From a virus: a stretch of 64,000 nucleotides of DNA. Shown here piece after piece: positions 1-64,000 of this stretch (positions are counted from its first letter, which is position 1; every line of letters starts with the position of its first letter). The notes beneath the pieces are model-generated. The model saw nothing but the letters and a program-made list of their open reading frames with translations, made no database searches and was not told where the DNA came from. The stretch is from the IMG/VR virus record IMGVR_UViG_3300023179_000038, positions 46,678 through 110,677 of that record; one strand, given 5' to 3'. The position numbers and the translations under genes were made by a program.

Positions 1-880
1 ATAAATATTTAGAATCATAAACATATCCACAGCCCCATCGATGTTGTAATGGTGTCTTCCAATTCCAACCAAAATCCATTGCTATTGCTTCACTATATGG
101 TTGTATTTTTTTCATATCCATAAAAAATGCTATTGCCGAATCGCAAGGAAGAGAATCTTGTGTATTTACCCACTCTGCATTGTAGTGCTTACCAATAAAC
201 ATTCTTTTAAATCCAGTTGAATCAATTAAAAAATCACACAAGATAGTCTCTCCGTTAGCAATGACATACTCTATCTCATTATTTATATTTGTTGAAAATG
301 AATCAACTACTGCATCAACTACCCTAATGCCACGCAAAACAGCATATTTGTTAAAAAACTGTACTAATTTTTTTGCATCAATATGCCAAGAATGAGCATC
401 AGGAATAACATTACCATATTCGTTTATAACTGTTTGTAAATTAATTTTATCTAAGTTTGTATCTCTATCTATTGCATATGCAATGGTTGATGCAAAATCT
501 TTCCTACTATCTATCTTAAACTGTTTATAATTATAATTTTCTAGAGTTTGTTTTGTCTTAGCCAAATGTTTAAAATATGATAGTGTCGATGTGTCTGTGT
601 AATCACAGAATGGATGAAAATATTTTTCTTTGTCTTTTCCCCAACCAACAAACATTAATCCATTTTTTACAGTTGCCCCAGTGTATTTAACAAACTCCTC
701 AATTGGCAAATCAAGTTTTTTTAATGTCTGGGCAAACACTGGAGTAGTTCCTTCTCCTGCTCCAAGAATACCAATTTTGCTGCTGTCAATAAGTGTGATA
801 TTCCATTCTGGATGTTTATGCTGAATCTGCAAAGCACTCATGTACCCTGCAGACCCACCACCGACAACAACTATTTTCAT
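1..880 (-). CDS. Flavin-dependent tryptophan halogenase-like protein (runs off window edge)
   Basis: Manual translation from ATG at 880: MKIVVVGGGSAGYMSAL...IGILGAGEGTTP...GATVKNGLMFVGW; FAD GxGxxG motif, GEGT motif and Lys in the PrnA K79-like position. Confidence 0.85.
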   Translation of the reverse strand, partial: MKIVVVGGGSAGYMSALQIQHKHPEWNITLIDSSKIGILGAGEGTTPVFAQTLKKLDLPIEEFVKYTGATVKNGLMFVGWGKDKEKYFHPFCDYTDTSTLSYFKHLAKTKQTLENYNYKQFKIDSRKDFASTIAYAIDRDTNLDKINLQTVINEYGNVIPDAHSWHIDAKKLVQFFNKYAVLRGIRVVDAVVDSFSTNINNEIEYVIANGETILCDFLIDSTGFKRMFIGKHYNAEWVNTQDSLPCDSAIAFFMDMKKIQPYSEAIAMDFGWNWKTPLQHRWGCGYVYDSKYL

Positions 881-1407
881 TATTGATTAAAACCTCTTCT
901 ATCGTACCCAAATCTATTTATCATCTCAGCGGACTCTGCCCATGTATCAGAATTTTCTTCTACTCCGTGACCTTCTACAATTCTGTTAAACATATTAAAT
1001 GCTGCACAAACAACTATTGCTTCTTTTAACTGATATTCAGAAAATCCAGAATTTAGAACTGCTTCAACATGTGTGCTATTCAGGCTTGATGGCGCAATGG
1101 TCAAAATTTTTACATAATCTAAAATACTCTTTAATTTATTTTCTTCATAGTTTCCACTGACTACATCTTCTAACTCTTTTTCGTCTGCACCAACTGAAAT
1201 TGCAAACATTTTGTGCGATCCAGTACAAAACTTACATGAGTTTAATGATGATGTAAATGCTGCAATCAACTCTCTATCTTTTGGATCTAAATGTCCAGGC
1301 TCTCTTAGTATTTCCTGTGCAAAAGAAAGTAATGGCATAAACTTGTTTGGCTGTTGCATAAATACATCTGATATGGTTTGTCCGCTTGGAACTGATTGCA
1401 ATAACAT
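880..1407 (-). CDS. Carboxymuconolactone decarboxylase/AhpD-like peroxidase-related protein
   Basis: RELIAAFTSSLNSCKFCTGSH (ExxxxxxSxxNxCxxCxxxH) motif. Confidence 0.8.
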   Translation of the reverse strand: MLLQSVPSGQTISDVFMQQPNKFMPLLSFAQEILREPGHLDPKDRELIAAFTSSLNSCKFCTGSHKMFAISVGADEKELEDVVSGNYEENKLKSILDYVKILTIAPSSLNSTHVEAVLNSGFSEYQLKEAIVVCAAFNMFNRIVEGHGVEENSDTWAESAEMINRFGYDRRGFNQ

Positions 1408-2355
1408 TTATTTTCCTATCATTAGTTGTATTGAATCTGAAAAGTTTGAACTTAGTTTAGCAATATCAGAATCGTCCATATCACCAATATCCTTGTACTT
1501 GCTATCCAGGTTTATTACAGAAACTCTTGACCCAAGTTTTTCAATAATTTTTGTCTTCATATTTCCACCTGCCTCGTCGTTGTCTGCAATAACAATTATA
1601 TCATTAAAGTATTTTTTTAATAACTCTACCTGACTATTAGATACATTTGCCCCAAGAGTTGCAACCGCTATAAATCCTACTTGATCAAGTCTTATTGCAT
1701 CAAATGACGACTCTACCACGTATACCCTATCTGCAGTCTTAACTCTATGCAGATTAAAAAGAGTTTTACTTTTTGGTAGTCCTGGCGTATTTTTAAATTG
1801 TTTTCCTTCAATAGACCTACCAACAAATCCAATTGGCATGCCGTCTGGACTATGAACTGGTATAGTAATCATATCTTGTTTTTCAGAATATCCTATAATA
1901 AACTTATTTTTAGAATAATTATTTATTTTTCTATGAGAAAGATATTCATTTGCCCTTTTAGAAGAAATCAAATTATTATTTAATTTTTTAATTATTGAAT
2001 CATCAAACTCAATAAATTCTGTTTTTGTTATTAATTTTTTATTTATATCTTTTTCAAAGTTGTTTTCTGTTTGTTTATTTTTAATAAATCTAATTGATTC
2101 AAAATATGTTTTTCCAGATACGTACATTATTAATTCAATAATGTCTACAGTGTGATGACAGGAAAAACAAAAAAATCTACCAGTATTTTTATCTACTTCT
2201 CCAGCAGGAGTTCTATTATTAGAATGAAATGGACAAAATATTATGTAATGAGAATCTACCTCAGACTCAATATTTATTCCTGAATCTGAGAGTACTCTTT
2301 CAATTTGTTCTTTTGAATAGGTATCGGTTTTGATCCATCGACTCCTAGTATCCAC
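1408..2355 (-). CDS. dnaG: DNA primase (CHC2 zinc finger + TOPRIM)
   Basis: CPFH...CFSC Zn finger; VVESSFDA and IADNDEAG TOPRIM motifs. Confidence 0.93.
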   Translation of the reverse strand: MDTRSRWIKTDTYSKEQIERVLSDSGINIESEVDSHYIIFCPFHSNNRTPAGEVDKNTGRFFCFSCHHTVDIIELIMYVSGKTYFESIRFIKNKQTENNFEKDINKKLITKTEFIEFDDSIIKKLNNNLISSKRANEYLSHRKINNYSKNKFIIGYSEKQDMITIPVHSPDGMPIGFVGRSIEGKQFKNTPGLPKSKTLFNLHRVKTADRVYVVESSFDAIRLDQVGFIAVATLGANVSNSQVELLKKYFNDIIVIADNDEAGGNMKTKIIEKLGSRVSVINLDSKYKDIGDMDDSDIAKLSSNFSDSIQLMIGK

Positions 2356-2600
2356 TCAGCGCTCTTCTTTCCTGTATATACTCCATAAACTGTTAAACAA
2401 AAATTAAATATTTGCTTTGATTCATTATATTGTACTGTAAAATCTGGTTCAATGTCAAGTCTTGGAACATATCCAAAAGCCCTCATCTCTAAAATTAAAA
2501 ATCTAATATATTCTTGTTTTAATCTACTAATTGCAGATTCATCGTAAATAGAGCCATCTAGGCTGAATGACTTTATCTTTTTGTGATGATAAGTTTTCAC
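2274..2600 (-). CDS. Hypothetical phage protein between helicase and primase
   Basis: ORF collinear with replication genes. Confidence 0.6.
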   Translation of the reverse strand: MKTYHHKKIKSFSLDGSIYDESAISRLKQEYIRFLILEMRAFGYVPRLDIEPDFTVQYNESKQIFNFCLTVYGVYTGKKSAEWILGVDGSKPIPIQKNKLKEYSQIQE

Positions 2601-2623
2601 AAAACATATTATAACTAACTATA

Positions 2624-3844
2624 TTAATTTTCATAATCTTTGTATCTATAGTATCCTTTGTCAAAATCTACCTGCACTAAAAAGTCTCCCATAAAGCCGT
2701 TCCTGTTTTTTCTGAATACACACTCAATAATATCACTATTGGTTGCACGACCCAAAGCCATAACCCAGTCAGCATCATATGCAATCTGTCTGGACCAAGC
2801 AGTTTGTCCAAGTGTTGGGGCAGTGCTTAGATCTTTTACATCATCAGGAGTTGCAGAAGAAATTGCAATTATAGGAACCTCTTCACTAATAGCCATCAGT
2901 TTAAGTTCTCTTGAAAGATTTTTCATTCTTACAGTTTCATTATCTGATTTTTGATTTGGAGCCATAAGTTGTAAATAATCAACAATCACAAAATCTGGTT
3001 TGTATTGATTTATTTTTCCACGAATAACTGATGGACTTACTTCTCCACCACTATCATTTGAAATTATATGAAATTCTGGCTTTCCTGATAATTTATTTTT
3101 ATGCCAATTTTTTAGCATGTCTAATTCTATTTCGCCATTACTTAATTTTCTATGAGACCAAAGCCCCTCACCCATAATTGCAAATACACGATTACGAACT
3201 TCAGTTTCAGACATTTCAAGACTTATCACCATTGGGGTTTTACCCTGCTTCCAGGCTTGTACAGCAAAGTAAAGAGCCAGCCAAGATTTTCCAATACCTG
3301 GATATGCTAAAAACACTCCAAGTTGTCCTGCAGTTATTCCAGATGGGAGATAGTTGTCAAATCCTGGTAATCCAGTTTTAATACCAAATTGACCATTCAT
3401 CTTTTGTTGTTTAATATTTTCAAAATATGCTATAGCAGATTCTAGATCTGTGGCATCAATATCACGAATTGCAGAAACATTTTTCTTTAATTCAGATGTC
3501 TTTGTAATTAATGAAGTTAATGCGTTAGCACTATTTCCTAACTGAACTTCACTTGCTGCAGATCGCAAAATATTCTTTAAACTATCATTTAAATATTCTG
3601 ATTGTAATTCTTGAAGGTGATGCTTTGTTGCCCCAACTTCATCTATTAAGATAAAGTCTTTAAATTTTTCTGAAACTAAGGATGGTGGAGGAACAGATCC
3701 GTTATTATTAAAATATAAATTGATAAAATTCCATATATCGTTATGAGTGTGAAGCATGCTCTCTATATTAGATTGCAACAAAACGCCAATTTGTTTATCT
3801 TTTAATACCGCCGAAATTAATCTTGCCTCTACGTTATTCATCAA
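2624..3844 (-). CDS. dnaB: DnaB-like replicative helicase
   Basis: Walker A AYPGIGKS, SLEMS, IVDYLQLM, QIAYDADW, KNRNG motifs. Confidence 0.95.
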   Translation of the reverse strand: MMNNVEARLISAVLKDKQIGVLLQSNIESMLHTHNDIWNFINLYFNNNGSVPPPSLVSEKFKDFILIDEVGATKHHLQELQSEYLNDSLKNILRSAASEVQLGNSANALTSLITKTSELKKNVSAIRDIDATDLESAIAYFENIKQQKMNGQFGIKTGLPGFDNYLPSGITAGQLGVFLAYPGIGKSWLALYFAVQAWKQGKTPMVISLEMSETEVRNRVFAIMGEGLWSHRKLSNGEIELDMLKNWHKNKLSGKPEFHIISNDSGGEVSPSVIRGKINQYKPDFVIVDYLQLMAPNQKSDNETVRMKNLSRELKLMAISEEVPIIAISSATPDDVKDLSTAPTLGQTAWSRQIAYDADWVMALGRATNSDIIECVFRKNRNGFMGDFLVQVDFDKGYYRYKDYEN

Positions 3845-4142
3845 TCCACTTCTTTGCTAGTTTTCTACGTTGTAGTCTTTCTTCAATATCCTGCTCTACT
3901 TCTATTTTTGCCTGAAATATTCTCTCTGTATTGTATGAAAAGTAATTCCAAGATGGGTTGCTAGAAACAGAAAAATAATAATCAAGTAAGTCATAACAAG
4001 TTTCCAATCCATAAGATTCAATTATAGCATCTGAAGACCACTGCTCTGCATTAATATTAAATAAATTTTTAGTATTATATCTTTGAAAATGAAGTTTATT
4101 ATAACGACTAAGCAAAGACATTCTATCCTTGCGGGTAGCCAT
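3834..4142 (-). CDS. Hypothetical protein (replication module)
   Basis: ORF overlapping helicase start. Confidence 0.6.
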   Translation of the reverse strand: MATRKDRMSLLSRYNKLHFQRYNTKNLFNINAEQWSSDAIIESYGLETCYDLLDYYFSVSSNPSWNYFSYNTERIFQAKIEVEQDIEERLQRRKLAKKWIDE

Positions 4143-4399
4143 TATTTTTCTTCTATCTCATACTTTGCTTCTTGAATTTTAGTTGTTAACTTATCTTCAA
4201 CAAACTTATAAACTCGTTCAAAAGCCTGATCAATGTTTTCTCCATTACGTCTAGAGTCAACAATCCCTAAATCAATTCTTAATGATTGAAAGTTTCCTAA
4301 ATTAAGCGTATATCCCAATGTTATATTAATTTTTGTATTTTCATTTTCTGTCATTTTATCCTCCACTAATAGAATATCATTATTCATGATATATGTCAA
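4142..4399 (-). CDS. Hypothetical phage protein
   Basis: ORF with LGYTLNLGNFQSLRIDLG; probable start at internal MTENE after GGAGG. Confidence 0.6.
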   Translation of the reverse strand: MTYIMNNDILLVEDKMTENENTKINITLGYTLNLGNFQSLRIDLGIVDSRRNGENIDQAFERVYKFVEDKLTTKIQEAKYEIEEK

Positions 4400-4411
4400 A
4401 CATTTTTATAA

Positions 4412-4954
4412 TTATAAACTTTCTGCCCAAATTGGTATAAACCTTCCATCTTCCGTTTTTGTATATGTAATCATACCATCCCCCATTCTTCTTGTCAACT
4501 CAGCCCTACTTGGAGTTATATCGTTAGTAATTAATTTATCGGCTCTTGGACGACCAATATGATACGTTGCTAAGATATCTCTAATTTCAAATACTTGTGA
4601 TTCAGAATAATACGACCTAACCTGCCAGCCAGTTTTTCCCCCAACCTGAGAGCCAGTTGGAAATGGAATTATTCTTCGTTTCATAAGGGATGGCATATAC
4701 TTTTTGTGTCGATTTATCAAATCAGCAGTTTGTCCCACAGTGTATGCTCTTTCTCTATTTCTTTTAAAATCTGAAATAAGACAACTTTCAATTCTATCCT
4801 TATTAATATTATAAAGAGAAATAATATTATTTGATCTATTTATATGATGTATCCTAACCAAATCTTTATTTAAAAACCAAACTTTTTTATTTCCAGGAAT
4901 TACAGGTAGGACATTGTAATCTTCGCTCGAAACTTTTCCTTTTCTAGTAGCCAT
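4412..4954 (-). CDS. Putative helix-turn-helix (MerR-like) DNA-binding protein
   Basis: AYTVGQTADLINRH...RSYYSESQVFEI pattern. Confidence 0.55.
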   Translation of the reverse strand: MATRKGKVSSEDYNVLPVIPGNKKVWFLNKDLVRIHHINRSNNIISLYNINKDRIESCLISDFKRNRERAYTVGQTADLINRHKKYMPSLMKRRIIPFPTGSQVGGKTGWQVRSYYSESQVFEIRDILATYHIGRPRADKLITNDITPSRAELTRRMGDGMITYTKTEDGRFIPIWAESL

Positions 4955-5091
4955 TGTCCTTCTGTCGATTCGTTAGGTGGATGAAAAAATCTTCTAGATC
5001 CACAATATAAACAGTAAATTTCAATATGCTCTACTGTAGTGTATTGCCGATCTATAAACATTTTTTTTTTACATTTTTTACATAAAATCAT
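4900..5091 (-). CDS. Small zinc-ribbon protein
   Basis: CKKC...CLYCG. Confidence 0.6.
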   Translation of the reverse strand: MILCKKCKKKMFIDRQYTTVEHIEIYCLYCGSRRFFHPPNESTEGQWLLEKEKFRAKITMSYL

Positions 5092-5534
5092 TAGTTTGGT
5101 ACACCAACAACTATTAAATTTACAGCAACAGAAACATCTCCAGTATTGTTAAATCTAATTACACCCTCTACCTTTGAAGTTGTTATTGATTTTAAAACAA
5201 CTGTAACATCTTTACCAGCATCAGTACCGCCAACGTTTATTGGTGTAGCAGTTACTACTGGCGTATACTTAAAATCTGTCGGAAAGTCATAAGTAAATGG
5301 AGATTCTTGTCCTTTTGTTCTTGTTGAACTAATTACAACATCTATATATCCGCCAATAATTCTAGCCTCTGAAGCCTTAAGATTTTGACGTCCAATTCCT
5401 GGAGCATCAACAGAAACATACTTATTATTTGAAAAAGATGTTTGAGACGATATATCGTTAATTGCATTTGCAAGTTCGTAGATGTATGATACATCCAGTG
5501 GCTGGCCTCTTTCTGGTAACGGTATTTTTGCCAT
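5091..5534 (-). CDS. Tail tip/minor tail protein
   Basis: Position at end of tail operon; FPTDFKYTPVVTAT beta-rich fibre-like segment. Confidence 0.55.
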   Translation of the reverse strand: MAKIPLPERGQPLDVSYIYELANAINDISSQTSFSNNKYVSVDAPGIGRQNLKASEARIIGGYIDVVISSTRTKGQESPFTYDFPTDFKYTPVVTATPINVGGTDAGKDVTVVLKSITTSKVEGVIRFNNTGDVSVAVNLIVVGVPN

Positions 5535-5552
5535 GATTAATCTATTATACCA

Positions 5553-5987
5553 CTAAACATTTACTTGATTTGATTCAAATAATGTAGCCCCTGAAAATCT
5601 TTCCTTGGGAAAGGTTGGTACTTGTACGGCAATTCTAAAATGATTTGCCCCCTCTTTAATAATTGTTGAATAACTAGTAGTAAACACGGTAGAAACAAAT
5701 TCCCAAGGATCACTATTCCATTTAAGATAAATATCAAATTCAGACCTTATGTTATTTGATGGATTCCAAACAACATTAATCATGTCATGAGATTGTTCAA
5801 CAGCAACACGATAATCTATCGTATCTGGGCTTGATGCTGCAATTTTATAGTTTGGTGACCAATGAGAAGTTCTGTTTTTATCTTCTGTAATAACTCTATA
5901 TTTGACAATATATTCTTGATCTGTTCCATAAAATTCTGGAAGGTCTTTTTTAACTATGACTATCTTTTTAATATTTGAATCTGACAT
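5553..5987 (-). CDS. Putative minor tail protein
   Basis: Synteny; beta-rich Fn3-like character. Confidence 0.5.
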   Translation of the reverse strand: MSDSNIKKIVIVKKDLPEFYGTDQEYIVKYRVITEDKNRTSHWSPNYKIAASSPDTIDYRVAVEQSHDMINVVWNPSNNIRSEFDIYLKWNSDPWEFVSTVFTTSYSTIIKEGANHFRIAVQVPTFPKERFSGATLFESNQVNV

Positions 5988-7126
5988 TATTGAACATCCA
6001 AAGCAAACCTAAACTCAATATAGTTTGTTGTGTTTGCAGATTTAATAATAGTTTCGGCATTGTTATTTTTAATAACGGAATACCCAGTTAAACCATATAA
6101 AGGATTATTTGTGCTATTATTTTCTAATCTAATAGCATCTAAACATACATAAAAATTATCTGTTGGAGAACCATTATCAGTTATACAAGCATAAATCTTT
6201 ACAACATCAACGCTGCTCCAAGTAAATCCAGTGCTTTTATAAAGTTCTTGTAACTGTTTTGTTGCAACAACATATCTACTATTTGAAAAATTGTGTTGAT
6301 TTGTATCTGTTCCATTATTAAGATTAACTTCAAACCTTGCCCATTGCCCATTAGGATCATTATGAATATCAGATGATGCAAATTCTAGCATAATTCTTAC
6401 ATTGTCTGGAACCGCAGTTGAACTTCCATTTTTATTTATTACTGTAAAAGAAAGCCTGATGTCATCTGTTGGAGAATTTCTATTAAAATCTAATATCGCT
6501 CCAGTTAAATGAATGTGTTCAGAATTTTGACCAACAACAATATGGTTATTAGAGTCAATTGTTAACTCAGAAGAATCTCCACTCATTACTATTGTGTTAT
6601 TAAAAAAACGACATCTTTCATATCTTTGAATTCTTTCTGTATTTGTAAAAATTCTATTATCTGAGTTTGTTTGAAATACACTGTATGGTTGATTAATAAT
6701 ATTATTGTTGTCTGATCCATCTAGCGGAGAGTAAACAATTGGAATTTCTGTTGCAGCAGTATTTGTGTGATGTTCCCAATTTTCATCTTGTGTAAATGCA
6801 TAAATAGATTTACTATCATATGCGCCAGCCTGAGAGTTTGCGCCTGCTGAAAAAACTCCGACTTCACTAATTTCATATCTTTCTTCGCTTGGTAGTTCTG
6901 CCGTTAAAACAATTTTTGATATACCATCTTCTGTTACATATCCACGAGACGTAATTGGGACACGAAACATTTCAAAATCTAACCTATCTTTGCCTGAATA
7001 GTCTCCCAGGATAGCATCAGACGTTAGTGGCTTTGCTCCACAACCAACTGCAATATAAGAGGCATATGCTGGTGCTTGACCAATCAAGTATTTTGCTAAA
7101 ATATTTTTACCAGTATTAGTTATCAT
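5987..7126 (-). CDS. Putative baseplate/minor tail protein
   Basis: MITNTGKNILAKYL...ISEVGVFS N-terminus typical of tail-fibre anchor domains. Confidence 0.6.
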   Translation of the reverse strand: MITNTGKNILAKYLIGQAPAYASYIAVGCGAKPLTSDAILGDYSGKDRLDFEMFRVPITSRGYVTEDGISKIVLTAELPSEERYEISEVGVFSAGANSQAGAYDSKSIYAFTQDENWEHHTNTAATEIPIVYSPLDGSDNNNIINQPYSVFQTNSDNRIFTNTERIQRYERCRFFNNTIVMSGDSSELTIDSNNHIVVGQNSEHIHLTGAILDFNRNSPTDDIRLSFTVINKNGSSTAVPDNVRIMLEFASSDIHNDPNGQWARFEVNLNNGTDTNQHNFSNSRYVVATKQLQELYKSTGFTWSSVDVVKIYACITDNGSPTDNFYVCLDAIRLENNSTNNPLYGLTGYSVIKNNNAETIIKSANTTNYIEFRFALDVQ

Positions 7127-7128
7127 TA

Positions 7129-7728
7129 TTATTCCACCTCATATATTGTACCATTATAAATTTTTCCACCTACTAAGATTTGAACCTCTATCTGCTCATC
7201 CCCTTGTAAATTTATTATATCAATAATAAGATTTCCTGTAGCCTCATCTATATACACTGTCTTACAATTTGGTCCAGTTCCGCAATTAGGTATTTTTTCT
7301 GATAGTTTTATTGGAAATTTATTAAAATATTCTTCTGATGTATTTTGAAGAGATAAAACATTTTGTGGATTATATTTAAAATATATGCTGCTAAGATTTT
7401 TAATTGGTTGATATATAACATTTTGTCCATTAATAATATCTGTTCTAGCAATATTTATTAATTCTTGACCACCAATATTTTCAAATATTAGGTCTGTCAT
7501 TAATTCAACTGGAACATCTTCTTCTGATATTATTATATCTGGTCTTGCTGTTTTTATACTTTGAGATTGTGCTGAATAATTTGTAGTTTGTCCTTGCATT
7601 CCAGAAGCAGCAAGAAGAGTTGGAGATATTGCTTGAACATTAGAATTAGCAGAGGTTGTACTAATTGATGCTGATTGATTAAATATTACATCTGGCGTTG
7701 TTGGATAATCAGAATAATTAAATACCAT
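7129..7728 (-). CDS. Putative minor tail protein
   Basis: Synteny. Confidence 0.5.
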   Translation of the reverse strand: MVFNYSDYPTTPDVIFNQSASISTTSANSNVQAISPTLLAASGMQGQTTNYSAQSQSIKTARPDIIISEEDVPVELMTDLIFENIGGQELINIARTDIINGQNVIYQPIKNLSSIYFKYNPQNVLSLQNTSEEYFNKFPIKLSEKIPNCGTGPNCKTVYIDEATGNLIIDIINLQGDEQIEVQILVGGKIYNGTIYEVE

Positions 7729-7729
7729 C

Positions 7730-10700
7730 TTACACTACCTCACTTAAATATACTCTTGTTTCTGGTCCATTTGTATTTCTAATATATTCAATATTATACA
7801 CTACAAATCTTGAGTCTTTAGCAGATATCTCGTTAGTTTCACTTGAATCTTTATAGTCTATCTCAACTATATCTCCTAATTGTAAGTGTGGCGTTCCAAA
7901 AGTTTGAACCCCAACAGACTTTCTTGGTTTCATAATTTTTGAAATTACCCAAGACATTACTTCCTGTGCATCATCTTGTGTTTGAATATATGGAGCATCT
8001 ATATAAAAATCTTTTTTACCATAAGTCATTCTGCTTGCCTTTATGTCGTCATATTGCTTATTAAATATTAATGGTGATTTTATTAATAAATTATTATTAA
8101 ACTTTGGATTAGAAAAATCGCTATTTTGAGAAAAATATTCATCTACGCTATAATTATGTTCTGATTCTTGAGTAAATGTTACTCCCTGTATTCTTAAATA
8201 ATTTCCACTTGTTGAATCAAGATTAAGAGATGTATCAGTTGAATTAAAAATTAAAAATTCTGCACCATAAGATCCAGCCCTAAATCCAGAAATTGCATAT
8301 CCTTTTAATTTGTTAAATGTTGGAGATATTATTGCATATAGCGCTGGATATGCTTTATCATATCTAATATTAAAATATGCTGCTTCTCTCATAATAGTTC
8401 CAAATTCCTCAAAATAAATATTGTATTTTGGAGTATTGTTTGGATCTATTCCAGATAAATATGTGGACTGCACAATACCACTCATAGAATATTTTCTAAA
8501 AGATTCATTTGCATCAATCTCAGAATCATTGATTGCAGTCATTACTGGAGTATCTAGCGCAAAAACTGTATTTTGACTATAATTGTTTGTTAAAGCATAA
8601 ATATTTTCAAACATACATCTTGCAGATCCACGAACAAAAAGAGCCATATTGTTGTAAATTGGTAGTGGATCTTTATCATCAACTATAGCAATGATCTTAT
8701 TGTTAATATATAAATAAAATCTTCTAATTGTTCCAATATTTTGATATTCTACTGCCAAGTCATATACTGTTGGATTTTCTTCTCCAACCATCCTATACTG
8801 ACCAGTAAAATTACCATCATCCACAATAATGTTTGATAATCCACCCCACAACTTTATTGGAATTGCATCTCCTTGTTTAATGGTAGTTCCCGATACATCA
8901 GAAGCACTTCTCTTTATTTTATAAAAAATAACGTTATGTAAATTTTCTGCAGAAGTATTATAGTTATTAATGTTATTTTCTGTTAATGCTAAAATTTCAA
9001 AATAATATCCTACGTTTGTTGATGGATTTATCATGACGGCCATTCCTCCAGAACCACCGCTAATATTAATATTTTGATCTGGAGTATTTCCAGTAACAAC
9101 GAAATATGTTGTAGAACCAATAGGAGTTTGACCTCTATTTTCGTTGTTTTCAATTTTTCCAACAATTCTCATTCTGGTACCAAAGTGTTTAAATCTATCA
9201 TCTAATGGCTTATTGACATATGAAATAAAATCAATTCCATTTTGAGTTGTAGTAAATGATGGTCCACTAATAACTAATGCAGATGATTGAATAGTTCCAG
9301 ACTGTGTAGATAGTATAGAATTAGATGTAACTTCGTCCTTATATGAAAGTGTTAAAAAGTTTTTAATTGTTCCAGACCTTATTGACTGCTTTGCCAATTC
9401 ATTGCTTACTCCCGCTGCTAAGTTATCAACTGGCATACTTAAAGATTGAGACTGTAAATCTTCTGTTGAAGATAGTGAAAATAATAAATCAGATTTCATG
9501 CTGCAGCCACGAACATTTAAATTATTAGACCAATATTGATTTATACCTGCATTATGAAAAGTAATACTTGTTCCAAATTGTGCACGACCATGTTTTTCAA
9601 CATCGCCATTTTTTAATCTTGTTATTTCATTGATATTTTCATAAAAAGGTTTAGCATAGATTCTTATAAGACCCGTTGGATATATTTTCCCATTATGTCG
9701 TAACTTAGAAAAATAATTTTGATAATCTTGTGTGCTTGTTATCCATACATTGCCATAATCAGTAATGCTGTACTCAACAGCATCATATTTAATTACTTCT
9801 CCATTAGCATAAAAATATCCGTTATACCTTGTAATCCAGTAAACACCTTCTCCTAAATCCATAGTATTATTTATTATTTTATGGTTTGACACAGATGGAA
9901 CTAAATTGTTAAGATCAGAATTTAGGGGTATTGCACTTAAAATATAATCTGATTGCCTGCCACTACTATCATTTATGGATTTTGTATTTTCTGTACCTTC
10001 AACTTCCCAAAGTAATGATGGCTTATATATCCAAGTTTTTTCTTTATCAATTAAACTTGCCTGTCTTATTGAGCCATAAGTTTTTTGAATATACTTTGTT
10101 TTATATTTAATTAATCCATCATTAAAAACTTCTGTATTTTGTGAAGCAATACCAACAATATTTGAAATATTACTTGAAATAGTTTTATTTTTAACAACAC
10201 CGTCTTTTTCAATATCTTTTGATCCATAAAAAACAATATCTGTATTTCTTTGATCTGTTGTTGGCATTATATAGTTTTTGCTCATACACACAAAATTATT
10301 GTATTCATCAAAAAACATAGCAGTTTGAGTTGATCTTGCTAAATCATTTAATATTTCTGCAACTGTTTTATCGGGTGGAATAAAGAAAAATGGAATAATA
10401 CTTTCTTTTTCAAAATTTATTCTTTTAAAAATATAATTAGAAAAACCTATTGAATCTAATAACATAGATATTGCACTACTAACAGAAACGTTTGTTAATA
10501 AAATTTGTGGTGCAATTAATGACTCTAAGTAAAAAAACATATCTCGTAATTGAATAGATACTGTTCGTGATCTATTATCTGTTGCTGGAAACCCTTCAGT
10601 ATACATAGTTTTGATAGGGATAAAATAACTAGATTGTTCCTCATCTGTAATGATTTCATAAAACTTTATTTGAATATTTTTTGTAATAAAATCTTTTATT

Positions 10701-12085
10701 ATGCTATTTAAGTTATTTGTATTAAATGCTTGATCATAATCAAACAACGTAAGTGATCCAGTAGATGCTAAAAGTTGACCGACTGGCAAACCAGATATAC
10801 CAATATCCGATCCAATCTTATTTAAAGCAAAATTAATTGTTTTTTCTGATAGATCTACACATAGTCTTGGAGATAGTTCAATTAAATCAAAAGTTGAATT
10901 TATCTTAGTCATAGTATCAACGACAATACGTAATCCATAAATATAAGAAAATTCACGATATTTTGTTAAACCATCTTGTGTATTAACATAGGATATTGGA
11001 GATGTTGTGTCTGTTACAAAATTAGTTAGCCTATCTATGGTTTCTTCTTGTAAATACCACCCATATGTTGGTGTAAATTTTTCATACAAACTTCCAGTCC
11101 ATATATGATACTCTCCCAAAGAAGTTTCTGAATTTTTTATTAAATAAGCATATCCGTTAATACTTTTTTCAGGCAGTAGGGTCTCTGAAGAAAATTCATC
11201 TGCTTTTATAAAAATGTTTTTATATTTTTCTGGAATTATAAGACCATAAGCAAGTTCAACATAGCCGTCAGATTTTATAATTGGAGTTCCATCATTTCTA
11301 ACTGAAGAGTTGTTAAAATTAATTATATCAACCCAATTATTGTTGCTATCCAAATATTGGATTTTCCATTTTTTAGGAGTACTTTTATTTTCATTTTGAT
11401 AAAATGGATCAGAAAATGTTTTACCCAAACTTGTGAAAGTTCCTAAATTTGTATCTCCAATATGTGTTTGCATTTTTACTATTATTCTATTTGCTGGAAC
11501 TTTTTCTTTATAAACAACAAATGGTGAAGCATCAGAAATATACGAATTTCCATTTAAATTAAAATTTGAAATACCATACTCTAATCCATCTTCTGTTCGA
11601 TAAGATGTCCAATATTTAAATAAATCATTTTTATCAGACATATAATATCTAGGTCGATTAAACATGCTCGGATTTGAATGATGAAAATATTTTCCTGAAA
11701 TAAAAGTTGCCTTATTAATTCCAGATCTTGGTCTAAACCTATTAAAACAATCCTCTAAAGAATATAACAACTTTTGTTTTTCTTTTTTAGATATTAAAAA
11801 CATAGGAGTTGAATTATCTTCTGGACTTATACCGCCATCTATTTTAACGTCAGCATCTGTTGCATTAGTATAAAAATTTCCAATATCATTAATATCAAAT
11901 GTTAAAGATGGTAGTCTATATTTTGAATCAGGGTCTGAGTCTATTGCTAATGGCCTATATCTATAATTTCCAACCTTTAATATGTTATTTGGAATGTTCA
12001 TATTCCACTCTGCAATAACTGCAGATTGAGTCCTAATAACTTCAGAGTTATCTAAATATTCTTTTAATTTTTCGTCTTGAAACAA
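7730..12085 (-). CDS. Large minor tail / tail tip hub protein (1451 aa)
   Basis: Second gene after tape measure; C-terminal GTPHLQLGDIVEI hub-like motif. Confidence 0.7.
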   Translation of the reverse strand: MFQDEKLKEYLDNSEVIRTQSAVIAEWNMNIPNNILKVGNYRYRPLAIDSDPDSKYRLPSLTFDINDIGNFYTNATDADVKIDGGISPEDNSTPMFLISKKEKQKLLYSLEDCFNRFRPRSGINKATFISGKYFHHSNPSMFNRPRYYMSDKNDLFKYWTSYRTEDGLEYGISNFNLNGNSYISDASPFVVYKEKVPANRIIVKMQTHIGDTNLGTFTSLGKTFSDPFYQNENKSTPKKWKIQYLDSNNNWVDIINFNNSSVRNDGTPIIKSDGYVELAYGLIIPEKYKNIFIKADEFSSETLLPEKSINGYAYLIKNSETSLGEYHIWTGSLYEKFTPTYGWYLQEETIDRLTNFVTDTTSPISYVNTQDGLTKYREFSYIYGLRIVVDTMTKINSTFDLIELSPRLCVDLSEKTINFALNKIGSDIGISGLPVGQLLASTGSLTLFDYDQAFNTNNLNSIIKDFITKNIQIKFYEIITDEEQSSYFIPIKTMYTEGFPATDNRSRTVSIQLRDMFFYLESLIAPQILLTNVSVSSAISMLLDSIGFSNYIFKRINFEKESIIPFFFIPPDKTVAEILNDLARSTQTAMFFDEYNNFVCMSKNYIMPTTDQRNTDIVFYGSKDIEKDGVVKNKTISSNISNIVGIASQNTEVFNDGLIKYKTKYIQKTYGSIRQASLIDKEKTWIYKPSLLWEVEGTENTKSINDSSGRQSDYILSAIPLNSDLNNLVPSVSNHKIINNTMDLGEGVYWITRYNGYFYANGEVIKYDAVEYSITDYGNVWITSTQDYQNYFSKLRHNGKIYPTGLIRIYAKPFYENINEITRLKNGDVEKHGRAQFGTSITFHNAGINQYWSNNLNVRGCSMKSDLLFSLSSTEDLQSQSLSMPVDNLAAGVSNELAKQSIRSGTIKNFLTLSYKDEVTSNSILSTQSGTIQSSALVISGPSFTTTQNGIDFISYVNKPLDDRFKHFGTRMRIVGKIENNENRGQTPIGSTTYFVVTGNTPDQNINISGGSGGMAVMINPSTNVGYYFEILALTENNINNYNTSAENLHNVIFYKIKRSASDVSGTTIKQGDAIPIKLWGGLSNIIVDDGNFTGQYRMVGEENPTVYDLAVEYQNIGTIRRFYLYINNKIIAIVDDKDPLPIYNNMALFVRGSARCMFENIYALTNNYSQNTVFALDTPVMTAINDSEIDANESFRKYSMSGIVQSTYLSGIDPNNTPKYNIYFEEFGTIMREAAYFNIRYDKAYPALYAIISPTFNKLKGYAISGFRAGSYGAEFLIFNSTDTSLNLDSTSGNYLRIQGVTFTQESEHNYSVDEYFSQNSDFSNPKFNNNLLIKSPLIFNKQYDDIKASRMTYGKKDFYIDAPYIQTQDDAQEVMSWVISKIMKPRKSVGVQTFGTPHLQLGDIVEIDYKDSSETNEISAKDSRFVVYNIEYIRNTNGPETRVYLSEVV

Positions 12086-12086
12086 A

Positions 12087-12743
12087 TTAAACCTCTTCCA
12101 AGGTTAATGATATGTTCCAAAAATCATGATTATTTCCGCCACGTTTTACTACCGTATATTGAAAATTTGTAAAAAACATTTCTATTAATTCATTATATTT
12201 TGATAAATGAGTAAAGGCATCTTCATCTTTGCCAAAATTTGCATAATTATCATAAGATAAATAAACCCAAAATGAACCAGTGTTGTTTTGATACCAATCT
12301 AAAAGTTCTACTCCACCAGCACCGCCGTCAGTTGTATATTGTTCATCTGGTGAGTTAGGTCTTCCATATCCAGAAACTGACGGTATGCCAGTTGTAGAGT
12401 TAAAGTCTGGCAAAGTATAAAAAGATCTAGAAGGCAGCATGTTCCAAGATACTTCAATAGTATTTTTATCAGCAATATGATATGATCTCATACGACCATT
12501 TACCATTCTTTCTCTTTTTTCTATTCTCATTGGACGAAAATCTATAGGTGATCTATTATCGTCTGAGAGTATTAAAAATTGATCAAAAAGATTTTCATTA
12601 GTTTCTGACCCAGTATCTGAGCCAATCTCAAGCCCAACTGGAAGATAGTATCCATCAGACAAAGTTCCAGCATTTTTGGACCAAAGCATTGCTTGTGGTC
12701 TTTGATATTTTTTTCTTCCCGATAAATATTCACTTGATGCCAT
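12087..12743 (-). CDS. Distal tail (Dit-like) protein
   Basis: Immediately follows tape measure; ends WNISLTLEEV. Confidence 0.65.
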   Translation of the reverse strand: MASSEYLSGRKKYQRPQAMLWSKNAGTLSDGYYLPVGLEIGSDTGSETNENLFDQFLILSDDNRSPIDFRPMRIEKRERMVNGRMRSYHIADKNTIEVSWNMLPSRSFYTLPDFNSTTGIPSVSGYGRPNSPDEQYTTDGGAGGVELLDWYQNNTGSFWVYLSYDNYANFGKDEDAFTHLSKYNELIEMFFTNFQYTVVKRGGNNHDFWNISLTLEEV

Positions 12744-15700
12744 TAAATTCTACCACTCCTTATTCTTAAAGAATCTATCTGCCTTATCTTAGACATTACA
12801 GTGTTTGCAATTTGTTCTGGATTTGCATCAGACCTTACATTAACACTTAAATTATAATTATAAACTGAGTTTCCGTCATATGTTCCGTTATTGATAGCCT
12901 TCATTTTGTCTACACCAAAAGAATCTACAGCATATCTACTCATCACAAATTCTCCTGGTGTTAACATTGCTGGTACTGTATCTGTTCCACGAGCAAATCC
13001 ACCAGAAACAAAATACTTAGGAACTATACCTCCATTTGCTCTTCCAAACCACCCACTAAATGTATTTGTGAGAGCATTTTTTACTGTTGAAACTGGATTA
13101 GTAACTATATTTTTAACTGCCGTCGCAACATTAGATATTCCTGTTGATACAGACTTTGCCACATTTGATACACCAGAAGCCACTGACTTAACTGCATTAG
13201 ATATAGGAGTAGTAACAGTAGAAACAACTTTAGATATTGGATTATTAACACCAAGATTCATTCCAATACTTGAAGGGCTTGTTGTAGGAACTATTTTTGT
13301 TGATGCACTTGTTACTCCCGATAATGGATTATATTTATCTGGACCAGTAAATGTTGGAACTGATGGAACGTTAGTCTGGGTATTTGACATTTGTTGTGTT
13401 TGAGGTCCTGAACCTACTTCTGTTGTTTTAGTTGGAGCATTTCCTGTATTTGTAGTGGTTGACACTACTGGAGGAGTTTCGTCATCTTTTAAAGTTACAA
13501 TTTTATGATAAGTTACATATGTTTTATTGTTAAGATCATTCCAATAATTTTTAATACTTTCTACAATTCCTAATGCAGCAAACATTGAATTTTTATATTC
13601 ATTACTACTTGTTTTTGCTGTATCAATTCCATTTTTAATAGATTCCCATTCAGATCTTGATTTATCAAGAACCCTTAAACTATTAATTAGTTCATTTTTT
13701 TGAATCTCTGCAAGCCTTATAGATTCTCGTGCTGGCTCTAATATTTTTTCTTCTAAAATTAAAATTTGATCTTGAAGGTTTTTTATTTTTTCTTCAATTT
13801 GAATTCTTGTATACCCCTGATCATTTCTAATTTTTGCAATACTATTTTCTTTTGATTGCTCAAGTGCAGATCTTTGTTGATCTATTGCATTTTGGGCTGA
13901 TTGAGATCTTGATTCTTGTACCGCTTTTGCAGCAGCAGCAATATCTCCTTGTGATAAAGCATCAGCAATTGTTAATTGAGATTTTTGTTGTTGAATTATT
14001 CTATTGTTTACTTTTTGAATTTGATCCAATGCTTTAAATTTGTCTTCATAGGAATCGTTTATTGCTTTTTCCTGATTTTCAATATCTTTAAGTCCATACT
14101 CCCAATCATCAATTTGATATTGAATTAATGCAATATTATTTTCAGTTTTTTGTATTAAATCTTTATTGTTTCTGGTATCTATGTCAAATTTTAATTCTAT
14201 AGATTTTTCCTTAGCATCAAAGGCTTCCATGGCTTTACCAAAACCTTCATCAAATAAACCTTGCATAAAGTCTATTGTCTTTATTTGTTGTGCAAGCCTT
14301 ATTGCAAACTGACTACCGCCCTGTTCTCCCGCTTCATACAGTGCTTTTAATATTGGATCTGAAATTATTGCTCTGGCTTCTTTAAATCCAAAACTATTTT
14401 TTATTGACTGCGTAATAATTTCATCTTGATTGGCTTCTTCTATTGCTTTATTTGCATCTTCAATAGCCGTGCTTCTTTTTTCTTGTTTAATAAAATCATT
14501 ATATAGCACTATCATTTTTTGAAGTTCTGCTTTATTTTTACTAGTAGCAATCATTGCCCTAAATGATTTATCGGCAATTAATTCGTATGCTTTACCAACT
14601 GGAACACCCAATTGAGTTAATTTTGCATATGCCTTATTTTGATCAACTAATTCTTGTTTTTGTTGTTGTATTGCAGATTGAAAATCTCCAGCAACAACGG
14701 AATTTAATGCTTCTTGTATATTAGTGGCATCCCTTTTTAAAGCAATTATATTTCCTTTGTTGTCAAATTTAAATAATGAATTTTTACGCTTTTCATATTC
14801 TTTTGGATCCATTCCAACAATTAATTCTATTAGATTTTGTCCAGCACCAATCGATCTTAAATCTTGCTCAATTCCACTGAATGCTGTTATTGTTTTATTA
14901 CCACCAAATAACTTATCTAGCGCTTTACGTGAAGATGCCCATCCTTCTGTAACCTTAATTTGATTTAATCTAACATCTTTTAATTTTTTAATAATATCGT
15001 CTAACGGAGAAGAACTTACTTTAGATCCTTCTACAGGAGGTATATTAGATTTTTTATCTGTAGTTACATCCTTAGAAGCAACAGTTACTTTGTATGCTGA
15101 CTCAGCATAGTAATCTCCTTCGGTTTTTCCAGGATTTGCTTTAAGCCAATTCTGAATTGCTTCCTTGTTGTTACCCTCCATATTGACCATTGTTGTTAAT
15201 GTTTGCAGGTACACCTTTTGTTGCTCTGGAGGTAATGAGTTAAAATATTCTTGATTTGCACGAAGAACCTCTATTTCTTTTGCACCAAGAATTTTTGTTG
15301 CAATTTCTAAATCAATCTTACCTTTTTGAGCGCTAATATAATCTATGGTTTTTTGTAGTTGCGCTGCTGCGATTGGATTATTGCTATAAAAACTTAAGGC
15401 AACCCCTACATCAACTACTTGACCAGACTTGCTTATCTCAGAAAATAATTTTAGATATTTTTCTGCATCAGCAGCAGTTTTTGTACTAATATCGGCAAGG
15501 AATTTAGTTTGTTGCTGCTTTAATGGTTTTCCATTTTTATCAACAAACAAACTTGATATAGCAATAGCCTGGTTTGCAAATGCACCACCAAATTTAGTTA
15601 CAATACTCATAACTTTTTCTAAAGATTTTTTATCATTACTAAATGTTTCCATTAAGTTAATAATTTGCATTGGGTCCATCTGTCCAGAAGCAACTTGCAT

Positions 15701-18700
15701 TTTTAATGTATATTGAAGTTCTTTGGACATACCACTATCATTAATTAAATCTTTAGCCATGGGAACAATGTCTTCCATTGCTGTACCCTTATATTTTTTT
15801 GTAATGGCTTTATCTATACCAGTTTCTAAAGCACCACGAACAGCACTAGAAGATTTTGCATAAGTATTTTGAATATCTGTAATCAATCTTCCGTTTTCAG
15901 CAATTAATGTTGCATTTGCTTTTTCATATTCACCCTGCAATCTAGTTGCTTCCGCAATATCATTTGCTGCCTTTGCATTTTCAATTCTTTTTTCGTATTC
16001 TAATCTTAAAGAATCTTGCATTTCTTGACTTTGTTCTAAAGCCATTTTTTGTATTGCAACATTAGCACCAGATGCTATTCCAAGTTTTTGTTGTTGTCCT
16101 TTTTGTGCAAAGTATAATGCTCCTGCTGAAATAGTTGCACCTATTGCTGCACCTATTGCAGTTCCAACAACTGGCACAACTGATCCTGCTGCTGCTCCTG
16201 TTGCTGCTCCACCGAGTATTCCACCAGCAATTGCCCCACCAATACCATAACCAGCCATACCAACTTTTGTTTGTGTTTGTGTTAATGCCCCTGGTGCTGC
16301 AGCATTCAATATTCCAAATTTTTGTTGTAAATCTTTTCTTGATTCTTCTACCAATCTTAATCTAAGTTGTAATGGATCCTTCATTAAATTTTCTCCATTA
16401 ACACCTACTAATTCAATTAATTTTGCATTAACCTGTATGCCAAAAGAGTAATCGCCCAATTCAGAAGAAATATTTGCTGCAATGCTTCTTGCCTGTGCTG
16501 GATTTATTGCTCCTGATGCAATTCCTGTTGCAAGTTGATTTAACAACTGGTTCTGTGCAGTTTGCCTTCCATTAGTTTTAATAGATTGAGATAGGTTTGA
16601 AAGCATTGCCTTGCCACCTTCAGATTGAACGTAACTTTCACCAAAAGTTGTTTTTCCTGTTTGAATCTGAAATTGAGAAAGCATTTGTGATCTTCTTCTA
16701 TCCATAATTTCGCCAGCACGAGCAGTTCCAGCGAACTCAGAAAGATCCTGAATAGCCTTTTCGCCACTACCCATGGCTTCAGCCATTTTCATTGCGTTGT
16801 CTTGTGCTTTATCAAATGCCATACGTAATGCAAGTGTTGCTGCCACTACAGCAGTTAAACCAACAGCAAATGCTCCAAGTGGACTTGTGATAAGTGGCAA
16901 TAGCATTGTTAATGTAATTAATGGCATCATTAATTTCTGTGCTACCTCGCCAACTTTTCCTGGTGCCATAGACGCAGCCATCATAACCCCAGATGCTGCC
17001 ATCATTCCAGTTCCAGCACTCATTCTATTTCTTCTGACTGAAACATTGTCTTCTTTATTTATACCATTAGCAACCATTCCAGTGATTGTGCTTTGTTTTA
17101 ATAATCTTTTTTCTTTAATAGCATCAAGTCTTTGCTGTTTATCTATTTGTCTACGCAATGATTTTTGCATTGGATCAATAGGACCAGTTCCATAAAGAGC
17201 AGTTCTAGATGCAACTGCTTTTTGTGACTGTGTTCTAGCCCCGTCAACTAGTGCTGTACCTAATTGTTTTCCAGTTATCTTTGCATCATCAATAAATTCT
17301 TTTGCTCCAACTACCAGACCCTTTCCAGATTCCTGTCCAACTTTTTGCATTCTTCTTGATGGAGATTTAATCTGTAACGCTTCTTCTGCTGCAGTTGGCA
17401 TAGAATTTACTATTCTTGCAATACCACGTTTTAAGGTTCCTTCTGTGCGTTTTGTTGCTGCAATAATTTCAGTAGTTTGTTTAGACATTGTTTCTGTTCT
17501 TGCGGTTGCTGCATCTGCCACTGCACCTGCATAAAGTCTAAAGTTTTTAGAAACATCTTTTGCTTTAATAACACCAGTTGACATATCTCTATCTATTGCA
17601 GAAAGAACTCTGCCTTGAATCATTAACTCATCACCAACAAGTGCAGTTCCTTGTGTTACTTTTGCAGTAATTGATTGAATTTGTGATTCTGTTGCACCTG
17701 ATTTAGATAAATATTGTAAATATAGTTCTCTATTTTTTCTTGAAGACTTTAAAGAGTTTGATAGATTATTCTCTGCACCAGTTTGTGTAGTCCAAACATC
17801 TGAATTCCAAGCAGCAAGCAATTTTTTCTGTGAATTATTTAATTCAATGACGTGTGCCCTGTCTAACTGTGTTGCAGCAGTAATTTGTTTAGTAGTAGCA
17901 CCAAGGGCTGTCATTTTCTTTTCAATTGCTTTTGCTGCTGCATTTGCTTGATCTAATTCTGCTTGTGCTGCTGACATACCTCGTTCACTAATTAGTTGTG
18001 TCTGTATTGTTCTTCTTTCTCCAGCGCCACGTGCATTAAATGTTGCAGTTCTTCCAACCCAATCTGATTTAGCAAATGCTGGACCTGCAATCTTGCCTTT
18101 GCTTGCTGCTGCTAAACGAACCTGCTCTTTAAATTGTTCAAGATTAATTTTTGTTTCAGATGCCAATTTTTCTAATGCAATTTTTAGTATGTCGTCAATT
18201 TGACCGAGAGTTCCATCAATAAGACTTTGAATTCTTGCAGTAGTTGCTTGTTGTTTTGTACTTATATTAAAAGATTCTTGTCCAACATTAACAGATCCTC
18301 CTGCAAACTTAGATAATCTGCCACCACCTATCATAAACTTAATTGCTGGTTTATTTGCTGGATCTTGTGCTGGTCCTGCTGGAATTACTGCTTCTCCTGG
18401 TGTAAGCATGGATGGAACGGAATCTGTTCCTCTTGCATAGTATCTTACTCCAATAGTACCTTTGTTAAATTTCTTTGGTCCTTTACTACCTCTACCGCCA
18501 ACAAAACCAGCGGTTGGCATAAACGCTGCTTGAGCACTAATTGCTTTTCTATATACATTAACCAATGCAGTAAGAGCATTGGTTTCAGATGTAAAGGTTT
18601 GTGTGAGTTTGGTATGAACTTGATCTAAAGATGATGCAACTGAGGCAGCCTCTAGTTGTTCTTGTGTCATATACTGTGTTTGATTGCCAAGGGATTGAGA

Positions 18701-20467
18701 TGATTGTCCAACTCTATTAAACAAACCTTTAACACTAGTAAATAATTTAATTATATTTGCTAAACCGTTTGCAAGCAAACCAAAAGTCATAAGCGCTACT
18801 GGTCCAATACCAGCCAAAACTGTAGTTAAAATAACAGCAAAGTTTTTTGCTCCATCACTAAGATTATTGAATCTATCTAATACTTTTGAAATAAAATCTA
18901 CAACTGGTGTTATTGCTTTTAAGAATGACTCTCCAATTGGAGCCAAAGTAAGTTTTAGATCCTCTATTGATTTTTTAAATTTATACATTGGAGATTCTTC
19001 AACACGTTTTAATTCTCGTTCTGCCAAAATAGCCAACTCTTCTGTTGTTGCCTGAGTCAAACTTAGTACACGACTTGCCTGATTTCCTTGTGCAATAACA
19101 TTTTGGAATAAAGTAGAAAGACGTGAAAATTGAAATTTACCAAATAATTGTTCTATAGCACGTGCACGATTTAATGGATCTAGTGTATCTAACGCTTTAG
19201 CAAAATCAATAACAACACCCTTAACATTTCCTTTATTTGCCTCTACAATTCCTTTAATATTTATACCCATTGATCCAAGCATTTTGCTTGCTTTTTCTGT
19301 TGGATTAATTAATGATGCAAGACCAGACTTTAATGCGTTAGCACCTTCTGATGCGTTGATACCGCCTTCTTTCATAGCGGTTAAGAAAAACGCTAAATCT
19401 TCTACATCTCCACCAAGTTGTTGTACAACTGGACCTGCTTTAGGAATTGCAATTGTTAAATCTTCAATAGATACGACAGTTTGGTTTTCAACTGCGTTAA
19501 GAAAATTAATCTTTTTTGTTAGATCTTCTGCAGCAATTCCAAATGCATTTGATAAAGAAATAGTAGTTTCTAAAGCCTGCTCTTGTTCAACTCCACCAAG
19601 TATAGAAAGTCTTGTTGCTTGATTTACCTGTGCTAATAAATCAGCCCCCATTTTACCGCTTGCAGCAGCGGTTGCTGCCATTTCCATAGTTTTTTCAACA
19701 GCAACACCATATTTTGTAAATTCTTTAGCAAGCAACTGAATCTCTTTTAACATTGCGTTTGTTTCTTCGCCAGTTGTAAACATTTCTCCATAAACACGTT
19801 TAAATCTAATTGCTTGCTCTTCAATTTGCATAAATGTTCGTGCTGCCTGAGTTCCAAGCATTGCGAGGGGAATTGTAAAACCAACCATTAACTGACGACC
19901 AGCCCACTGTGTATTTTTACCAAAATTTAAAAGATTTGTAGATCCTTGTTTTAATAATTGATTTAATAATTGCTGTCTTTGTGCTGCAATTTGAGTTTTT
20001 GTTGCCAGGCTTTCCATATCAAGCGCTAAAGGCCTAACTGCAATAGCCTTCATTGCTCCATTAGCATCACGACCCATCTTAATATATTGAGTCTGTAAAG
20101 TTTTTACTCTTTCTCTTGATACCTTTTCGATAGTATCAAACTCTTGTTTAAATAGTCTTCCAAAAGTTTTTGTTGATGCTCCAGCATACCTAAAATATTC
20201 TTTTACTGTAAATTTATTTTTTTCTAAAGCATTAGTAAATGATTCTGTAGACGTACGAATTGTACGCATATCTGCTGCAAATTTTCCAGTTGCATTTAAA
20301 GAGTTAACCAAATTTTGTTGCAAATTTGAAGATACTGCTGCAGCAGCAGCACCACTCTTTGCCATTGAGGTGTGAAAGGCTGATATTTGACGCTGAAGCA
20401 GTTTAATACTTGATAACGCTTCAGAGGTATCAATATTTACTTGTATATTTGACTGAACATCAGCCAT
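12743..20467 (-). CDS. Tape measure protein (2574 aa)
   Basis: Size, Ala-rich coiled-coil, TP901-like core (GINASEGANALKS), hydrophobic segments, position after chaperones. Confidence 0.95.
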   Translation of the reverse strand: MADVQSNIQVNIDTSEALSSIKLLQRQISAFHTSMAKSGAAAAAVSSNLQQNLVNSLNATGKFAADMRTIRTSTESFTNALEKNKFTVKEYFRYAGASTKTFGRLFKQEFDTIEKVSRERVKTLQTQYIKMGRDANGAMKAIAVRPLALDMESLATKTQIAAQRQQLLNQLLKQGSTNLLNFGKNTQWAGRQLMVGFTIPLAMLGTQAARTFMQIEEQAIRFKRVYGEMFTTGEETNAMLKEIQLLAKEFTKYGVAVEKTMEMAATAAASGKMGADLLAQVNQATRLSILGGVEQEQALETTISLSNAFGIAAEDLTKKINFLNAVENQTVVSIEDLTIAIPKAGPVVQQLGGDVEDLAFFLTAMKEGGINASEGANALKSGLASLINPTEKASKMLGSMGINIKGIVEANKGNVKGVVIDFAKALDTLDPLNRARAIEQLFGKFQFSRLSTLFQNVIAQGNQASRVLSLTQATTEELAILAERELKRVEESPMYKFKKSIEDLKLTLAPIGESFLKAITPVVDFISKVLDRFNNLSDGAKNFAVILTTVLAGIGPVALMTFGLLANGLANIIKLFTSVKGLFNRVGQSSQSLGNQTQYMTQEQLEAASVASSLDQVHTKLTQTFTSETNALTALVNVYRKAISAQAAFMPTAGFVGGRGSKGPKKFNKGTIGVRYYARGTDSVPSMLTPGEAVIPAGPAQDPANKPAIKFMIGGGRLSKFAGGSVNVGQESFNISTKQQATTARIQSLIDGTLGQIDDILKIALEKLASETKINLEQFKEQVRLAAASKGKIAGPAFAKSDWVGRTATFNARGAGERRTIQTQLISERGMSAAQAELDQANAAAKAIEKKMTALGATTKQITAATQLDRAHVIELNNSQKKLLAAWNSDVWTTQTGAENNLSNSLKSSRKNRELYLQYLSKSGATESQIQSITAKVTQGTALVGDELMIQGRVLSAIDRDMSTGVIKAKDVSKNFRLYAGAVADAATARTETMSKQTTEIIAATKRTEGTLKRGIARIVNSMPTAAEEALQIKSPSRRMQKVGQESGKGLVVGAKEFIDDAKITGKQLGTALVDGARTQSQKAVASRTALYGTGPIDPMQKSLRRQIDKQQRLDAIKEKRLLKQSTITGMVANGINKEDNVSVRRNRMSAGTGMMAASGVMMAASMAPGKVGEVAQKLMMPLITLTMLLPLITSPLGAFAVGLTAVVAATLALRMAFDKAQDNAMKMAEAMGSGEKAIQDLSEFAGTARAGEIMDRRRSQMLSQFQIQTGKTTFGESYVQSEGGKAMLSNLSQSIKTNGRQTAQNQLLNQLATGIASGAINPAQARSIAANISSELGDYSFGIQVNAKLIELVGVNGENLMKDPLQLRLRLVEESRKDLQQKFGILNAAAPGALTQTQTKVGMAGYGIGGAIAGGILGGAATGAAAGSVVPVVGTAIGAAIGATISAGALYFAQKGQQQKLGIASGANVAIQKMALEQSQEMQDSLRLEYEKRIENAKAANDIAEATRLQGEYEKANATLIAENGRLITDIQNTYAKSSSAVRGALETGIDKAITKKYKGTAMEDIVPMAKDLINDSGMSKELQYTLKMQVASGQMDPMQIINLMETFSNDKKSLEKVMSIVTKFGGAFANQAIAISSLFVDKNGKPLKQQQTKFLADISTKTAADAEKYLKLFSEISKSGQVVDVGVALSFYSNNPIAAAQLQKTIDYISAQKGKIDLEIATKILGAKEIEVLRANQEYFNSLPPEQQKVYLQTLTTMVNMEGNNKEAIQNWLKANPGKTEGDYYAESAYKVTVASKDVTTDKKSNIPPVEGSKVSSSPLDDIIKKLKDVRLNQIKVTEGWASSRKALDKLFGGNKTITAFSGIEQDLRSIGAGQNLIELIVGMDPKEYEKRKNSLFKFDNKGNIIALKRDATNIQEALNSVVAGDFQSAIQQQKQELVDQNKAYAKLTQLGVPVGKAYELIADKSFRAMIATSKNKAELQKMIVLYNDFIKQEKRSTAIEDANKAIEEANQDEIITQSIKNSFGFKEARAIISDPILKALYEAGEQGGSQFAIRLAQQIKTIDFMQGLFDEGFGKAMEAFDAKEKSIELKFDIDTRNNKDLIQKTENNIALIQYQIDDWEYGLKDIENQEKAINDSYEDKFKALDQIQKVNNRIIQQQKSQLTIADALSQGDIAAAAKAVQESRSQSAQNAIDQQRSALEQSKENSIAKIRNDQGYTRIQIEEKIKNLQDQILILEEKILEPARESIRLAEIQKNELINSLRVLDKSRSEWESIKNGIDTAKTSSNEYKNSMFAALGIVESIKNYWNDLNNKTYVTYHKIVTLKDDETPPVVSTTTNTGNAPTKTTEVGSGPQTQQMSNTQTNVPSVPTFTGPDKYNPLSGVTSASTKIVPTTSPSSIGMNLGVNNPISKVVSTVTTPISNAVKSVASGVSNVAKSVSTGISNVATAVKNIVTNPVSTVKNALTNTFSGWFGRANGGIVPKYFVSGGFARGTDTVPAMLTPGEFVMSRYAVDSFGVDKMKAINNGTYDGNSVYNYNLSVNVRSDANPEQIANTVMSKIRQIDSLRIRSGRI

Positions 20468-20482
20468 TCACTAGCACCCCAA

Positions 20483-20812
20483 TTAACTATTAGTTACAAG
20501 ACTGCCTACTAGCGATGCATCAGTTAGTTTGATTCCAGATGCTTCTTCGACAATTTTGTACACTGTTGGAAGATCTAGATTTTCTTCTAGAGCCTCCAAG
20601 TCTTCTGATAATTCTGGTTTGTATTGCTTCATAGCGATACTAACGCATTCCATAAGAAGATTCATTGATTTTTCATTATTTTCTGCTACTGCAGCAATTC
20701 CCTCAAACTTAGTCATAAATTGACGAAGTAAAGAAATTTTTAAAGGACGTACTTTTATTTTAGTTCCATCGATTAATGTTACCGTTTTTTCTTCATGTAC
20801 GGTAGTAGTCAT
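20483..20812 (-). CDS. Tail assembly chaperone, short (gpG-like) paralog
   Basis: Between major tail and tape measure; aligns with N-half of 20859-21545; RBS AAGGAGGAG. Confidence 0.75.
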   Translation of the reverse strand: MTTTVHEEKTVTLIDGTKIKVRPLKISLLRQFMTKFEGIAAVAENNEKSMNLLMECVSIAMKQYKPELSEDLEALEENLDLPTVYKIVEEASGIKLTDASLVGSLVTNS

Positions 20813-20858
20813 TTATCTCCTCCTTATAAGGTTAAATTAATTATACCACAGCGGTATT

Positions 20859-21545
20859 TTATTTTTTAGTAAGATCCTCATAGTCTAAACCAAGCCCTAT
20901 GCCAAATCCAGCCTTTGCTGCGTTGCTACCCTGTAAGGCTAAGACATCTTTTGGATTATTAGTTTTTCCTTTACTAAACACCTTTGCCTTTAATTCTTGC
21001 CAAGCATCCTTTTTCCCAGACTGTTTATCTAAGTCTACTCCTTGAATTGCTGCTAAAAATTTTTTTTCAGAATACTCTAATTCTCTTTTTATTTCTAAAG
21101 TTGCCAACATTTCTGGCATAGATAGTGATAACTCTAGTTCTTCATAATCTTTCCAAATTCCAAGCAAAAATGTTTCAGACTCTAGTTTTGCAAGATCTAA
21201 ATTGTCCCAAGTTGATCCACTATCTACTGCTTGTTTTTTTACTGATTCATCGACTTTAGAATTTACCTTAATTCCTGCTGCAATATCTAATACTTTATAT
21301 ATTGTTGGAAGATCAATACTATCTTCTAATTCTTCTATTGTTTTTATATCGGGGAAATATTGTTGCATAGATATTCTGGCACATTCTGCAAGCATAGATA
21401 TTGCTTCAGCATCATCTTTAGCATTTTTTACTAAATCAAACACAGACATAAATTCACGCAAAAATTTTATTTTTAATGGAGTAATGTATATTTCTCTTCC
21501 ATCGACTAATGATATTTTTGCACTATCATATATTTTTGTTGCCAT
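20859..21545 (-). CDS. Tail assembly chaperone, long (gpGT-like) paralog
   Basis: N-half paralogous to downstream gene, plus extra C-terminal domain (GIWKDYEELELSLSMPE). Confidence 0.75.
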   Translation of the reverse strand: MATKIYDSAKISLVDGREIYITPLKIKFLREFMSVFDLVKNAKDDAEAISMLAECARISMQQYFPDIKTIEELEDSIDLPTIYKVLDIAAGIKVNSKVDESVKKQAVDSGSTWDNLDLAKLESETFLLGIWKDYEELELSLSMPEMLATLEIKRELEYSEKKFLAAIQGVDLDKQSGKKDAWQELKAKVFSKGKTNNPKDVLALQGSNAAKAGFGIGLGLDYEDLTKK

Positions 21546-21563
21546 AGTAAATAAAGTATACCA

Positions 21564-21605
21564 AATAAAAGAAGGCTCAACCTTTATGATTGAGCCAACT
21601 TTTTA
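21564..21605. terminator. Intrinsic terminator after major tail gene (possibly bidirectional)
   Basis: GGCTCAA-loop-TTGAGCC stem flanked by A and T runs. Confidence 0.7.
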
Positions 21606-21615
21606 TTAAGTTGTA

Positions 21616-22242
21616 TTATAGGGAACGATCAACGATCTTTCCATATGATGCATTGTCATTTGGAAGTAAACGGAATGAAACTTCAAACATTGTTGCTTCA
21701 TCACGCTTTGCTCCAACAGTTACGCTCTCAATTGAGAGTGCACGATATGCAACATAGATTCTTTCAATACTGTCAGAATCTGCACAATCTCCAGTTCCTG
21801 GACCAACTGCTACCAAACCACGCTCTACTGGACATTCGCCAATATCGCCTGCGGATAAGTTTAATGTTGGATTATTACTTACAGTTTCTAGGTTGCCATC
21901 TTTGCTTGCAAGAGCAAATAATAAGTTTTCCAAAGTTGCTTCAGCAAATGTGGTATTTAGGTTAACCTGCATACCTTGCTTATATAACTTTGCAACGTCA
22001 AGAACTTGGTCTACCTGTACTTCACCGAAGTCTGGTTGAAACTGTAGTTCTATTCCGTTCATTGTATAACCTACGTTACGGAATCCTTCTTCATCTGAGA
22101 GAGTCGTTTTGTAGGATGTACCTGCAATGTATCCTGGAAGGACACCTGTCTCTGGTAAAACACCATCTTCATACGTAAATAGTGCTGCTGCACCTACGAT
22201 GATTTGTGTACTATCACCACGTGTATATGCCATATATTTCAC
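21616..22242 (-). CDS. Major tail tube protein
   Basis: VGYTMNGIELQFQPDFGEVQVDQ...TTFAEATLENL; synteny; host-like codon use. Confidence 0.85.
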   Translation of the reverse strand: MKYMAYTRGDSTQIIVGAAALFTYEDGVLPETGVLPGYIAGTSYKTTLSDEEGFRNVGYTMNGIELQFQPDFGEVQVDQVLDVAKLYKQGMQVNLNTTFAEATLENLLFALASKDGNLETVSNNPTLNLSAGDIGECPVERGLVAVGPGTGDCADSDSIERIYVAYRALSIESVTVGAKRDEATMFEVSFRLLPNDNASYGKIVDRSL

Positions 22243-22301
22243 CTCTTTTTTTTCTATAGAAATAAAAGGCGTGTTTCCTCATTGATAAGTATACAGCCTA
22301 T

Positions 22302-22895
22302 TTATGATAAAATGCCTGGTCTATCAATAATGTTTTTATTATATCTTGGTCTATCGTCAGTAGATTCCTCAACCCTTTTATATCTATTGGTTGATTGATG
22401 ATAGTCATAGTCAATAATTATCTTATTGCCCGCATAGGTTCGGGCTGTTCCAAAGTCTACTATATCCCGTGCCTCTTCTAACTGGTATATCTTGAAATCA
22501 TGAAAATAAAACTCACAATTCATACCATCAAAAACTTTACCTGTAGTCCAAACATTTAACTCTTGAGCACTTTCGTCTCCACGATCCATAAGTCTCATGA
22601 TTGCTTCTTGAATTTGAATCATCTTTAAACTTGGACTTTCGCCAGTGGCATAAAAATAATATAAGACCTGTTCGCATTTTATATGTGGGAATGTACCCCT
22701 ACGCATACGAAACATCCTATCCCATACTGCCATAGTGCCACCTTCTGGAAACTGCTTTTGTAAAGTTTCTAAAGTAGAGGGGCCAGTAGGAAAAAATGGA
22801 ATATCTTCTAAATCAGTTAGTAAAGGAATCTTTTCTTTAAGGTACTGATTTATCCATAATACTGGTGTATTTAATACTGATGTAGATTCTGTCAT
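22302..22895 (-). CDS. Putative tail terminator/completion protein
   Basis: Synteny directly upstream of major tail. Confidence 0.55.
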   Translation of the reverse strand: MTESTSVLNTPVLWINQYLKEKIPLLTDLEDIPFFPTGPSTLETLQKQFPEGGTMAVWDRMFRMRRGTFPHIKCEQVLYYFYATGESPSLKMIQIQEAIMRLMDRGDESAQELNVWTTGKVFDGMNCEFYFHDFKIYQLEEARDIVDFGTARTYAGNKIIIDYDYHQSTNRYKRVEESTDDRPRYNKNIIDRPGILS

Positions 22896-23566
22896 CTTGC
22901 AACTCCTGCGTTTGCTATCCAGCGATATCCTACTTCATAACCTTTAGACTTACCGCCCCTTTTACCAGCACTAAGATTCTTTTTGTATGACACTGGATTA
23001 GATAGATATTGTGCTACACCGCTTGTTCTTAAAAATGCTTGAGTAAAATATCTATTAAAAAATGATTCAAAAGTTTTTTCAAAACCACCCTCAACTTCAT
23101 TTCCTCCAGGATTTAAAACCTTTACTGGTTGTTTTGTAAATATCTCTTCACCGTTTACATCAAATGCTAATGCTTGTGCTTTTACAGGACGAATAGTTAC
23201 TGGAATTCCCTCTTCCATAATTTTTGCTTTATTATAAAATGGAACACGAGAGCCACGCTTTATAGACGTTGATTGTTTAAATGTTGACATAAAAGATAAA
23301 CCAAGGTTGCTTATAGTGTAGTTAATATCAAACAATCTAGCGCTAGGACTTCCAGTTTCATGCCATTCATAAACATGATGAAGCATTTGAGGATTTACTC
23401 TAGCACTTGAATCAATATATTCTTTCATTAACTCTATAGTCTCTAAACCAAGGCTAGAAAGAAACGCCCTTTTTCCACCCTGTATTCCATTTATATATCC
23501 AATTGAATATTCAATTATATTGTTCATATCTCTACGAAATGCTTTATTGTTAAATGTTACTTTCAT
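22892..23566 (-). CDS. Neck/tail completion protein
   Basis: Synteny; IRPVKAQALAF motif common in neck proteins. Confidence 0.5.
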   Translation of the reverse strand: MKVTFNNKAFRRDMNNIIEYSIGYINGIQGGKRAFLSSLGLETIELMKEYIDSSARVNPQMLHHVYEWHETGSPSARLFDINYTISNLGLSFMSTFKQSTSIKRGSRVPFYNKAKIMEEGIPVTIRPVKAQALAFDVNGEEIFTKQPVKVLNPGGNEVEGGFEKTFESFFNRYFTQAFLRTSGVAQYLSNPVSYKKNLSAGKRGGKSKGYEVGYRWIANAGVAR

Positions 23567-24012
23567 ACATCTACCGCCTGATTTTCAGATCTACGAATAA
23601 TTAATTTGTAATATTCAACATTGCCAAATGGTCCAGTAAAAGGGTCTTGTGTTGCTATTTCAAAGATAGTTGATTTGCCTTCACGAGGTCCTGATGTCTC
23701 TAAATATATCTCATTGCAATTTTTATCACGTATATTAGTTATAATTACATTTGTAATAGAGTTTTTAGCCTCTAAACTAGATATACGAATATCTGTTTTT
23801 GCACGACCTAGCAACAATTTTTCTTGAGTTATATTTATGTTTGGTTGAACTTCTTCTTTAAATGCTGTGCCTGCTGGAGCAAAAGAACATGCAATGGTTC
23901 TATCTAACATCCAAGTTTTTTTAACTTCTCCATATACACCTTGCTCAACTATTGGATGATATACGTCTGCTTGCATTGGAAATGCGAAGTCTGGAGTTTC
24001 GCATATAACCAT
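23563..24012 (-). CDS. Putative head-to-tail stopper
   Basis: Synteny and size. Confidence 0.55.
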   Translation of the reverse strand: MVICETPDFAFPMQADVYHPIVEQGVYGEVKKTWMLDRTIACSFAPAGTAFKEEVQPNINITQEKLLLGRAKTDIRISSLEAKNSITNVIITNIRDKNCNEIYLETSGPREGKSTIFEIATQDPFTGPFGNVEYYKLIIRRSENQAVDV

Positions 24013-24887
24013 TATAAAACCCCAACGTGCTTTATTGTTTTTTCATATTTAGATAATATTTTATCTACAATCAAATTTCCTGTTCCGTCAATCATTGATT
24101 TATCAAACTGAATTCTAAATTGATCTGTATTATATGAAGAAATATATCTTTTATAATAATCTAATTTTCCACAATCAATATCGTGTATAAGAATTTCTGC
24201 AGCCCTGACAATGTCAGATGGTATAGATGGATACCCTGTAGCAACAATTATCTTATAATCCCAACCCTTTGGAAACCCTCTAGGCTCATAATTTAATTCT
24301 ACAATATCTGTTGGGGATGATGGAAATAGAATTCTTGTTGATTCATCTCTATTTATTGCATCTGAATAAAACTTTGTAATTGCTGTTTTATCATCTGTTA
24401 ATATATATTCAGAAAAAAAACTTTCTGAATCTTCAATATCCCAAACTAAAATATTATTTTCATAAACTTTTAAAACTTTGTGAACATCTTTCCATACAGG
24501 AATATAATCTAATCCCAAACCAACTGTTTCAATAATTTCTTTTTTATAATAAAATTCATCACTATGAGCATCTATAATTGCTCTTGCTAATTCTTCATTT
24601 AACGAATATGATTCAATTTCTGACAAAGTTGTTCCATGATTTTTTGGGTTTGAATATGGTCGTCTTAATTCAAAAAAATATGAAGAATTATTAATTATTA
24701 ACTCATAATCATTGTCATACGTAGATGGAATTTCAATTAATACTTTAGAAGATGAGTTTGATGTAGCAACACCAATAATTTCTGATGAGTCCGCCAAATC
24801 AATAATTGTATAATTATATACCGTAGATGGATTTTCAACATCAATCAATACGGTAATCGGAAATGGCGGAACTCTCAAAATTTCCAT
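24012..24887 (-). CDS. Putative head-to-tail adaptor
   Basis: C-terminal GYPSIPSDIVRAA...TGNLIVDKILSKY adaptor-like motif. Confidence 0.65.
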   Translation of the reverse strand: MEILRVPPFPITVLIDVENPSTVYNYTIIDLADSSEIIGVATSNSSSKVLIEIPSTYDNDYELIINNSSYFFELRRPYSNPKNHGTTLSEIESYSLNEELARAIIDAHSDEFYYKKEIIETVGLGLDYIPVWKDVHKVLKVYENNILVWDIEDSESFFSEYILTDDKTAITKFYSDAINRDESTRILFPSSPTDIVELNYEPRGFPKGWDYKIIVATGYPSIPSDIVRAAEILIHDIDCGKLDYYKRYISSYNTDQFRIQFDKSMIDGTGNLIVDKILSKYEKTIKHVGVL

Positions 24888-24891
24888 TTTT

Positions 24892-25368
24892 TTACTTCTT
24901 GAATTCCAATGCTACTTCTTCTGGAGTTGCAATACGAACATGACTTCTAGTTAGCCATTTATCTGCTGCTGTCTTTTCAACAATATTATAGCCACGATAA
25001 ACTTTTCCAACTCCACTCCATGTAACATTTTTTGTAGAATATATAGCAACTGTATCAGCCTTCTTTTCTGACTTTATATTTTCAGATTTTTTAGGCTTTA
25101 GTTCAGATTTTGTTGATCCAATTACCCCTTGCTCTACAACCCCCATTGATGGAACTGTTGAAGCAGGAAATGATGGTGCAGTAATTACATTATTATCTAA
25201 AGCAGATTCTTCTACTTCTGTAATTTTTGCGTCAATATTTAATTCTGATGCCAACTCTTCTACAAGAGTTTCCTCTTTAATAGGTTCTTGCGCTGTTTCT
25301 AATTGTGCTTCTGGAGCAATCAAATCGGAAACATTTTCTATTAATGAATCTTTATTTTCTTCTGACAT
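24892..25368 (-). CDS. Acidic hypothetical protein downstream of capsid
   Basis: ORF with GGAGG RBS and its own TGTTATAAT -10. Confidence 0.6.
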   Translation of the reverse strand: MSEENKDSLIENVSDLIAPEAQLETAQEPIKEETLVEELASELNIDAKITEVEESALDNNVITAPSFPASTVPSMGVVEQGVIGSTKSELKPKKSENIKSEKKADTVAIYSTKNVTWSGVGKVYRGYNIVEKTAADKWLTRSHVRIATPEEVALEFKK

Positions 25369-25404
25369 TATGTACCTCCTAAGTATCTATTATAACAGAA
25401 TAAT

Positions 25405-25445
25405 AAAATTAAGAGGGGGAGGAGATCTACCCCCTGCCCCCTCTC
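25405..25445 (-). terminator. Intrinsic terminator after major capsid gene
   Basis: GAGGGGG/CCCCCTC stem followed by TTAATTTTATT on minus strand. Confidence 0.7.
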
Positions 25446-25462
25446 AAAGGTATTATTACAGA

Positions 25463-26593
25463 CTATGCATCTGATGCAGCGTCTGCCCACGCAATTGCGT
25501 CTTCTTCTTCCCATTGAATACCAAAGCGGACGAATACTGTGTATTCAATTGTGTCCTTCTTTGCTACGTATTCACGGTTAACAACGATATCACGTTGGAA
25601 GCCCCATACACGGTTCTGTGGGAATGTCAAATCGACATATCCTGCAGGGTAATAAGGAACTTCTTGCACATCAATTCCTAGAACACGAGTTGTACGTGCT
25701 CCACCAAATGTCTGTGCTCCACCATCAAGATATGCTTGACGGTTAGCGGATGTACCAGCAACACGACCTGCGAATGCTTCAGCAACAGCATCTGCTAAAG
25801 TACCGTTATTTTTTACGATACCTGCAAATGCATCTGTACCTGCATAAAACTTAAGATTGTTCTTAAGTGCACGATACTTACGTGGCATTGCTAGAATAAT
25901 GTTTTGCATTACTTCTGGAGTCCATGCATTATCAGCAACTGTTACTACTGATTCATGTGAATCTCCGCCATCTTTGTGCTTCTTTACGAAACCTGTCATG
26001 ATGGACAAGAAGTCACCTGTTGAGCCATCGCCATTAATGGCAAGGTCTTCAAGGTCGTTGGCAAATGCATTAGTCATTAGTCTAACTAAATGATCTTCTA
26101 ATGCAGCCCCCTCGACGTTGTCTTCAAGTGCTTCTGCAGATACTTCCCAATCAAGACGAATCTTCTTGGTTGTAAGTTCTACTTTTGAGAATGTAGCGCC
26201 AGTGTTTGTGTAATTTCCAACTGCTTGAGAAGCAGCACGAATAACACGCTCACCAACGTTAATCTTTTCTAATTCCATGGTGTTTGCTCTCATGGTCACA
26301 CGACGACCATCTTGAGCAAGAACAGTTGCATCCCACACGTAGTCAATAAAACGTTGTGCTTGTTCAGGACGCAAAATTCCGCTTGCTGCATCACCCGAAG
26401 GATCTACGGCATTTGGACCAGATGTAACACCAAAGTTGGCATTAGGAATGTTTCCAAGTGTATCAGCACCTGGATTTGTAACACCACCAATACCACCTGA
26501 AGCGAATGCACCTTGACCTTGGTATAGACCAGGGGCTGTTCCGCCTAGTTCGCCAGTTGTTCCTGGCTGGTTTTTCTTAATCTCTTCCGACAT
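25463..26593 (-). CDS. Major capsid protein (HK97 fold); start re-assigned to MSEEIKK
   Basis: GILRPEQAQRFIDYV...DLEDLAINGD; RBS GGAGGTG upstream of 26593. Confidence 0.92.
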   Translation of the reverse strand: MSEEIKKNQPGTTGELGGTAPGLYQGQGAFASGGIGGVTNPGADTLGNIPNANFGVTSGPNAVDPSGDAASGILRPEQAQRFIDYVWDATVLAQDGRRVTMRANTMELEKINVGERVIRAASQAVGNYTNTGATFSKVELTTKKIRLDWEVSAEALEDNVEGAALEDHLVRLMTNAFANDLEDLAINGDGSTGDFLSIMTGFVKKHKDGGDSHESVVTVADNAWTPEVMQNIILAMPRKYRALKNNLKFYAGTDAFAGIVKNNGTLADAVAEAFAGRVAGTSANRQAYLDGGAQTFGGARTTRVLGIDVQEVPYYPAGYVDLTFPQNRVWGFQRDIVVNREYVAKKDTIEYTVFVRFGIQWEEEDAIAWADAASDA

Positions 26594-26615
26594 ATTGTCA
26601 CCTCCTAGTGATTTT

Positions 26616-27956
26616 CTATCTAAATAGATCGGCTGTTTTGAGGAAACGTCCGCCCCATTGGGATTTATCAGATTTTTCAATCTGAAATTCCTGTACGATT
26701 TCGCCTAAATCGCCAGATTTTCGGAAAGCGGTATCTGCCTCTACAGCATCGACTCTCTTTCCAAATTCATTAAAACGATCATTAGTTGCAGCAATATCTT
26801 TGGCGACTGCATCTAAAGAACTCTTTACTTCTGCTGTATCAACTTTTGTAGACTTAAGTATTTCTACTTCTGCCTGCAAAGATTTAACAGTTTCAACTAA
26901 ATCGCTAAAGGCTGATGTAATTGTGTTTTTGATTTCTGCAACTGTATCAACAATTGAGTCATCTGACTTAGATACTTCTGCTGCAGCCTCTGCTGGCAGT
27001 GCGTCAACTGTTTCTTCAGTTTTAGCAACTTGATCATTTGATTGAACAGTCTCTTCAGATTTTTCAACAACTTCTTCAGTTGTTACAACATCTTCAGACT
27101 TTTCAACAATATCAGTAACAGCAGTATCAACTACAGTGATTGCCTCTGGAGCGATCTCTTCTGACTTACTAACTTCGGTATTTTCAACCTTATTATTTTT
27201 TGTCATAGGATTTTCCTCCTTAGTGGTCTTAGCATAAATGCCCTTAGCACTGTCTACTAAGAATTTGATTATATCCATTTTTTCGTTGTCTTCTTTTTCA
27301 ACGAAACCTATATTTTTCATTTTATTTCCAGTTGTTGGACTTATAAAAGATTCATCTTGTGAAATTGTAACTATGCCAGATTCTTCATCATAAAAAATAT
27401 TTTCTAAAACAACATCTTGACCTTTAATAACATCAACACCGTCAACTTTTTCTACATGCATAATATTTGCAAATTGATTTGCTGGAGAATCTACTAAAGA
27501 TAATTCTACTAAATCATAATCCTTAATAATTCTAATTGTGGAATCAGTTTTTTCATCATAGCCATCATCCCATTTGTTCATTTTTCCACCAATAGAAAAT
27601 CCAGTTAATGTTCCGTCTAAAACCTTTTCCCACGTATCCTGTGCACCCTTTGAAACATATGCAGAAACAAAAACACCAGAATAAAACTTTTTAGATTCTG
27701 GATCAAAATATTTATCTTCTTTAAAATTAACCATTTTCCCAACAGCAAGTGGTTGATGCATTTCACGAATATTTCCACGAAACTTTGAAAAAGCCTTTAT
27801 AGATGCATCTTGTGTAACTATATCTCCCTGTTTATCAATATTGTCAAGGGATGCAAAACCTGAGACAACACGTCTTTCTTTATCAACCTTCGTAAATGGA
27901 AGTGAAAGTCTTACAGAATCGCCAGAGGTAGCCCAATAGGCTTTAGATATAGTCAT
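26616..27956 (-). CDS. Prohead protease fused to scaffold domain
   Basis: GFAS..DKQGD, REMH, GFSIGG, ELSLVDSPAN protease motifs; acidic coiled-coil C-terminus. Confidence 0.9.
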   Translation of the reverse strand: MTISKAYWATSGDSVRLSLPFTKVDKERRVVSGFASLDNIDKQGDIVTQDASIKAFSKFRGNIREMHQPLAVGKMVNFKEDKYFDPESKKFYSGVFVSAYVSKGAQDTWEKVLDGTLTGFSIGGKMNKWDDGYDEKTDSTIRIIKDYDLVELSLVDSPANQFANIMHVEKVDGVDVIKGQDVVLENIFYDEESGIVTISQDESFISPTTGNKMKNIGFVEKEDNEKMDIIKFLVDSAKGIYAKTTKEENPMTKNNKVENTEVSKSEEIAPEAITVVDTAVTDIVEKSEDVVTTEEVVEKSEETVQSNDQVAKTEETVDALPAEAAAEVSKSDDSIVDTVAEIKNTITSAFSDLVETVKSLQAEVEILKSTKVDTAEVKSSLDAVAKDIAATNDRFNEFGKRVDAVEADTAFRKSGDLGEIVQEFQIEKSDKSQWGGRFLKTADLFR

Positions 27957-27995
27957 ACTACCTTATATTATAACGACCTTTTAACAACATCTCAA

Positions 27996-29564
27996 TTATT
28001 GAGACGATCTTCCTTCACCTTTAGGATTTCTACCATCTAATGTTGCTGTACTATCAGACTGATTGTTGACTCTTTCGGCATCTCTTTGACGTCCCTGATT
28101 TAATTGAACTGGAGTATCCCCGCCCGCAATCATTGGAAGTTTCAGTACTTCTCTTGCTTCATTTGGAACCATAATTTGAGTCTTTACAAATCTTTCAAGA
28201 ATCTGAGATTGAGCAATTTCATCTGTTAGGGTTAATTCATTAAACTTTAACTCTAAAATATCTGTCTTTTCTCTTATTATTTTATTTATTATTTTTTCAA
28301 GTTGTCTTTGTGCTGGTCGTGCAACCTGCTCTTTAAATGTACGATCTTGGGCAAGCGCTGATGCGATTGCAGAAGAATCTCCTCCACCAATCTTTGAAAG
28401 AGGAACCTGATGTGCAATTAATATGTCATCACGATTTTGTTTTCTATATCTCTCAAAAGAGCCTTCCTGAACCCCCGTTTCAATTGGATCCATCTTAAAT
28501 TCAACTTTGTTAGAATCGCTATCCCCTGGAAGAGGTATATAAAGAGTTCTGTGAGATTGCCCCTTTAGCCCTGTTTGTAAAAATCTAAACATTTTGTCTT
28601 CTGCATCTGAAGAAAGTTTTGCACCTTTTAAAGTGACTACATAACGTGGAACAGCCTTGTTAGAAAAATAATCTATGTTGTATTGTGATGCTAACTGATC
28701 ACCTTGCAAAGAAGTGATTGCAGACATGATATCTGGAACTCCATAGAAAGTGTTTAATGGAGAATATTGTTTAAAATGAATAATTTCATTTGGTCTGGTG
28801 TCTGATGTTATTGGGTTTGCGTTTTTTGCTGCAAAATTTCTAAAATAAACTACTTTATTTCCAATAATCTGTAAATATCCATCACGCAACCTACGAATAC
28901 GAATCGTTGTTGCTGGGATATGTCCTATGTAACCTATGTCTCCTGCTGTAGTTCTACCAATTTCAAGGTATCCATTGCCAATTGCCTGAACATCAGTAAA
29001 AACCTTTTCCATGGTTGTTGTAAAAGAGTCATCATCATTTAGTGATTCTAACCAATCACGTAATTCTATTTTTGCTCTTTCAATTCTATTACGTGCACGA
29101 CCAACTGAATCTTTGTCTGGAGAAGACTCTAACTTAAGCATTGTTCTTGGAGATATTTCAAAACTATAACCTAGACCAACAATGTTCTCTACTTTGGCAT
29201 CTATTGCTGCATGATTAGCAAATGATGTGTCATAATAATTAGCAAGTTCATAAACATTCCATGGTGGAGTTATGACATCAAACATTCCATAACCATTTCT
29301 ATAAACAGTTCCTGGATTTATTTCCTTTGATTGTGCGCCATTTATTCCAATTTGATTGCTGCGAGCACTATCCAAATACGATGCTGTTGGCTCAACAGAC
29401 TTGTTTATTCTGTTTGTCCTTCTTTTAAAATTATTATCTAATCCAGAAAAATTTTTTAAAACATCCCAATTTTGATTAAACGGATCAGATTTTTTAAAAA
29501 TATCATCTTGTTTAACTAAATCATCTATTTTTGCACCAATTATATATTCATTATCATCTGACAT
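27996..29564 (-). CDS. Portal protein
   Basis: GNGYLEI, NEIIHF, YGVPDI, YFSNKAVP, PNEARE motifs. Confidence 0.92.
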   Translation of the reverse strand: MSDDNEYIIGAKIDDLVKQDDIFKKSDPFNQNWDVLKNFSGLDNNFKRRTNRINKSVEPTASYLDSARSNQIGINGAQSKEINPGTVYRNGYGMFDVITPPWNVYELANYYDTSFANHAAIDAKVENIVGLGYSFEISPRTMLKLESSPDKDSVGRARNRIERAKIELRDWLESLNDDDSFTTTMEKVFTDVQAIGNGYLEIGRTTAGDIGYIGHIPATTIRIRRLRDGYLQIIGNKVVYFRNFAAKNANPITSDTRPNEIIHFKQYSPLNTFYGVPDIMSAITSLQGDQLASQYNIDYFSNKAVPRYVVTLKGAKLSSDAEDKMFRFLQTGLKGQSHRTLYIPLPGDSDSNKVEFKMDPIETGVQEGSFERYRKQNRDDILIAHQVPLSKIGGGDSSAIASALAQDRTFKEQVARPAQRQLEKIINKIIREKTDILELKFNELTLTDEIAQSQILERFVKTQIMVPNEAREVLKLPMIAGGDTPVQLNQGRQRDAERVNNQSDSTATLDGRNPKGEGRSSQ

Positions 29565-29941
29565 TAGTCTTGTGCTCCATATTTTTTAATTGTTTGTTGT
29601 GCAGCATGAACAGCACCAAGATCGTTTAAGTTTGGAATTAATCCAGACTTCATTCGATCAACTTGCTCGCTATACTCTTCATCTGTTACACGAGATAGTC
29701 CAGCAAAAAAATATGCCTCTCCGTCTGGCTCTCCATAGTGGGCTGCTGCTTGTTTTAATTCAGAAATCTTCAAAATATCACCCTTCATTGAGGGAATGTT
29801 TAGTATATTTCCTTCTCCGTCAGTAAACCACTTTCCATTTGATTTTTTCCAAACATATATTCCCCAGTCATAATTTTTTTCAACTAAAGATACTTTGGTT
29901 TCACCTATTTGACCAGGCATGCGAAATTTTTTATTTTTCAT
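29564..29941 (-). CDS. Hypothetical protein upstream of portal
   Basis: ORF; start re-assigned to MKNKK because the -10 box lies 7 nt upstream. Confidence 0.6.
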   Translation of the reverse strand: MKNKKFRMPGQIGETKVSLVEKNYDWGIYVWKKSNGKWFTDGEGNILNIPSMKGDILKISELKQAAAHYGEPDGEAYFFAGLSRVTDEEYSEQVDRMKSGLIPNLNDLGAVHAAQQTIKKYGAQD

Positions 29942-29959
29942 AACCATCAGTATACCACA

Positions 29960-32900
29960 TCATATGGCATTTTGAACTGTTGATTGCCATAGTGCGTCGG
30001 CATATATGCGATATTCATAATTATTTAACCTAAATTGTCTTGTATCATCAATAATAAATTTATTTGTACCAACGTAACTCTTATATATATCTGATGGCTT
30101 AACCCCATAATAAGAGGTGTTGGATAAAACTAATACACCTTGCCAAACATATGCAGAATCCCAATACTGCCAATCAAACTCAATGCCACCATCACTTTTT
30201 ACTCTAAACCAAGGTCTTTCTGTAATATTTTGAACTTCTTGTAAATTTGTAGATTTATAGGTAGACACAAGATTTACTAATAAAGGACCATTTATTTTAA
30301 TAGATCCTGTGTAATTATTAAAATCTAATAAACTAGAAAAAGATATTCCAATCATAGACCACTCTTTAATGTTTATTACTGGATCTTTAACAATATTTCC
30401 ATTTAAATAAAATCCAATGCCCTGCTCTATTTGTCCAGTTTTAGTATTAACTGCATAAATTTTTGCTCTTTTGCCATTGGCATTAGAAGCAACCATAAAA
30501 AATTTAATTATTGAGTCTTTAGATTCAACTTCAAATATTTGTGTTGGTGCATATGGAAAAATATCTTCATCAAATCTAATTGCCATTTGCATTGCCATAA
30601 CCTTATAGTTAGAAGATGACTCTGGATTTATGGGAATTAAAACACCACGGTTTATTAGTGGATCAAACTGACCTCTAACTTTAATTCCAGAGTGTCTTGT
30701 TAAATATAAGTATGGGGAACTGTCTTTATAAATTGTGTAAGGATTTCTATCCTTATAATTATAATATAGACCATTCTTTATATACGGATATATCGAAGTT
30801 CCAAATTTTGTGCCAATTGCATTTGGAATAATATCATTAAATGCTTGAGAGGCTAATTGAAGTTTTTTAATTTTAATTTTATTTTTTATAATATCATTGA
30901 CCTTAAATTTTAATTGTACTACTATTGCTAACTTATTGAAATCTATATTTTTAGGTGGATATATAATCATGTCATTTACAACTTCATATTTTGTTTGCAT
31001 CCAACTAGTTCCTGGCTCAATTACTCCATTTTTAGGAGCCATCTCTGTATTAATAAAAAATGAATCTGGTGCATTTGCTCCAGACTCTAAATACTGAAAA
31101 GTAATATAAGATTTAACTAATGCGTTATCCGTATCATATCTATAATTTACCTCTGAATTATTTTTTAAATCATCATAGTTTAAGTATTCAGTAAATAAAT
31201 TATTATCTAAAGATTGATACGTTCTTAATTCTGGTGAAGAATATTTTAGTTGTAACTCATTATAGGTCCATGAACTATTGACACGATCTTCAGTAAAACT
31301 TAATGGTGATGGATAGTTAATATTAAATTGAATTAAATCTAAATCATAGTAGGAATCATTTCTTGAATCCGTAACATATTGAGCAAAATACGATAGTGGA
31401 ACATGGTCTTCCCATGTACCCTCAATATCAACAGTTAGGTAAAAGTTATTAAAATTTTTAACTGATACAAGTGTATAACTTGCAGTATGAGAAATTAAAG
31501 AATCTCCTGGAAAAGAAGATGGTGTTCCTCCATCTAAAAGAAAATCCCAAAAAGATGATGGTAGTTGAACATTTCCAGATAAATCTAACTCATCTTCAAA
31601 ATACTCGTCTCCAGCATCATGATCTATTTCTTCTGTGTAATTATTAAAAACATCTTCAAAGTTTATCGGAATTCCTGAAATTGGATTAAATAAATAAGTT
31701 ATTGGTATAAGGTTTTTACTAGAGCAAAATCCTATCTTATAAACATTTCCATCAAAAGTTTTTTGTAATTCTTTGCATCCTCCTACATACAGTTTTGCAG
31801 AAGATAAATTTCCAAAAAATGATGCAATTCTTTTTCCAAAATAATCTATAAATATAGTTTTATATATTCCGACAACAAATTTTTCATCGATAAATACTGG
31901 AACTGACTGATAAAGAGTATCTATTTGTTCAGTCAAAGAACCATTTTCCATGGTTTCATATTTTAATAAGTATGTTATTTTTCCATCTATTAATTCAATA
32001 CTAAAGTACTCTTTCGTAGAATCATTATCTATTCTCAACAAAATAGTATCATTATTAAAAGATGAAACACTAAATATTCCATAAAAAGCATCTGATGAAG
32101 TAACTAGTCCAACATCATTAAATAGTAAGTATCCCTGTGTATTTTGCCAATTTTGATTTGGCTTTAATTTAAAATATTGATGATTTGTAATTTGAAGATT
32201 TACAGAGTCTGTGTAAAAATCTTCTAAACTTTTATTATTAAAAAATACTTCTGGTAATTCATAATTTTTACTTGTCAAACAATTTTCTCTTACATCTAAA
32301 TTATCTATAGAGGCTTGAGACCAAGATCCTAAATCAGGATACATATAGTTATTTGTATAATTTGCAAAAGAATAATCAATAAAAGTAGAAGTTCCACTGT
32401 ATGAAGCATTAATATTTTCTGGAATCTCTACACCTTGACCATATACAAACCTTCTTTTTGCAACAATAGATGGTATTGGATATGAATATATAGAAATACA
32501 ATCTACTTCTATAGGAAATACATCTTCATAAGAATAAAATCCAAGCCAATCTTGTTGTTTATTTTGATAGTACGGTTCTGGAAAGGACAGAGATGTAGTC
32601 AAAAGATTTAAAGATATAACCTCATCTCCATTAATCATTAATGAAGCAATATTGTTGCTATATCTTATATGTACAAGCATTGGTCTTGCCCATTCTCCAA
32701 CATAATGAGATTCAAAACTGTTTCCAATTTTTAATAAAATAAAAGGACCTTCTACATATAATCCATCATCCGAAGCAATTGGTCCAAAAATTCTTTTCTT
32801 TGTATAAGAATCAGAATTTATTTTTAACCACATTTCTACAGTATATTCTTTAAACTTTCCAGAATTATTTAAAAATCCGTATCCAGGAAATATTAAAGAT

Positions 32901-33697
32901 GGCTTATTGTTATTTGGAGAAATTGATGTTGTGCCTGTTGATCCATAAACCATTGGAATGCCAGAATTTTTTGCAACTAAAGAATTATTTTGTATAAGAT
33001 AATATCCTGGAATATTTTCTAGACCATATGACTTTGCTTCAACTGCATAATCACAATCAACATTAATTATTTCTGGAAACAATATTTTTTCTAAACCAAG
33101 AGAAGTAGAATTAAACTCTTCTGACCATTGTCCAGCAGTTACACCATTAACATAAAATATATAATCATCTTGTGTTCCACCAGAAATATAATTAATCTTT
33201 ATAACAATTTGTATTGAACCCACTTCGGATAAAATAGGAAATGTTTCTGAAACAAAAACCCATTTTCCATAAACAGATGTTCCAAAATTTTTTATTTTTT
33301 CAACAGTATCGCCAATTGTTTCATCATAGTATCGATAACCAATCTCAATTCCAGAAATATAAGAACTATTAGAATAAAAATAAGATCCAATACAAAAGTT
33401 TTGCATATAGTCATTAAGATCTTCTAAATTAAAAACCTCATCACTAATACATACAATCTGACCAGATTCTTCTGTAAAAAGATTTCCAACTATTTTTGTT
33501 ACTGAAGAAGATGGAAATGGCTCATCTGTTATATCATCATCAGAATAAGCAGAGCCTCCGTCTATTGACCAAGAATAAATATTTCTATCATTTTCTGATA
33601 TTAAAGAAATATAGTCTATGTTATCATCTAAAGCCCAAATAGATGTGGGATGTTCAGAAAATATTTTTTCTGCATACAGGTTTGAAGGAATAGACAT
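29960..33697 (-). CDS. Large virion-associated protein with LamG/concanavalin-like domain
   Basis: N-terminal YAEKIFSEHPTSIWALDD and EYTVEMWLK...LMINGDEV LamG-like pattern. Confidence 0.6.
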   Translation of the reverse strand: MSIPSNLYAEKIFSEHPTSIWALDDNIDYISLISENDRNIYSWSIDGGSAYSDDDITDEPFPSSSVTKIVGNLFTEESGQIVCISDEVFNLEDLNDYMQNFCIGSYFYSNSSYISGIEIGYRYYDETIGDTVEKIKNFGTSVYGKWVFVSETFPILSEVGSIQIVIKINYISGGTQDDYIFYVNGVTAGQWSEEFNSTSLGLEKILFPEIINVDCDYAVEAKSYGLENIPGYYLIQNNSLVAKNSGIPMVYGSTGTTSISPNNNKPSLIFPGYGFLNNSGKFKEYTVEMWLKINSDSYTKKRIFGPIASDDGLYVEGPFILLKIGNSFESHYVGEWARPMLVHIRYSNNIASLMINGDEVISLNLLTTSLSFPEPYYQNKQQDWLGFYSYEDVFPIEVDCISIYSYPIPSIVAKRRFVYGQGVEIPENINASYSGTSTFIDYSFANYTNNYMYPDLGSWSQASIDNLDVRENCLTSKNYELPEVFFNNKSLEDFYTDSVNLQITNHQYFKLKPNQNWQNTQGYLLFNDVGLVTSSDAFYGIFSVSSFNNDTILLRIDNDSTKEYFSIELIDGKITYLLKYETMENGSLTEQIDTLYQSVPVFIDEKFVVGIYKTIFIDYFGKRIASFFGNLSSAKLYVGGCKELQKTFDGNVYKIGFCSSKNLIPITYLFNPISGIPINFEDVFNNYTEEIDHDAGDEYFEDELDLSGNVQLPSSFWDFLLDGGTPSSFPGDSLISHTASYTLVSVKNFNNFYLTVDIEGTWEDHVPLSYFAQYVTDSRNDSYYDLDLIQFNINYPSPLSFTEDRVNSSWTYNELQLKYSSPELRTYQSLDNNLFTEYLNYDDLKNNSEVNYRYDTDNALVKSYITFQYLESGANAPDSFFINTEMAPKNGVIEPGTSWMQTKYEVVNDMIIYPPKNIDFNKLAIVVQLKFKVNDIIKNKIKIKKLQLASQAFNDIIPNAIGTKFGTSIYPYIKNGLYYNYKDRNPYTIYKDSSPYLYLTRHSGIKVRGQFDPLINRGVLIPINPESSSNYKVMAMQMAIRFDEDIFPYAPTQIFEVESKDSIIKFFMVASNANGKRAKIYAVNTKTGQIEQGIGFYLNGNIVKDPVINIKEWSMIGISFSSLLDFNNYTGSIKINGPLLVNLVSTYKSTNLQEVQNITERPWFRVKSDGGIEFDWQYWDSAYVWQGVLVLSNTSYYGVKPSDIYKSYVGTNKFIIDDTRQFRLNNYEYRIYADALWQSTVQNAI

Positions 33698-33733
33698 TAT
33701 GAGTCTATTTTACCACAAAGGACTGTTTATTTT

Positions 33734-34228
33734 TTAATTTTTTGGAATCCACAACTTTTCGTTACCTTTATTGTGATACCTTGCCATAACAAACAGTAGG
33801 TCCGAAAGCCTGTTTAAGTATTTTGCAATATTTATGTTTAATCCTTCAACTTTCCAAACCTCACGCTCTGCCCTTCTCACAATAGTTCTTGCGTTATGTA
33901 AGGGACCTGTAGGTAAAACAAAAGAATGAAGCGGCTCTAGGTACTCGTTATAATCATCAATTATATTTTCTAAATGAGTGATTCTTTCTTCTGATATTGT
34001 TATGGTTGGAGCACCAGAAAGTTCTGCACCAAGATCAAATAAATCACTTTGGATTCTGTCTATGATGTCATTATGATATTCCGTCGCCATTCCAATAGCG
34101 GAGTTGGCTTCATCTACTGCACCTATTGCTTCAATTAAAGAACTGCTTTTGTCTATTCTTTCATTTGTAGCGGTAGAGGTTTTTCCATCATCGCCAGTCT
34201 TTGTATAAATACGAGTTAAGTGAACCAT
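33734..34228 (-). CDS. pduO: ATP:cob(I)alamin adenosyltransferase, PduO type
   Basis: TRIYTKTGDDG, GAVDEANSAIG, IQSDLFDLGAEL, ARTIVRRAER, YLNRLSDLLFVMAR. Confidence 0.95.
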   Translation of the reverse strand: MVHLTRIYTKTGDDGKTSTATNERIDKSSSLIEAIGAVDEANSAIGMATEYHNDIIDRIQSDLFDLGAELSGAPTITISEERITHLENIIDDYNEYLEPLHSFVLPTGPLHNARTIVRRAEREVWKVEGLNINIAKYLNRLSDLLFVMARYHNKGNEKLWIPKN

Positions 34229-34392
34229 TAGTGCCCTGTCAAAGAACGCCAGATATCAACTGTAATGCTGTTGGCTATATAAAGTCCAACCAAATTTATA
34301 ACCAATTGAAATGCGTACTCAATTTTAGTAGGTTTCTTTTTTTGTAACGGAAAATCTATAACATTATATAATTCTTTATAGGCTAATCTCAT
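34228..34392 (-). CDS. 54-aa small membrane protein (not in ORF track)
   Basis: MRLAYKELYNVIDFPLQKKKPTKIEYAFQLVINLVGLYIANSITVDIWRSLTGH; start and stop overlap both neighbours. Confidence 0.65.
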   Translation of the reverse strand: MRLAYKELYNVIDFPLQKKKPTKIEYAFQLVINLVGLYIANSITVDIWRSLTGH

Positions 34393-34844
34393 GGAAATAT
34401 TAACTCTCCTTTAGGACCAGTCCAAACCAATCCAACTGAGTCTCCTGGATTTAAATATTGTTGATCTATGGCAAGTTGTCCCCAACCCCACTCATTGCGT
34501 GGAAATGGAATAACTTGTTTTTCTTTTATTATAATTGCCCAATACGCTTCTGCGGGTGGCATAACTTCACAAGACTCTGCCTTTTCATCTGGCAAACCAT
34601 TAACTCTACAAACTACTCCAAGTCCGTATTTTTTAGTGCCTTCTATTTCAAGGTTGGCTTGTTTTAAAACATCTAAAGCAAGAATGCTACTAGATGATTC
34701 TACACATTTTTCTAACTTTGTTTGATTATCTAAAACTCCATAATCAACATAAAGATTTATACAGTTGTTATCTGGTTTGTTTATAACAAACAGTGTTGCT
34801 CCAACTGCTATAAAAATTGCTAATGATGCTAGTATTTTTTTCAT
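34389..34844 (-). CDS. Exported DUF4430/SCO2322-like (transcobalamin C-terminal-like) protein
   Basis: Signal/anchor peptide; ALDVLKQA..GTKKYGLGVVCRVNGLP..C..PPAEAYW..W..L.PGDSVG pattern. Confidence 0.65.
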   Translation of the reverse strand: MKKILASLAIFIAVGATLFVINKPDNNCINLYVDYGVLDNQTKLEKCVESSSSILALDVLKQANLEIEGTKKYGLGVVCRVNGLPDEKAESCEVMPPAEAYWAIIIKEKQVIPFPRNEWGWGQLAIDQQYLNPGDSVGLVWTGPKGELIFP

Positions 34845-34854
34845 TTTATCCCAC

Positions 34855-36891
34855 TTAGTATAATTTTATCTCACAAGCGTCTGTACTGCAATAGGCTTCA
34901 CCTTGTGCTTCTAGATTTTCTACTCCATCATAGATGGCAGACCAGTCAATCTTTGCAATTTTGCCTACGTAAGAATTGTACTCTTCTCTTGTAATATTGT
35001 TATATGGTTGTTGTGGAAATGTTTCATTGCCCATTGGCAAAAATGAAACAGCCTTTAATTCGCCCTCATAAAGATGAAGTGCTGGAGCCACATGTTTTTT
35101 TTCTGTTTCTTTATCAAATGATAGAGTTACAGATACTCCATTATCAGACCAGTATTTTTGAGCGGTAGCAGCCAAACCAATCTTTTCAAAAAGACTTACA
35201 TCTTTTTCAGAACGTGGATGTTCAGATGCTACTGGAAAATATACTACTGAAGTATTGGCAGACACTAAGTCTGCTTCTACTTTATACCCTGCTGCTTTGA
35301 ATAAATGAAGCATTGGATCTGTATTTCCAAACCTTATGGCACGTAGATAAAATGCCCCTCCTGGACCCCAGTGAACTCCTGGTGTTGCACCAGAAAGTAG
35401 TGAAACGGATCCTGAAGGTTTGACAGTAGTTACACGAATTGATTCACGTACACACAGCCACTCAGAGTATGAGTGATCGTATGCTTTAATTTTTTTATAC
35501 CCTTCGTCCATCCATTCACGAACTGCTGGCATGCCTTTTGTATCTGCAAAAGATGCAATACCAGTTAAAGATGTTCCAATACGACGATTACGTTGCATAA
35601 TACCATTTGTGGTTTGCCAATGTGTTGGCATCAGGGTTACAGTCTTTCCATATAAATACGCAAACTTTAGTGTACGAAGAAAATCTTCTTTATCTTCATG
35701 ACGGTTTAAGTGAACCTCTACTAACGTACATAGTTCGTATGATTCTAATGGTTGTTCTGCACATGGATTAAAGCCCATTACACGATAATCTTTTCCATCT
35801 GGTGCATCTGCAAGTCTTCCATAGTTACGAGCAACGTCAAGCCAAATAAATCCTGGCTCTCCATTATCTGCAATTAAATCAACATAGTCTTCATAGTTTG
35901 TTCCAACTTCTGCAGCAATAGAGTTATTGGACATCCAAGCCCACCCTGGATTTTTTGGATCATAAGAATTACGTTCTGGAAAAACCTCTGCATTTTTTAA
36001 ATTACTAAAATCTTTGTCATCTGCATCTCCTAAAGCAAGAGTGGCAGAACGACGAACATTTCCTGAAACTACGCAGGTACCAATAAGATTAACAATATCT
36101 ACTATTGCACGAGAGTCAAATTTGTCCCCTGCCCTAGATCCTATAATTTTTGTAATACGGTTGTGTAAGTCCATTAATGGCTCTGGACCACTGGCTACCC
36201 CACCAAAACCCTTAATAGGTGCTCCTAGAGGCCTTATAAAGTCATACGTGAACTGTTGTATAGGTTGGTTTGGACGCAGGTATGAATTAATTAATAATCT
36301 TACAGACTCAACCCAACCCTCTCTAGTATCAGGAATTTCATATATTGAGGGTGGCTCTGTTGGCGCATAGATTAACATTTCTTTCTCTTGTCCAAGGGTA
36401 TCAAACCCTACCCCTATGCCTAGCATTAATGCATCCATTACCCAGGCAAACAATGCCCCTGGATCATTACGATCAATGTCACGAGTAGAAACCATTGCAC
36501 AATTTTGTAAAGCAGCAGAGTTGCGTTTTTCCATTGTCATAGGAGTACCAAAAGCCCATAAGCCACGACCAGGGGGAGTCCATTTTAAATTAAACATTCG
36601 ATCAAATGCTTCTTGTGCAGATTTTTGTGCCTTATAGTCGTTCCAAGGTAAACGATTTTCTTTAGCATGATTTTTTTGAACAGAATACATTCCTTCAATT
36701 ACACGTTTGCAAACTTCATACCATCTTTCTTTAGTATTGTCTTCTTTCATGCGAGAATATGTTCTAATAAAAGTAATCTCTCCCAAAGAATTACTAGCAG
36801 CATCTTTAAATCCGAAGGGCGCTTCAAGTTTTTTATAACTCTCTATAAAATCTAATGATAATTTAAAAGAAAAAAAGTCTGACATATGCAT
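34855..36891 (-). CDS. nrdJ: Class II (AdoCbl-dependent) ribonucleotide reductase, monomeric RTPR type
   Basis: PPGRGLW, GNVRRSA, NPCAEQPLESYELCTL, TTVKPSGSVS, C-terminal CSTDAC. Confidence 0.95.
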   Translation of the reverse strand: MHMSDFFSFKLSLDFIESYKKLEAPFGFKDAASNSLGEITFIRTYSRMKEDNTKERWYEVCKRVIEGMYSVQKNHAKENRLPWNDYKAQKSAQEAFDRMFNLKWTPPGRGLWAFGTPMTMEKRNSAALQNCAMVSTRDIDRNDPGALFAWVMDALMLGIGVGFDTLGQEKEMLIYAPTEPPSIYEIPDTREGWVESVRLLINSYLRPNQPIQQFTYDFIRPLGAPIKGFGGVASGPEPLMDLHNRITKIIGSRAGDKFDSRAIVDIVNLIGTCVVSGNVRRSATLALGDADDKDFSNLKNAEVFPERNSYDPKNPGWAWMSNNSIAAEVGTNYEDYVDLIADNGEPGFIWLDVARNYGRLADAPDGKDYRVMGFNPCAEQPLESYELCTLVEVHLNRHEDKEDFLRTLKFAYLYGKTVTLMPTHWQTTNGIMQRNRRIGTSLTGIASFADTKGMPAVREWMDEGYKKIKAYDHSYSEWLCVRESIRVTTVKPSGSVSLLSGATPGVHWGPGGAFYLRAIRFGNTDPMLHLFKAAGYKVEADLVSANTSVVYFPVASEHPRSEKDVSLFEKIGLAATAQKYWSDNGVSVTLSFDKETEKKHVAPALHLYEGELKAVSFLPMGNETFPQQPYNNITREEYNSYVGKIAKIDWSAIYDGVENLEAQGEAYCSTDACEIKLY

Positions 36892-36970
36892 AATCTCCTA
36901 TTGTTTTGAATAACTAATTATAGCAGAGTTTTCAAAAAAGAAAAACTCTACCTAAAGTTATAGTATAGAG

Positions 36971-37477
36971 TTATTTAGATTCTAAAACAATCTGTCTTAA
37001 TTTTGATATTAGGGCTTCAATATTATTAATATGAAGTTTATAAAATTCATATTTTGTGTTTTGAACTTGGTCCAACTCATTTGCATATAAAATTTCTAGT
37101 AAAGATAATTGTTTTTGTGGATCTAAATTCATGGAGTTTTTTAAAATAATTTCATTTCGATCTTTTAATGAAAAATAATATACAAGTTCTTCTGCATCTT
37201 TACCTATATAAAGAATCACATCTTCTTTGTTAATTTTATCCTTTAAATTAAATTTTTCAGTACCATAGCAAGAATGATAAAGTCCAGCCAGACATGTTTT
37301 CTCTGAAGCACCCATACTTTTTAATAAAAAGAAAACATTGTATAGGTGTGCAAAAAGAGAACCCCTTAAGTGAGGAATATGTTTTATTTTATCAAAAAGG
37401 TATTTAACTGCTAATACTTCTTTTTCTGTAAATTTAATTTCTTTTTCTGTAAAGTTAATCATTATTAATTTATCCAA
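36971..37477 (-). CDS. HD-like DUF6817-type protein
   Basis: HLRGSLFAHL...CLAGLYHSCYGTE...IGKDAEELVYYF...ANELDQ. Confidence 0.65.
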   Translation of the reverse strand: MDKLIMINFTEKEIKFTEKEVLAVKYLFDKIKHIPHLRGSLFAHLYNVFFLLKSMGASEKTCLAGLYHSCYGTEKFNLKDKINKEDVILYIGKDAEELVYYFSLKDRNEIILKNSMNLDPQKQLSLLEILYANELDQVQNTKYEFYKLHINNIEALISKLRQIVLESK

Positions 37478-37480
37478 AAA

Positions 37481-38227
37481 TTATCTATAAGATTTTTTGT
37501 GCCAAAAAAATCTTTTATACCCAGAGTTAAATACACTTCTTATATTTGCTGTTATATTTTTAACTTGAGAAACTTTTTCTTGTGTTTCTATATATTCTGA
37601 TTCGTATTCTTCTCTCTTAAATGGGATTATTTGCAATAAAGGTGTTCCTTTTGAAACAACGCCTTTAAAATTCTTTTTTACTAAAAAAGACATTAAACCA
37701 TTAGATGGATAGGTATCAGTATCAATTATTGCAGATATTGTAAATAATGGAGAAACTTCTTGATGTTGTGGTTGTATAAAGAGTGTGCTATATCCAGGAT
37801 CGGTTTCAACAGCCCAAATAACATTTACTCTAAATAAATACTCAATGTATTGGTCTTTGTCAAATGGATATCCAGTAACTTGTTTAATATCATGATTTCC
37901 AATTAAAGCCTTGTTTCCAAGACTAACAAACGTTTTCATTACTTCGGGAATATCAAAGTGTGGATTATCTCCAGTTGTATCTATATATATATCAAACGGT
38001 GCCTTTATTATATACCCACTTGAAAGCATATCTAAAAATGCAATACATCTTTTAACAGTTATTTGCTGATGACCATTTACTGGTGTTGTATCGTTATTAT
38101 AAAAACTTTCAAGTTTTTTATACCAAATTGGTATATTTTTTGAAGCAGGTTCTGGAGCAGGAAAAACATTTTTTATTTTTGGAAAAGTGTTAATAAACCT
38201 AACTACTGAAGGCCTGTTTTTTTTCAT
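37481..38227 (-). CDS. Hypothetical beta-rich protein (DUF6065-like)
   Basis: PEPASKNIPIWYK, TVKRC, W..ETDPGYSTLF, GTPLLQIIPFKRE. Confidence 0.5.
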   Translation of the reverse strand: MKKNRPSVVRFINTFPKIKNVFPAPEPASKNIPIWYKKLESFYNNDTTPVNGHQQITVKRCIAFLDMLSSGYIIKAPFDIYIDTTGDNPHFDIPEVMKTFVSLGNKALIGNHDIKQVTGYPFDKDQYIEYLFRVNVIWAVETDPGYSTLFIQPQHQEVSPLFTISAIIDTDTYPSNGLMSFLVKKNFKGVVSKGTPLLQIIPFKREEYESEYIETQEKVSQVKNITANIRSVFNSGYKRFFWHKKSYR

Positions 38228-38271
38228 ATTAACAGTATATCACAATAACTAAATTGGATAAATATGTTATA

Positions 38272-39441
38272 TTAAGCAGGAGTACTTGGAGTAAAGTCTT
38301 TTACAAGCATTTTCTTAGTAAAGAAGTTATCATATGGCTCGCAGTTTATAGCAACTTTTTGCATATATAATTCTACAGCCTCAACAAGTTCAATATCAAC
38401 AAATGCATTGTCTTCAAATGAATATCTTTGATATGTTGTATCTATTTGTGATGATTGAATAAACTTTACAACGCCATCTTTTTTAGTTAAAATCCAGTGT
38501 GTATTAGAAAACATATCTCCATCAATGTATACGAAGTCTGTTTCTGTTTGAATACCAATCCATGTAATTGTAGTTTCAACAACATTTAAATCTGATACAT
38601 TTACGTTTGAAGGAAGTGTCCAATTTTGCCAATATGCTGCAGAGTTATCATTAGACTCATCTCCAAGATCTAAGGCTAAAAGTTTATCTCCAACTTGAAG
38701 TTGACCAGCAGGCTTTGTTGCTTGTGGTTCACCTGCAACTGTTGATAAAAGAACTTCTGTATTTATGTTTAGTGACCAGTCAAAGCCAAATGCACCAAAA
38801 GCACCAAATGCACCAAAAGCACCGAAAGGTGCAAAGGAAAATGTTGTAGTTACGTTGTTTGAGTTTGAAGATGTTCCAGAGTTTCCATTGGCATTAGTTG
38901 CACGAACGTTATATGACTGTGCAGTTCCTTGCTCTTGTCCAACGTCAACAGATGTTGATGATGTATTTCCAGATTTACCATCTGTTGATTGCCAGAAATA
39001 ATTAGTTATTGCGCTACCACCGTTATTTGGCGCTGACCAAGAAATTCTGTCAACTCCAGCAGATGGTGATGATGCTGAAGGCGCTGAAGGTGTTTGTGGT
39101 ACGGTTGTTGCAGTAATGCTATTAGACGCAGCAGATGCTGGAGAGTTTCCAACTGCATTTGTTGCTACAACTGTAAATGTGTATGCTGTGCCTGATTGTA
39201 GACCAGTTACAGATATAGGAGATGATGCTCCTGAAGCAGTATATGATCCTGGAGAGGATGTTACTGTATAAGATGTAGCAGCAGGGCCTGATGAATCATG
39301 TGTAAAGGTTACATCTGCTCGTCCATTATTAAATGCACGTCCCGATCCAACATTTGTTGCTGATACTGAAGTTGGTGCCTTTGGCTCCAAAAAGTCATTT
39401 GATGCTTGGGACTTTTTACCTGATTTTTTACCTGCTGCCAT
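38272..39441 (-). CDS. Fn3-domain protein with (FGA)n repeat and C-terminal Hint-like domain
   Basis: Two Fn3 units (VTGLQSGTAYTFTVVATN); FGA repeats; SLNINTEV..LQVGDKLL..SNTHWIL..INCEPYDNFF Hint blocks. Confidence 0.75.
   Translation of the reverse strand: MAAGKKSGKKSQASNDFLEPKAPTSVSATNVGSGRAFNNGRADVTFTHDSSGPAATSYTVTSSPGSYTASGASSPISVTGLQSGTAYTFTVVATNAVGNSPASAASNSITATTVPQTPSAPSASSPSAGVDRISWSAPNNGGSAITNYFWQSTDGKSGNTSSTSVDVGQEQGTAQSYNVRATNANGNSGTSSNSNNVTTTFSFAPFGAFGAFGAFGAFGFDWSLNINTEVLLSTVAGEPQATKPAGQLQVGDKLLALDLGDESNDNSAAYWQNWTLPSNVNVSDLNVVETTITWIGIQTETDFVYIDGDMFSNTHWILTKKDGVVKFIQSSQIDTTYQRYSFEDNAFVDIELVEAVELYMQKVAINCEPYDNFFTKKMLVKDFTPSTPA
38783..38840 (-). repeat. 9-bp tandem repeat encoding FGA x4
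   Basis: gcaccaaa(a/t) units. Confidence 0.85.
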
Positions 39442-39473
39442 TTTGAATCTCCTTTTTCCTACTTAGTTTTTTA

Positions 39474-40823
39474 TTAAGCCATTAAGTCGCCGTATACAAC
39501 CCATGTGTTTTCTGCTCTCTTGAAAAGAGTTGCAGATGACCATTGAGTGCGTAACTTTAAGCCTGGTGTAGCATTAACTGTAACTCCAGCAGATGCTGCA
39601 ATTGTAACCTGTCCAGTTGAAGTTTGAAGAATATCAATAGATGTTCCTACTGGATATGCTACTGCAGAGTTTGCAGGAATTGTAATTGTAGTTGCAGATG
39701 ATGAAGCAACTTCAATCAAAGAATCTCTTTCAGTAAGTGATGAAAGTGTATATGAAGCAGATTTTTGAATAATTGGTGTTCTAGATGGTACACCTTCTTT
39801 AGATTGAGTTCCATCTGTAAAGGCTACTCCAGATGCTGCAACTGTTACAAGACCTGTAAATGTTGGAGTATTGATTGGTGCTTTTGCAGCAAGTCCATTA
39901 GTAACTGTTGTTGCAAAGTTTGCATCGTCACCAAGTGCTGCTGCAAGTTCATCAAGAGTATTAAGTGCTGCTGGGGCAGATGCGATTACTGCATTTACCT
40001 GAGATGTTGCATCTGCAATAGCCTCTGACTTAGCAGTTGCGATTGCTGCAGCCTGTGCTGTAGATACTGGCTTGTTTGCATCTGATGTATTGTCAACATT
40101 TCCAAGTCCTACTGAAGACTTTGTAAGTGCTGCTACTGCAGTTGCAATCTTTGAGTCTGCTGCTGTTCCTGCTGCTGTAACTGCATCTGTTTCTGCTGTA
40201 TCTACATAAGACATTGTTGCAAGAAGCGATGTATTTGCAATTCCATGAACATTTGTTGTTTGTGAATTGTGTGTTGAAATCTTTGTATCTGCTGCTGTTC
40301 CTGCTGCTGTAATTGCTGCTGTTTCAGCATCTGAAGCCTTTCCATCAGTATAAACTTTTGTTGCAAGAAGTGCTGTGTCGGCAATTCCATGAACATTTAT
40401 TGTTGCTGCTGTGTGGTCAGATAATTGAGTTAAACTAGCCTTTTGTGATAGGGCAACCAGCATGGTTGATGCAAATGTTGCGTCATCTTCAATTGCTGCT
40501 GCTAACTCATTAAGTGTATCTAATGCTCCTGGAGCACCATCAATTAGGTTTCCTAATTGTGATAAAGGAACTCTTCCTTGTGCGTCAAGTGATGCTACAC
40601 CGTTTACTTGTCCCTTTGTGTCTACTGGAACATAGTCATCTAGGGATCCGCCAAGATCTTCTAAATTTTTAAAATATGATAAATCTTCCCAATGGTTAAT
40701 TCCATCACCAATTTTAAATTGTCCAGTATCAGATTCAAATCCGATTTCTCCTGCTGCCAAAATTGGGTCTGCTGCAGTCCATTGTGCTGCGGTTCCTCTG
40801 CGCTGTTGCATTCTTGTTGCCAT
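39474..40823 (-). CDS. Tail fibre with Mtd-N-like N-terminal domain
   Basis: RMQQRRGTAAQW..DPILAAGEIGFESDTGQFKIGDG; APGALDTLNELAAA repeats. Confidence 0.8.
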   Translation of the reverse strand: MATRMQQRRGTAAQWTAADPILAAGEIGFESDTGQFKIGDGINHWEDLSYFKNLEDLGGSLDDYVPVDTKGQVNGVASLDAQGRVPLSQLGNLIDGAPGALDTLNELAAAIEDDATFASTMLVALSQKASLTQLSDHTAATINVHGIADTALLATKVYTDGKASDAETAAITAAGTAADTKISTHNSQTTNVHGIANTSLLATMSYVDTAETDAVTAAGTAADSKIATAVAALTKSSVGLGNVDNTSDANKPVSTAQAAAIATAKSEAIADATSQVNAVIASAPAALNTLDELAAALGDDANFATTVTNGLAAKAPINTPTFTGLVTVAASGVAFTDGTQSKEGVPSRTPIIQKSASYTLSSLTERDSLIEVASSSATTITIPANSAVAYPVGTSIDILQTSTGQVTIAASAGVTVNATPGLKLRTQWSSATLFKRAENTWVVYGDLMA

Positions 40824-40872
40824 GTTTTATATCTCCTTGTGGGTTCTTCCCGTTATATTATAACATCAATTT

Positions 40873-41334
40873 TTAATTGAAGTTATCGATTGCAAATCCA
40901 CCATCCCATGTTATTGTCCATGCATTAGTGTTGTAACTTCCAGCATCAACTGGTGTAGAACTTGCGTCATTATAGTAGCCAGCATCTTGATATTGACTTA
41001 CTATAAAACCAGTTCCATCAATTGCAGTATCATGAATGTGCTGTGGTAAATCAATTGTGTCATTCATTGTTGCAAGAGTAACCCATTGATTGTCAGCAAA
41101 AAACGAAATTCTTCCAGTTAACGAATCAAGATATAATTGTCCACTTACTGCAGATTCTGGTGCGCTTTCATATGAAGAAATTGCAAAATTGGCTAAAGAA
41201 TCATCTACGTATAATTTAGTAGCAGCGTGTGTGTCAATTGTTGGAGATCCAACAACTACCGCACCTCCAAAACTACCAGTTCCATTAACCTGTAGTCCAT
41301 TTTTTACTCTAAAGTCTTTGTTGACTGTAGCCAT
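40873..41334 (-). CDS. Small tail fibre-associated protein
   Basis: KDFRVKNGL N-terminus; HAATKLYVD fibre motif. Confidence 0.6.
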   Translation of the reverse strand: MATVNKDFRVKNGLQVNGTGSFGGAVVVGSPTIDTHAATKLYVDDSLANFAISSYESAPESAVSGQLYLDSLTGRISFFADNQWVTLATMNDTIDLPQHIHDTAIDGTGFIVSQYQDAGYYNDASSTPVDAGSYNTNAWTITWDGGFAIDNFN

Positions 41335-41352
41335 TTAACATCTTCTCCTTTA

Positions 41353-43002
41353 TTAGTCACCGTATGCAAGCAACATGCCAGATACGATAACCTCTGTTGA
41401 ATTATTTTGTGCATTTACCTTTAATGAGTACGATCCATTTGAAAATTCTGCGGTAACATCCCCAAGAATTCCATTTGTATGTACTATTGCATATTCTGTA
41501 ATTGCTACATTACCAGCGTCATCCTTAGTTACTAGAACTTCGGAAACTTGTGAGTGCTGTCCTTCACGAACTCTCACAAGAAACTTTGCTGCAGGGAATG
41601 AATTTCCATTCCAAGTATAAACAGTTGATACACCTGAGTTTGCAATAAATGTGTATGTACCAACTTGCTTTGTTGCCCAGGTAAAATTTATCTCCTGATA
41701 TGTTGGAGAAGCATTTGCGTTACCTGCTGCAATTGCGTCATTGATATTTCCACCTACAGCATCAATTGCTCTTTGATTTGTAAAGTATAAATTTGATCCT
41801 TCAGAAATATCATCTGTATCAAGTGCCTCAATTGTTGAATTAACACCAGATATGGCATTAGCAATATCTGTTGCTACTGCATCTTGTGCACGTTGATCTG
41901 TAAAGTATTTGTTTAAACCTTCTGCAACATCATCTGTATCAAGATCATCAATACGAGTGTTTGTTGCTGAATCAAGACCGTCTGCATAAGACTGTGCTGC
42001 TGCTTGTGCTGCCGAAGCAGAGCCTGCTGCATCGTAATTTACAGCAAGACCGTCAGCGTAATCTTCTGCTGCTGTCTGAGCATTATTTGCTGCAGTTGTA
42101 GCGAATGATTCTGCGTTAGACTGTGCTGTATTTGCATAGCCTTGTGCTGCTGTATCAAGATCAGAAATTTCTGAATCTACATAAGATGTATCAGCCTTTG
42201 TTGCAACCAAGTTAGCAACATCTGTTGCATAGTTTGGATTGTCAGCAATTGCTGCTGCTAACTCATTTAATGTATTAAGAAGATCAGGAGCAGAATCTAC
42301 AAGACCTGCAACTGCGCCATCTGTGTATGTGTTAGAAGAGGCAATGGCTGCTGCTTGTGCAGCGTTAGCCTTTGTAGTGGCATCTGCTGATGCAGTTGCC
42401 TCTGCTGCTGCTTGTGCAGCGTTAGCCTTTGTAGTAGCATCTGCTGATGCAGTTGCCTCTGCTGCTGCTTGTGCAGCGTTAGCCTTTGTAGTGGCATCTG
42501 CTGATGCAGTTGCCTCTGCTGCTGCTTGTGCAGCGTTAGCCTTTGTAGTAGCATCTGTTGCTGCATCTGAAATTGCTTCTGCCTTAGCGGTAGCAACTTC
42601 TGCATCTGTAGCAAAATCTGCATCAAGACTTGTTGAAATTTGTACATTTTGTGTACCATCAAAAGATACAGAACCTGTTATATCTCCTGTTAATTCAATT
42701 GTACGAGCAGTTTGAAGTGCTGTTGCGGTATCTGCATTACCAGTTAAATCACCAGTTACATCACCAGTTACATTTCCACTTAAATTAGCAGTAATGGTTC
42801 CAGCAGAAAAGTTTCCATCTGCATTACGTTTTACAATTGTGCTTGGTGTATTTTGATCTGTTGCTGTTCCACCAATAAGACTTACAATGTAGTCTTGGTC
42901 TGCTTGTTTCTTTGTAAGAATGTCATTACCAGCGACGGTTGCTTCTGCACCTTCAACGATAAGACCTTGCTTTATTTTAAAGTTTTTGGTTATTGTTGCC
43001 AT
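41353..43002 (-). CDS. Tail fibre protein with Ala-rich repeats; start MATITKNF
   Basis: GNADTATALQTARTI, LNTLNELAAA, TDDISEGSNLYFTNQRA; RBS AAGGAG. Confidence 0.8.
   Translation of the reverse strand: MATITKNFKIKQGLIVEGAEATVAGNDILTKKQADQDYIVSLIGGTATDQNTPSTIVKRNADGNFSAGTITANLSGNVTGDVTGDLTGNADTATALQTARTIELTGDITGSVSFDGTQNVQISTSLDADFATDAEVATAKAEAISDAATDATTKANAAQAAAEATASADATTKANAAQAAAEATASADATTKANAAQAAAEATASADATTKANAAQAAAIASSNTYTDGAVAGLVDSAPDLLNTLNELAAAIADNPNYATDVANLVATKADTSYVDSEISDLDTAAQGYANTAQSNAESFATTAANNAQTAAEDYADGLAVNYDAAGSASAAQAAAQSYADGLDSATNTRIDDLDTDDVAEGLNKYFTDQRAQDAVATDIANAISGVNSTIEALDTDDISEGSNLYFTNQRAIDAVGGNINDAIAAGNANASPTYQEINFTWATKQVGTYTFIANSGVSTVYTWNGNSFPAAKFLVRVREGQHSQVSEVLVTKDDAGNVAITEYAIVHTNGILGDVTAEFSNGSYSLKVNAQNNSTEVIVSGMLLAYGD
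42348..42557 (-). repeat. 57-bp tandem repeat, about 3.7 copies (DATTKANAAQAAAEATASA)
   Basis: ctgcttgtgc recurs at 42351, 42408, 42465, 42522. Confidence 0.9.
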
Positions 43003-43018
43003 TTTTTTTATCTCCTTT

Positions 43019-43465
43019 TTATGCCTTAAGTCCAATACGTGCAAAACGTGCTGTGACTGGCGTAATTGCAGGATCTGGAGTGACTGTTAAGGTCACGGTA
43101 TTTCCAGCCCGTGAGACGCTAATGGTGCCAATATTCCCATCGTTGTCTATAGTTCCATATTCGCTGACGTTAATGTTTGATCCGTCAACTAAAATTGTTA
43201 TTTCTGTAGCATAAAACTTATTATTACCTGCCGATGTCATAGACAAAGAAACAATATATTTAATCATGCGCCAATCTGATGCATTGAAATTATCTATTAT
43301 TGTTGCGTTTTCTATTCCATTGACTGTATTTTCGTTATTGCCTGCTGTTCCAAGATCTGTTGCTTGTGAAGTAGCAGAGTCAATTAAATCTTCATAATCT
43401 TCCTGTGTAGGACGATCACCAGTTTGAAATTTTTCTTTTACTAGGGGTATTGATATTCTTGACAT
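43019..43465 (-). CDS. Virion/tail fibre-associated protein
   Basis: FQTGDRPTQEDYEDLIDS; C-domain resembles C-terminus of adjacent fibre (KYIV..EI.I..SEYG). Confidence 0.6.
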   Translation of the reverse strand: MSRISIPLVKEKFQTGDRPTQEDYEDLIDSATSQATDLGTAGNNENTVNGIENATIIDNFNASDWRMIKYIVSLSMTSAGNNKFYATEITILVDGSNINVSEYGTIDNDGNIGTISVSRAGNTVTLTVTPDPAITPVTARFARIGLKA

Positions 43466-43495
43466 GGTTATATTATAACCTCCATTTTTAAATTA

Positions 43496-43720
43496 TTAAA
43501 GAATATAGTTGCTAAACCCAATTATTGCTATACCAATTGGTGCAGGATTTGAACTACTATATCCTTCAATTCTAATGTTTTTAAACTTTACCCTAAAAGG
43601 CAAGGTTTCATTTATTTTAACTTCTCTAGTTTTGTTTTTTAAATTAATTATTGCATACGATTTGGAGTCAATTTTTTTAATTTTATTGGTATTGTTGTAT
43701 AACAAAGTTGCTGATGCCAT
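43496..43720 (-). CDS. Hypothetical protein
   Basis: Translationally coupled ORF. Confidence 0.55.
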   Translation of the reverse strand: MASATLLYNNTNKIKKIDSKSYAIINLKNKTREVKINETLPFRVKFKNIRIEGYSSSNPAPIGIAIIGFSNYIL

Positions 43721-44124
43721 TAATCAGTTACATCCTCAAGAATTATCATGCTACCTTGTGCAACAGTCCATACATTTGTTTGTCCAGCATTTGTTAGTTG
43801 TATATCAAATATGTCTCCAGTTTCAAGTATTTGAGACTCTGACGAAGTAAGGGATACTGTAAACTCTCCTAAAAGATCATCAGCATCTGCTTCTGGTACT
43901 AGGGTTAAAACTAAAACAGCGTCATCAGAAATAACACCAGGATTAGAATTAGGTCTTTTAATTTTTATTAAAATATCCCAATCAGGAATAACAAGAGGTT
44001 CTTTTTCATCATCTGTAACATATACCTTGAATGATGCTGTATCTCCACGAACTACCGTCCAATTAATTGTTGGAGGTTTGTTTCCTATATCATATGATGA
44101 TGCTGATCCACGCAGAGTTGCCAT
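43720..44124 (-). CDS. BppU-N-like baseplate/adaptor protein
   Basis: VVRGDT..F...FDIQL..VWTVAQG.MIILEDVT. Confidence 0.55.
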   Translation of the reverse strand: MATLRGSASSYDIGNKPPTINWTVVRGDTASFKVYVTDDEKEPLVIPDWDILIKIKRPNSNPGVISDDAVLVLTLVPEADADDLLGEFTVSLTSSESQILETGDIFDIQLTNAGQTNVWTVAQGSMIILEDVTD

Positions 44125-44144
44125 AATATTAGATTATACCATAA

Positions 44145-44672
44145 TTAAGATAATCCGTTTTTAAGTGCTCCCCAAGTTCCATTACCTTTTGCTTCAACAA
44201 TAATAATTCCAGTTGCTGCACTAACATTAGCAACAATTCCTACAGCACCAGATCCACCAGTAGGTCTGGTGACAGTAAGTCCACCACTTTCTCCAACATA
44301 AACAACCGATCCTGCTGGAGATAAATCACTTGTATTTATATTATCTAAAACTCCAGCCACAATAACCAAACCCTGTTCATTATTTTCTAGTTGTTCTTTT
44401 AATAGTCCAAGTATTGGTTGTGAAGTTGATGCTATTGCTTTATTAACATGTGTAACTCCATTTGCAGAAGTTGTTACATAAACTGGAGTTCTTTTTTCTA
44501 ATGTAATACCACTTACATTTTTAACATTCATTTGAAAAGCAGAGATTCCTAATGATGGAAGAACAACCCTAAGCCTCTCAGCCAATTGCTCAATATCACC
44601 ATGTACATTTACTGGATCTTCTGCTATAGGAAATGGTAAATTAAATCCATATCCTGTATTTCCCGTTGCCAT
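44145..44672 (-). CDS. Virion structural protein (decoration/fibre-like)
   Basis: N-terminal LPFP..DPVNVHGDIEQLA; VYVGESGGLT.TRP motif. Confidence 0.5.
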   Translation of the reverse strand: MATGNTGYGFNLPFPIAEDPVNVHGDIEQLAERLRVVLPSLGISAFQMNVKNVSGITLEKRTPVYVTTSANGVTHVNKAIASTSQPILGLLKEQLENNEQGLVIVAGVLDNINTSDLSPAGSVVYVGESGGLTVTRPTGGSGAVGIVANVSAATGIIIVEAKGNGTWGALKNGLS

Positions 44673-44700
44673 ATTTATTTATTATACCACTTTTACGCAC

Positions 44701-44730
44701 TTGACATAATAAATAATATCATGTTATACT
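44701..44730 (+). promoter_or_regulatory. Housekeeping-sigma promoter for transglycosylase gene
   Basis: TTGACA-N18-TATACT with extended TG. Confidence 0.75.
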
Positions 44731-44784
44731 TATATATGAATAACACCCTTAAAAAAGGTGTTTTTTGTTTCTAAGGAGGAAACT

Positions 44785-45348
44785 ATGATTACTTTTATGA
44801 ATAATAATAAGAACATCATTGGCATACTCAGCATATTGGTAATGTTTTCCGTTTGGTCAAACATTGCTAATGCTTCTGAAAACCGATTAAACGATAGTAA
44901 AACTATTATGCTTGAAGAGACTATGGAGGCCACGCAAGTGGCCAAAAGTGTTTCTAAGGCTAAAGAAGATCAGTTAGAAAGATATTCTAATGCTACATCT
45001 CTATCTGATGAAGATCTAAAAAACTTGCTTAATTTAGTAGGTTTTAAGGGTCAAAATCTTAAGGAGGCTTGGGCCATTGCTAAAAAAGAGTCTAATGGAA
45101 GACCATTGGCTTTTAACAGCAACCATGAAACTGGTGACTTATCTTATGGTATGTTCCAAATTAATATGATTGATTCTCTTGGTCCAGACCGTAGAGAAAA
45201 GTTTGATCTTGACTCTAATGCTGAACTATTCAATCCCGTAAAAAATGCAGAAATTGCATATTATATGACAAATGGTGGAGATGATTGGTCTTCTTGGAAA
45301 GGCATAACTCCAAAGACCCAAATGTGGATGAATAAATTTCCTAAGTAG
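44785..45348 (+). CDS. Exported lytic transglycosylase (SLT/lysozyme-like)
   Basis: Signal peptide; AIAKKESNG catalytic Glu; SYGMFQIN; NPVKNAEIAY; WSSW; RBS AAGGAGG. Confidence 0.85.
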   Translation: MITFMNNNKNIIGILSILVMFSVWSNIANASENRLNDSKTIMLEETMEATQVAKSVSKAKEDQLERYSNATSLSDEDLKNLLNLVGFKGQNLKEAWAIAKKESNGRPLAFNSNHETGDLSYGMFQINMIDSLGPDRREKFDLDSNAELFNPVKNAEIAYYMTNGGDDWSSWKGITPKTQMWMNKFPK

Positions 45349-45360
45349 TAAAATAAATTA

Positions 45361-45388
45361 GGACCTCTCTTAGGAGGGGTTCTTTTTT
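45361..45388 (+). terminator. Intrinsic terminator after transglycosylase
   Basis: GGACCTCTC-TTAG-GAGGGGTTC-TTTTTT. Confidence 0.75.
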
Positions 45389-46362
45389 ATTTCTTGAAGT
45401 ATCCAGTTATAAGTTTTTTCAATTCCCTCTTTTAATGTCATAGAATAATCCCAACCTAACTTTTCTTTAACCAGGTTGTTATTAGAATTTCTACCCCTGA
45501 CACCCAAGGGTCCAGTAATATGCATTTTACTTAAAACCTTGCTTTCAACACTACAGGCAATATCTACTAACTGATTTATAGTAACTATTTCTTCAGACCC
45601 AATATTAACTGGTCCAGTAAAATCTGATTGCATGAGTCTTCTTGTTGCTTCTATGCATTCATCAATGTATAGGAATGAGCGGGTTTGTTCTCCGTCCCCC
45701 CAAATTTCTACAGAATCTTTTGCTTGTATAACTTTACGACATATTGCAGCAGGGGCCTTTTCTTTTCCACCATCCCAAGTTCCTTCTGGGCCATAAATAT
45801 TATGATATCTGGCAATGGCTACAGGAATTTTATTGTTTCTATTAAAGGCTAAAAACATTCTCTCGCTAAACAGTTTTTCCCAACCATATTCGCTGTCAGG
45901 ATCTGCAGGGTATGCATCAGACTCTTTAAGGCCAGGATTATTTACATCTAACTGCTTATAGTCAGGATACATGCAAGCAGAACTTGAATAAAATATTTTG
46001 GTTTTATTAATATCGTGTTTTGCGTTTAATCTTGATTGAGCCCTTAAAAGATTAAGATTTATAAGTGCAGAATTTTCCATAATTTGAGAATCATTTATGC
46101 CAGTAAAAATATATCCTGCGCCACCCATATCTGCAGCAAATTGATATATTTCATCAAATGCTATTGTGCCCACGAGATGTATAATGCTTTCAATATTTTC
46201 ATAGACAGATAAATCTTTTTTCATAAATTCATCTGCTTTTGTTTTTGAAAAATCTGGAAACTTTAAATCAACACCACGAACCCAATATCCTTCAGATTTA
46301 AGCCTATTAACCATATGGCTACCTATAAAACCACCTGCACCTAAAACTAATGCTGATTTCAT
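45370..46362 (-). CDS. GDP-mannose 3,5-epimerase-like extended SDR
   Basis: GAGGFIG, AADMGGAGYI, YSSSACMYP, YGWEKLFSE, GGKEKAPAAICRK, GVRGRNS. Confidence 0.88.
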   Translation of the reverse strand: MKSALVLGAGGFIGSHMVNRLKSEGYWVRGVDLKFPDFSKTKADEFMKKDLSVYENIESIIHLVGTIAFDEIYQFAADMGGAGYIFTGINDSQIMENSALINLNLLRAQSRLNAKHDINKTKIFYSSSACMYPDYKQLDVNNPGLKESDAYPADPDSEYGWEKLFSERMFLAFNRNNKIPVAIARYHNIYGPEGTWDGGKEKAPAAICRKVIQAKDSVEIWGDGEQTRSFLYIDECIEATRRLMQSDFTGPVNIGSEEIVTINQLVDIACSVESKVLSKMHITGPLGVRGRNSNNNLVKEKLGWDYSMTLKEGIEKTYNWILQEIKKNPS

Positions 46363-46404
46363 TACTTCCTCACAATAATCTTAACTAAAGTATATGGCAA
46401 TATT

Positions 46405-47352
46405 TTAAACTAAAACAGATATTTGTTTTTCCCAAAACTCAGAAATATGTAAATGTCTGTGTAGTCCAGGATGTGGCCAATGTGCTCCAGAACCTTTTAG
46501 CCGTCCATAGTTATAGGGGATTTTATGATAGTCATATGCGTGTTCAAATATGTCTGGATATTTATCTTTATATTCTTTATGGCATCCCTGCCAATTTATC
46601 ATTTCAAAATAAGGAGGCAATCCAGATATATTTTCTGGATTACATCCAAACTCAAAGGCTGTAGGAAATTGTGTTTTTGTTGTGTCTGTAACGTAATGTC
46701 TAAAATTATTTTTTAAAAATTTTTCTTCTTTTTCTGTTAATCTATTTGACCATGTAGTCCAAATTAATTTAATATCATTAGATTCACAAAAAGCCTCTAG
46801 CATTTTAATATGATCTAGATTTTGATAATAGACCCACTCATATGGCAAAATTTCTTCATAGTCCCAAGGAGCCGATGCCTTTGTTTTTTTTTCTTTATGA
46901 TTAATGTACCACATGTGCATTGCATTAGCATCTTGGCTAATAAAATAAAATCTTTCAAAATTAGCAAAATGTGCAAGTACTACTTTTGGTTTATATTTGT
47001 ACTGATGAATCATTCCAAAAAAACTTGACACCAATAGATTTGCAGATGCTCCAGAATAAGATATGTTTCCAATGGGCTTATTAATTTTGTCTGAAAGAAT
47101 ATTAGACCATCTAAGGTTTTCTGGCATTCCCTGTCCTAATGTCAATGAGCATCCTAAAACTACAACTTCTGGATTTGTAGAAAATTCTACAGATCTCAGT
47201 CCATCACTATTCCATACATAATTATATTCTGGTCTTTCTATTTCTGAATGTGATGCCAATACTGCATTAGTAACAGAATAATTTGTATTAGGGTATTTTC
47301 TATTGATTCCACAATAAGGAATAACTCTTGGGTTAAATATATCAAATAGCAT
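46405..47352 (-). CDS. SGNH-like hydrolase/acyltransferase-type protein
   Basis: LGCSLTLGQG block I, GAS block II, C-terminal HPG..H. Confidence 0.55.
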   Translation of the reverse strand: MLFDIFNPRVIPYCGINRKYPNTNYSVTNAVLASHSEIERPEYNYVWNSDGLRSVEFSTNPEVVVLGCSLTLGQGMPENLRWSNILSDKINKPIGNISYSGASANLLVSSFFGMIHQYKYKPKVVLAHFANFERFYFISQDANAMHMWYINHKEKKTKASAPWDYEEILPYEWVYYQNLDHIKMLEAFCESNDIKLIWTTWSNRLTEKEEKFLKNNFRHYVTDTTKTQFPTAFEFGCNPENISGLPPYFEMINWQGCHKEYKDKYPDIFEHAYDYHKIPYNYGRLKGSGAHWPHPGLHRHLHISEFWEKQISVLV

Positions 47353-47429
47353 TAGTATGTGTACCCACCTTTTTTAATTTTTCTATATTTTTTCCACATA
47401 ATAAATTTATAAACAATTCTTTTTAGCAT
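47352..47429 (-). CDS. 25-aa basic micropeptide (not in ORF track)
   Basis: MLKRIVYKFIMWKKYRKIKKGGYTY; overlaps both neighbours. Confidence 0.5.
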   Translation of the reverse strand: MLKRIVYKFIMWKKYRKIKKGGYTY

Positions 47430-48454
47430 TTTGACTCTGCCCATTCTCTCCACCACATTTTTCTTCCGTTATCAAGTTCATGGTTATTCCAAGAATATGG
47501 TTGTCCTGTTGCTTTTTGAGGATTGTCAAAAAAGTCCCAGGTTTCATTTCCTTTCTGATTTCTATTTCTATGTATATAGGCAGTGTATGTGCTTCCCGAT
47601 GTACCAACAAAATTTGTAGCATTATGCATTACTAGATTACAAATAAGACCAAACACAACTTCATCTTGAAATGGTAAAGACATAAATTCATTTTTAAAAT
47701 TATTTACAATGTACTCATCTAGCAATATAAACCTATGCTTGTTGTCTTGAATCATTTTGTGTCCTGGTTGACATGTTGTTACAACTATTGGCAAATTGTT
47801 TTGTGCAAACCTATCTAACCATGACTCAAACATTTCTTGTTTTGTTTCAAACATTTTAACATGATCTGAAAGCCTTAAATGCATTCCTTGAAAATGTCCT
47901 ATTGAGTGATATATTTTATTTGCTAAATCAAAATACTCTTGTTTAAATTTAACTGAAGATATTGCTTTATTAAGGCTGTTGCTTCTTTTGTAAAAAAATC
48001 TTGAATACCAACCTAGAGTTAGTTTTAGGTGAAGTATTTTGTCTAGTGGAAGTCTTTTTCTTCCTTCTGCAAAATACTTTTCATCATCAGAAAAATCTTG
48101 ATAATTGCTATAATAAAAATTATTTAAAATATCATCAATAACTAACTCTTCTTGTTTAAAACTATCTATTTTTTCATTAATAAAAACTAAATTTGAATCA
48201 AAATCTATAAGATCTAACAAGTGAGGATACTGATCTGGATTTGTAAAACCCTCTCTTTGTTTATTGTAAAATCTGCTAGGAGTATAAATTGGAATATTGT
48301 CAGTATTATAAAGTTTTTTGTCTGCAGTATATTGTGTATAGTGAATTATTGCTGGCACATTTAATTCATGAGATAATCCAGTTGCTAATTCAAGACTCAT
48401 TACTTGATTTATTAAGCCTGTAGGATTATATAATTGAAAAAATAACTTATTCAT
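47423..48454 (-). CDS. Protein O-fucosyltransferase-like GT-B glycosyltransferase
   Basis: GLINQ N-terminal motif, GMHLRLSD, and IC...A.NFVGTSGSTYT GDP-sugar-binding motif. Confidence 0.75.
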   Translation of the reverse strand: MNKLFFQLYNPTGLINQVMSLELATGLSHELNVPAIIHYTQYTADKKLYNTDNIPIYTPSRFYNKQREGFTNPDQYPHLLDLIDFDSNLVFINEKIDSFKQEELVIDDILNNFYYSNYQDFSDDEKYFAEGRKRLPLDKILHLKLTLGWYSRFFYKRSNSLNKAISSVKFKQEYFDLANKIYHSIGHFQGMHLRLSDHVKMFETKQEMFESWLDRFAQNNLPIVVTTCQPGHKMIQDNKHRFILLDEYIVNNFKNEFMSLPFQDEVVFGLICNLVMHNATNFVGTSGSTYTAYIHRNRNQKGNETWDFFDNPQKATGQPYSWNNHELDNGRKMWWREWAESKC

Positions 48455-49045
48455 TTACATAGTTTCTATTTTGGGTTTTTCTTTAGTATTTGTTTTTCTA
48501 ATGTCTGTGTATAAGTATTGAGCACCATGTTTAAAAAACCAGTGATCTGGCTCTGTATAAAAAAAGAATGCATTGGCAACCAAATTAGTTTTTGGATTTG
48601 GAAAATCTTCTCTCCAATGTTGTTGATCATTGCCATATGATATAACTGCATCATTTTCTTCTGCTTCAAACTTTATACCCTCAACATAAAAATCCCAAGG
48701 TGTTTTATGAAAAATCGTGTAGTTTATATGATATGTACAAGCGTTGTCGTCCTTGTGTTTCCAAAGTTTTGCTTTATCCCCTTCATAAATACTTAGCACA
48801 CACCATGATGGCAATAAAGTTTCTGACTCAAATTCTTCTCTTGCCAAAGGTAATAACATTTCATGAAACTTTCTAAGTGGCTCTATATTTGTACCGTGAG
48901 TATTGTCCCAAATTGTCCATTGGTGTCTACCAAACGATTCATCATAAGTACTCTTGTCTGTTGACCATAAGTTCATTGCTAGATTTTGCAACTCTAAATG
49001 TTCTGCTGGTGGAAATACTGTTTTTAATAAATAAGGAGTTTTCAT
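48455..49045 (-). CDS. 2OG-Fe(II) oxygenase-like protein
   Basis: Y..G..L.KHKD (HxD) and distal HWRE. Confidence 0.75.
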   Translation of the reverse strand: MKTPYLLKTVFPPAEHLELQNLAMNLWSTDKSTYDESFGRHQWTIWDNTHGTNIEPLRKFHEMLLPLAREEFESETLLPSWCVLSIYEGDKAKLWKHKDDNACTYHINYTIFHKTPWDFYVEGIKFEAEENDAVISYGNDQQHWREDFPNPKTNLVANAFFFYTEPDHWFFKHGAQYLYTDIRKTNTKEKPKIETM

Positions 49046-49046
49046 T

Positions 49047-49289
49047 TTACCACTTACTTAATGGACATACTGCTTTTTCTAGTTTTGTTTTTAAATGCAT
49101 TAGACATCCACACTTTTTACACTGCTTTGTTAATTTAATAAGTTCTGGACAAGACTTACATATGGAGTATCTATCTGTTGCTTTTTTTTCGTCTGCCCAT
49201 TCGGCATTAGGATTTGCAAGATCCCAAGGTCTTGTTTCTCCAAGATTTTTTTTCCATTTTTGATACGGGGATAAGTTTTCTTCCAACAT
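49047..49289 (-). CDS. Small Cys-rich protein (DUF6171-like)
   Basis: R..ICKSC..QCKKCGCLMHLKT.L..AVCPLSKW. Confidence 0.7.
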   Translation of the reverse strand: MLEENLSPYQKWKKNLGETRPWDLANPNAEWADEKKATDRYSICKSCPELIKLTKQCKKCGCLMHLKTKLEKAVCPLSKW

Positions 49290-49298
49290 ATCTTACTC

Positions 49299-49691
49299 CT
49301 AAACTATTTCAAAAGTTATTTCAGGATTACTACTTAATGCAGCAATAAGCATATCATTAGTAGCCACTCCTACGCAATATCCTATACCGCCATAATAAAC
49401 ATTATTAACAATAAAAGCAATAGATTCACAACCGTCTACACAAAAATCTAATGGATTGCATGCAGGTTTGTGCTCTTCGCCTTCTGGGGCAATAAAAGAT
49501 GATCCATCCCAAATACTTTTTCTTGCTGGAAAATAATTTAAATGAGTTATATTTAAAGCAGTTGGATTATTTGAAAGTACATAACATTTATCATCTAATA
49601 AAGGATCTACAGAGGTTCCATCAGAATTTATTTCAATAGATAAAAAATTTATTTTATCTCCATCTATATTAGCAAAAAAATCTTTTTTCAT
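49299..49691 (-). CDS. Hypothetical protein (fibre-associated)
   Basis: WDGSSF and AALSSNP motifs. Confidence 0.5.
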   Translation of the reverse strand: MKKDFFANIDGDKINFLSIEINSDGTSVDPLLDDKCYVLSNNPTALNITHLNYFPARKSIWDGSSFIAPEGEEHKPACNPLDFCVDGCESIAFIVNNVYYGGIGYCVGVATNDMLIAALSSNPEITFEIV

Positions 49692-49712
49692 AGTAATCAG
49701 TATACCTTATCC

Positions 49713-50558
49713 TTAGTCATTACATCCAAGGAATACTCCACAACTATTGTAAATGCTTGCATAACCACCGCACCGTGGCTCACCATAAGTATAGTAGTAT
49801 CCGCTACAATTTTGTGCTACTGGAGTAGGTGCTGGAGTAGGTGCTGGAGTAGGTGCTGGAGTAGGTGAAGGTGTTGGTGCTACATATCCACAGAGTGCAG
49901 AATTAGTTTCTATAAGTCTTGGTGGGCAACTGGTTTGATATGTTGTGTCGTATCTATTTTGATATAAGTTATATCCTATACATGAGGTTGCGTCGTCATC
50001 TACACAATTTGGTGCTACTGGAGTAGGTGCTGGAGTAGGGGTAGGGGCTACTGGTGTTGGTGCAGGAATTCCACAAAAACCTCTTCCCAAATACATGTCT
50101 GGACAACTTGCTGGGAATCCTCGTTGATAAACATCTCCGTATCCTTGAGCATTAACATTTAAACAATAAGTTGAACCATCAAGGTAGTCACATGCTACTG
50201 GAGTAGGTGTAGGTACTGGAGTAGGTGTAGGCGCCACTGGAGTAGGTGTAGGTGCTGGTGTAGGTGCTGGTGTAGGTGTTGGTGTAGGTGTTGGTGCTAC
50301 TGGAGTAACACTGTAAACGTAATACTCAAAATCTAGAACTGACTCATATTTTAATAAACTGTTTGTATCGTTTCTACCTTTAACTTTATTATTGTTAGAA
50401 GATGTTGCACCAGAACTATTACCTAATGGAGTTTCATTACCTAAATTAAATCCTGAATTGGTAATTGCCTGTCTTGCATCATTTAAAGATAAACCTTCAA
50501 GGTCTGGAACTCTTCCCATACCTTTTGATGATGCCCACTTGCCAAGGAATCCTAACAT
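49713..50558 (-). CDS. PASTA-like domain + Pro/Thr-rich linkers + Cys-rich modules protein
   Basis: VPDLEGLSLNDARQAITNSGF; three (PT/PA)n tracts separating three Cys-rich modules. Confidence 0.75.
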   Translation of the reverse strand: MLGFLGKWASSKGMGRVPDLEGLSLNDARQAITNSGFNLGNETPLGNSSGATSSNNNKVKGRNDTNSLLKYESVLDFEYYVYSVTPVAPTPTPTPTPAPTPAPTPTPVAPTPTPVPTPTPVACDYLDGSTYCLNVNAQGYGDVYQRGFPASCPDMYLGRGFCGIPAPTPVAPTPTPAPTPVAPNCVDDDATSCIGYNLYQNRYDTTYQTSCPPRLIETNSALCGYVAPTPSPTPAPTPAPTPAPTPVAQNCSGYYYTYGEPRCGGYASIYNSCGVFLGCND

Positions 50559-50566
50559 GGGATTAC

Positions 50567-51196
50567 CTATGCTGTCAAATCGCCAATAAGTATCCAGGTA
50601 TTCGTATCATATTTGATAAGAGTTGCGCCAGAATACCTTGCAGCAATTTTTTTATTAGAATTTTTACTATTAACTGTTACGCCAACGCCTTCAGCAATAG
50701 TTACACCTCCAGTATTTAGTCTTACAATATCCAATCTTTGTCCAGTAGCAAAAGGCATGGAAGAGTTTGGCGGAATAGTAATTGTAATATTGCTATCAGA
50801 ATTTACCAATATTGTTTGACCTGCATCTGAAATATCTAAAGTATAATTATTTGTTTTTACACTTAACGTTGTTGTGTCTAGCATTCCTACCCAAGACGTT
50901 CCATTGTATATTTGAACTTGATTTATATTTGTTCCGCCATTTGTTTGTTCAACAAAACATACTGTTCCCTTTGTTGGAGAGGTTATGATAGAATCTCTTG
51001 TAGATGGATTTTGAAATCTATTAACTCCTGCTTTTGCACGAACAACATCATTAAAGGTTACAACATTTCCAAATGTATGAACTTGTGTCCAGTTATATGG
51101 AACATTAGAATTTGCTACGCCAGCAGCAGCATACCAAGTATCGGTAACTTGATCATACATATATAAAACTTTACTTGTTGAACTAATTGTTGACAT
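50567..51196 (-). CDS. Tail fibre-like protein
   Basis: C-domain NYTL..D...ITIPPNSS.PF..G...WILIGDL paralogous to 39474-40823 C-terminus. Confidence 0.7.
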   Translation of the reverse strand: MSTISSTSKVLYMYDQVTDTWYAAAGVANSNVPYNWTQVHTFGNVVTFNDVVRAKAGVNRFQNPSTRDSIITSPTKGTVCFVEQTNGGTNINQVQIYNGTSWVGMLDTTTLSVKTNNYTLDISDAGQTILVNSDSNITITIPPNSSMPFATGQRLDIVRLNTGGVTIAEGVGVTVNSKNSNKKIAARYSGATLIKYDTNTWILIGDLTA

Positions 51197-51197
51197 T

Positions 51198-51437
51198 TTA
51201 TAGCCCCAACGCCCTTAAATCATCTTCTGTAATTCCAAGTTCAGCAAACTTTGATTTAGCAATTTCTTTTTTAATTTCATTTTCTCTAATCTCTTGTTCT
51301 TTTATTTCGGCTTCGGCTTTTGCATTTGCTATTTTTTCATCTTCTATACGATTTATTTCTATTTCTTCTGGTGTTAAATCTACTTCAAATATTTCACCAG
51401 TTTCACAATTTACAACTGTTTTTTTGTATGTATTCAT
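51198..51437 (-). CDS. Putative tail fibre chaperone
   Basis: VNCETGE..LTPEE..AKSK.AELGITEDD; follows fibre gene. Confidence 0.55.
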   Translation of the reverse strand: MNTYKKTVVNCETGEIFEVDLTPEEIEINRIEDEKIANAKAEAEIKEQEIRENEIKKEIAKSKFAELGITEDDLRALGL

Positions 51438-52513
51438 TATTTGACTCCATATAACAGAACTTGACCTGAATTATAATTAACATTTTGGTCAAGGTATAAA
51501 GTGATACTTGTAATAGCGTTGGTACTTGCGTAACCTCCCCAAGAACCTACTGCCGTTTTAGTACCGCCAGATTGTTCAAAGTATCCAAAATTAGTAATTG
51601 CTTTAAAATAACTGCTACTTGCATAATTATATATTGTGACAACAAAAGTATTGTTGTTGCTACTATTTGATATATTATATCCAGCCGATAGGTTAAGTGA
51701 ACCAGCAGTTGTAGTATTAGAATTGTTTGAGCCACCACTATTTTGTCTGTTATCGGTCGTTACTTTATCAGTGTCGCCATTTGGTCTTAAAAAAATTTGA
51801 GTATTATAGGTAGGGAAATTGGCGCCGTTAATAACTAATACTAAATTATTATAAGCACCAGGAATTGAAGTTATATCAGTTTGCCTGTTTGATAAAGTGG
51901 TTGTACTAATCAAAGTCATACCACCACTAGAAGCATCAGCCCATTCAGGAGCGGTAGCCCCAGAATTAACTTTCAATACTTGACCAGCAGTTCCAATTGG
52001 TAAAACACTTACAGTATCATTACTAGTACCGTAAAGTATATCGCCAGCATTATTTACTACACTTTGTATATCATCTATAATGTCCCAAGAAGAACTTCCT
52101 TCATTGTAAATATATGCACGACGTGGAGAAGAATCTTTGTCAACCCACACCAAACCATCAACTAAGTCTTCTGTTGGTGCCTCATTTTGATAAATTGCAG
52201 TAGCATATGTGGTTGTGATTGGTGAACCACTTGAATCTGATGCCATTGCAATATATCCATCTTGTGGATTTGTTAATGATCCTATTTGTGCAATGGTTAA
52301 AAAATCAGATCCTATTCCTATGGTTTCTATTGAGGTTACTTGATCTTGTAAATCTTTTAGGTGTCCTGCTAAAGAATCTTCTAAAATATCATCTTCTTGA
52401 GTAGGAACGGTTGTTGTTCCATAATGAAATAATTTTAATGCTGCTTGAATATCCGCTGCTTCAGCATAAGATGGAATTTTTGTCTTATAAATATTACCAA
52501 TATCTTCAGCCAT
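51437..52513 (-). CDS. Tail fibre-like protein
   Basis: GDILY..LPIGTAGQVLKV..PEW; GGMTLISTTTL..ITSI..LYGVK. Confidence 0.7.
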   Translation of the reverse strand: MAEDIGNIYKTKIPSYAEAADIQAALKLFHYGTTTVPTQEDDILEDSLAGHLKDLQDQVTSIETIGIGSDFLTIAQIGSLTNPQDGYIAMASDSSGSPITTTYATAIYQNEAPTEDLVDGLVWVDKDSSPRRAYIYNEGSSSWDIIDDIQSVVNNAGDILYGTSNDTVSVLPIGTAGQVLKVNSGATAPEWADASSGGMTLISTTTLSNRQTDITSIPGAYNNLVLVINGANFPTYNTQIFLRPNGDTDKVTTDNRQNSGGSNNSNTTTAGSLNLSAGYNISNSSNNNTFVVTIYNYASSSYFKAITNFGYFEQSGGTKTAVGSWGGYASTNAITSITLYLDQNVNYNSGQVLLYGVK

Positions 52514-52532
52514 TATTAATCACCATTTTAGA

Positions 52533-53111
52533 TTATACCATAGAAATGAACAAATGTATGGTTCTTTGACCAGAAGGATTTACCCATTCTCCTTCAATTA
52601 ATTCACTAGCAAATATAGTTATTGGCAAAGTTTCAGATCCTGTTCCTCCAGATATATCGTCAACAGAAATCGAAGATGCTATGGGATTTGTTCCACTAAT
52701 GGAATATTGAACATTAAAGTTGTTAGAAGTGACTGAACCTATAAGTTCAAAAGGTATTAGGTTAATAAGAGGAATGTTTATATCTGTAGAATTAGACACA
52801 AATGCTTTATCTGTATTGAAAGAATATACGTTTGGTAGTAATGAAAGTATTTGTTGCCATTGAGTTCCCCCAGGAATTTGAACCAATTGATATATTGTTG
52901 CAAATCCATCATGAGACTGCTGAACATTTAAATAAAAATCATATACTTGTGCATCTAATTCTATTGTGGTTGTAGATGTTGGTTCTCCGTTTCCAGCAAA
53001 AAATAAACTTCCACGATCACCTTTAGGACCATAATCAACTTCAACGTTTATAGTTTCTGGTCCTCCTAAAACTAAAAGTTCATCCGTAGAAACTAAGACC
53101 TCTGTTGTCAT
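52533..53111 (-). CDS. Virion structural protein
   Basis: GPKGDRGS; located in structural cluster; probable start MTTEV. Confidence 0.5.
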   Translation of the reverse strand: MTTEVLVSTDELLVLGGPETINVEVDYGPKGDRGSLFFAGNGEPTSTTTIELDAQVYDFYLNVQQSHDGFATIYQLVQIPGGTQWQQILSLLPNVYSFNTDKAFVSNSTDINIPLINLIPFELIGSVTSNNFNVQYSISGTNPIASSISVDDISGGTGSETLPITIFASELIEGEWVNPSGQRTIHLFISMV

Positions 53112-53112
53112 T

Positions 53113-53526
53113 TTATGCCAATCCAACAACGCTTGTAACTTGATCAGTTACAGAAATATTTCCAGTTAATAGTGTTAGTACCATTGGATAGTCTGTTCCT
53201 GGTTTTGTTACTTGAACATCATAAACATAGGTTTTTGTTGGATCTAAATATGAAGAATCTTCTGGCCTAATTGTGCAGGTAACATAATTTCCATTATCAG
53301 AAATTTTTGCTAAACATTTATGATATCCAGTTGCTGAGTTTCCACCTCTTGTTTCTGCAAAAGCAAAAATTGCAGTATCCCATTGATCGGTGTTTGGATT
53401 AGAGTCGTGGTCGTATCTATACTCGGAAAGATCAAAGGTGTTGCCAGAACTGTCTTTAGGGTATATCCTAAACTGATAAGTATCACCCTTATAATAACTA
53501 ATGTTGTATGTGCCTGGAAATGACAT
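53113..53526 (-). CDS. BppU-N-like adaptor protein
   Basis: YKGDTYQF...YVYDVQV..TLLTGNISVTDQVT. Confidence 0.6.
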   Translation of the reverse strand: MSFPGTYNISYYKGDTYQFRIYPKDSSGNTFDLSEYRYDHDSNPNTDQWDTAIFAFAETRGGNSATGYHKCLAKISDNGNYVTCTIRPEDSSYLDPTKTYVYDVQVTKPGTDYPMVLTLLTGNISVTDQVTSVVGLA

Positions 53527-53542
53527 AGTTCCTCCTGCTTTA

Positions 53543-54259
53543 TTATATCACAGAGATGTAAATGCTATTCATTCTTACAAGACTATCAAAATCAGTTCTT
53601 ATTTGTGGTACACCAGAAGAATTTTTTATTTTTTCATTTTCTATAAAAAAGTCTTGAGTTACATTAATATTATAGTCGTATTGATACTTTAAAGAAGCCA
53701 CAAACTGAGACATATCTTGTAAATTTTTTGATAAATAGGTTCTTATCCAAACCTCTGTATTATTATTTAAGGTAGTAATGTCAAAATTATATGAAATAAA
53801 AACATGACTTCCTTCTTTTAAACCCTTTAAATTAATTGTTCTAGATTCAGAATTCCAAAAACTAACAGCCCCTTTTGGCAAATATAGTTCATTGGAGGAA
53901 TCTTTATTAGATTCAACAAAGACACTAACCCATCCATCATCACCTTTAGTAATACCAGTTTTTATCTGTTTTTTATTTGTATTGTAATAAGATGCCCAAC
54001 CTGGCTGTTGACCAGAAGAAGACAGTGAACTCTCGCCATCTTTTCCTTTAGGCCCAACACTTCCAGTCTCTCCCTTATCCCCCTTTTCTCCACGCTCACC
54101 TTTTTCCCCCTTATCCCCCTTTGGCCCTTGGGGTCCTTCTGGGCCTTGTGGTCCTAAAACTGGAACATAGTTTGTTGATAAATCTGGATAAGACTGAGCA
54201 ACTTGATCTGCATATTTGTTTTTTTTATTAGGGAAATCCATAGATTTAGAAACAGCCAT
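53543..54259 (-). CDS. Collagen-like (GXY) repeat protein
   Basis: GPQGPEGPQGPKGDKGEKGERGEKGDKGETG. Confidence 0.8.
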   Translation of the reverse strand: MAVSKSMDFPNKKNKYADQVAQSYPDLSTNYVPVLGPQGPEGPQGPKGDKGEKGERGEKGDKGETGSVGPKGKDGESSLSSSGQQPGWASYYNTNKKQIKTGITKGDDGWVSVFVESNKDSSNELYLPKGAVSFWNSESRTINLKGLKEGSHVFISYNFDITTLNNNTEVWIRTYLSKNLQDMSQFVASLKYQYDYNINVTQDFFIENEKIKNSSGVPQIRTDFDSLVRMNSIYISVI

Positions 54260-54398
54260 AACTACATTATCTCACGATATTTAGTTTGTTATAGTTGTAA
54301 GTACATGCTGTGTCATTTGCTCACCTTAAAAATTTTATTTTTTATTTTAATAACTGATGGTAATTCTGGTCGTGGGGTTGAAACTTTAACTACTGACA

Positions 54399-54779
54399 TT
54401 ATAAACTCCCTGTAACATCACCGATAACAGATATAGTTCCTATTACGGGAGTCCAAATTGTATTTTCATCAATTGCAACCTGAAGATCAAATGTTAACTC
54501 TGTAACAATCGACTTGTAACCAGTGCCCCATAATTCAGTAATAGATGAAGGAGCCAAAATGTCAACATATCCATTGCCTGCGGTAACTTCTAGTTCATCT
54601 AGAGCATCTGACTGAGGATCGTAAGTGGTTGCTTGATATGTCCAATCGGATGTGTTAAAGTAAGTGATTTCATCATCTTCTAAAAACTCTACACGTAGCG
54701 GAGATGTGTCACCTCTAACAATTTGCCATTTAATTCTAACTGGATCTGCTCCAAAAGTCTCGGGTCCGCATAGTGTCAT
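54399..54779 (-). CDS. BppU-N-like adaptor protein
   Basis: IVRGDTSPL..FDLQV..WTPVIGTISVIGDVT. Confidence 0.55.
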   Translation of the reverse strand: MTLCGPETFGADPVRIKWQIVRGDTSPLRVEFLEDDEITYFNTSDWTYQATTYDPQSDALDELEVTAGNGYVDILAPSSITELWGTGYKSIVTELTFDLQVAIDENTIWTPVIGTISVIGDVTGSL

Positions 54780-54976
54780 AATCATTGATTATACCATAAA
54801 ATAAAATTAATAATTAAACAATATTTTATCTTTGTATTTTGTTTTGTGGTATAGTAGTTATAGGGTTTGTGGGGACTTTGCACTAGAGATGCATTCTTAC
54901 TTCCACCATTAGATGTAACAAAAAATCTATGGGGGGAGGGGGGGACTTTCCCTCAGAGATACTACTTATAAAATAA

Positions 54977-55258
54977 TTATCTTTTACTAATATAATCTAA
55001 TAATATTTGATACATGCTGTCTATTTTTCTATTAAGTTCATTTTGTTCTTTTTCTTCTCTTATCATGTGATCTTTTAACAATAAAACATCGTTTTCTAAT
55101 CTAGAAATTGCGTCTTTCATCGAGTTTCCGCCATTGGGTTTAAACTCTGCTTTTATTTCATCAAAATAATGTTTTGTTAACCACTTGATTCCGCCAGACA
55201 ACAATGCTATAATAGAAAGTATTGTGAGAATTAAACCTGCAAAATCAAAATATGTCAT
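54977..55258 (-). CDS. Single-TM membrane protein, holin-like candidate
   Basis: N-terminal TM, PNGGNSMKDAISRLE, coiled-coil C-terminus. Confidence 0.55.
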   Translation of the reverse strand: MTYFDFAGLILTILSIIALLSGGIKWLTKHYFDEIKAEFKPNGGNSMKDAISRLENDVLLLKDHMIREEKEQNELNRKIDSMYQILLDYISKR

Positions 55259-55289
55259 TATTGGTTAAGTATAACAGTGTTTTTAAAAA

Positions 55290-56057
55290 ATGAAAACTAA
55301 AATACTTTCAACGTTAGAGCATTCTAAAAAGTTAATAATTTCGCCAGATATGGATGGTTTTATGTCGGCGCAGTTATTAAATAGATATAATGGTTCTAAG
55401 ATAGTTGGGACCTACGATAAAAATATTTTATGTCTTGCAGACAATATTAGTCCTAGGGATTGTCTTTTTGTAGATTGCGATATAAATCATCCAGATTATG
55501 TTTCTATTGGCAATCATATGCGACTACTACAGGACAATATGTCTAACAAAAGTTTTAATCCAAATGTTCATTTCAACATAACAAGATACTTTGACAAATT
55601 CCCATTTGCAACCGCATTTTTGATTGCATTTGCTACAGAGATTGACACATCGACAAATGATATAGAACGCATGGCCTATGCTGATTCCACATTAAGGAAT
55701 ATGGAGTCTTACAGCAACAACATGCGAACATGGTCTAATAGGATGAAATGTCCATCTGTTGACTATATAATAGAAAATACAGATATTGCAAAAGATACAG
55801 ATAATAAAATTAGACAGATATACACAACACAATCTTTTACATCTAAAAAATACGGTAAAAAAAGATATATAGAAACCCTAAACCAACAATTTAAAAAGGA
55901 GGGGATTGAGCATGAAGAGATTACCCACGGATATAAGTATTTATCGGACAAGGTTGGTTTAACCACTATGAAGAAGTATATGTGTGATATTTTCTCATAT
56001 GCTGAGATTTTTTCAGGAGAGTATTCAGTTACATATTATGATACTATAGATTGGTGA
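55290..56057 (+). CDS. DHH-like phosphoesterase
   Basis: SPDMDGFMSA (DxDG), FVDCD, GNH, YADS. Confidence 0.55.
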   Translation: MKTKILSTLEHSKKLIISPDMDGFMSAQLLNRYNGSKIVGTYDKNILCLADNISPRDCLFVDCDINHPDYVSIGNHMRLLQDNMSNKSFNPNVHFNITRYFDKFPFATAFLIAFATEIDTSTNDIERMAYADSTLRNMESYSNNMRTWSNRMKCPSVDYIIENTDIAKDTDNKIRQIYTTQSFTSKKYGKKRYIETLNQQFKKEGIEHEEITHGYKYLSDKVGLTTMKKYMCDIFSYAEIFSGEYSVTYYDTIDW

Positions 56058-56254
56058 TAGATGATGTTAAGTTTTCAGATTTATTTAATCCTTCTCAGCC
56101 AAGAAGTGATAGGGAGTTAATTGAATACCGTCTGAAAATTTGTAATGGTTGTGCAAGTTTTAATAAAAGACTTGCAAAATGTAAAAAATGTGGTTGTTTC
56201 ATGAAATTAAAAACAACATTAAAACTAGCGAAATGTCCAATAGGGAAATGGTGA
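56051..56254 (+). CDS. Small Cys-rich protein (paralog of 49047-49289)
   Basis: RLKICNGC..CKKCGCFMKLKT.L..AKCPIGKW. Confidence 0.7.
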   Translation: MVIDDVKFSDLFNPSQPRSDRELIEYRLKICNGCASFNKRLAKCKKCGCFMKLKTTLKLAKCPIGKW

Positions 56255-56259
56255 GTAAT

Positions 56260-56445
56260 ATGAATAGAGAAGAAGTAATTGAACTAATGACTGAAACAAT
56301 TTTAAATTTAAACATTGGTTTGGCACGTCAAAATAATATGCCTGAAGATCAAATTGATAAAATGGTAGAAAATGCCAAACCTCAATTTAGAGTAGTTAAT
56401 GGTATTTTATATGATGTGCTAAAAGAGAATGGTGCTTTTAATTAA
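56260..56445 (+). CDS. Hypothetical protein
   Basis: Probable start MNREEVIE. Confidence 0.5.
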   Translation: MNREEVIELMTETILNLNIGLARQNNMPEDQIDKMVENAKPQFRVVNGILYDVLKENGAFN

Positions 56446-56983
56446 TTACAAAGACATTGGTCACAGCATTTGTCTTGAAAAATTTTTAATGCCAAACCAT
56501 CATTAATAATAGGTTCGTCTTCTTGTAATCTTGCTATCTCTGTTTCAAAACCTTTAGGGGTTTGTCTACTCCATGATTCTGTATGTCTAGATTCCATGTT
56601 CCTCCATGTATTTTAGACGTTCCATTAATTTATGATGTTCTGGATCTTCAAGCATTTCTTTAATAGCGTCTGTAACTTTTTTACTTGGTTTACCGTCGTC
56701 TGGTCTACCTAAATCTTCCCAAAATTTTTCTCTACCTATAGAGTCTGTTTCTTTTATTTGATTTGACTCAAACTCAAAAGATGATGCAATCATTTGCAAG
56801 AAGAACAAAAATTATTTGCTCTTAGATTTTCTTTAGTAACCCAAATAACCTTGCCACAGTGGTAGCAAGATTTCATAGAGTAATTTTTTTCTCTACGGTC
56901 TTTACGAATTTCTAGTCCTAGTAAGTGCATAAATATATTCTAGCATACTTGATCTACTCTGTCAAATAGTGTATACTGGTTAT

Positions 56984-57205
56984 ATGGAAAATCCTTATAT
57001 GGAAAATAAATTAAGATGGCTTGCTGCAGAAAAAAATATGTCAGACCTAATTGCTGCTTCAGGAGCGTTTAACTTAGATGAGGCTCTTGTTGCTGTTGCC
57101 AAACTACATTTTCCACAAGGCACATCAGGTAACAGATGCAAAGAAGATAAAAAACCTTGGCCTTGTCCAACCATTATGGCCATTGAAAAAGAATTGACAA
57201 AATGA
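56984..57205 (+). CDS. Hypothetical protein, probably leaderless
   Basis: TATACT 6 nt before ATG at 56984; C..D..PWPCPT motif. Confidence 0.55.
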   Translation: MENPYMENKLRWLAAEKNMSDLIAASGAFNLDEALVAVAKLHFPQGTSGNRCKEDKKPWPCPTIMAIEKELTK

Positions 57206-57365
57206 TAACTGATAATTTAACTTGGGAAGAAGAAGACCAAAACCTTTGGAAAGGTTGGACCTACAGCCTTTCAAAAAACAGATATTATTTTGATGATATA
57301 GGAAATGAATCTTTAGCAGAATTCTGGAATGATCCATTTTTAAACCAAGCATATGAGGAGAGATT

Positions 57366-57755
57366 ATGATATTTCACAAGCATTTACTTATTAACGCTAA
57401 GGTAAAGGATCCAATTAATAGTGAAGATCAAGGTGTTGATTTTCTTACCCGCTTAGTTGATCGTATAGATATGAAGATTATCAAAGGACCTTTTGCGTCT
57501 TATGTTGACAAACCAGGCAATCGTGGACTTACGGCTATAGTAATGATTGAGACTAGTCATATTGCTTTTCATATATGGGATGAGATAGATCCGTCATTAG
57601 TTCAGTTTGATTTATATACCTGCGGAAAATTAAATCTTGCTCAGGTTCTTCTTGCTTTTGGAGAGACCTTTAATATTATAAATATTGACTATCAATTATT
57701 CGATAGAGAAAACGGATTTGTATTAGAAGATAAAGGCTCTTGGCCAGAAATCTGA
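57366..57755 (+). CDS. speD: S-adenosylmethionine decarboxylase proenzyme
   Basis: HLLI, GLTAIVMIETSHIAFHIW (self-cleavage at SH), DLYTCG. Confidence 0.85.
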   Translation: MIFHKHLLINAKVKDPINSEDQGVDFLTRLVDRIDMKIIKGPFASYVDKPGNRGLTAIVMIETSHIAFHIWDEIDPSLVQFDLYTCGKLNLAQVLLAFGETFNIINIDYQLFDRENGFVLEDKGSWPEI

Positions 57756-58437
57756 AAAAATTTTTAAAAAGCGTTTTCATAAAAATCTGAATATTTTTCT
57801 CAAATGTATGATACAGGTTTAAAAAAATAAAATAAAAAAAATATAGTGAGCACACTACTTAGAGTAGTGGGCCCTATCATAATTTGCAAGGGTGCCACCA
57901 TTTTCTAGGTGGGCCTTGCGTCTTAATTGCTCAGCAGAATACTCAGCCATTTATTTATATTTTCTCATCACTCTAATAGAATAAATCAATCCTATAGTAG
58001 CAACGAGCAACCATGTAGGCAATTCTATTGCTACACCATTTGGATATAGGTTGTTAATATAAAATGCTATATATTCTAAATCTGCGTAGAACTCCATTTT
58101 ATTCCTTGTCCTCTCCGAACATTTCTACTAACACCTTGTTAGCATTTTGTAAAGCCTCTATGGCTTCGTTAATCTTATCAGCGTTAGTCATAGTTAGTTT
58201 CCTATCTTAGCAGACATAACCCAACGGCTTTCGTTAGGTGAAAGGTATTTGTGAGAGATAACTCCTTGAGATGATACCAACATCTCTAGGTATGCCTTTC
58301 GGCTCATGTAGTTTCCTACTGTATTGCGAAACAAATTGTTATCGCCTGTATTAGATGAAGCCATAACATGGTTAGGCTCTAGTACTATTGTATTTAGTGA
58401 AGTCATTTTAACTTCCTTTCTTTTTTCTATACCCGCT

Positions 58438-58459
58438 AGTCTAGCAGGGGGGTCTGACA
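58438..58459 (-). promoter_or_regulatory. PafBC/RecA-NDp-type promoter
   Basis: TGTCAG-N10-TAGACT on minus strand. Confidence 0.7.
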
Positions 58460-58487
58460 TTTTGGGGTCTTATTTGCTTAGGCTCAC

Positions 58488-58503
58488 TGTGATTTGTATC
58501 ACA
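58488..58503. promoter_or_regulatory. CRP-family-like site (perfect)
   Basis: TGTGA-TTTGTA-TCACA. Confidence 0.7.
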
Positions 58504-58783
58504 TTTATTTGCTAAGGCTCATACCCTAAACTTTCTATATTTAATTTGATACTGGTATCCTATCATAGATAATCCTAAAAGTCAAGAGCAGACACGGCGT
58601 GTCGCATGTGATTTATACCACAAGACAATTGGTGCAAATCGGACATGACCTCGGCGCTAACGGCGTGTCGTCCACATGATATAAATCACACCCTTATGTT
58701 ACGCTTAAGTTATCCACATGACGTACATCACATCAGCGAATTGTCTGCTATGTCCGTTTTGTTATATCTACTGGCTAGTAGAA

Positions 58784-58805
58784 TGTCAGTGGTAGGTGTT
58801 AGAAT
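58784..58805 (+). promoter_or_regulatory. PafBC/RecA-NDp-type promoter
   Basis: TGTCAGTG...: TGTCAG-N10-TAGAAT. Confidence 0.72.
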
Positions 58806-58856
58806 ACTAGTATAAAGATTGAAAAAGAAGTAAATCTCTTAAAGAAAGGAATTCAA

Positions 58857-59368
58857 ATGAATTCACTACTAAATAAAAAGTGTGCTAAACACTTACCAAA
58901 TAAGTTAGCGATATCATTGGTAAATGATATAAAATATACCTTCTGTGAAAATTGTGAGCAGAATATTTATTCTCACTATATTGAGGATAGCGAATTGCTA
59001 TCTTATTGGTCTTCATGGAAGGTAGGTAAGTAATATGGAAAAACTTATTTGCTGTTTTTGTGAAAGTGTTTCATCTAGTGAAGCAAAGTTTTGTTTCTCA
59101 TGTAATGAATATAAAGGCTTAATGCCAATATCTAAATTTGATAATCTCTACGGAAGGAGATAAATAAATGATAACTAAAAAATGTATATCATGTAATGGT
59201 ACCGCTATGGTATCTAAAGTTTCTATCCCTGCTATTTGCGATAATTGTATCGCTAAGAATTGGAGTAAATAAATGATAACTCTTAATTGTCGTCTATGTG
59301 ATGAAAAAGTTTCTAGCAATTTATTTGATGAGCAAGATATAATTACTTGCTCAAATTGTTGGGAATAA
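58857..59368 (+). CDS. Four consecutive Cys-rich microprotein ORFs (58857-59033, 59035-59163, 59168-59272, 59273-59368)
   Basis: Manual translation; tightly packed with RBS-like motifs and CxxC pairs. Confidence 0.65.
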
Positions 59369-59735
59369 AAAAATGCTTAACGAAATAAAAAATAAAGTAA
59401 TTCGTATTCAAGAGTTGCGTCGTAGTAATGCTGCGACAGCAATTCCAAATAAAAAAAAATATACTAGAAAGGTAAAACATAAAAATGGAAAAACAAAATA
59501 AAGATATTTTTAATTTTGAAAAAGCAATTCAATTAGATCACTTAACAAAAGATGAATTAGAATTAGTAGAAAATATTTTAAAAGATTTTAAATAAATTCT
59601 GCTAAAAAAATCCCGAGGCGTTTTGTCCCAAATGTCCGTTTACGTACGATGTGTTTAAGATCACAGAAATCTTGTGGCGTAAATCACACCGCTGAGCGTC
59701 TTACTATTTAAGACTACTCGTGGGTAATTTGTAAA

Positions 59736-59757
59736 TGTCTGCTAATTTTGGTAAACT
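59736..59757 (+). promoter_or_regulatory. PafBC/RecA-NDp-type promoter
   Basis: TGTCTG-N10-TAAACT. Confidence 0.6.
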
Positions 59758-59795
59758 TACAGAGTAATAAAAATAAAGAAAGGAAGTGGCTATAA

Positions 59796-59996
59796 ATGGC
59801 TAACTTATACACAATAGAAAACCTGCTAGAAGGTAAAGAGTATAATTCACGCTCTCTAAATGGTGAAATAATAAACGCAGAAAAAACAGACCATTGGTTT
59901 GGTAATGGAAAAGAAGCGTATCGTGTTCTAATCAGAACGCCTTATTCTTATAAAGACCACTATCGCATAATAGCGGTAAAAGTAGGTGATGAATAA
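59796..59996 (+). CDS. Hypothetical early protein
   Basis: ORF after GAAAGGA RBS. Confidence 0.65.
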   Translation: MANLYTIENLLEGKEYNSRSLNGEIINAEKTDHWFGNGKEAYRVLIRTPYSYKDHYRIIAVKVGDE

Positions 59997-60113
59997 TGGG
60001 ATATATTGAAATCTTTCGCCTTGATGAGCAGGGCGCTGGCTGGGTTGACCTTTCTGAGGCTACCCCTCAAGAATTGCTAGACCTTGAAATAGGCTTATTT
60101 CAGGAAGGGGCTT

Positions 60114-60129
60114 TGTGAGATAAATCACA
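60114..60129. promoter_or_regulatory. CRP-family-like site (perfect)
   Basis: TGTGA-GATAAA-TCACA. Confidence 0.7.
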
Positions 60130-60157
60130 AGGCAACACACCCCTAGCAGGTAGAAAA

Positions 60158-60179
60158 TGTCAGGGGTTTTTGATAGGAT
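60158..60179 (+). promoter_or_regulatory. PafBC/RecA-NDp-type promoter
   Basis: TGTCAG-N10-TAGGAT. Confidence 0.7.
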
Positions 60180-60213
60180 AGTCTTATCAAACAATAAAGA
60201 AAGGTAATCAGAA

Positions 60214-60399
60214 ATGACTTATACTGTAAAACTAGAAACCTATAATGGTGCTGTAAAAAATATCAACCTACCTTCTAAAGGTGCTGTTGCTCAATTCATA
60301 AACACTTACCCAAACCAACTACCTGTTGGCGTATCTGTTAAATTAAATTGTGATGTGCTTGGTATTAGTGGCACACTACGAGGAAAGGCGTTAGCATAA
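60214..60399 (+). CDS. Hypothetical early protein
   Basis: ORF after GAAAGG RBS. Confidence 0.65.
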   Translation: MTYTVKLETYNGAVKNINLPSKGAVAQFINTYPNQLPVGVSVKLNCDVLGISGTLRGKALA

Positions 60400-60529
60400 T
60401 GATAAATTCTGTAATGTCTTTTGATTGTAATGAGTGTAATGGTAAAGGTTTAATCTTTTGGGGAGATAACCTTGACTACAATGTAGAAAAATGCGAGTGC
60501 GATAATTTTGCGTTAGGAAATTTATTCTA

Positions 60530-60733
60530 ATGAAAACAATTAAACACTCTCTACACTTTGTAACTGAGTTAGATGAAACTAATCCAACTGCTAAACAATT
60601 ATTAGACTTACCTGCTGATGAGCAAATAATGCTTTTAGAGGGTATGCTTAAAGAATTAGTTGCCCCTAAGTTATCTAAAACAATTAAAGAGTTAAACGAA
60701 AATAATTCTTTTGCAACTCTAAGGTTGGCTTAA
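60530..60733 (+). CDS. Hypothetical early protein
   Basis: Coupled ORF. Confidence 0.6.
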   Translation: MKTIKHSLHFVTELDETNPTAKQLLDLPADEQIMLLEGMLKELVAPKLSKTIKELNENNSFATLRLA

Positions 60734-60735
60734 TA

Positions 60736-60927
60736 ATGATGACTAGAAAAGACTATATAAAAACCGCAAATATCTTAAAAGGATTTGTTGATGAAATTCC
60801 ACAAACCACTTATGAGGATTTAGTAAATGAATTTGCTGAGTGGTTCAAATCTGATAATGATAATTTTGATTTTGCAAGATTTGAAAAGGCTTGCGGAATT
60901 GATGAGATTGGTTTAATTCCAGTTTAA
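60736..60927 (+). CDS. Hypothetical early protein
   Basis: MTRKDY..A....DN.NFD.ARF.KAC motif. Confidence 0.65.
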   Translation: MMTRKDYIKTANILKGFVDEIPQTTYEDLVNEFAEWFKSDNDNFDFARFEKACGIDEIGLIPV

Positions 60928-60973
60928 TAAATAAAATCCCCTCTAGAACAAATGTTCGGAGGGGGCCGAGGGG

Positions 60974-60994
60974 TTTTCCACAGGTTTATCCACA
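60974..60994 (+). promoter_or_regulatory. Tandem DnaA boxes
   Basis: TTTTCCACA-ggt-TTATCCACA. Confidence 0.65.
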
Positions 60995-61047
60995 GGCCTT
61001 TACGTGTGATTAAAAACACACCCTGAATTCCCCAGATTTTTTGATTT

Positions 61048-61069
61048 TGTCAGCCTAATCTGATAGGAT
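61048..61069 (+). promoter_or_regulatory. PafBC/RecA-NDp-type promoter
   Basis: TGTCAG-N10-TAGGAT. Confidence 0.7.
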
Positions 61070-61094
61070 AAAGATATAACGAAAGGAAAACTAA

Positions 61095-61280
61095 ATGAGT
61101 AAAATAAAAAATGCTATTGAGCAGATAGTTAATTGTGATTATTGCTATGGCGTAGGTTGGGAATACTACGGAAATAATGAGGATTGGAATATAGACCCTT
61201 GCGAGTGTAATTTGTATTGTATTCCTTCTGATGAGATAATGGAATACCACCAATTATTTAGAACAAAGGAGAACGCATAA
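61095..61280 (+). CDS. Small Cys-rich early protein
   Basis: CDYC.G.G...CECN. Confidence 0.6.
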   Translation: MSKIKNAIEQIVNCDYCYGVGWEYYGNNEDWNIDPCECNLYCIPSDEIMEYHQLFRTKENA

Positions 61281-61489
61281 TGGAATATAACTATTCACTT
61301 ACTACTTCGTATGACGGAGAGTTAATTCATACCCTGCGAGTTAGCGATATGCTAGAAGCAGTAGACGCATGGAATAAATGTGTAGACTATGGAACAGCCA
61401 AAGAATACGCAACCTATAACTTGTCAGACCCTATGGGCAAAATGTACACTAAAACCTTCTACACTAACGGAGAAGTAAGTGTTAGATAA
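61280..61489 (+). CDS. Hypothetical early protein
   Basis: Coupled ORF with GGAG RBS. Confidence 0.6.
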   Translation: MEYNYSLTTSYDGELIHTLRVSDMLEAVDAWNKCVDYGTAKEYATYNLSDPMGKMYTKTFYTNGEVSVR

Positions 61490-61588
61490 TTTAATTGATA
61501 TGGTGGTAGATATGCGGTCTGCCACCCTTGATCAAAATAAGATAATCGCATATAATCAGATATTAGAAATAATTGAGGAGAAACTATA

Positions 61589-61885
61589 ATGGGAAGTGTA
61601 ACAGCAATAGGTCTAGCGGATACAACGCTAGACTTAGAAACACAATTACTTTATCACTTACAGGGTAATCACTATCCACCAGTTCCTAAAGAAATGGTTC
61701 AACCTTGTATTGAAGCAATTGACGCATACTATGACGAGGATTACTCACGCATGATAGATATGCCAATGGTTGGTAATTATCAAATTACTTACAAAGGCAA
61801 TAAGCAAGCACCAGCAAGCGCAATAGTAAGCCAGCACCACTTAGAGTGGTTTATTAATCCAGCAGATGAGGACTTGTATGAGTAA
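61589..61885 (+). CDS. Hypothetical early protein
   Basis: HLQGNHYPPVP...HHLEWF; GAGGAG RBS. Confidence 0.65.
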   Translation: MGSVTAIGLADTTLDLETQLLYHLQGNHYPPVPKEMVQPCIEAIDAYYDEDYSRMIDMPMVGNYQITYKGNKQAPASAIVSQHHLEWFINPADEDLYE

Positions 61886-61956
61886 AGAATTGCAAGATAA
61901 ATTAGATAAGGCTTCAAAATTATTGGAGCCTATCTTGTGGGAAACATTGGCAGAAA

Positions 61957-62208
61957 TTGAGGAACAAAATGATTGATCTAGAAAATGATGATACTATTCA
62001 GATTGTGGACTATGTAAAGGTTGACTTATTAACTTCAGGGCAATTAGAAATTGACGATTGCATTCTAATTGGTGATGAAGTTGTGTCTATTGTAGATATA
62101 GTTTCACTACCTGATGGATACACTTTAAAAGTTGTAAATGATTTTGGTGAAAGAGATATCATTGAAGTTGGTGAATACGACCAATTTGATTTAATGATGT
62201 TGCAATAA
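61957..62208 (+). CDS. Hypothetical acidic early protein
   Basis: ORF; probable start MIDLE. Confidence 0.55.
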   Translation: MRNKMIDLENDDTIQIVDYVKVDLLTSGQLEIDDCILIGDEVVSIVDIVSLPDGYTLKVVNDFGERDIIEVGEYDQFDLMMLQ

Positions 62209-62294
62209 AGCGGGGCCCGAGGCGATGTCCGTTTTGTCCTATTTAAGCAATTACGTGCACTTGTATTTTTGTCCTGAAAACGTTATAATTAATT

Positions 62295-63017
62295 ATGACC
62301 CAATTAAAGAGATCTTATGACAGAAAAGTGGCTAACCTTGTATCAAAAAACGGAAAGCAAGCAGCAATTGCAAACACGTTCGGTTTACCCGCTGGAAAGA
62401 ATTATTCATGCCCTGGTGCCACTATGGTTTGTGAGAATGTTTGTTATGCAGGAAAACTCGAAAAACTCTTCAAAGGAGTAAAGACTAATCTCCTGCACAA
62501 TTGGGAGTTGTTAAAAGACGCAGATCAAGAAACTATGGAAAAGTTATTGGGTGCAATGATTGATGATTTTAGAACAGATTGTGAGAAGAAAGACGCAGTT
62601 ATGCTATTTCGTATTCACTGGGATGGTGATTTTTTTAATGATACTTATACCAACGCATGGCGCAATGTAATTAGAAATAATTTTGATATAAAATTTTGGG
62701 TATACACTAGAGTACACTCTGCAGCGCTAATGCTCAAAGGTATACCTAATCTATCTTTATACTATTCAACAGATAGCGAAAATAAAGAGATAGGTGTTAG
62801 TCTTAAAAAAGATCATGGTGTTAGACTTGCATACCTTGCTAAAAATTTTGCAATAGGCCAAGCAGATATGAAAGAATTATTTAATCGTCCTGGCGCTAAG
62901 TGTCCTGAGAACTTAAAGTCAATTCCCCTTATCTCAAATGCTGGAAGCGCTTGCGTATCTTGCGGATTGTGTGTATACTCTAAGAGTGATATCGTATTCT
63001 CATCATCTAAAAAATAG
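62295..63017 (+). CDS. GP88-like (radical-SAM-related) phage protein
   Basis: FGLPAG..SCPGAT..C...CYA, FRIHWDGDF, FWVYTR, C-terminal CP..C..C.LC. Confidence 0.7.
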   Translation: MTQLKRSYDRKVANLVSKNGKQAAIANTFGLPAGKNYSCPGATMVCENVCYAGKLEKLFKGVKTNLLHNWELLKDADQETMEKLLGAMIDDFRTDCEKKDAVMLFRIHWDGDFFNDTYTNAWRNVIRNNFDIKFWVYTRVHSAALMLKGIPNLSLYYSTDSENKEIGVSLKKDHGVRLAYLAKNFAIGQADMKELFNRPGAKCPENLKSIPLISNAGSACVSCGLCVYSKSDIVFSSSKK

Positions 63018-63114
63018 GAGAAAAAAGTGGATTGGAAATTCTACCTATTTTGCTGGATAATCTTATTTCTTATTTATCAGTAAAATGTCCGTTATGTCCG
63101 TTTCGATATGGTGG

Positions 63115-63130
63115 TGTGAGATACATCACA
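63115..63130. promoter_or_regulatory. CRP-family-like site (perfect)
   Basis: TGTGA-GATACA-TCACA. Confidence 0.7.
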
Positions 63131-63239
63131 GATACCATATCTCAAAATATGAGATTATTAGAAAAATAACTTGTATTTTTAGCCAAAAAATGTTAGACTT
63201 AAACAGTAAGTAAAACCAACAAGAAAGAAGGAAAACCAA

Positions 63240-63406
63240 ATGGCAGTATCAACAGCAACCTACAAAGTAGGCGACACTTATACTTCTCAGAAGTCTAAGA
63301 TTACAGGCACAATTCAAGAAATCAAGCCAAACACAGACGGAACTTCCGTTCGTGTAAAACTTGATGTTAATGGTCAAACACGCTGGACAACTTGGACAGC
63401 AAAGTA
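63240..63406 (+). CDS. About 54-aa small protein (not in ORF track)
   Basis: MAVSTATYKVGDTYTSQKSKITGTIQEI...RWTTWTAK; upstream TTGTAT-N17-TAGACT promoter and AAGGA RBS. Confidence 0.65.
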
Positions 63407-63519
63407 ATTCCTAATACAGGAAAAGACCTGAGCATGTCTGCTAAAACTGCTCAACTTGAAATTATCATAGCAAAATGCTAGGATAGAAACCCCTAACAAA
63501 GAAAAGGAAAACGACCCAA

Positions 63520-63945
63520 ATGGCAACAAGAGGAAAAGCAATAAATGTAAAAATTGCTACATCTAAGGTTATTACAGCCTTAGAAAATAGATTAGCAGAA
63601 CTAGAGGCTAACTACAAAAAGCAAGATGAAAACGAAGCAAATTATCAAAAAGCACTAGAGGCTTGGAAAAAAGATTTATTTGCTTATGCTATCGCTAACA
63701 TCTCTAAGGCAGAAAATGTTAGAACCAACTATCGCAACTGGACAAAATCTCTAAATATAGATTTTGACTTAACAGCATCAGAAAATGAGTTCCCTGCTGA
63801 ACCAACTAGGGACTTTCAACAACTTCATCAACACTCTTACAATGAGCAAAAAGAGGAAATGGAAAACGCTATTCGTATCCTTAAAATGACGGACGAGGAA
63901 ACAGTTAGCACATCTACATACAACGCTATCGCAAGATACTTGTAA
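63520..63945 (+). CDS. Hypothetical coiled-coil protein
   Basis: ORF with AAGGA RBS. Confidence 0.65.
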   Translation: MATRGKAINVKIATSKVITALENRLAELEANYKKQDENEANYQKALEAWKKDLFAYAIANISKAENVRTNYRNWTKSLNIDFDLTASENEFPAEPTRDFQQLHQHSYNEQKEEMENAIRILKMTDEETVSTSTYNAIARYL

Positions 63946-64000
63946 TTAGATGGGGGAAGGGTATTTGACTTCCCCCCTAAAAAATGTTAGACTTAATACA

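Follow-up and report, generated by a model that had tools for sequence, protein, structure and literature searches.

The window, a stretch of 64,000 nucleotides, covers positions 46,678 to 110,677 of the IMG/VR record IMGVR_UViG_3300023179_000038, the genome of a phage, probably of low-GC freshwater actinobacteria (110,677 bp, 33% GC), that encodes whiB. In this window a non-coding region of 450 bp, here called the hinge, lies at 58407-58856 between back-to-back early genes. An earlier reading of the sequence (the original prediction) had placed a divergent regulatory mosaic of about 250 bp at 58560-58805; that range is indeed intergenic between divergent genes, but the true extent is wider. 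Every motif it listed was present at its place when the letters were checked, and it missed the leftward PafBC-type promoter, the leftward canonical promoter and the iterons. The hinge carries three promoters, two divergent ones of PafBC type (TGTCAG-N10-TAnnnT) and a leftward canonical sigma-A promoter, with CRP-type palindromes, a DnaA box, oriented ATGTCCG repeats, the GGCGTGTCG motif and TTATTTGCTAGGCTCA iterons upstream of them. A shorter form of this cassette precedes each early operon until the window end. Megablast of the region against GenBank phages gave zero matches. An Rfam scan of 56000-64000 returned no family at E <= 0.1, so that a known RNA element is unsupported.

Layout of the hinge

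The left border of the hinge is a small gene (58194-58406, - strand) encoding 70 aa from the ATG at 58406, with the RBS AAAGGAAG at 58412-58419 (- strand). An orthologue was found in only 3 of 80 related loci, though the promoter region is conserved, and the gene was therefore rejected as a conserved repressor. The leftward PafBC-type promoter P_L (TGTCAGAC-N8-TAGACT, 58438-58459, - strand) has a -26 element at 58454-58459 and a -10 at 58438-58443, with conservation of 0.86 and 0.72, respectively, in the alignment of 25 hinge orthologues; in a smaller alignment of 9 orthologous hinges the GTC triplet and -10 positions 1, 2, 4 and 6 are invariant. Between two direct 17-nt iterons, TTATTTGCT(T/A)AGGCTCA (58470-58486 and 58505-58521), which number 2 to 5 among relatives, lies a perfect CRP-type palindrome, TGTGATTTGTATCACA (58488-58503). 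It falls just outside the range of the original prediction, and its start is 44 nt upstream of TGTCAG in P_L.

P_L2, which also faces left, has the canonical sigma-A form (TTGACT-17-TAGGAT, TG-extended; 58557-58585, - strand). Its -35, seen on the + strand as the conserved AAAAGTCAAG, shows a conservation of 0.96. The palindrome GACACGGCGTGTC (58591-58604) abuts this -35 and contains the 11-mer ACGGCGTGTCG; GACAC is present in it on both strands (58591-58603), as predicted for an inverted GACAC pair. ACGGCGTGTCG has 2 copies genome-wide, both inside the hinge. The second copy (58660-58670), also listed originally, overlaps the DnaA-like TCGTCCACA (a near box, 58668-58676) and the CRP-like site 3, CATGATATAAATCACA (58675-58690), in a block at 58660-58690 (+), and is unconserved in place (0.19). 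Between the two copies are the CRP-type site 2, TGTGATTTATACCACA (58607-58622; conservation 0.79, best among the hinge CRP-like sites), and, at 58640-58654 (-), a leftward ATGTCCG repeat (58640-58646) and then CCGAGG, which read CGGACAT and CCTCGG on the + strand. In relatives this place is taken by two copies in tandem.

In the right part, the composite GTTATCCACATGACGTACATCACA (58709-58732, +) consists of a perfect DnaA box, TTATCCACA (58710-58718), overlapping the CRP-like site 4 (58717-58732); its conservation is 0.74-0.76, and relatives have a further copy of it 42 bp upstream. It is followed by ATGTCCGTTTTGTT (58750-58763, +), a rightward tandem repeat of TGTCC(G) at 9-nt steps that begins with ATGTCCG at 58750 and stands 34 nt upstream of the -26 element of P_R1. 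The palindrome CTACTGGCTAGTAG (CTACT-GGCT-AGTAG, 58768-58781) is directly upstream of P_R1, and relatives have its TACTGG..AGTA core in other cassettes too. P_R1 (TGTCAGTG-N8-TAGAAT, 58784-58805, +), the PafBC-type promoter recognized originally, has conservation of 0.91 and 0.73 in the alignment of 25 hinge orthologues. In the alignment of 9 hinges its -10 always keeps T, A and the final T, and the middle three bases vary. The palindrome ATACTAGTAT and the near-invariant AGTATAAAG (58804-58817, +; conservation 0.93) coincide with the predicted P_R1 start site and may serve as an operator or belong to a conserved, initially transcribed segment. The first rightward operon (58857-59368, +) encodes four consecutive Cys-rich mini-proteins of 58, 42, 34 and 31 aa; Pfam and PHROG scans of the first two gave no match. 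An open reading frame at 58645-58815 (+) within the hinge was rejected as a gene, being devoid of an RBS and carrying 10-11-nt indels among relatives.

Recurrence and conservation of the motifs

The original prediction had seen similar blocks opening with CCGAGG downstream. These are found at 59613, 60966 and 62217, with an inverted copy at 58649, and the 4 copies genome-wide are all within 58649-62217. Cassette 2 (59613-59757, +) contains CCGAGG, TTGTCC/ATGTCCG repeats, CRP-like sites at 59650 and 59673, and the promoter P2 (TGTCTGCT-N8-TAAACT, 59736-59757, +). In cassette 3 (60114-60179, +) a perfect CRP palindrome (60114-60129) starts 44 nt before P3 (TGTCAGGG-N8-TAGGAT, 60158-60179, +). 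Cassette 4 (60966-61069, +) has CCGAGG, tandem DnaA-type boxes 12 nt apart (TTTTCCACA at 60974 and TTATCCACA at 60986), a CRP-like site at 61005 and P4 (TGTCAGCC-N8-TAGGAT, 61048-61069, +). P2, P3 and P4 are of PafBC type; the last two cassettes have canonical promoters. Cassette 5 (62217-62297, +) is composed of CCGAGG, ATGTCCGTTTTGTCC and TTGTAT-17-TATAAT (62261-62289); this promoter ends 5 nt before the ATG of a GP88-family gene, which makes the mRNA nearly leaderless. Cassette 6 (63085-63199, +) carries tandem ATGTCCGTT repeats (63085 and 63094), a perfect CRP palindrome (63115-63130) and TTGTAT-17-TAGACT (63171-63199, +). The cassettes are paralogous, and part of the fixed spacing may thus reflect common descent rather than selection. 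In relatives, CCGAGG(C/G)G is found at the place of CCGGCGTGTCG and may be a degenerate copy of it; a terminator scan at the starts of the CCGAGG blocks gave nothing convincing.

The rarer words are confined to this part of the genome. All 5 copies of TGTCCGTT in the 110,677 bp are on the + strand within 58751-63095, and the perfect TGTGA-N6-TCACA has 3 copies genome-wide (58488, 60114 and 63115). Family-scale counts were made in 80 related loci (1.1 Mb), with the same patterns written backwards as the control. The PafBC-type motif occurred 551 times on the early-gene strand and 58 times on the other (control 1/10), the CRP palindrome 350 times (control 1), TTATCCACA 151/163 times (control 6/3) and GGCGTGTCG 155/86 times (control 0/0). 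In the early regions of the family, GGCGTGTCG has 173 unique contexts versus 0.7 expected, and the element bearing ACGGCGTGTCG is the most over-represented word. ACGGCGTGTCG-NN-TTGAC is found in 76 unique family contexts, 48 of which have TAnnnT exactly 17 nt past the -35. The ATGTCCG repeats follow promoter orientation in the family (102 versus 6), at 24, 33 and 41 nt upstream of TGTCAG.

Most motifs of the predicted divergent mosaic are conserved in many related freshwater phage contigs. In an alignment of 25 hinge orthologues, identity at motif positions was 0.65 versus 0.455 at other intergenic positions, a value matched by 2 of 2000 circular shifts; the conservation in relatives that the original prediction had proposed to check is therefore present. 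Conservation is only moderate for CCTCGG (0.47), the CTACT..AGTAG palindrome (0.52) and iteron 1 (0.44).

Counterparts in candidate hosts

Nanopelagicaceae are suggested as candidate hosts by whiB, freshwater distribution and low GC content. No direct link to a host turned up; a host search with the phage WhiB and NrdJ in genome contigs gave only a single phage-like contig, binned in a Beijerinckiaceae MAG.

The published PafBC consensus is tGTCgg(N10)tA(N3)T, with GTC read by R46 and R50 of PafB (PMC8635444). Five TGTC(A/T)G-N10-TAnnnT sites, each followed by an RBS and ATG, are present in this genome, all within 58438-61069 (58459-58438, 58784, 59736, 60158 and 61048). Relatives have up to 16 per 13 kb, and a divergent 67.7-kb contig has nine per 3.4 kb. 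Across 9 orthologous hinges GTC never changes, nor do the T, A and final T of each -10, while the middle bases vary. A sigma-A -35 hexamer is missing 17 nt upstream of the -10, where P_R1 has GTAGAA and P_L has CCAAAA; the family consensus upstream of TGTCAG is A-rich only. P2 and P4 bear weak TTGTAA and TTGATT hexamers at -35 and are hence hybrids. The bipartite element, the absent -35 and the invariant GTC are shared with mycobacterial PafBC-dependent (RecA-NDp) promoters, which work by 'sigma adaptation' (PMC8635444, PMC11804915). Unlike those promoters, the phage element, which is assigned by sequence, heads early operons and is joined to upstream CRP-type, DnaA-type and other sites. The same geometry occurs in the candidate hosts: in 5 of 5 Nanopelagicaceae genomes recA is preceded by TGTCAG(T/C)(G/C)-N8-TAC..T and then an SOS box, and all five contain tandem WYL genes. 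The adjacent PafB and PafC orthologues (by comparison with 7P5X) keep RMFERDK, with the arginines that read GTC. We found no literature linking PafBC to phage promoters. The middle promoters of T4 (MotA box at -30 plus AsiA, 'sigma appropriation') likewise have, in place of the -35, another element closer to the -10 that is read via an adaptor on sigma region 4, a parallel to PafBC promoters drawn in PMC8635444. However, the T4 adaptor is phage-encoded and its promoters are middle-class, whereas in the present phage no adaptor was detected and the element is identical to that of the host.

The 16-bp TGTGA-N6-TCACA motif is perfect at 58488. The three CRP-like sites of the original prediction follow it, with 1 mismatch at 58607, 2 at 58675 and a weaker match at 58717. 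In the family, the distance from the start of a CRP-type site to TGTCAG is 44, 54, 64-65 or 82 nt, stepped by roughly one helical turn; the 44-nt spacing of P_L recurs at P3 and in many relatives. The candidate-host Crp matches M. tuberculosis Crp (3D0S, 3MZH) at E = 2e-76 and has the identical recognition helix, ASRETVNKALADFA, of the RE..(R/K) type. The 61 Nanopelagicales genomes contain 7 perfect palindromes (about 0.1 per genome) versus 21 in the backwards control, and phage early regions have 3-10 per 10-17 kb. Sites with <=1 mismatch were unenriched in the non-coding DNA of the complete candidate-host genome G001, and use of the CRP/GlxR consensus in the host's own regulatory DNA was not found in the 61 genomes or G001. 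The phage sites share with class I CRP-activated promoters and the actinobacterial Crp/GlxR regulon the TGTGA-N6-TCACA sequence, often with a central TA, the upstream position and steps of about 10 bp. They differ in that their centres are at about -64.5, -74.5 and -84.5 from the inferred start, not -61.5 and -71.5, and in being coupled to -26-type rather than -35-type promoters, in addition to the near absence of the perfect palindrome from candidate-host genomes.

DnaA boxes form arrays of 2-5 in relatives, and the box at 58710-58718 is the one originally listed. In G001, TTATCCACA boxes at 94, 106, 1584, 1595 and 1330991 flank dnaA (domain match 512-997), in tandem 11-12 nt apart. Host DnaA sites also lie beside phage early promoters at lambda pR/ori-lambda. 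In comparison with lambda, the boxes here are in tandem arrays, in several cassettes and overlapping CRP-like half-sites.

GACAC had been read as the WhiA motif. The 5-mer is present, but that reading falls short of the conserved element: GACAC is uninformative, the conserved word is 9-11 nt and GGCGTGTCG is unenriched in the complete candidate-host genome, which leaves WhiA binding at GGCGTGTCG only a hypothesis. WhiA targets carry an asymmetric GACAC near a sigma-A -35, to which the C-terminal domain of WhiA binds. WhiA is present in candidate hosts and WhiB is encoded by the phage. In WhiA/WhiB dual activation at GACAC sigma-A promoters (PMC10243135, PMC3781837) GACAC is just upstream of the -35, as in ACGGCGTGTCG-NN-TTGACT. 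Motif strand and spacing are variable at the Streptomyces targets (PMC10243135, PMC3781837), and the conserved phage unit is 9-11 nt, often palindromic and much more than GACAC. GGCGTGTCG, ATGTCCGTT, TAGGCTCA and TGAGCAGTTT showed no genome-wide enrichment in a complete Planktophila genome. NrdR, LexA, IdeR, MtrA, PhoP and GlnR consensus sites, compared by eye with the orphan motifs, were rejected, none of them fitting. The predicted mosaic of host operators is partly supported: the PafBC, Crp and DnaA motif classes have counterpart sites or regulators in candidate hosts, and GGCGTGTCG and ATGTCCG are unenriched in one whole candidate-host genome.

Proposed control of early transcription and its alternatives

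The best reading of the hinge is a multi-input early promoter hub. Several of its motifs match sites of the likely host's regulators PafBC, Crp and DnaA, and the early genes look wired to host-cell state. The region 58407-58856 is probably the master control region of early transcription, firing outward through host RNAP-sigma-A with PafBC, Crp and DnaA inputs. Motifs, promoter geometry, conservation and candidate-host counterparts are established, and from them we infer the identity of the binders and the direction of each effect. Host RNAP-sigma-A would read the -26-type promoters P_L and P_R1 only with host PafBC; since single-stranded DNA activates PafBC, this would link early transcription to a single-stranded DNA or DNA-damage signal, which infection itself can produce. 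Host Crp would bind the helically phased upstream TGTGA-N6-TCACA palindromes and host DnaA the TTATCCACA boxes, adding nutritional and replication-state inputs. GGCGTGTCG next to the -35, the oriented ATGTCCG repeats, the TTATTTGCTAGGCTCA iterons and the P_R1 start-site palindrome may be further protein-binding sites, and GGCGTGTCG could be bound by host WhiA together with phage WhiB. Against this explanation, one would hardly expect the earliest genes to have promoters that need activated PafBC, and Streptomyces phage Jada, the nearest cultured relative, is devoid of PafBC-type sites. No integrase or resolvase was found in a search of the phage genome, which indicates that the phage is probably virulent; a temperate lifestyle with the PafBC-type promoters as a damage-induction switch was rejected for the same reason.

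It is unlikely, but deserves the most weight among the alternatives, that the motifs are operators for phage-encoded regulators (a small Cys-rich early protein, or WhiB and a partner) timing the early-to-middle transition. The likeness to host sites would then be coincidence or mimicry, and TGTCAG would act via a phage adaptor, as in T4 MotA/AsiA. The lack of a detectable counterpart of GGCGTGTCG, ATGTCCG and the iterons in the complete candidate-host genome agrees with such operators, as do the scarcity of perfect CRP palindromes in Nanopelagicales relative to phage early regions, the varying iteron copy number, the palindrome overlapping the P_R1 start site and the early ORFs for uncharacterised zinc-ribbon-like mini-proteins. 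However, the phage domain search detected no WYL, Crp-HTH or sigma-70 region-2 domain, and Pfam and PHROGs gave no DNA-binding domain in 20 proteins, mostly small early ones, from 55290-63945. The TGTCAG-N10-TAnnnT geometry is that of candidate-host recA, the first promoters must act before any phage protein exists, and the sites occupy phased, activator-like upstream positions, not the core promoter. ACGGCGTGTCG-NN-TTGAC is also present in contigs whose similarity to the phage family is slight or undetectable.

A replication origin in or overlapping the hinge, at which boxes and iterons recruit DnaA or a phage initiator and the promoters provide transcriptional activation, is improbable, and it is not mutually exclusive with the promoter hub. 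The perfect DnaA box, the DnaA-like boxes, the direct iterons and a segment at 58520-58580 described as AT-rich would suit an origin, and so would the tandem 11-13-nt box spacing, equal to that of the candidate-host oriC. Phage Jada (Stanwilliamsviridae; portal 45% identical) also speaks for it, with a 1.07-kb gene-free gap (120604-121675) near a divergent gene pair. This gap contains four TTATCCACA(GG) boxes (one pair 12 nt apart) and a single perfect TGTGA-N6-TCACA, whereas the PafBC-type site and GGCGTGTCG are absent throughout its 127.7 kb. Yet the boxes here are scattered across several promoter cassettes with no single cluster, the segment 58520-58580 is no AT-richer than the genome average and contains the P_L2 core promoter, and relatives have a better origin candidate in a denser cluster of boxes some 7.5 kb downstream of the GP88 gene.

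The original prediction had also raised a sponge, in which the block titrates host Crp, DnaA or WhiA off chromosomal targets after replication of the phage genome. Consensus-grade CRP sites are far commoner in the phage than in candidate hosts, and replicated phage DNA could out-compete host sites. This idea found no support and is very unlikely: there are few sites per genome, no array like datA-type titration loci was seen, and the strict ATGTCCG orientation and phased promoter spacing argue for function in cis. Chance can be dismissed as the source of these matches to short, low-information words in AT-rich intergenic DNA, since, although GACAC and TGTCCG are short words and the window has 8 CRP-like sites with <=2 mismatches versus 5.45 by shuffling (within the shuffle range), all 8 are in the last 5.5 kb of the 110.7-kb genome, where the motif cluster is far above chance, the motifs are enriched 20- to 245-fold across the 80 loci, and their positions are conserved.

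It is already known that early promoters of phages can borrow host transcription factors. We found no description in the searchable literature of a phage promoter class built on the PafBC -26 element plus Crp- and DnaA-type sites. More tentatively, this large and abundant freshwater actinophage group may launch its early genes from promoters readable only with PafBC, with Crp and DnaA sites built in. If so, the main early promoter type of the phage would be a stress-response class taken over from the host, and lytic entry would be tied to single-stranded DNA, cAMP and DnaA status. This would provide a testable mechanism by which the DNA-damage, nutritional and replication state of streamlined planktonic actinobacteria affects infection outcome. 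The hinge would also offer natural compact PafBC-responsive promoters, and the conserved orphan motifs (GGCGTGTCG, ATGTCCG repeats and iterons) could serve as bait for new regulators. The likely hosts rank among the most abundant bacteria of fresh water. At least 579 IMG/VR stretches encode the neighbouring GP88 protein, and the phage group is found in lake metagenomes of several studies.

Promoters and motifs of the divergent hinge

The hinge, the non-coding region between the divergent early genes, is best read as a hub of early transcription from divergent promoters. Each host-operator motif listed for it in the original prediction was found in place. The region is intergenic as described but wider, bounded by the start codons (ATG) of the leftward gene at 58406 and of the rightward gene at 58857. 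Anchored on their -10 boxes, P_R1 (TGTCAGTG-N8-TAGAAT, 58784-58805) points rightward, P_L (TGTCAGAC-N8-TAGACT, 58459-58438) points leftward, and P_L2 (58585-58557), also leftward, is canonical (TTGACT-17-TAGGAT). The conserved AAAAGTCAAG is the opposite-strand reading of the P_L2 -35, which ACGGCGTGTCG adjoins. Between the hinge promoters lie two 17-nt iterons on either side of a perfect CRP palindrome (58488), the CTACTGGCTAGTAG palindrome, and three more CRP-like sites, one of which shares sequence with a perfect DnaA box. ATGTCCG repeats point outward on both sides of the hinge, and a ATACTAGTAT palindrome lies over the predicted P_R1 start.

Genome-wide clustering of the motifs exceeds what chance gives: TGTCCGTT occurs five times, on the + strand only (58751-63095), CCGAGG four times (58649-62217), perfect TGTGA-N6-TCACA three times (58488, 60114 and 63115) and ACGGCGTGTCG twice, in the hinge only. 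CRP-like sites with at most two mismatches (n = 8) are no more numerous than in shuffles; all eight fall in the last 5.5 kb.

The hinge is 78% identical to relatives across 658 nt. In a nine-sequence alignment the GTC triplets and the T, A and final T of the -10 boxes were invariant and the three middle bases varied, giving a TAnnnT signature. The original prediction had staked its case in part on motif conservation in relatives, which held overall: across 25 de-replicated orthologues, mean identity was 0.65 at motif positions versus 0.455 at other intergenic positions, a result reached by 2 of 2000 circular shifts. It failed for the second 11-mer (58660; 0.19), and CCTCGG, the CTACT palindrome and iteron 1 were partial exceptions. 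Word counts in 80 related phage loci (1.1 Mb) placed GGCGTGTCG 245-fold, ATGTCCG(T/A)TT about 30-fold and GTTATCCACAGG 23-36-fold over Markov expectation. Against backwards-pattern controls in these loci, we counted 551/58 versus 1/10 for the -26-type promoter (TGTCAG-N10-TAnnnT), 350 versus 1 for the CRP palindrome, 151/163 versus 6/3 for TTATCCACA and 155/86 versus 0/0 for GGCGTGTCG. The left half of the hinge (58385-58622, with P_L2, iterons, palindrome, P_L and gene start) is inverted and displaced by ~1 kb in more distant relatives (loci L083, L049, L066 and others), and would thus behave as a movable promoter module.

Organization of the early cassettes

Each early operon is preceded by a shorter version of the hinge cassette, with -26-type promoters at 59736 (P2), 60158 (P3) and 61048 (P4) and canonical ones at 62261 and 63171. 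Among unique -26-type contexts, 420 of 463 follow the early-gene direction; the consensus of the set has an A-rich stretch ahead of TGTCAG and an extended -10 behind it. Perfect CRP-type palindromes begin 44 nt (49 cases), 54 nt (20), 64-65 nt (29) or 82 nt (7) before TGTCAG, stepping by about one helical turn; within the window the distance is 44 nt at P_L and P3 and 43 nt at P4. Such phasing fits an upstream activator in contact with RNA polymerase. ATGTCCG is oriented with the promoter in 102 cases versus 6 against, 24, 33 or 41 nt upstream. These orientation and spacing rules bind the motifs to promoters in cis, so that a sponge for host regulators, one role originally proposed, is not needed.

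GGCGTGTCG occurs in two settings. It stands 2 nt before a TTGAC -35 (76 unique contexts, 48 with TAnnnT exactly 17 nt past the -35), or it forms the 5' edge of a cassette, with DnaA-type boxes, TTACGT, a CRP-type site and the promoter coming after it. CCGAGG(C/G)G in the window occupies the place of CCGGCGTGTCG in relatives and may therefore be a decayed copy of it. When viral contigs were scanned for ACGGCGTGTCG-NN-TTGAC, some of the matches listed fell in contigs that have little or no similarity to this phage family. The divergent phage L247 (IMGVR_UViG_3300047548_000785, 67.7 kb) carries nine TGTCAGTGG-N7-TAnnnT promoters within 3.4 kb. Several of these are hybrid -35/-26 promoters, with a TTGACA where a canonical -35 would stand.

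Five nucleotides separate the TATAAT box of the 62261 promoter from the start of the GP88-family gene (PF17338; 62284-62297), which would imply a leaderless or near-leaderless mRNA, a common trait in actinobacteria. The GP88-family protein has relatives in at least 579 IMG/VR stretches. The first rightward operon (58857-59368) consists of four tiny ORFs in a row, all Cys-rich (CxxC...CxxC) and 58, 42, 34 and 31 aa long, and further Cys-rich mini-proteins are encoded at 60399-60530 and 61095-61280. No family match was obtained for the four scanned (58, 42, 43 and 61 aa); the mini-proteins are candidate host-takeover or DNA/RNAP-binding factors.

Candidate hosts and PafBC-type promoters

The window covers the final 64 kb of a 110,677-bp IMG/VR virus record (33% GC; completeness judged 99%). 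The phage has a gene for a WhiB-family protein and a portal 45% identical to that of Streptomyces phages of Stanwilliamsviridae; no integrase or resolvase was found in it, and the stretch is near-completely present in freshwater and lake metagenomes of several studies. It is therefore probably a virulent phage of low-GC freshwater actinobacteria, and the actinobacterial frame adopted originally is justified despite the low GC. We detected no WYL, Crp-HTH or sigma-70 region-2 domain in the phage. A 5.6-kb contig filed in a Beijerinckiaceae MAG (L086, JBIPLL010000608.1) encodes a WhiB 64% identical to that of the phage and is probably mis-binned phage DNA.

Genomes of the candidate hosts, Nanopelagicaceae, were located with a 16S probe sequence, and the taxon was confirmed from the records. 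In 5/5 genomes (loci L149-L153) the recA promoter reads TGTCAG(T/C)(G/C)-N8-TAC..T, and the SOS box TCGAACAGATGTTCGG begins directly behind the -10. At these loci GCGACAC is conserved 8-12 nt upstream of TGTCAG in variable surroundings; it is the core of GGCGTGTCG in reverse complement. The candidate hosts encode two adjacent WYL genes orthologous to M. smegmatis PafB and PafC (7P5X), with an identical RMFERDK segment, which includes R46 and R50. For the -26-type promoters, the simplest explanation is that the phage uses host PafBC, an ssDNA-activated factor that inserts itself between DNA and region 4 of sigma-A (PMC8635444, PMC11804915). Canonical promoters might fire first; PafBC could then be activated by ssDNA that arises during injection or replication or as host DNA breaks down, and would boost the -26-type promoters. 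Phage early regions using host factors are of a known kind; new is the systematic use of PafBC-type promoters, combined with Crp- and DnaA-type sites, and our literature search found no paper linking PafBC to phage promoters.

Crp-, WhiA- and DnaA-type sites

The single candidate-host Crp matches M. tuberculosis Crp (E = 2e-76), with an identical recognition helix (ASRETVNKALADFA), and might be expected to read the phage CRP-type sites. Despite this helix, perfect TGTGA-N6-TCACA is scarce in 61 Nanopelagicales genomes (about 85 Mb), rarer than its backwards control (7 versus 21). In the complete candidate-host (Planktophila) genome, one-mismatch CRP sites are not enriched in non-coding DNA, nor are GGCGTGTCG, ATGTCCGTT or the iteron core enriched.

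WhiA is present in the candidate hosts. The proposed WhiA motif, GACAC, does lie inside GGCGTGTCG beside the -35, but the conserved word is twice the WhiA-motif length. The arrangement appears compatible with the known WhiA/WhiB dual activation, in which GACAC stands near the -35 (PMC10243135), the phage supplying its own WhiB. A divergent intergenic region of the Planktophila genome (G001 1092440-1092480; L218:12440-12480) contains CGAGG-TTTTTGGGGCTCGGGCGTGTCG, resembling the cassette 5' edge in phage relatives (TTTTGGGG..CGGGCGTGTCG).

Of the 14 perfect TTATCCACA boxes in that genome, five lie to either side of dnaA, with the tandem spacing of 11-12 nt also seen in the phage cassettes. The phage's DnaA-type boxes match host origin boxes and could have a part in tuning transcription, in marking an origin, or in both. 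Many relatives have a candidate origin about 7.5 kb downstream of the GP88 gene, where TTATCCACA boxes cluster in groups of 3-5 (e.g. L063:15453-15680 and L041:16050-16441); this phage's record lacks such a cluster, the corresponding place lying past the contig end. Streptomyces phage Jada has a 1.07-kb gene-free gap (120604-121675; L238:20604-21675) that contains one perfect CRP palindrome and four TTATCCACA(GG) boxes, of which a pair is spaced by 12 nt. Its boxes are of the E. coli type TTATCCACA and differ from the Streptomyces-type DnaA box, TTGTCCACA. Since Jada contains neither a -26-type promoter nor GGCGTGTCG, the pairing of DnaA and CRP sites would appear to be older than PafBC-type promoters in this lineage.
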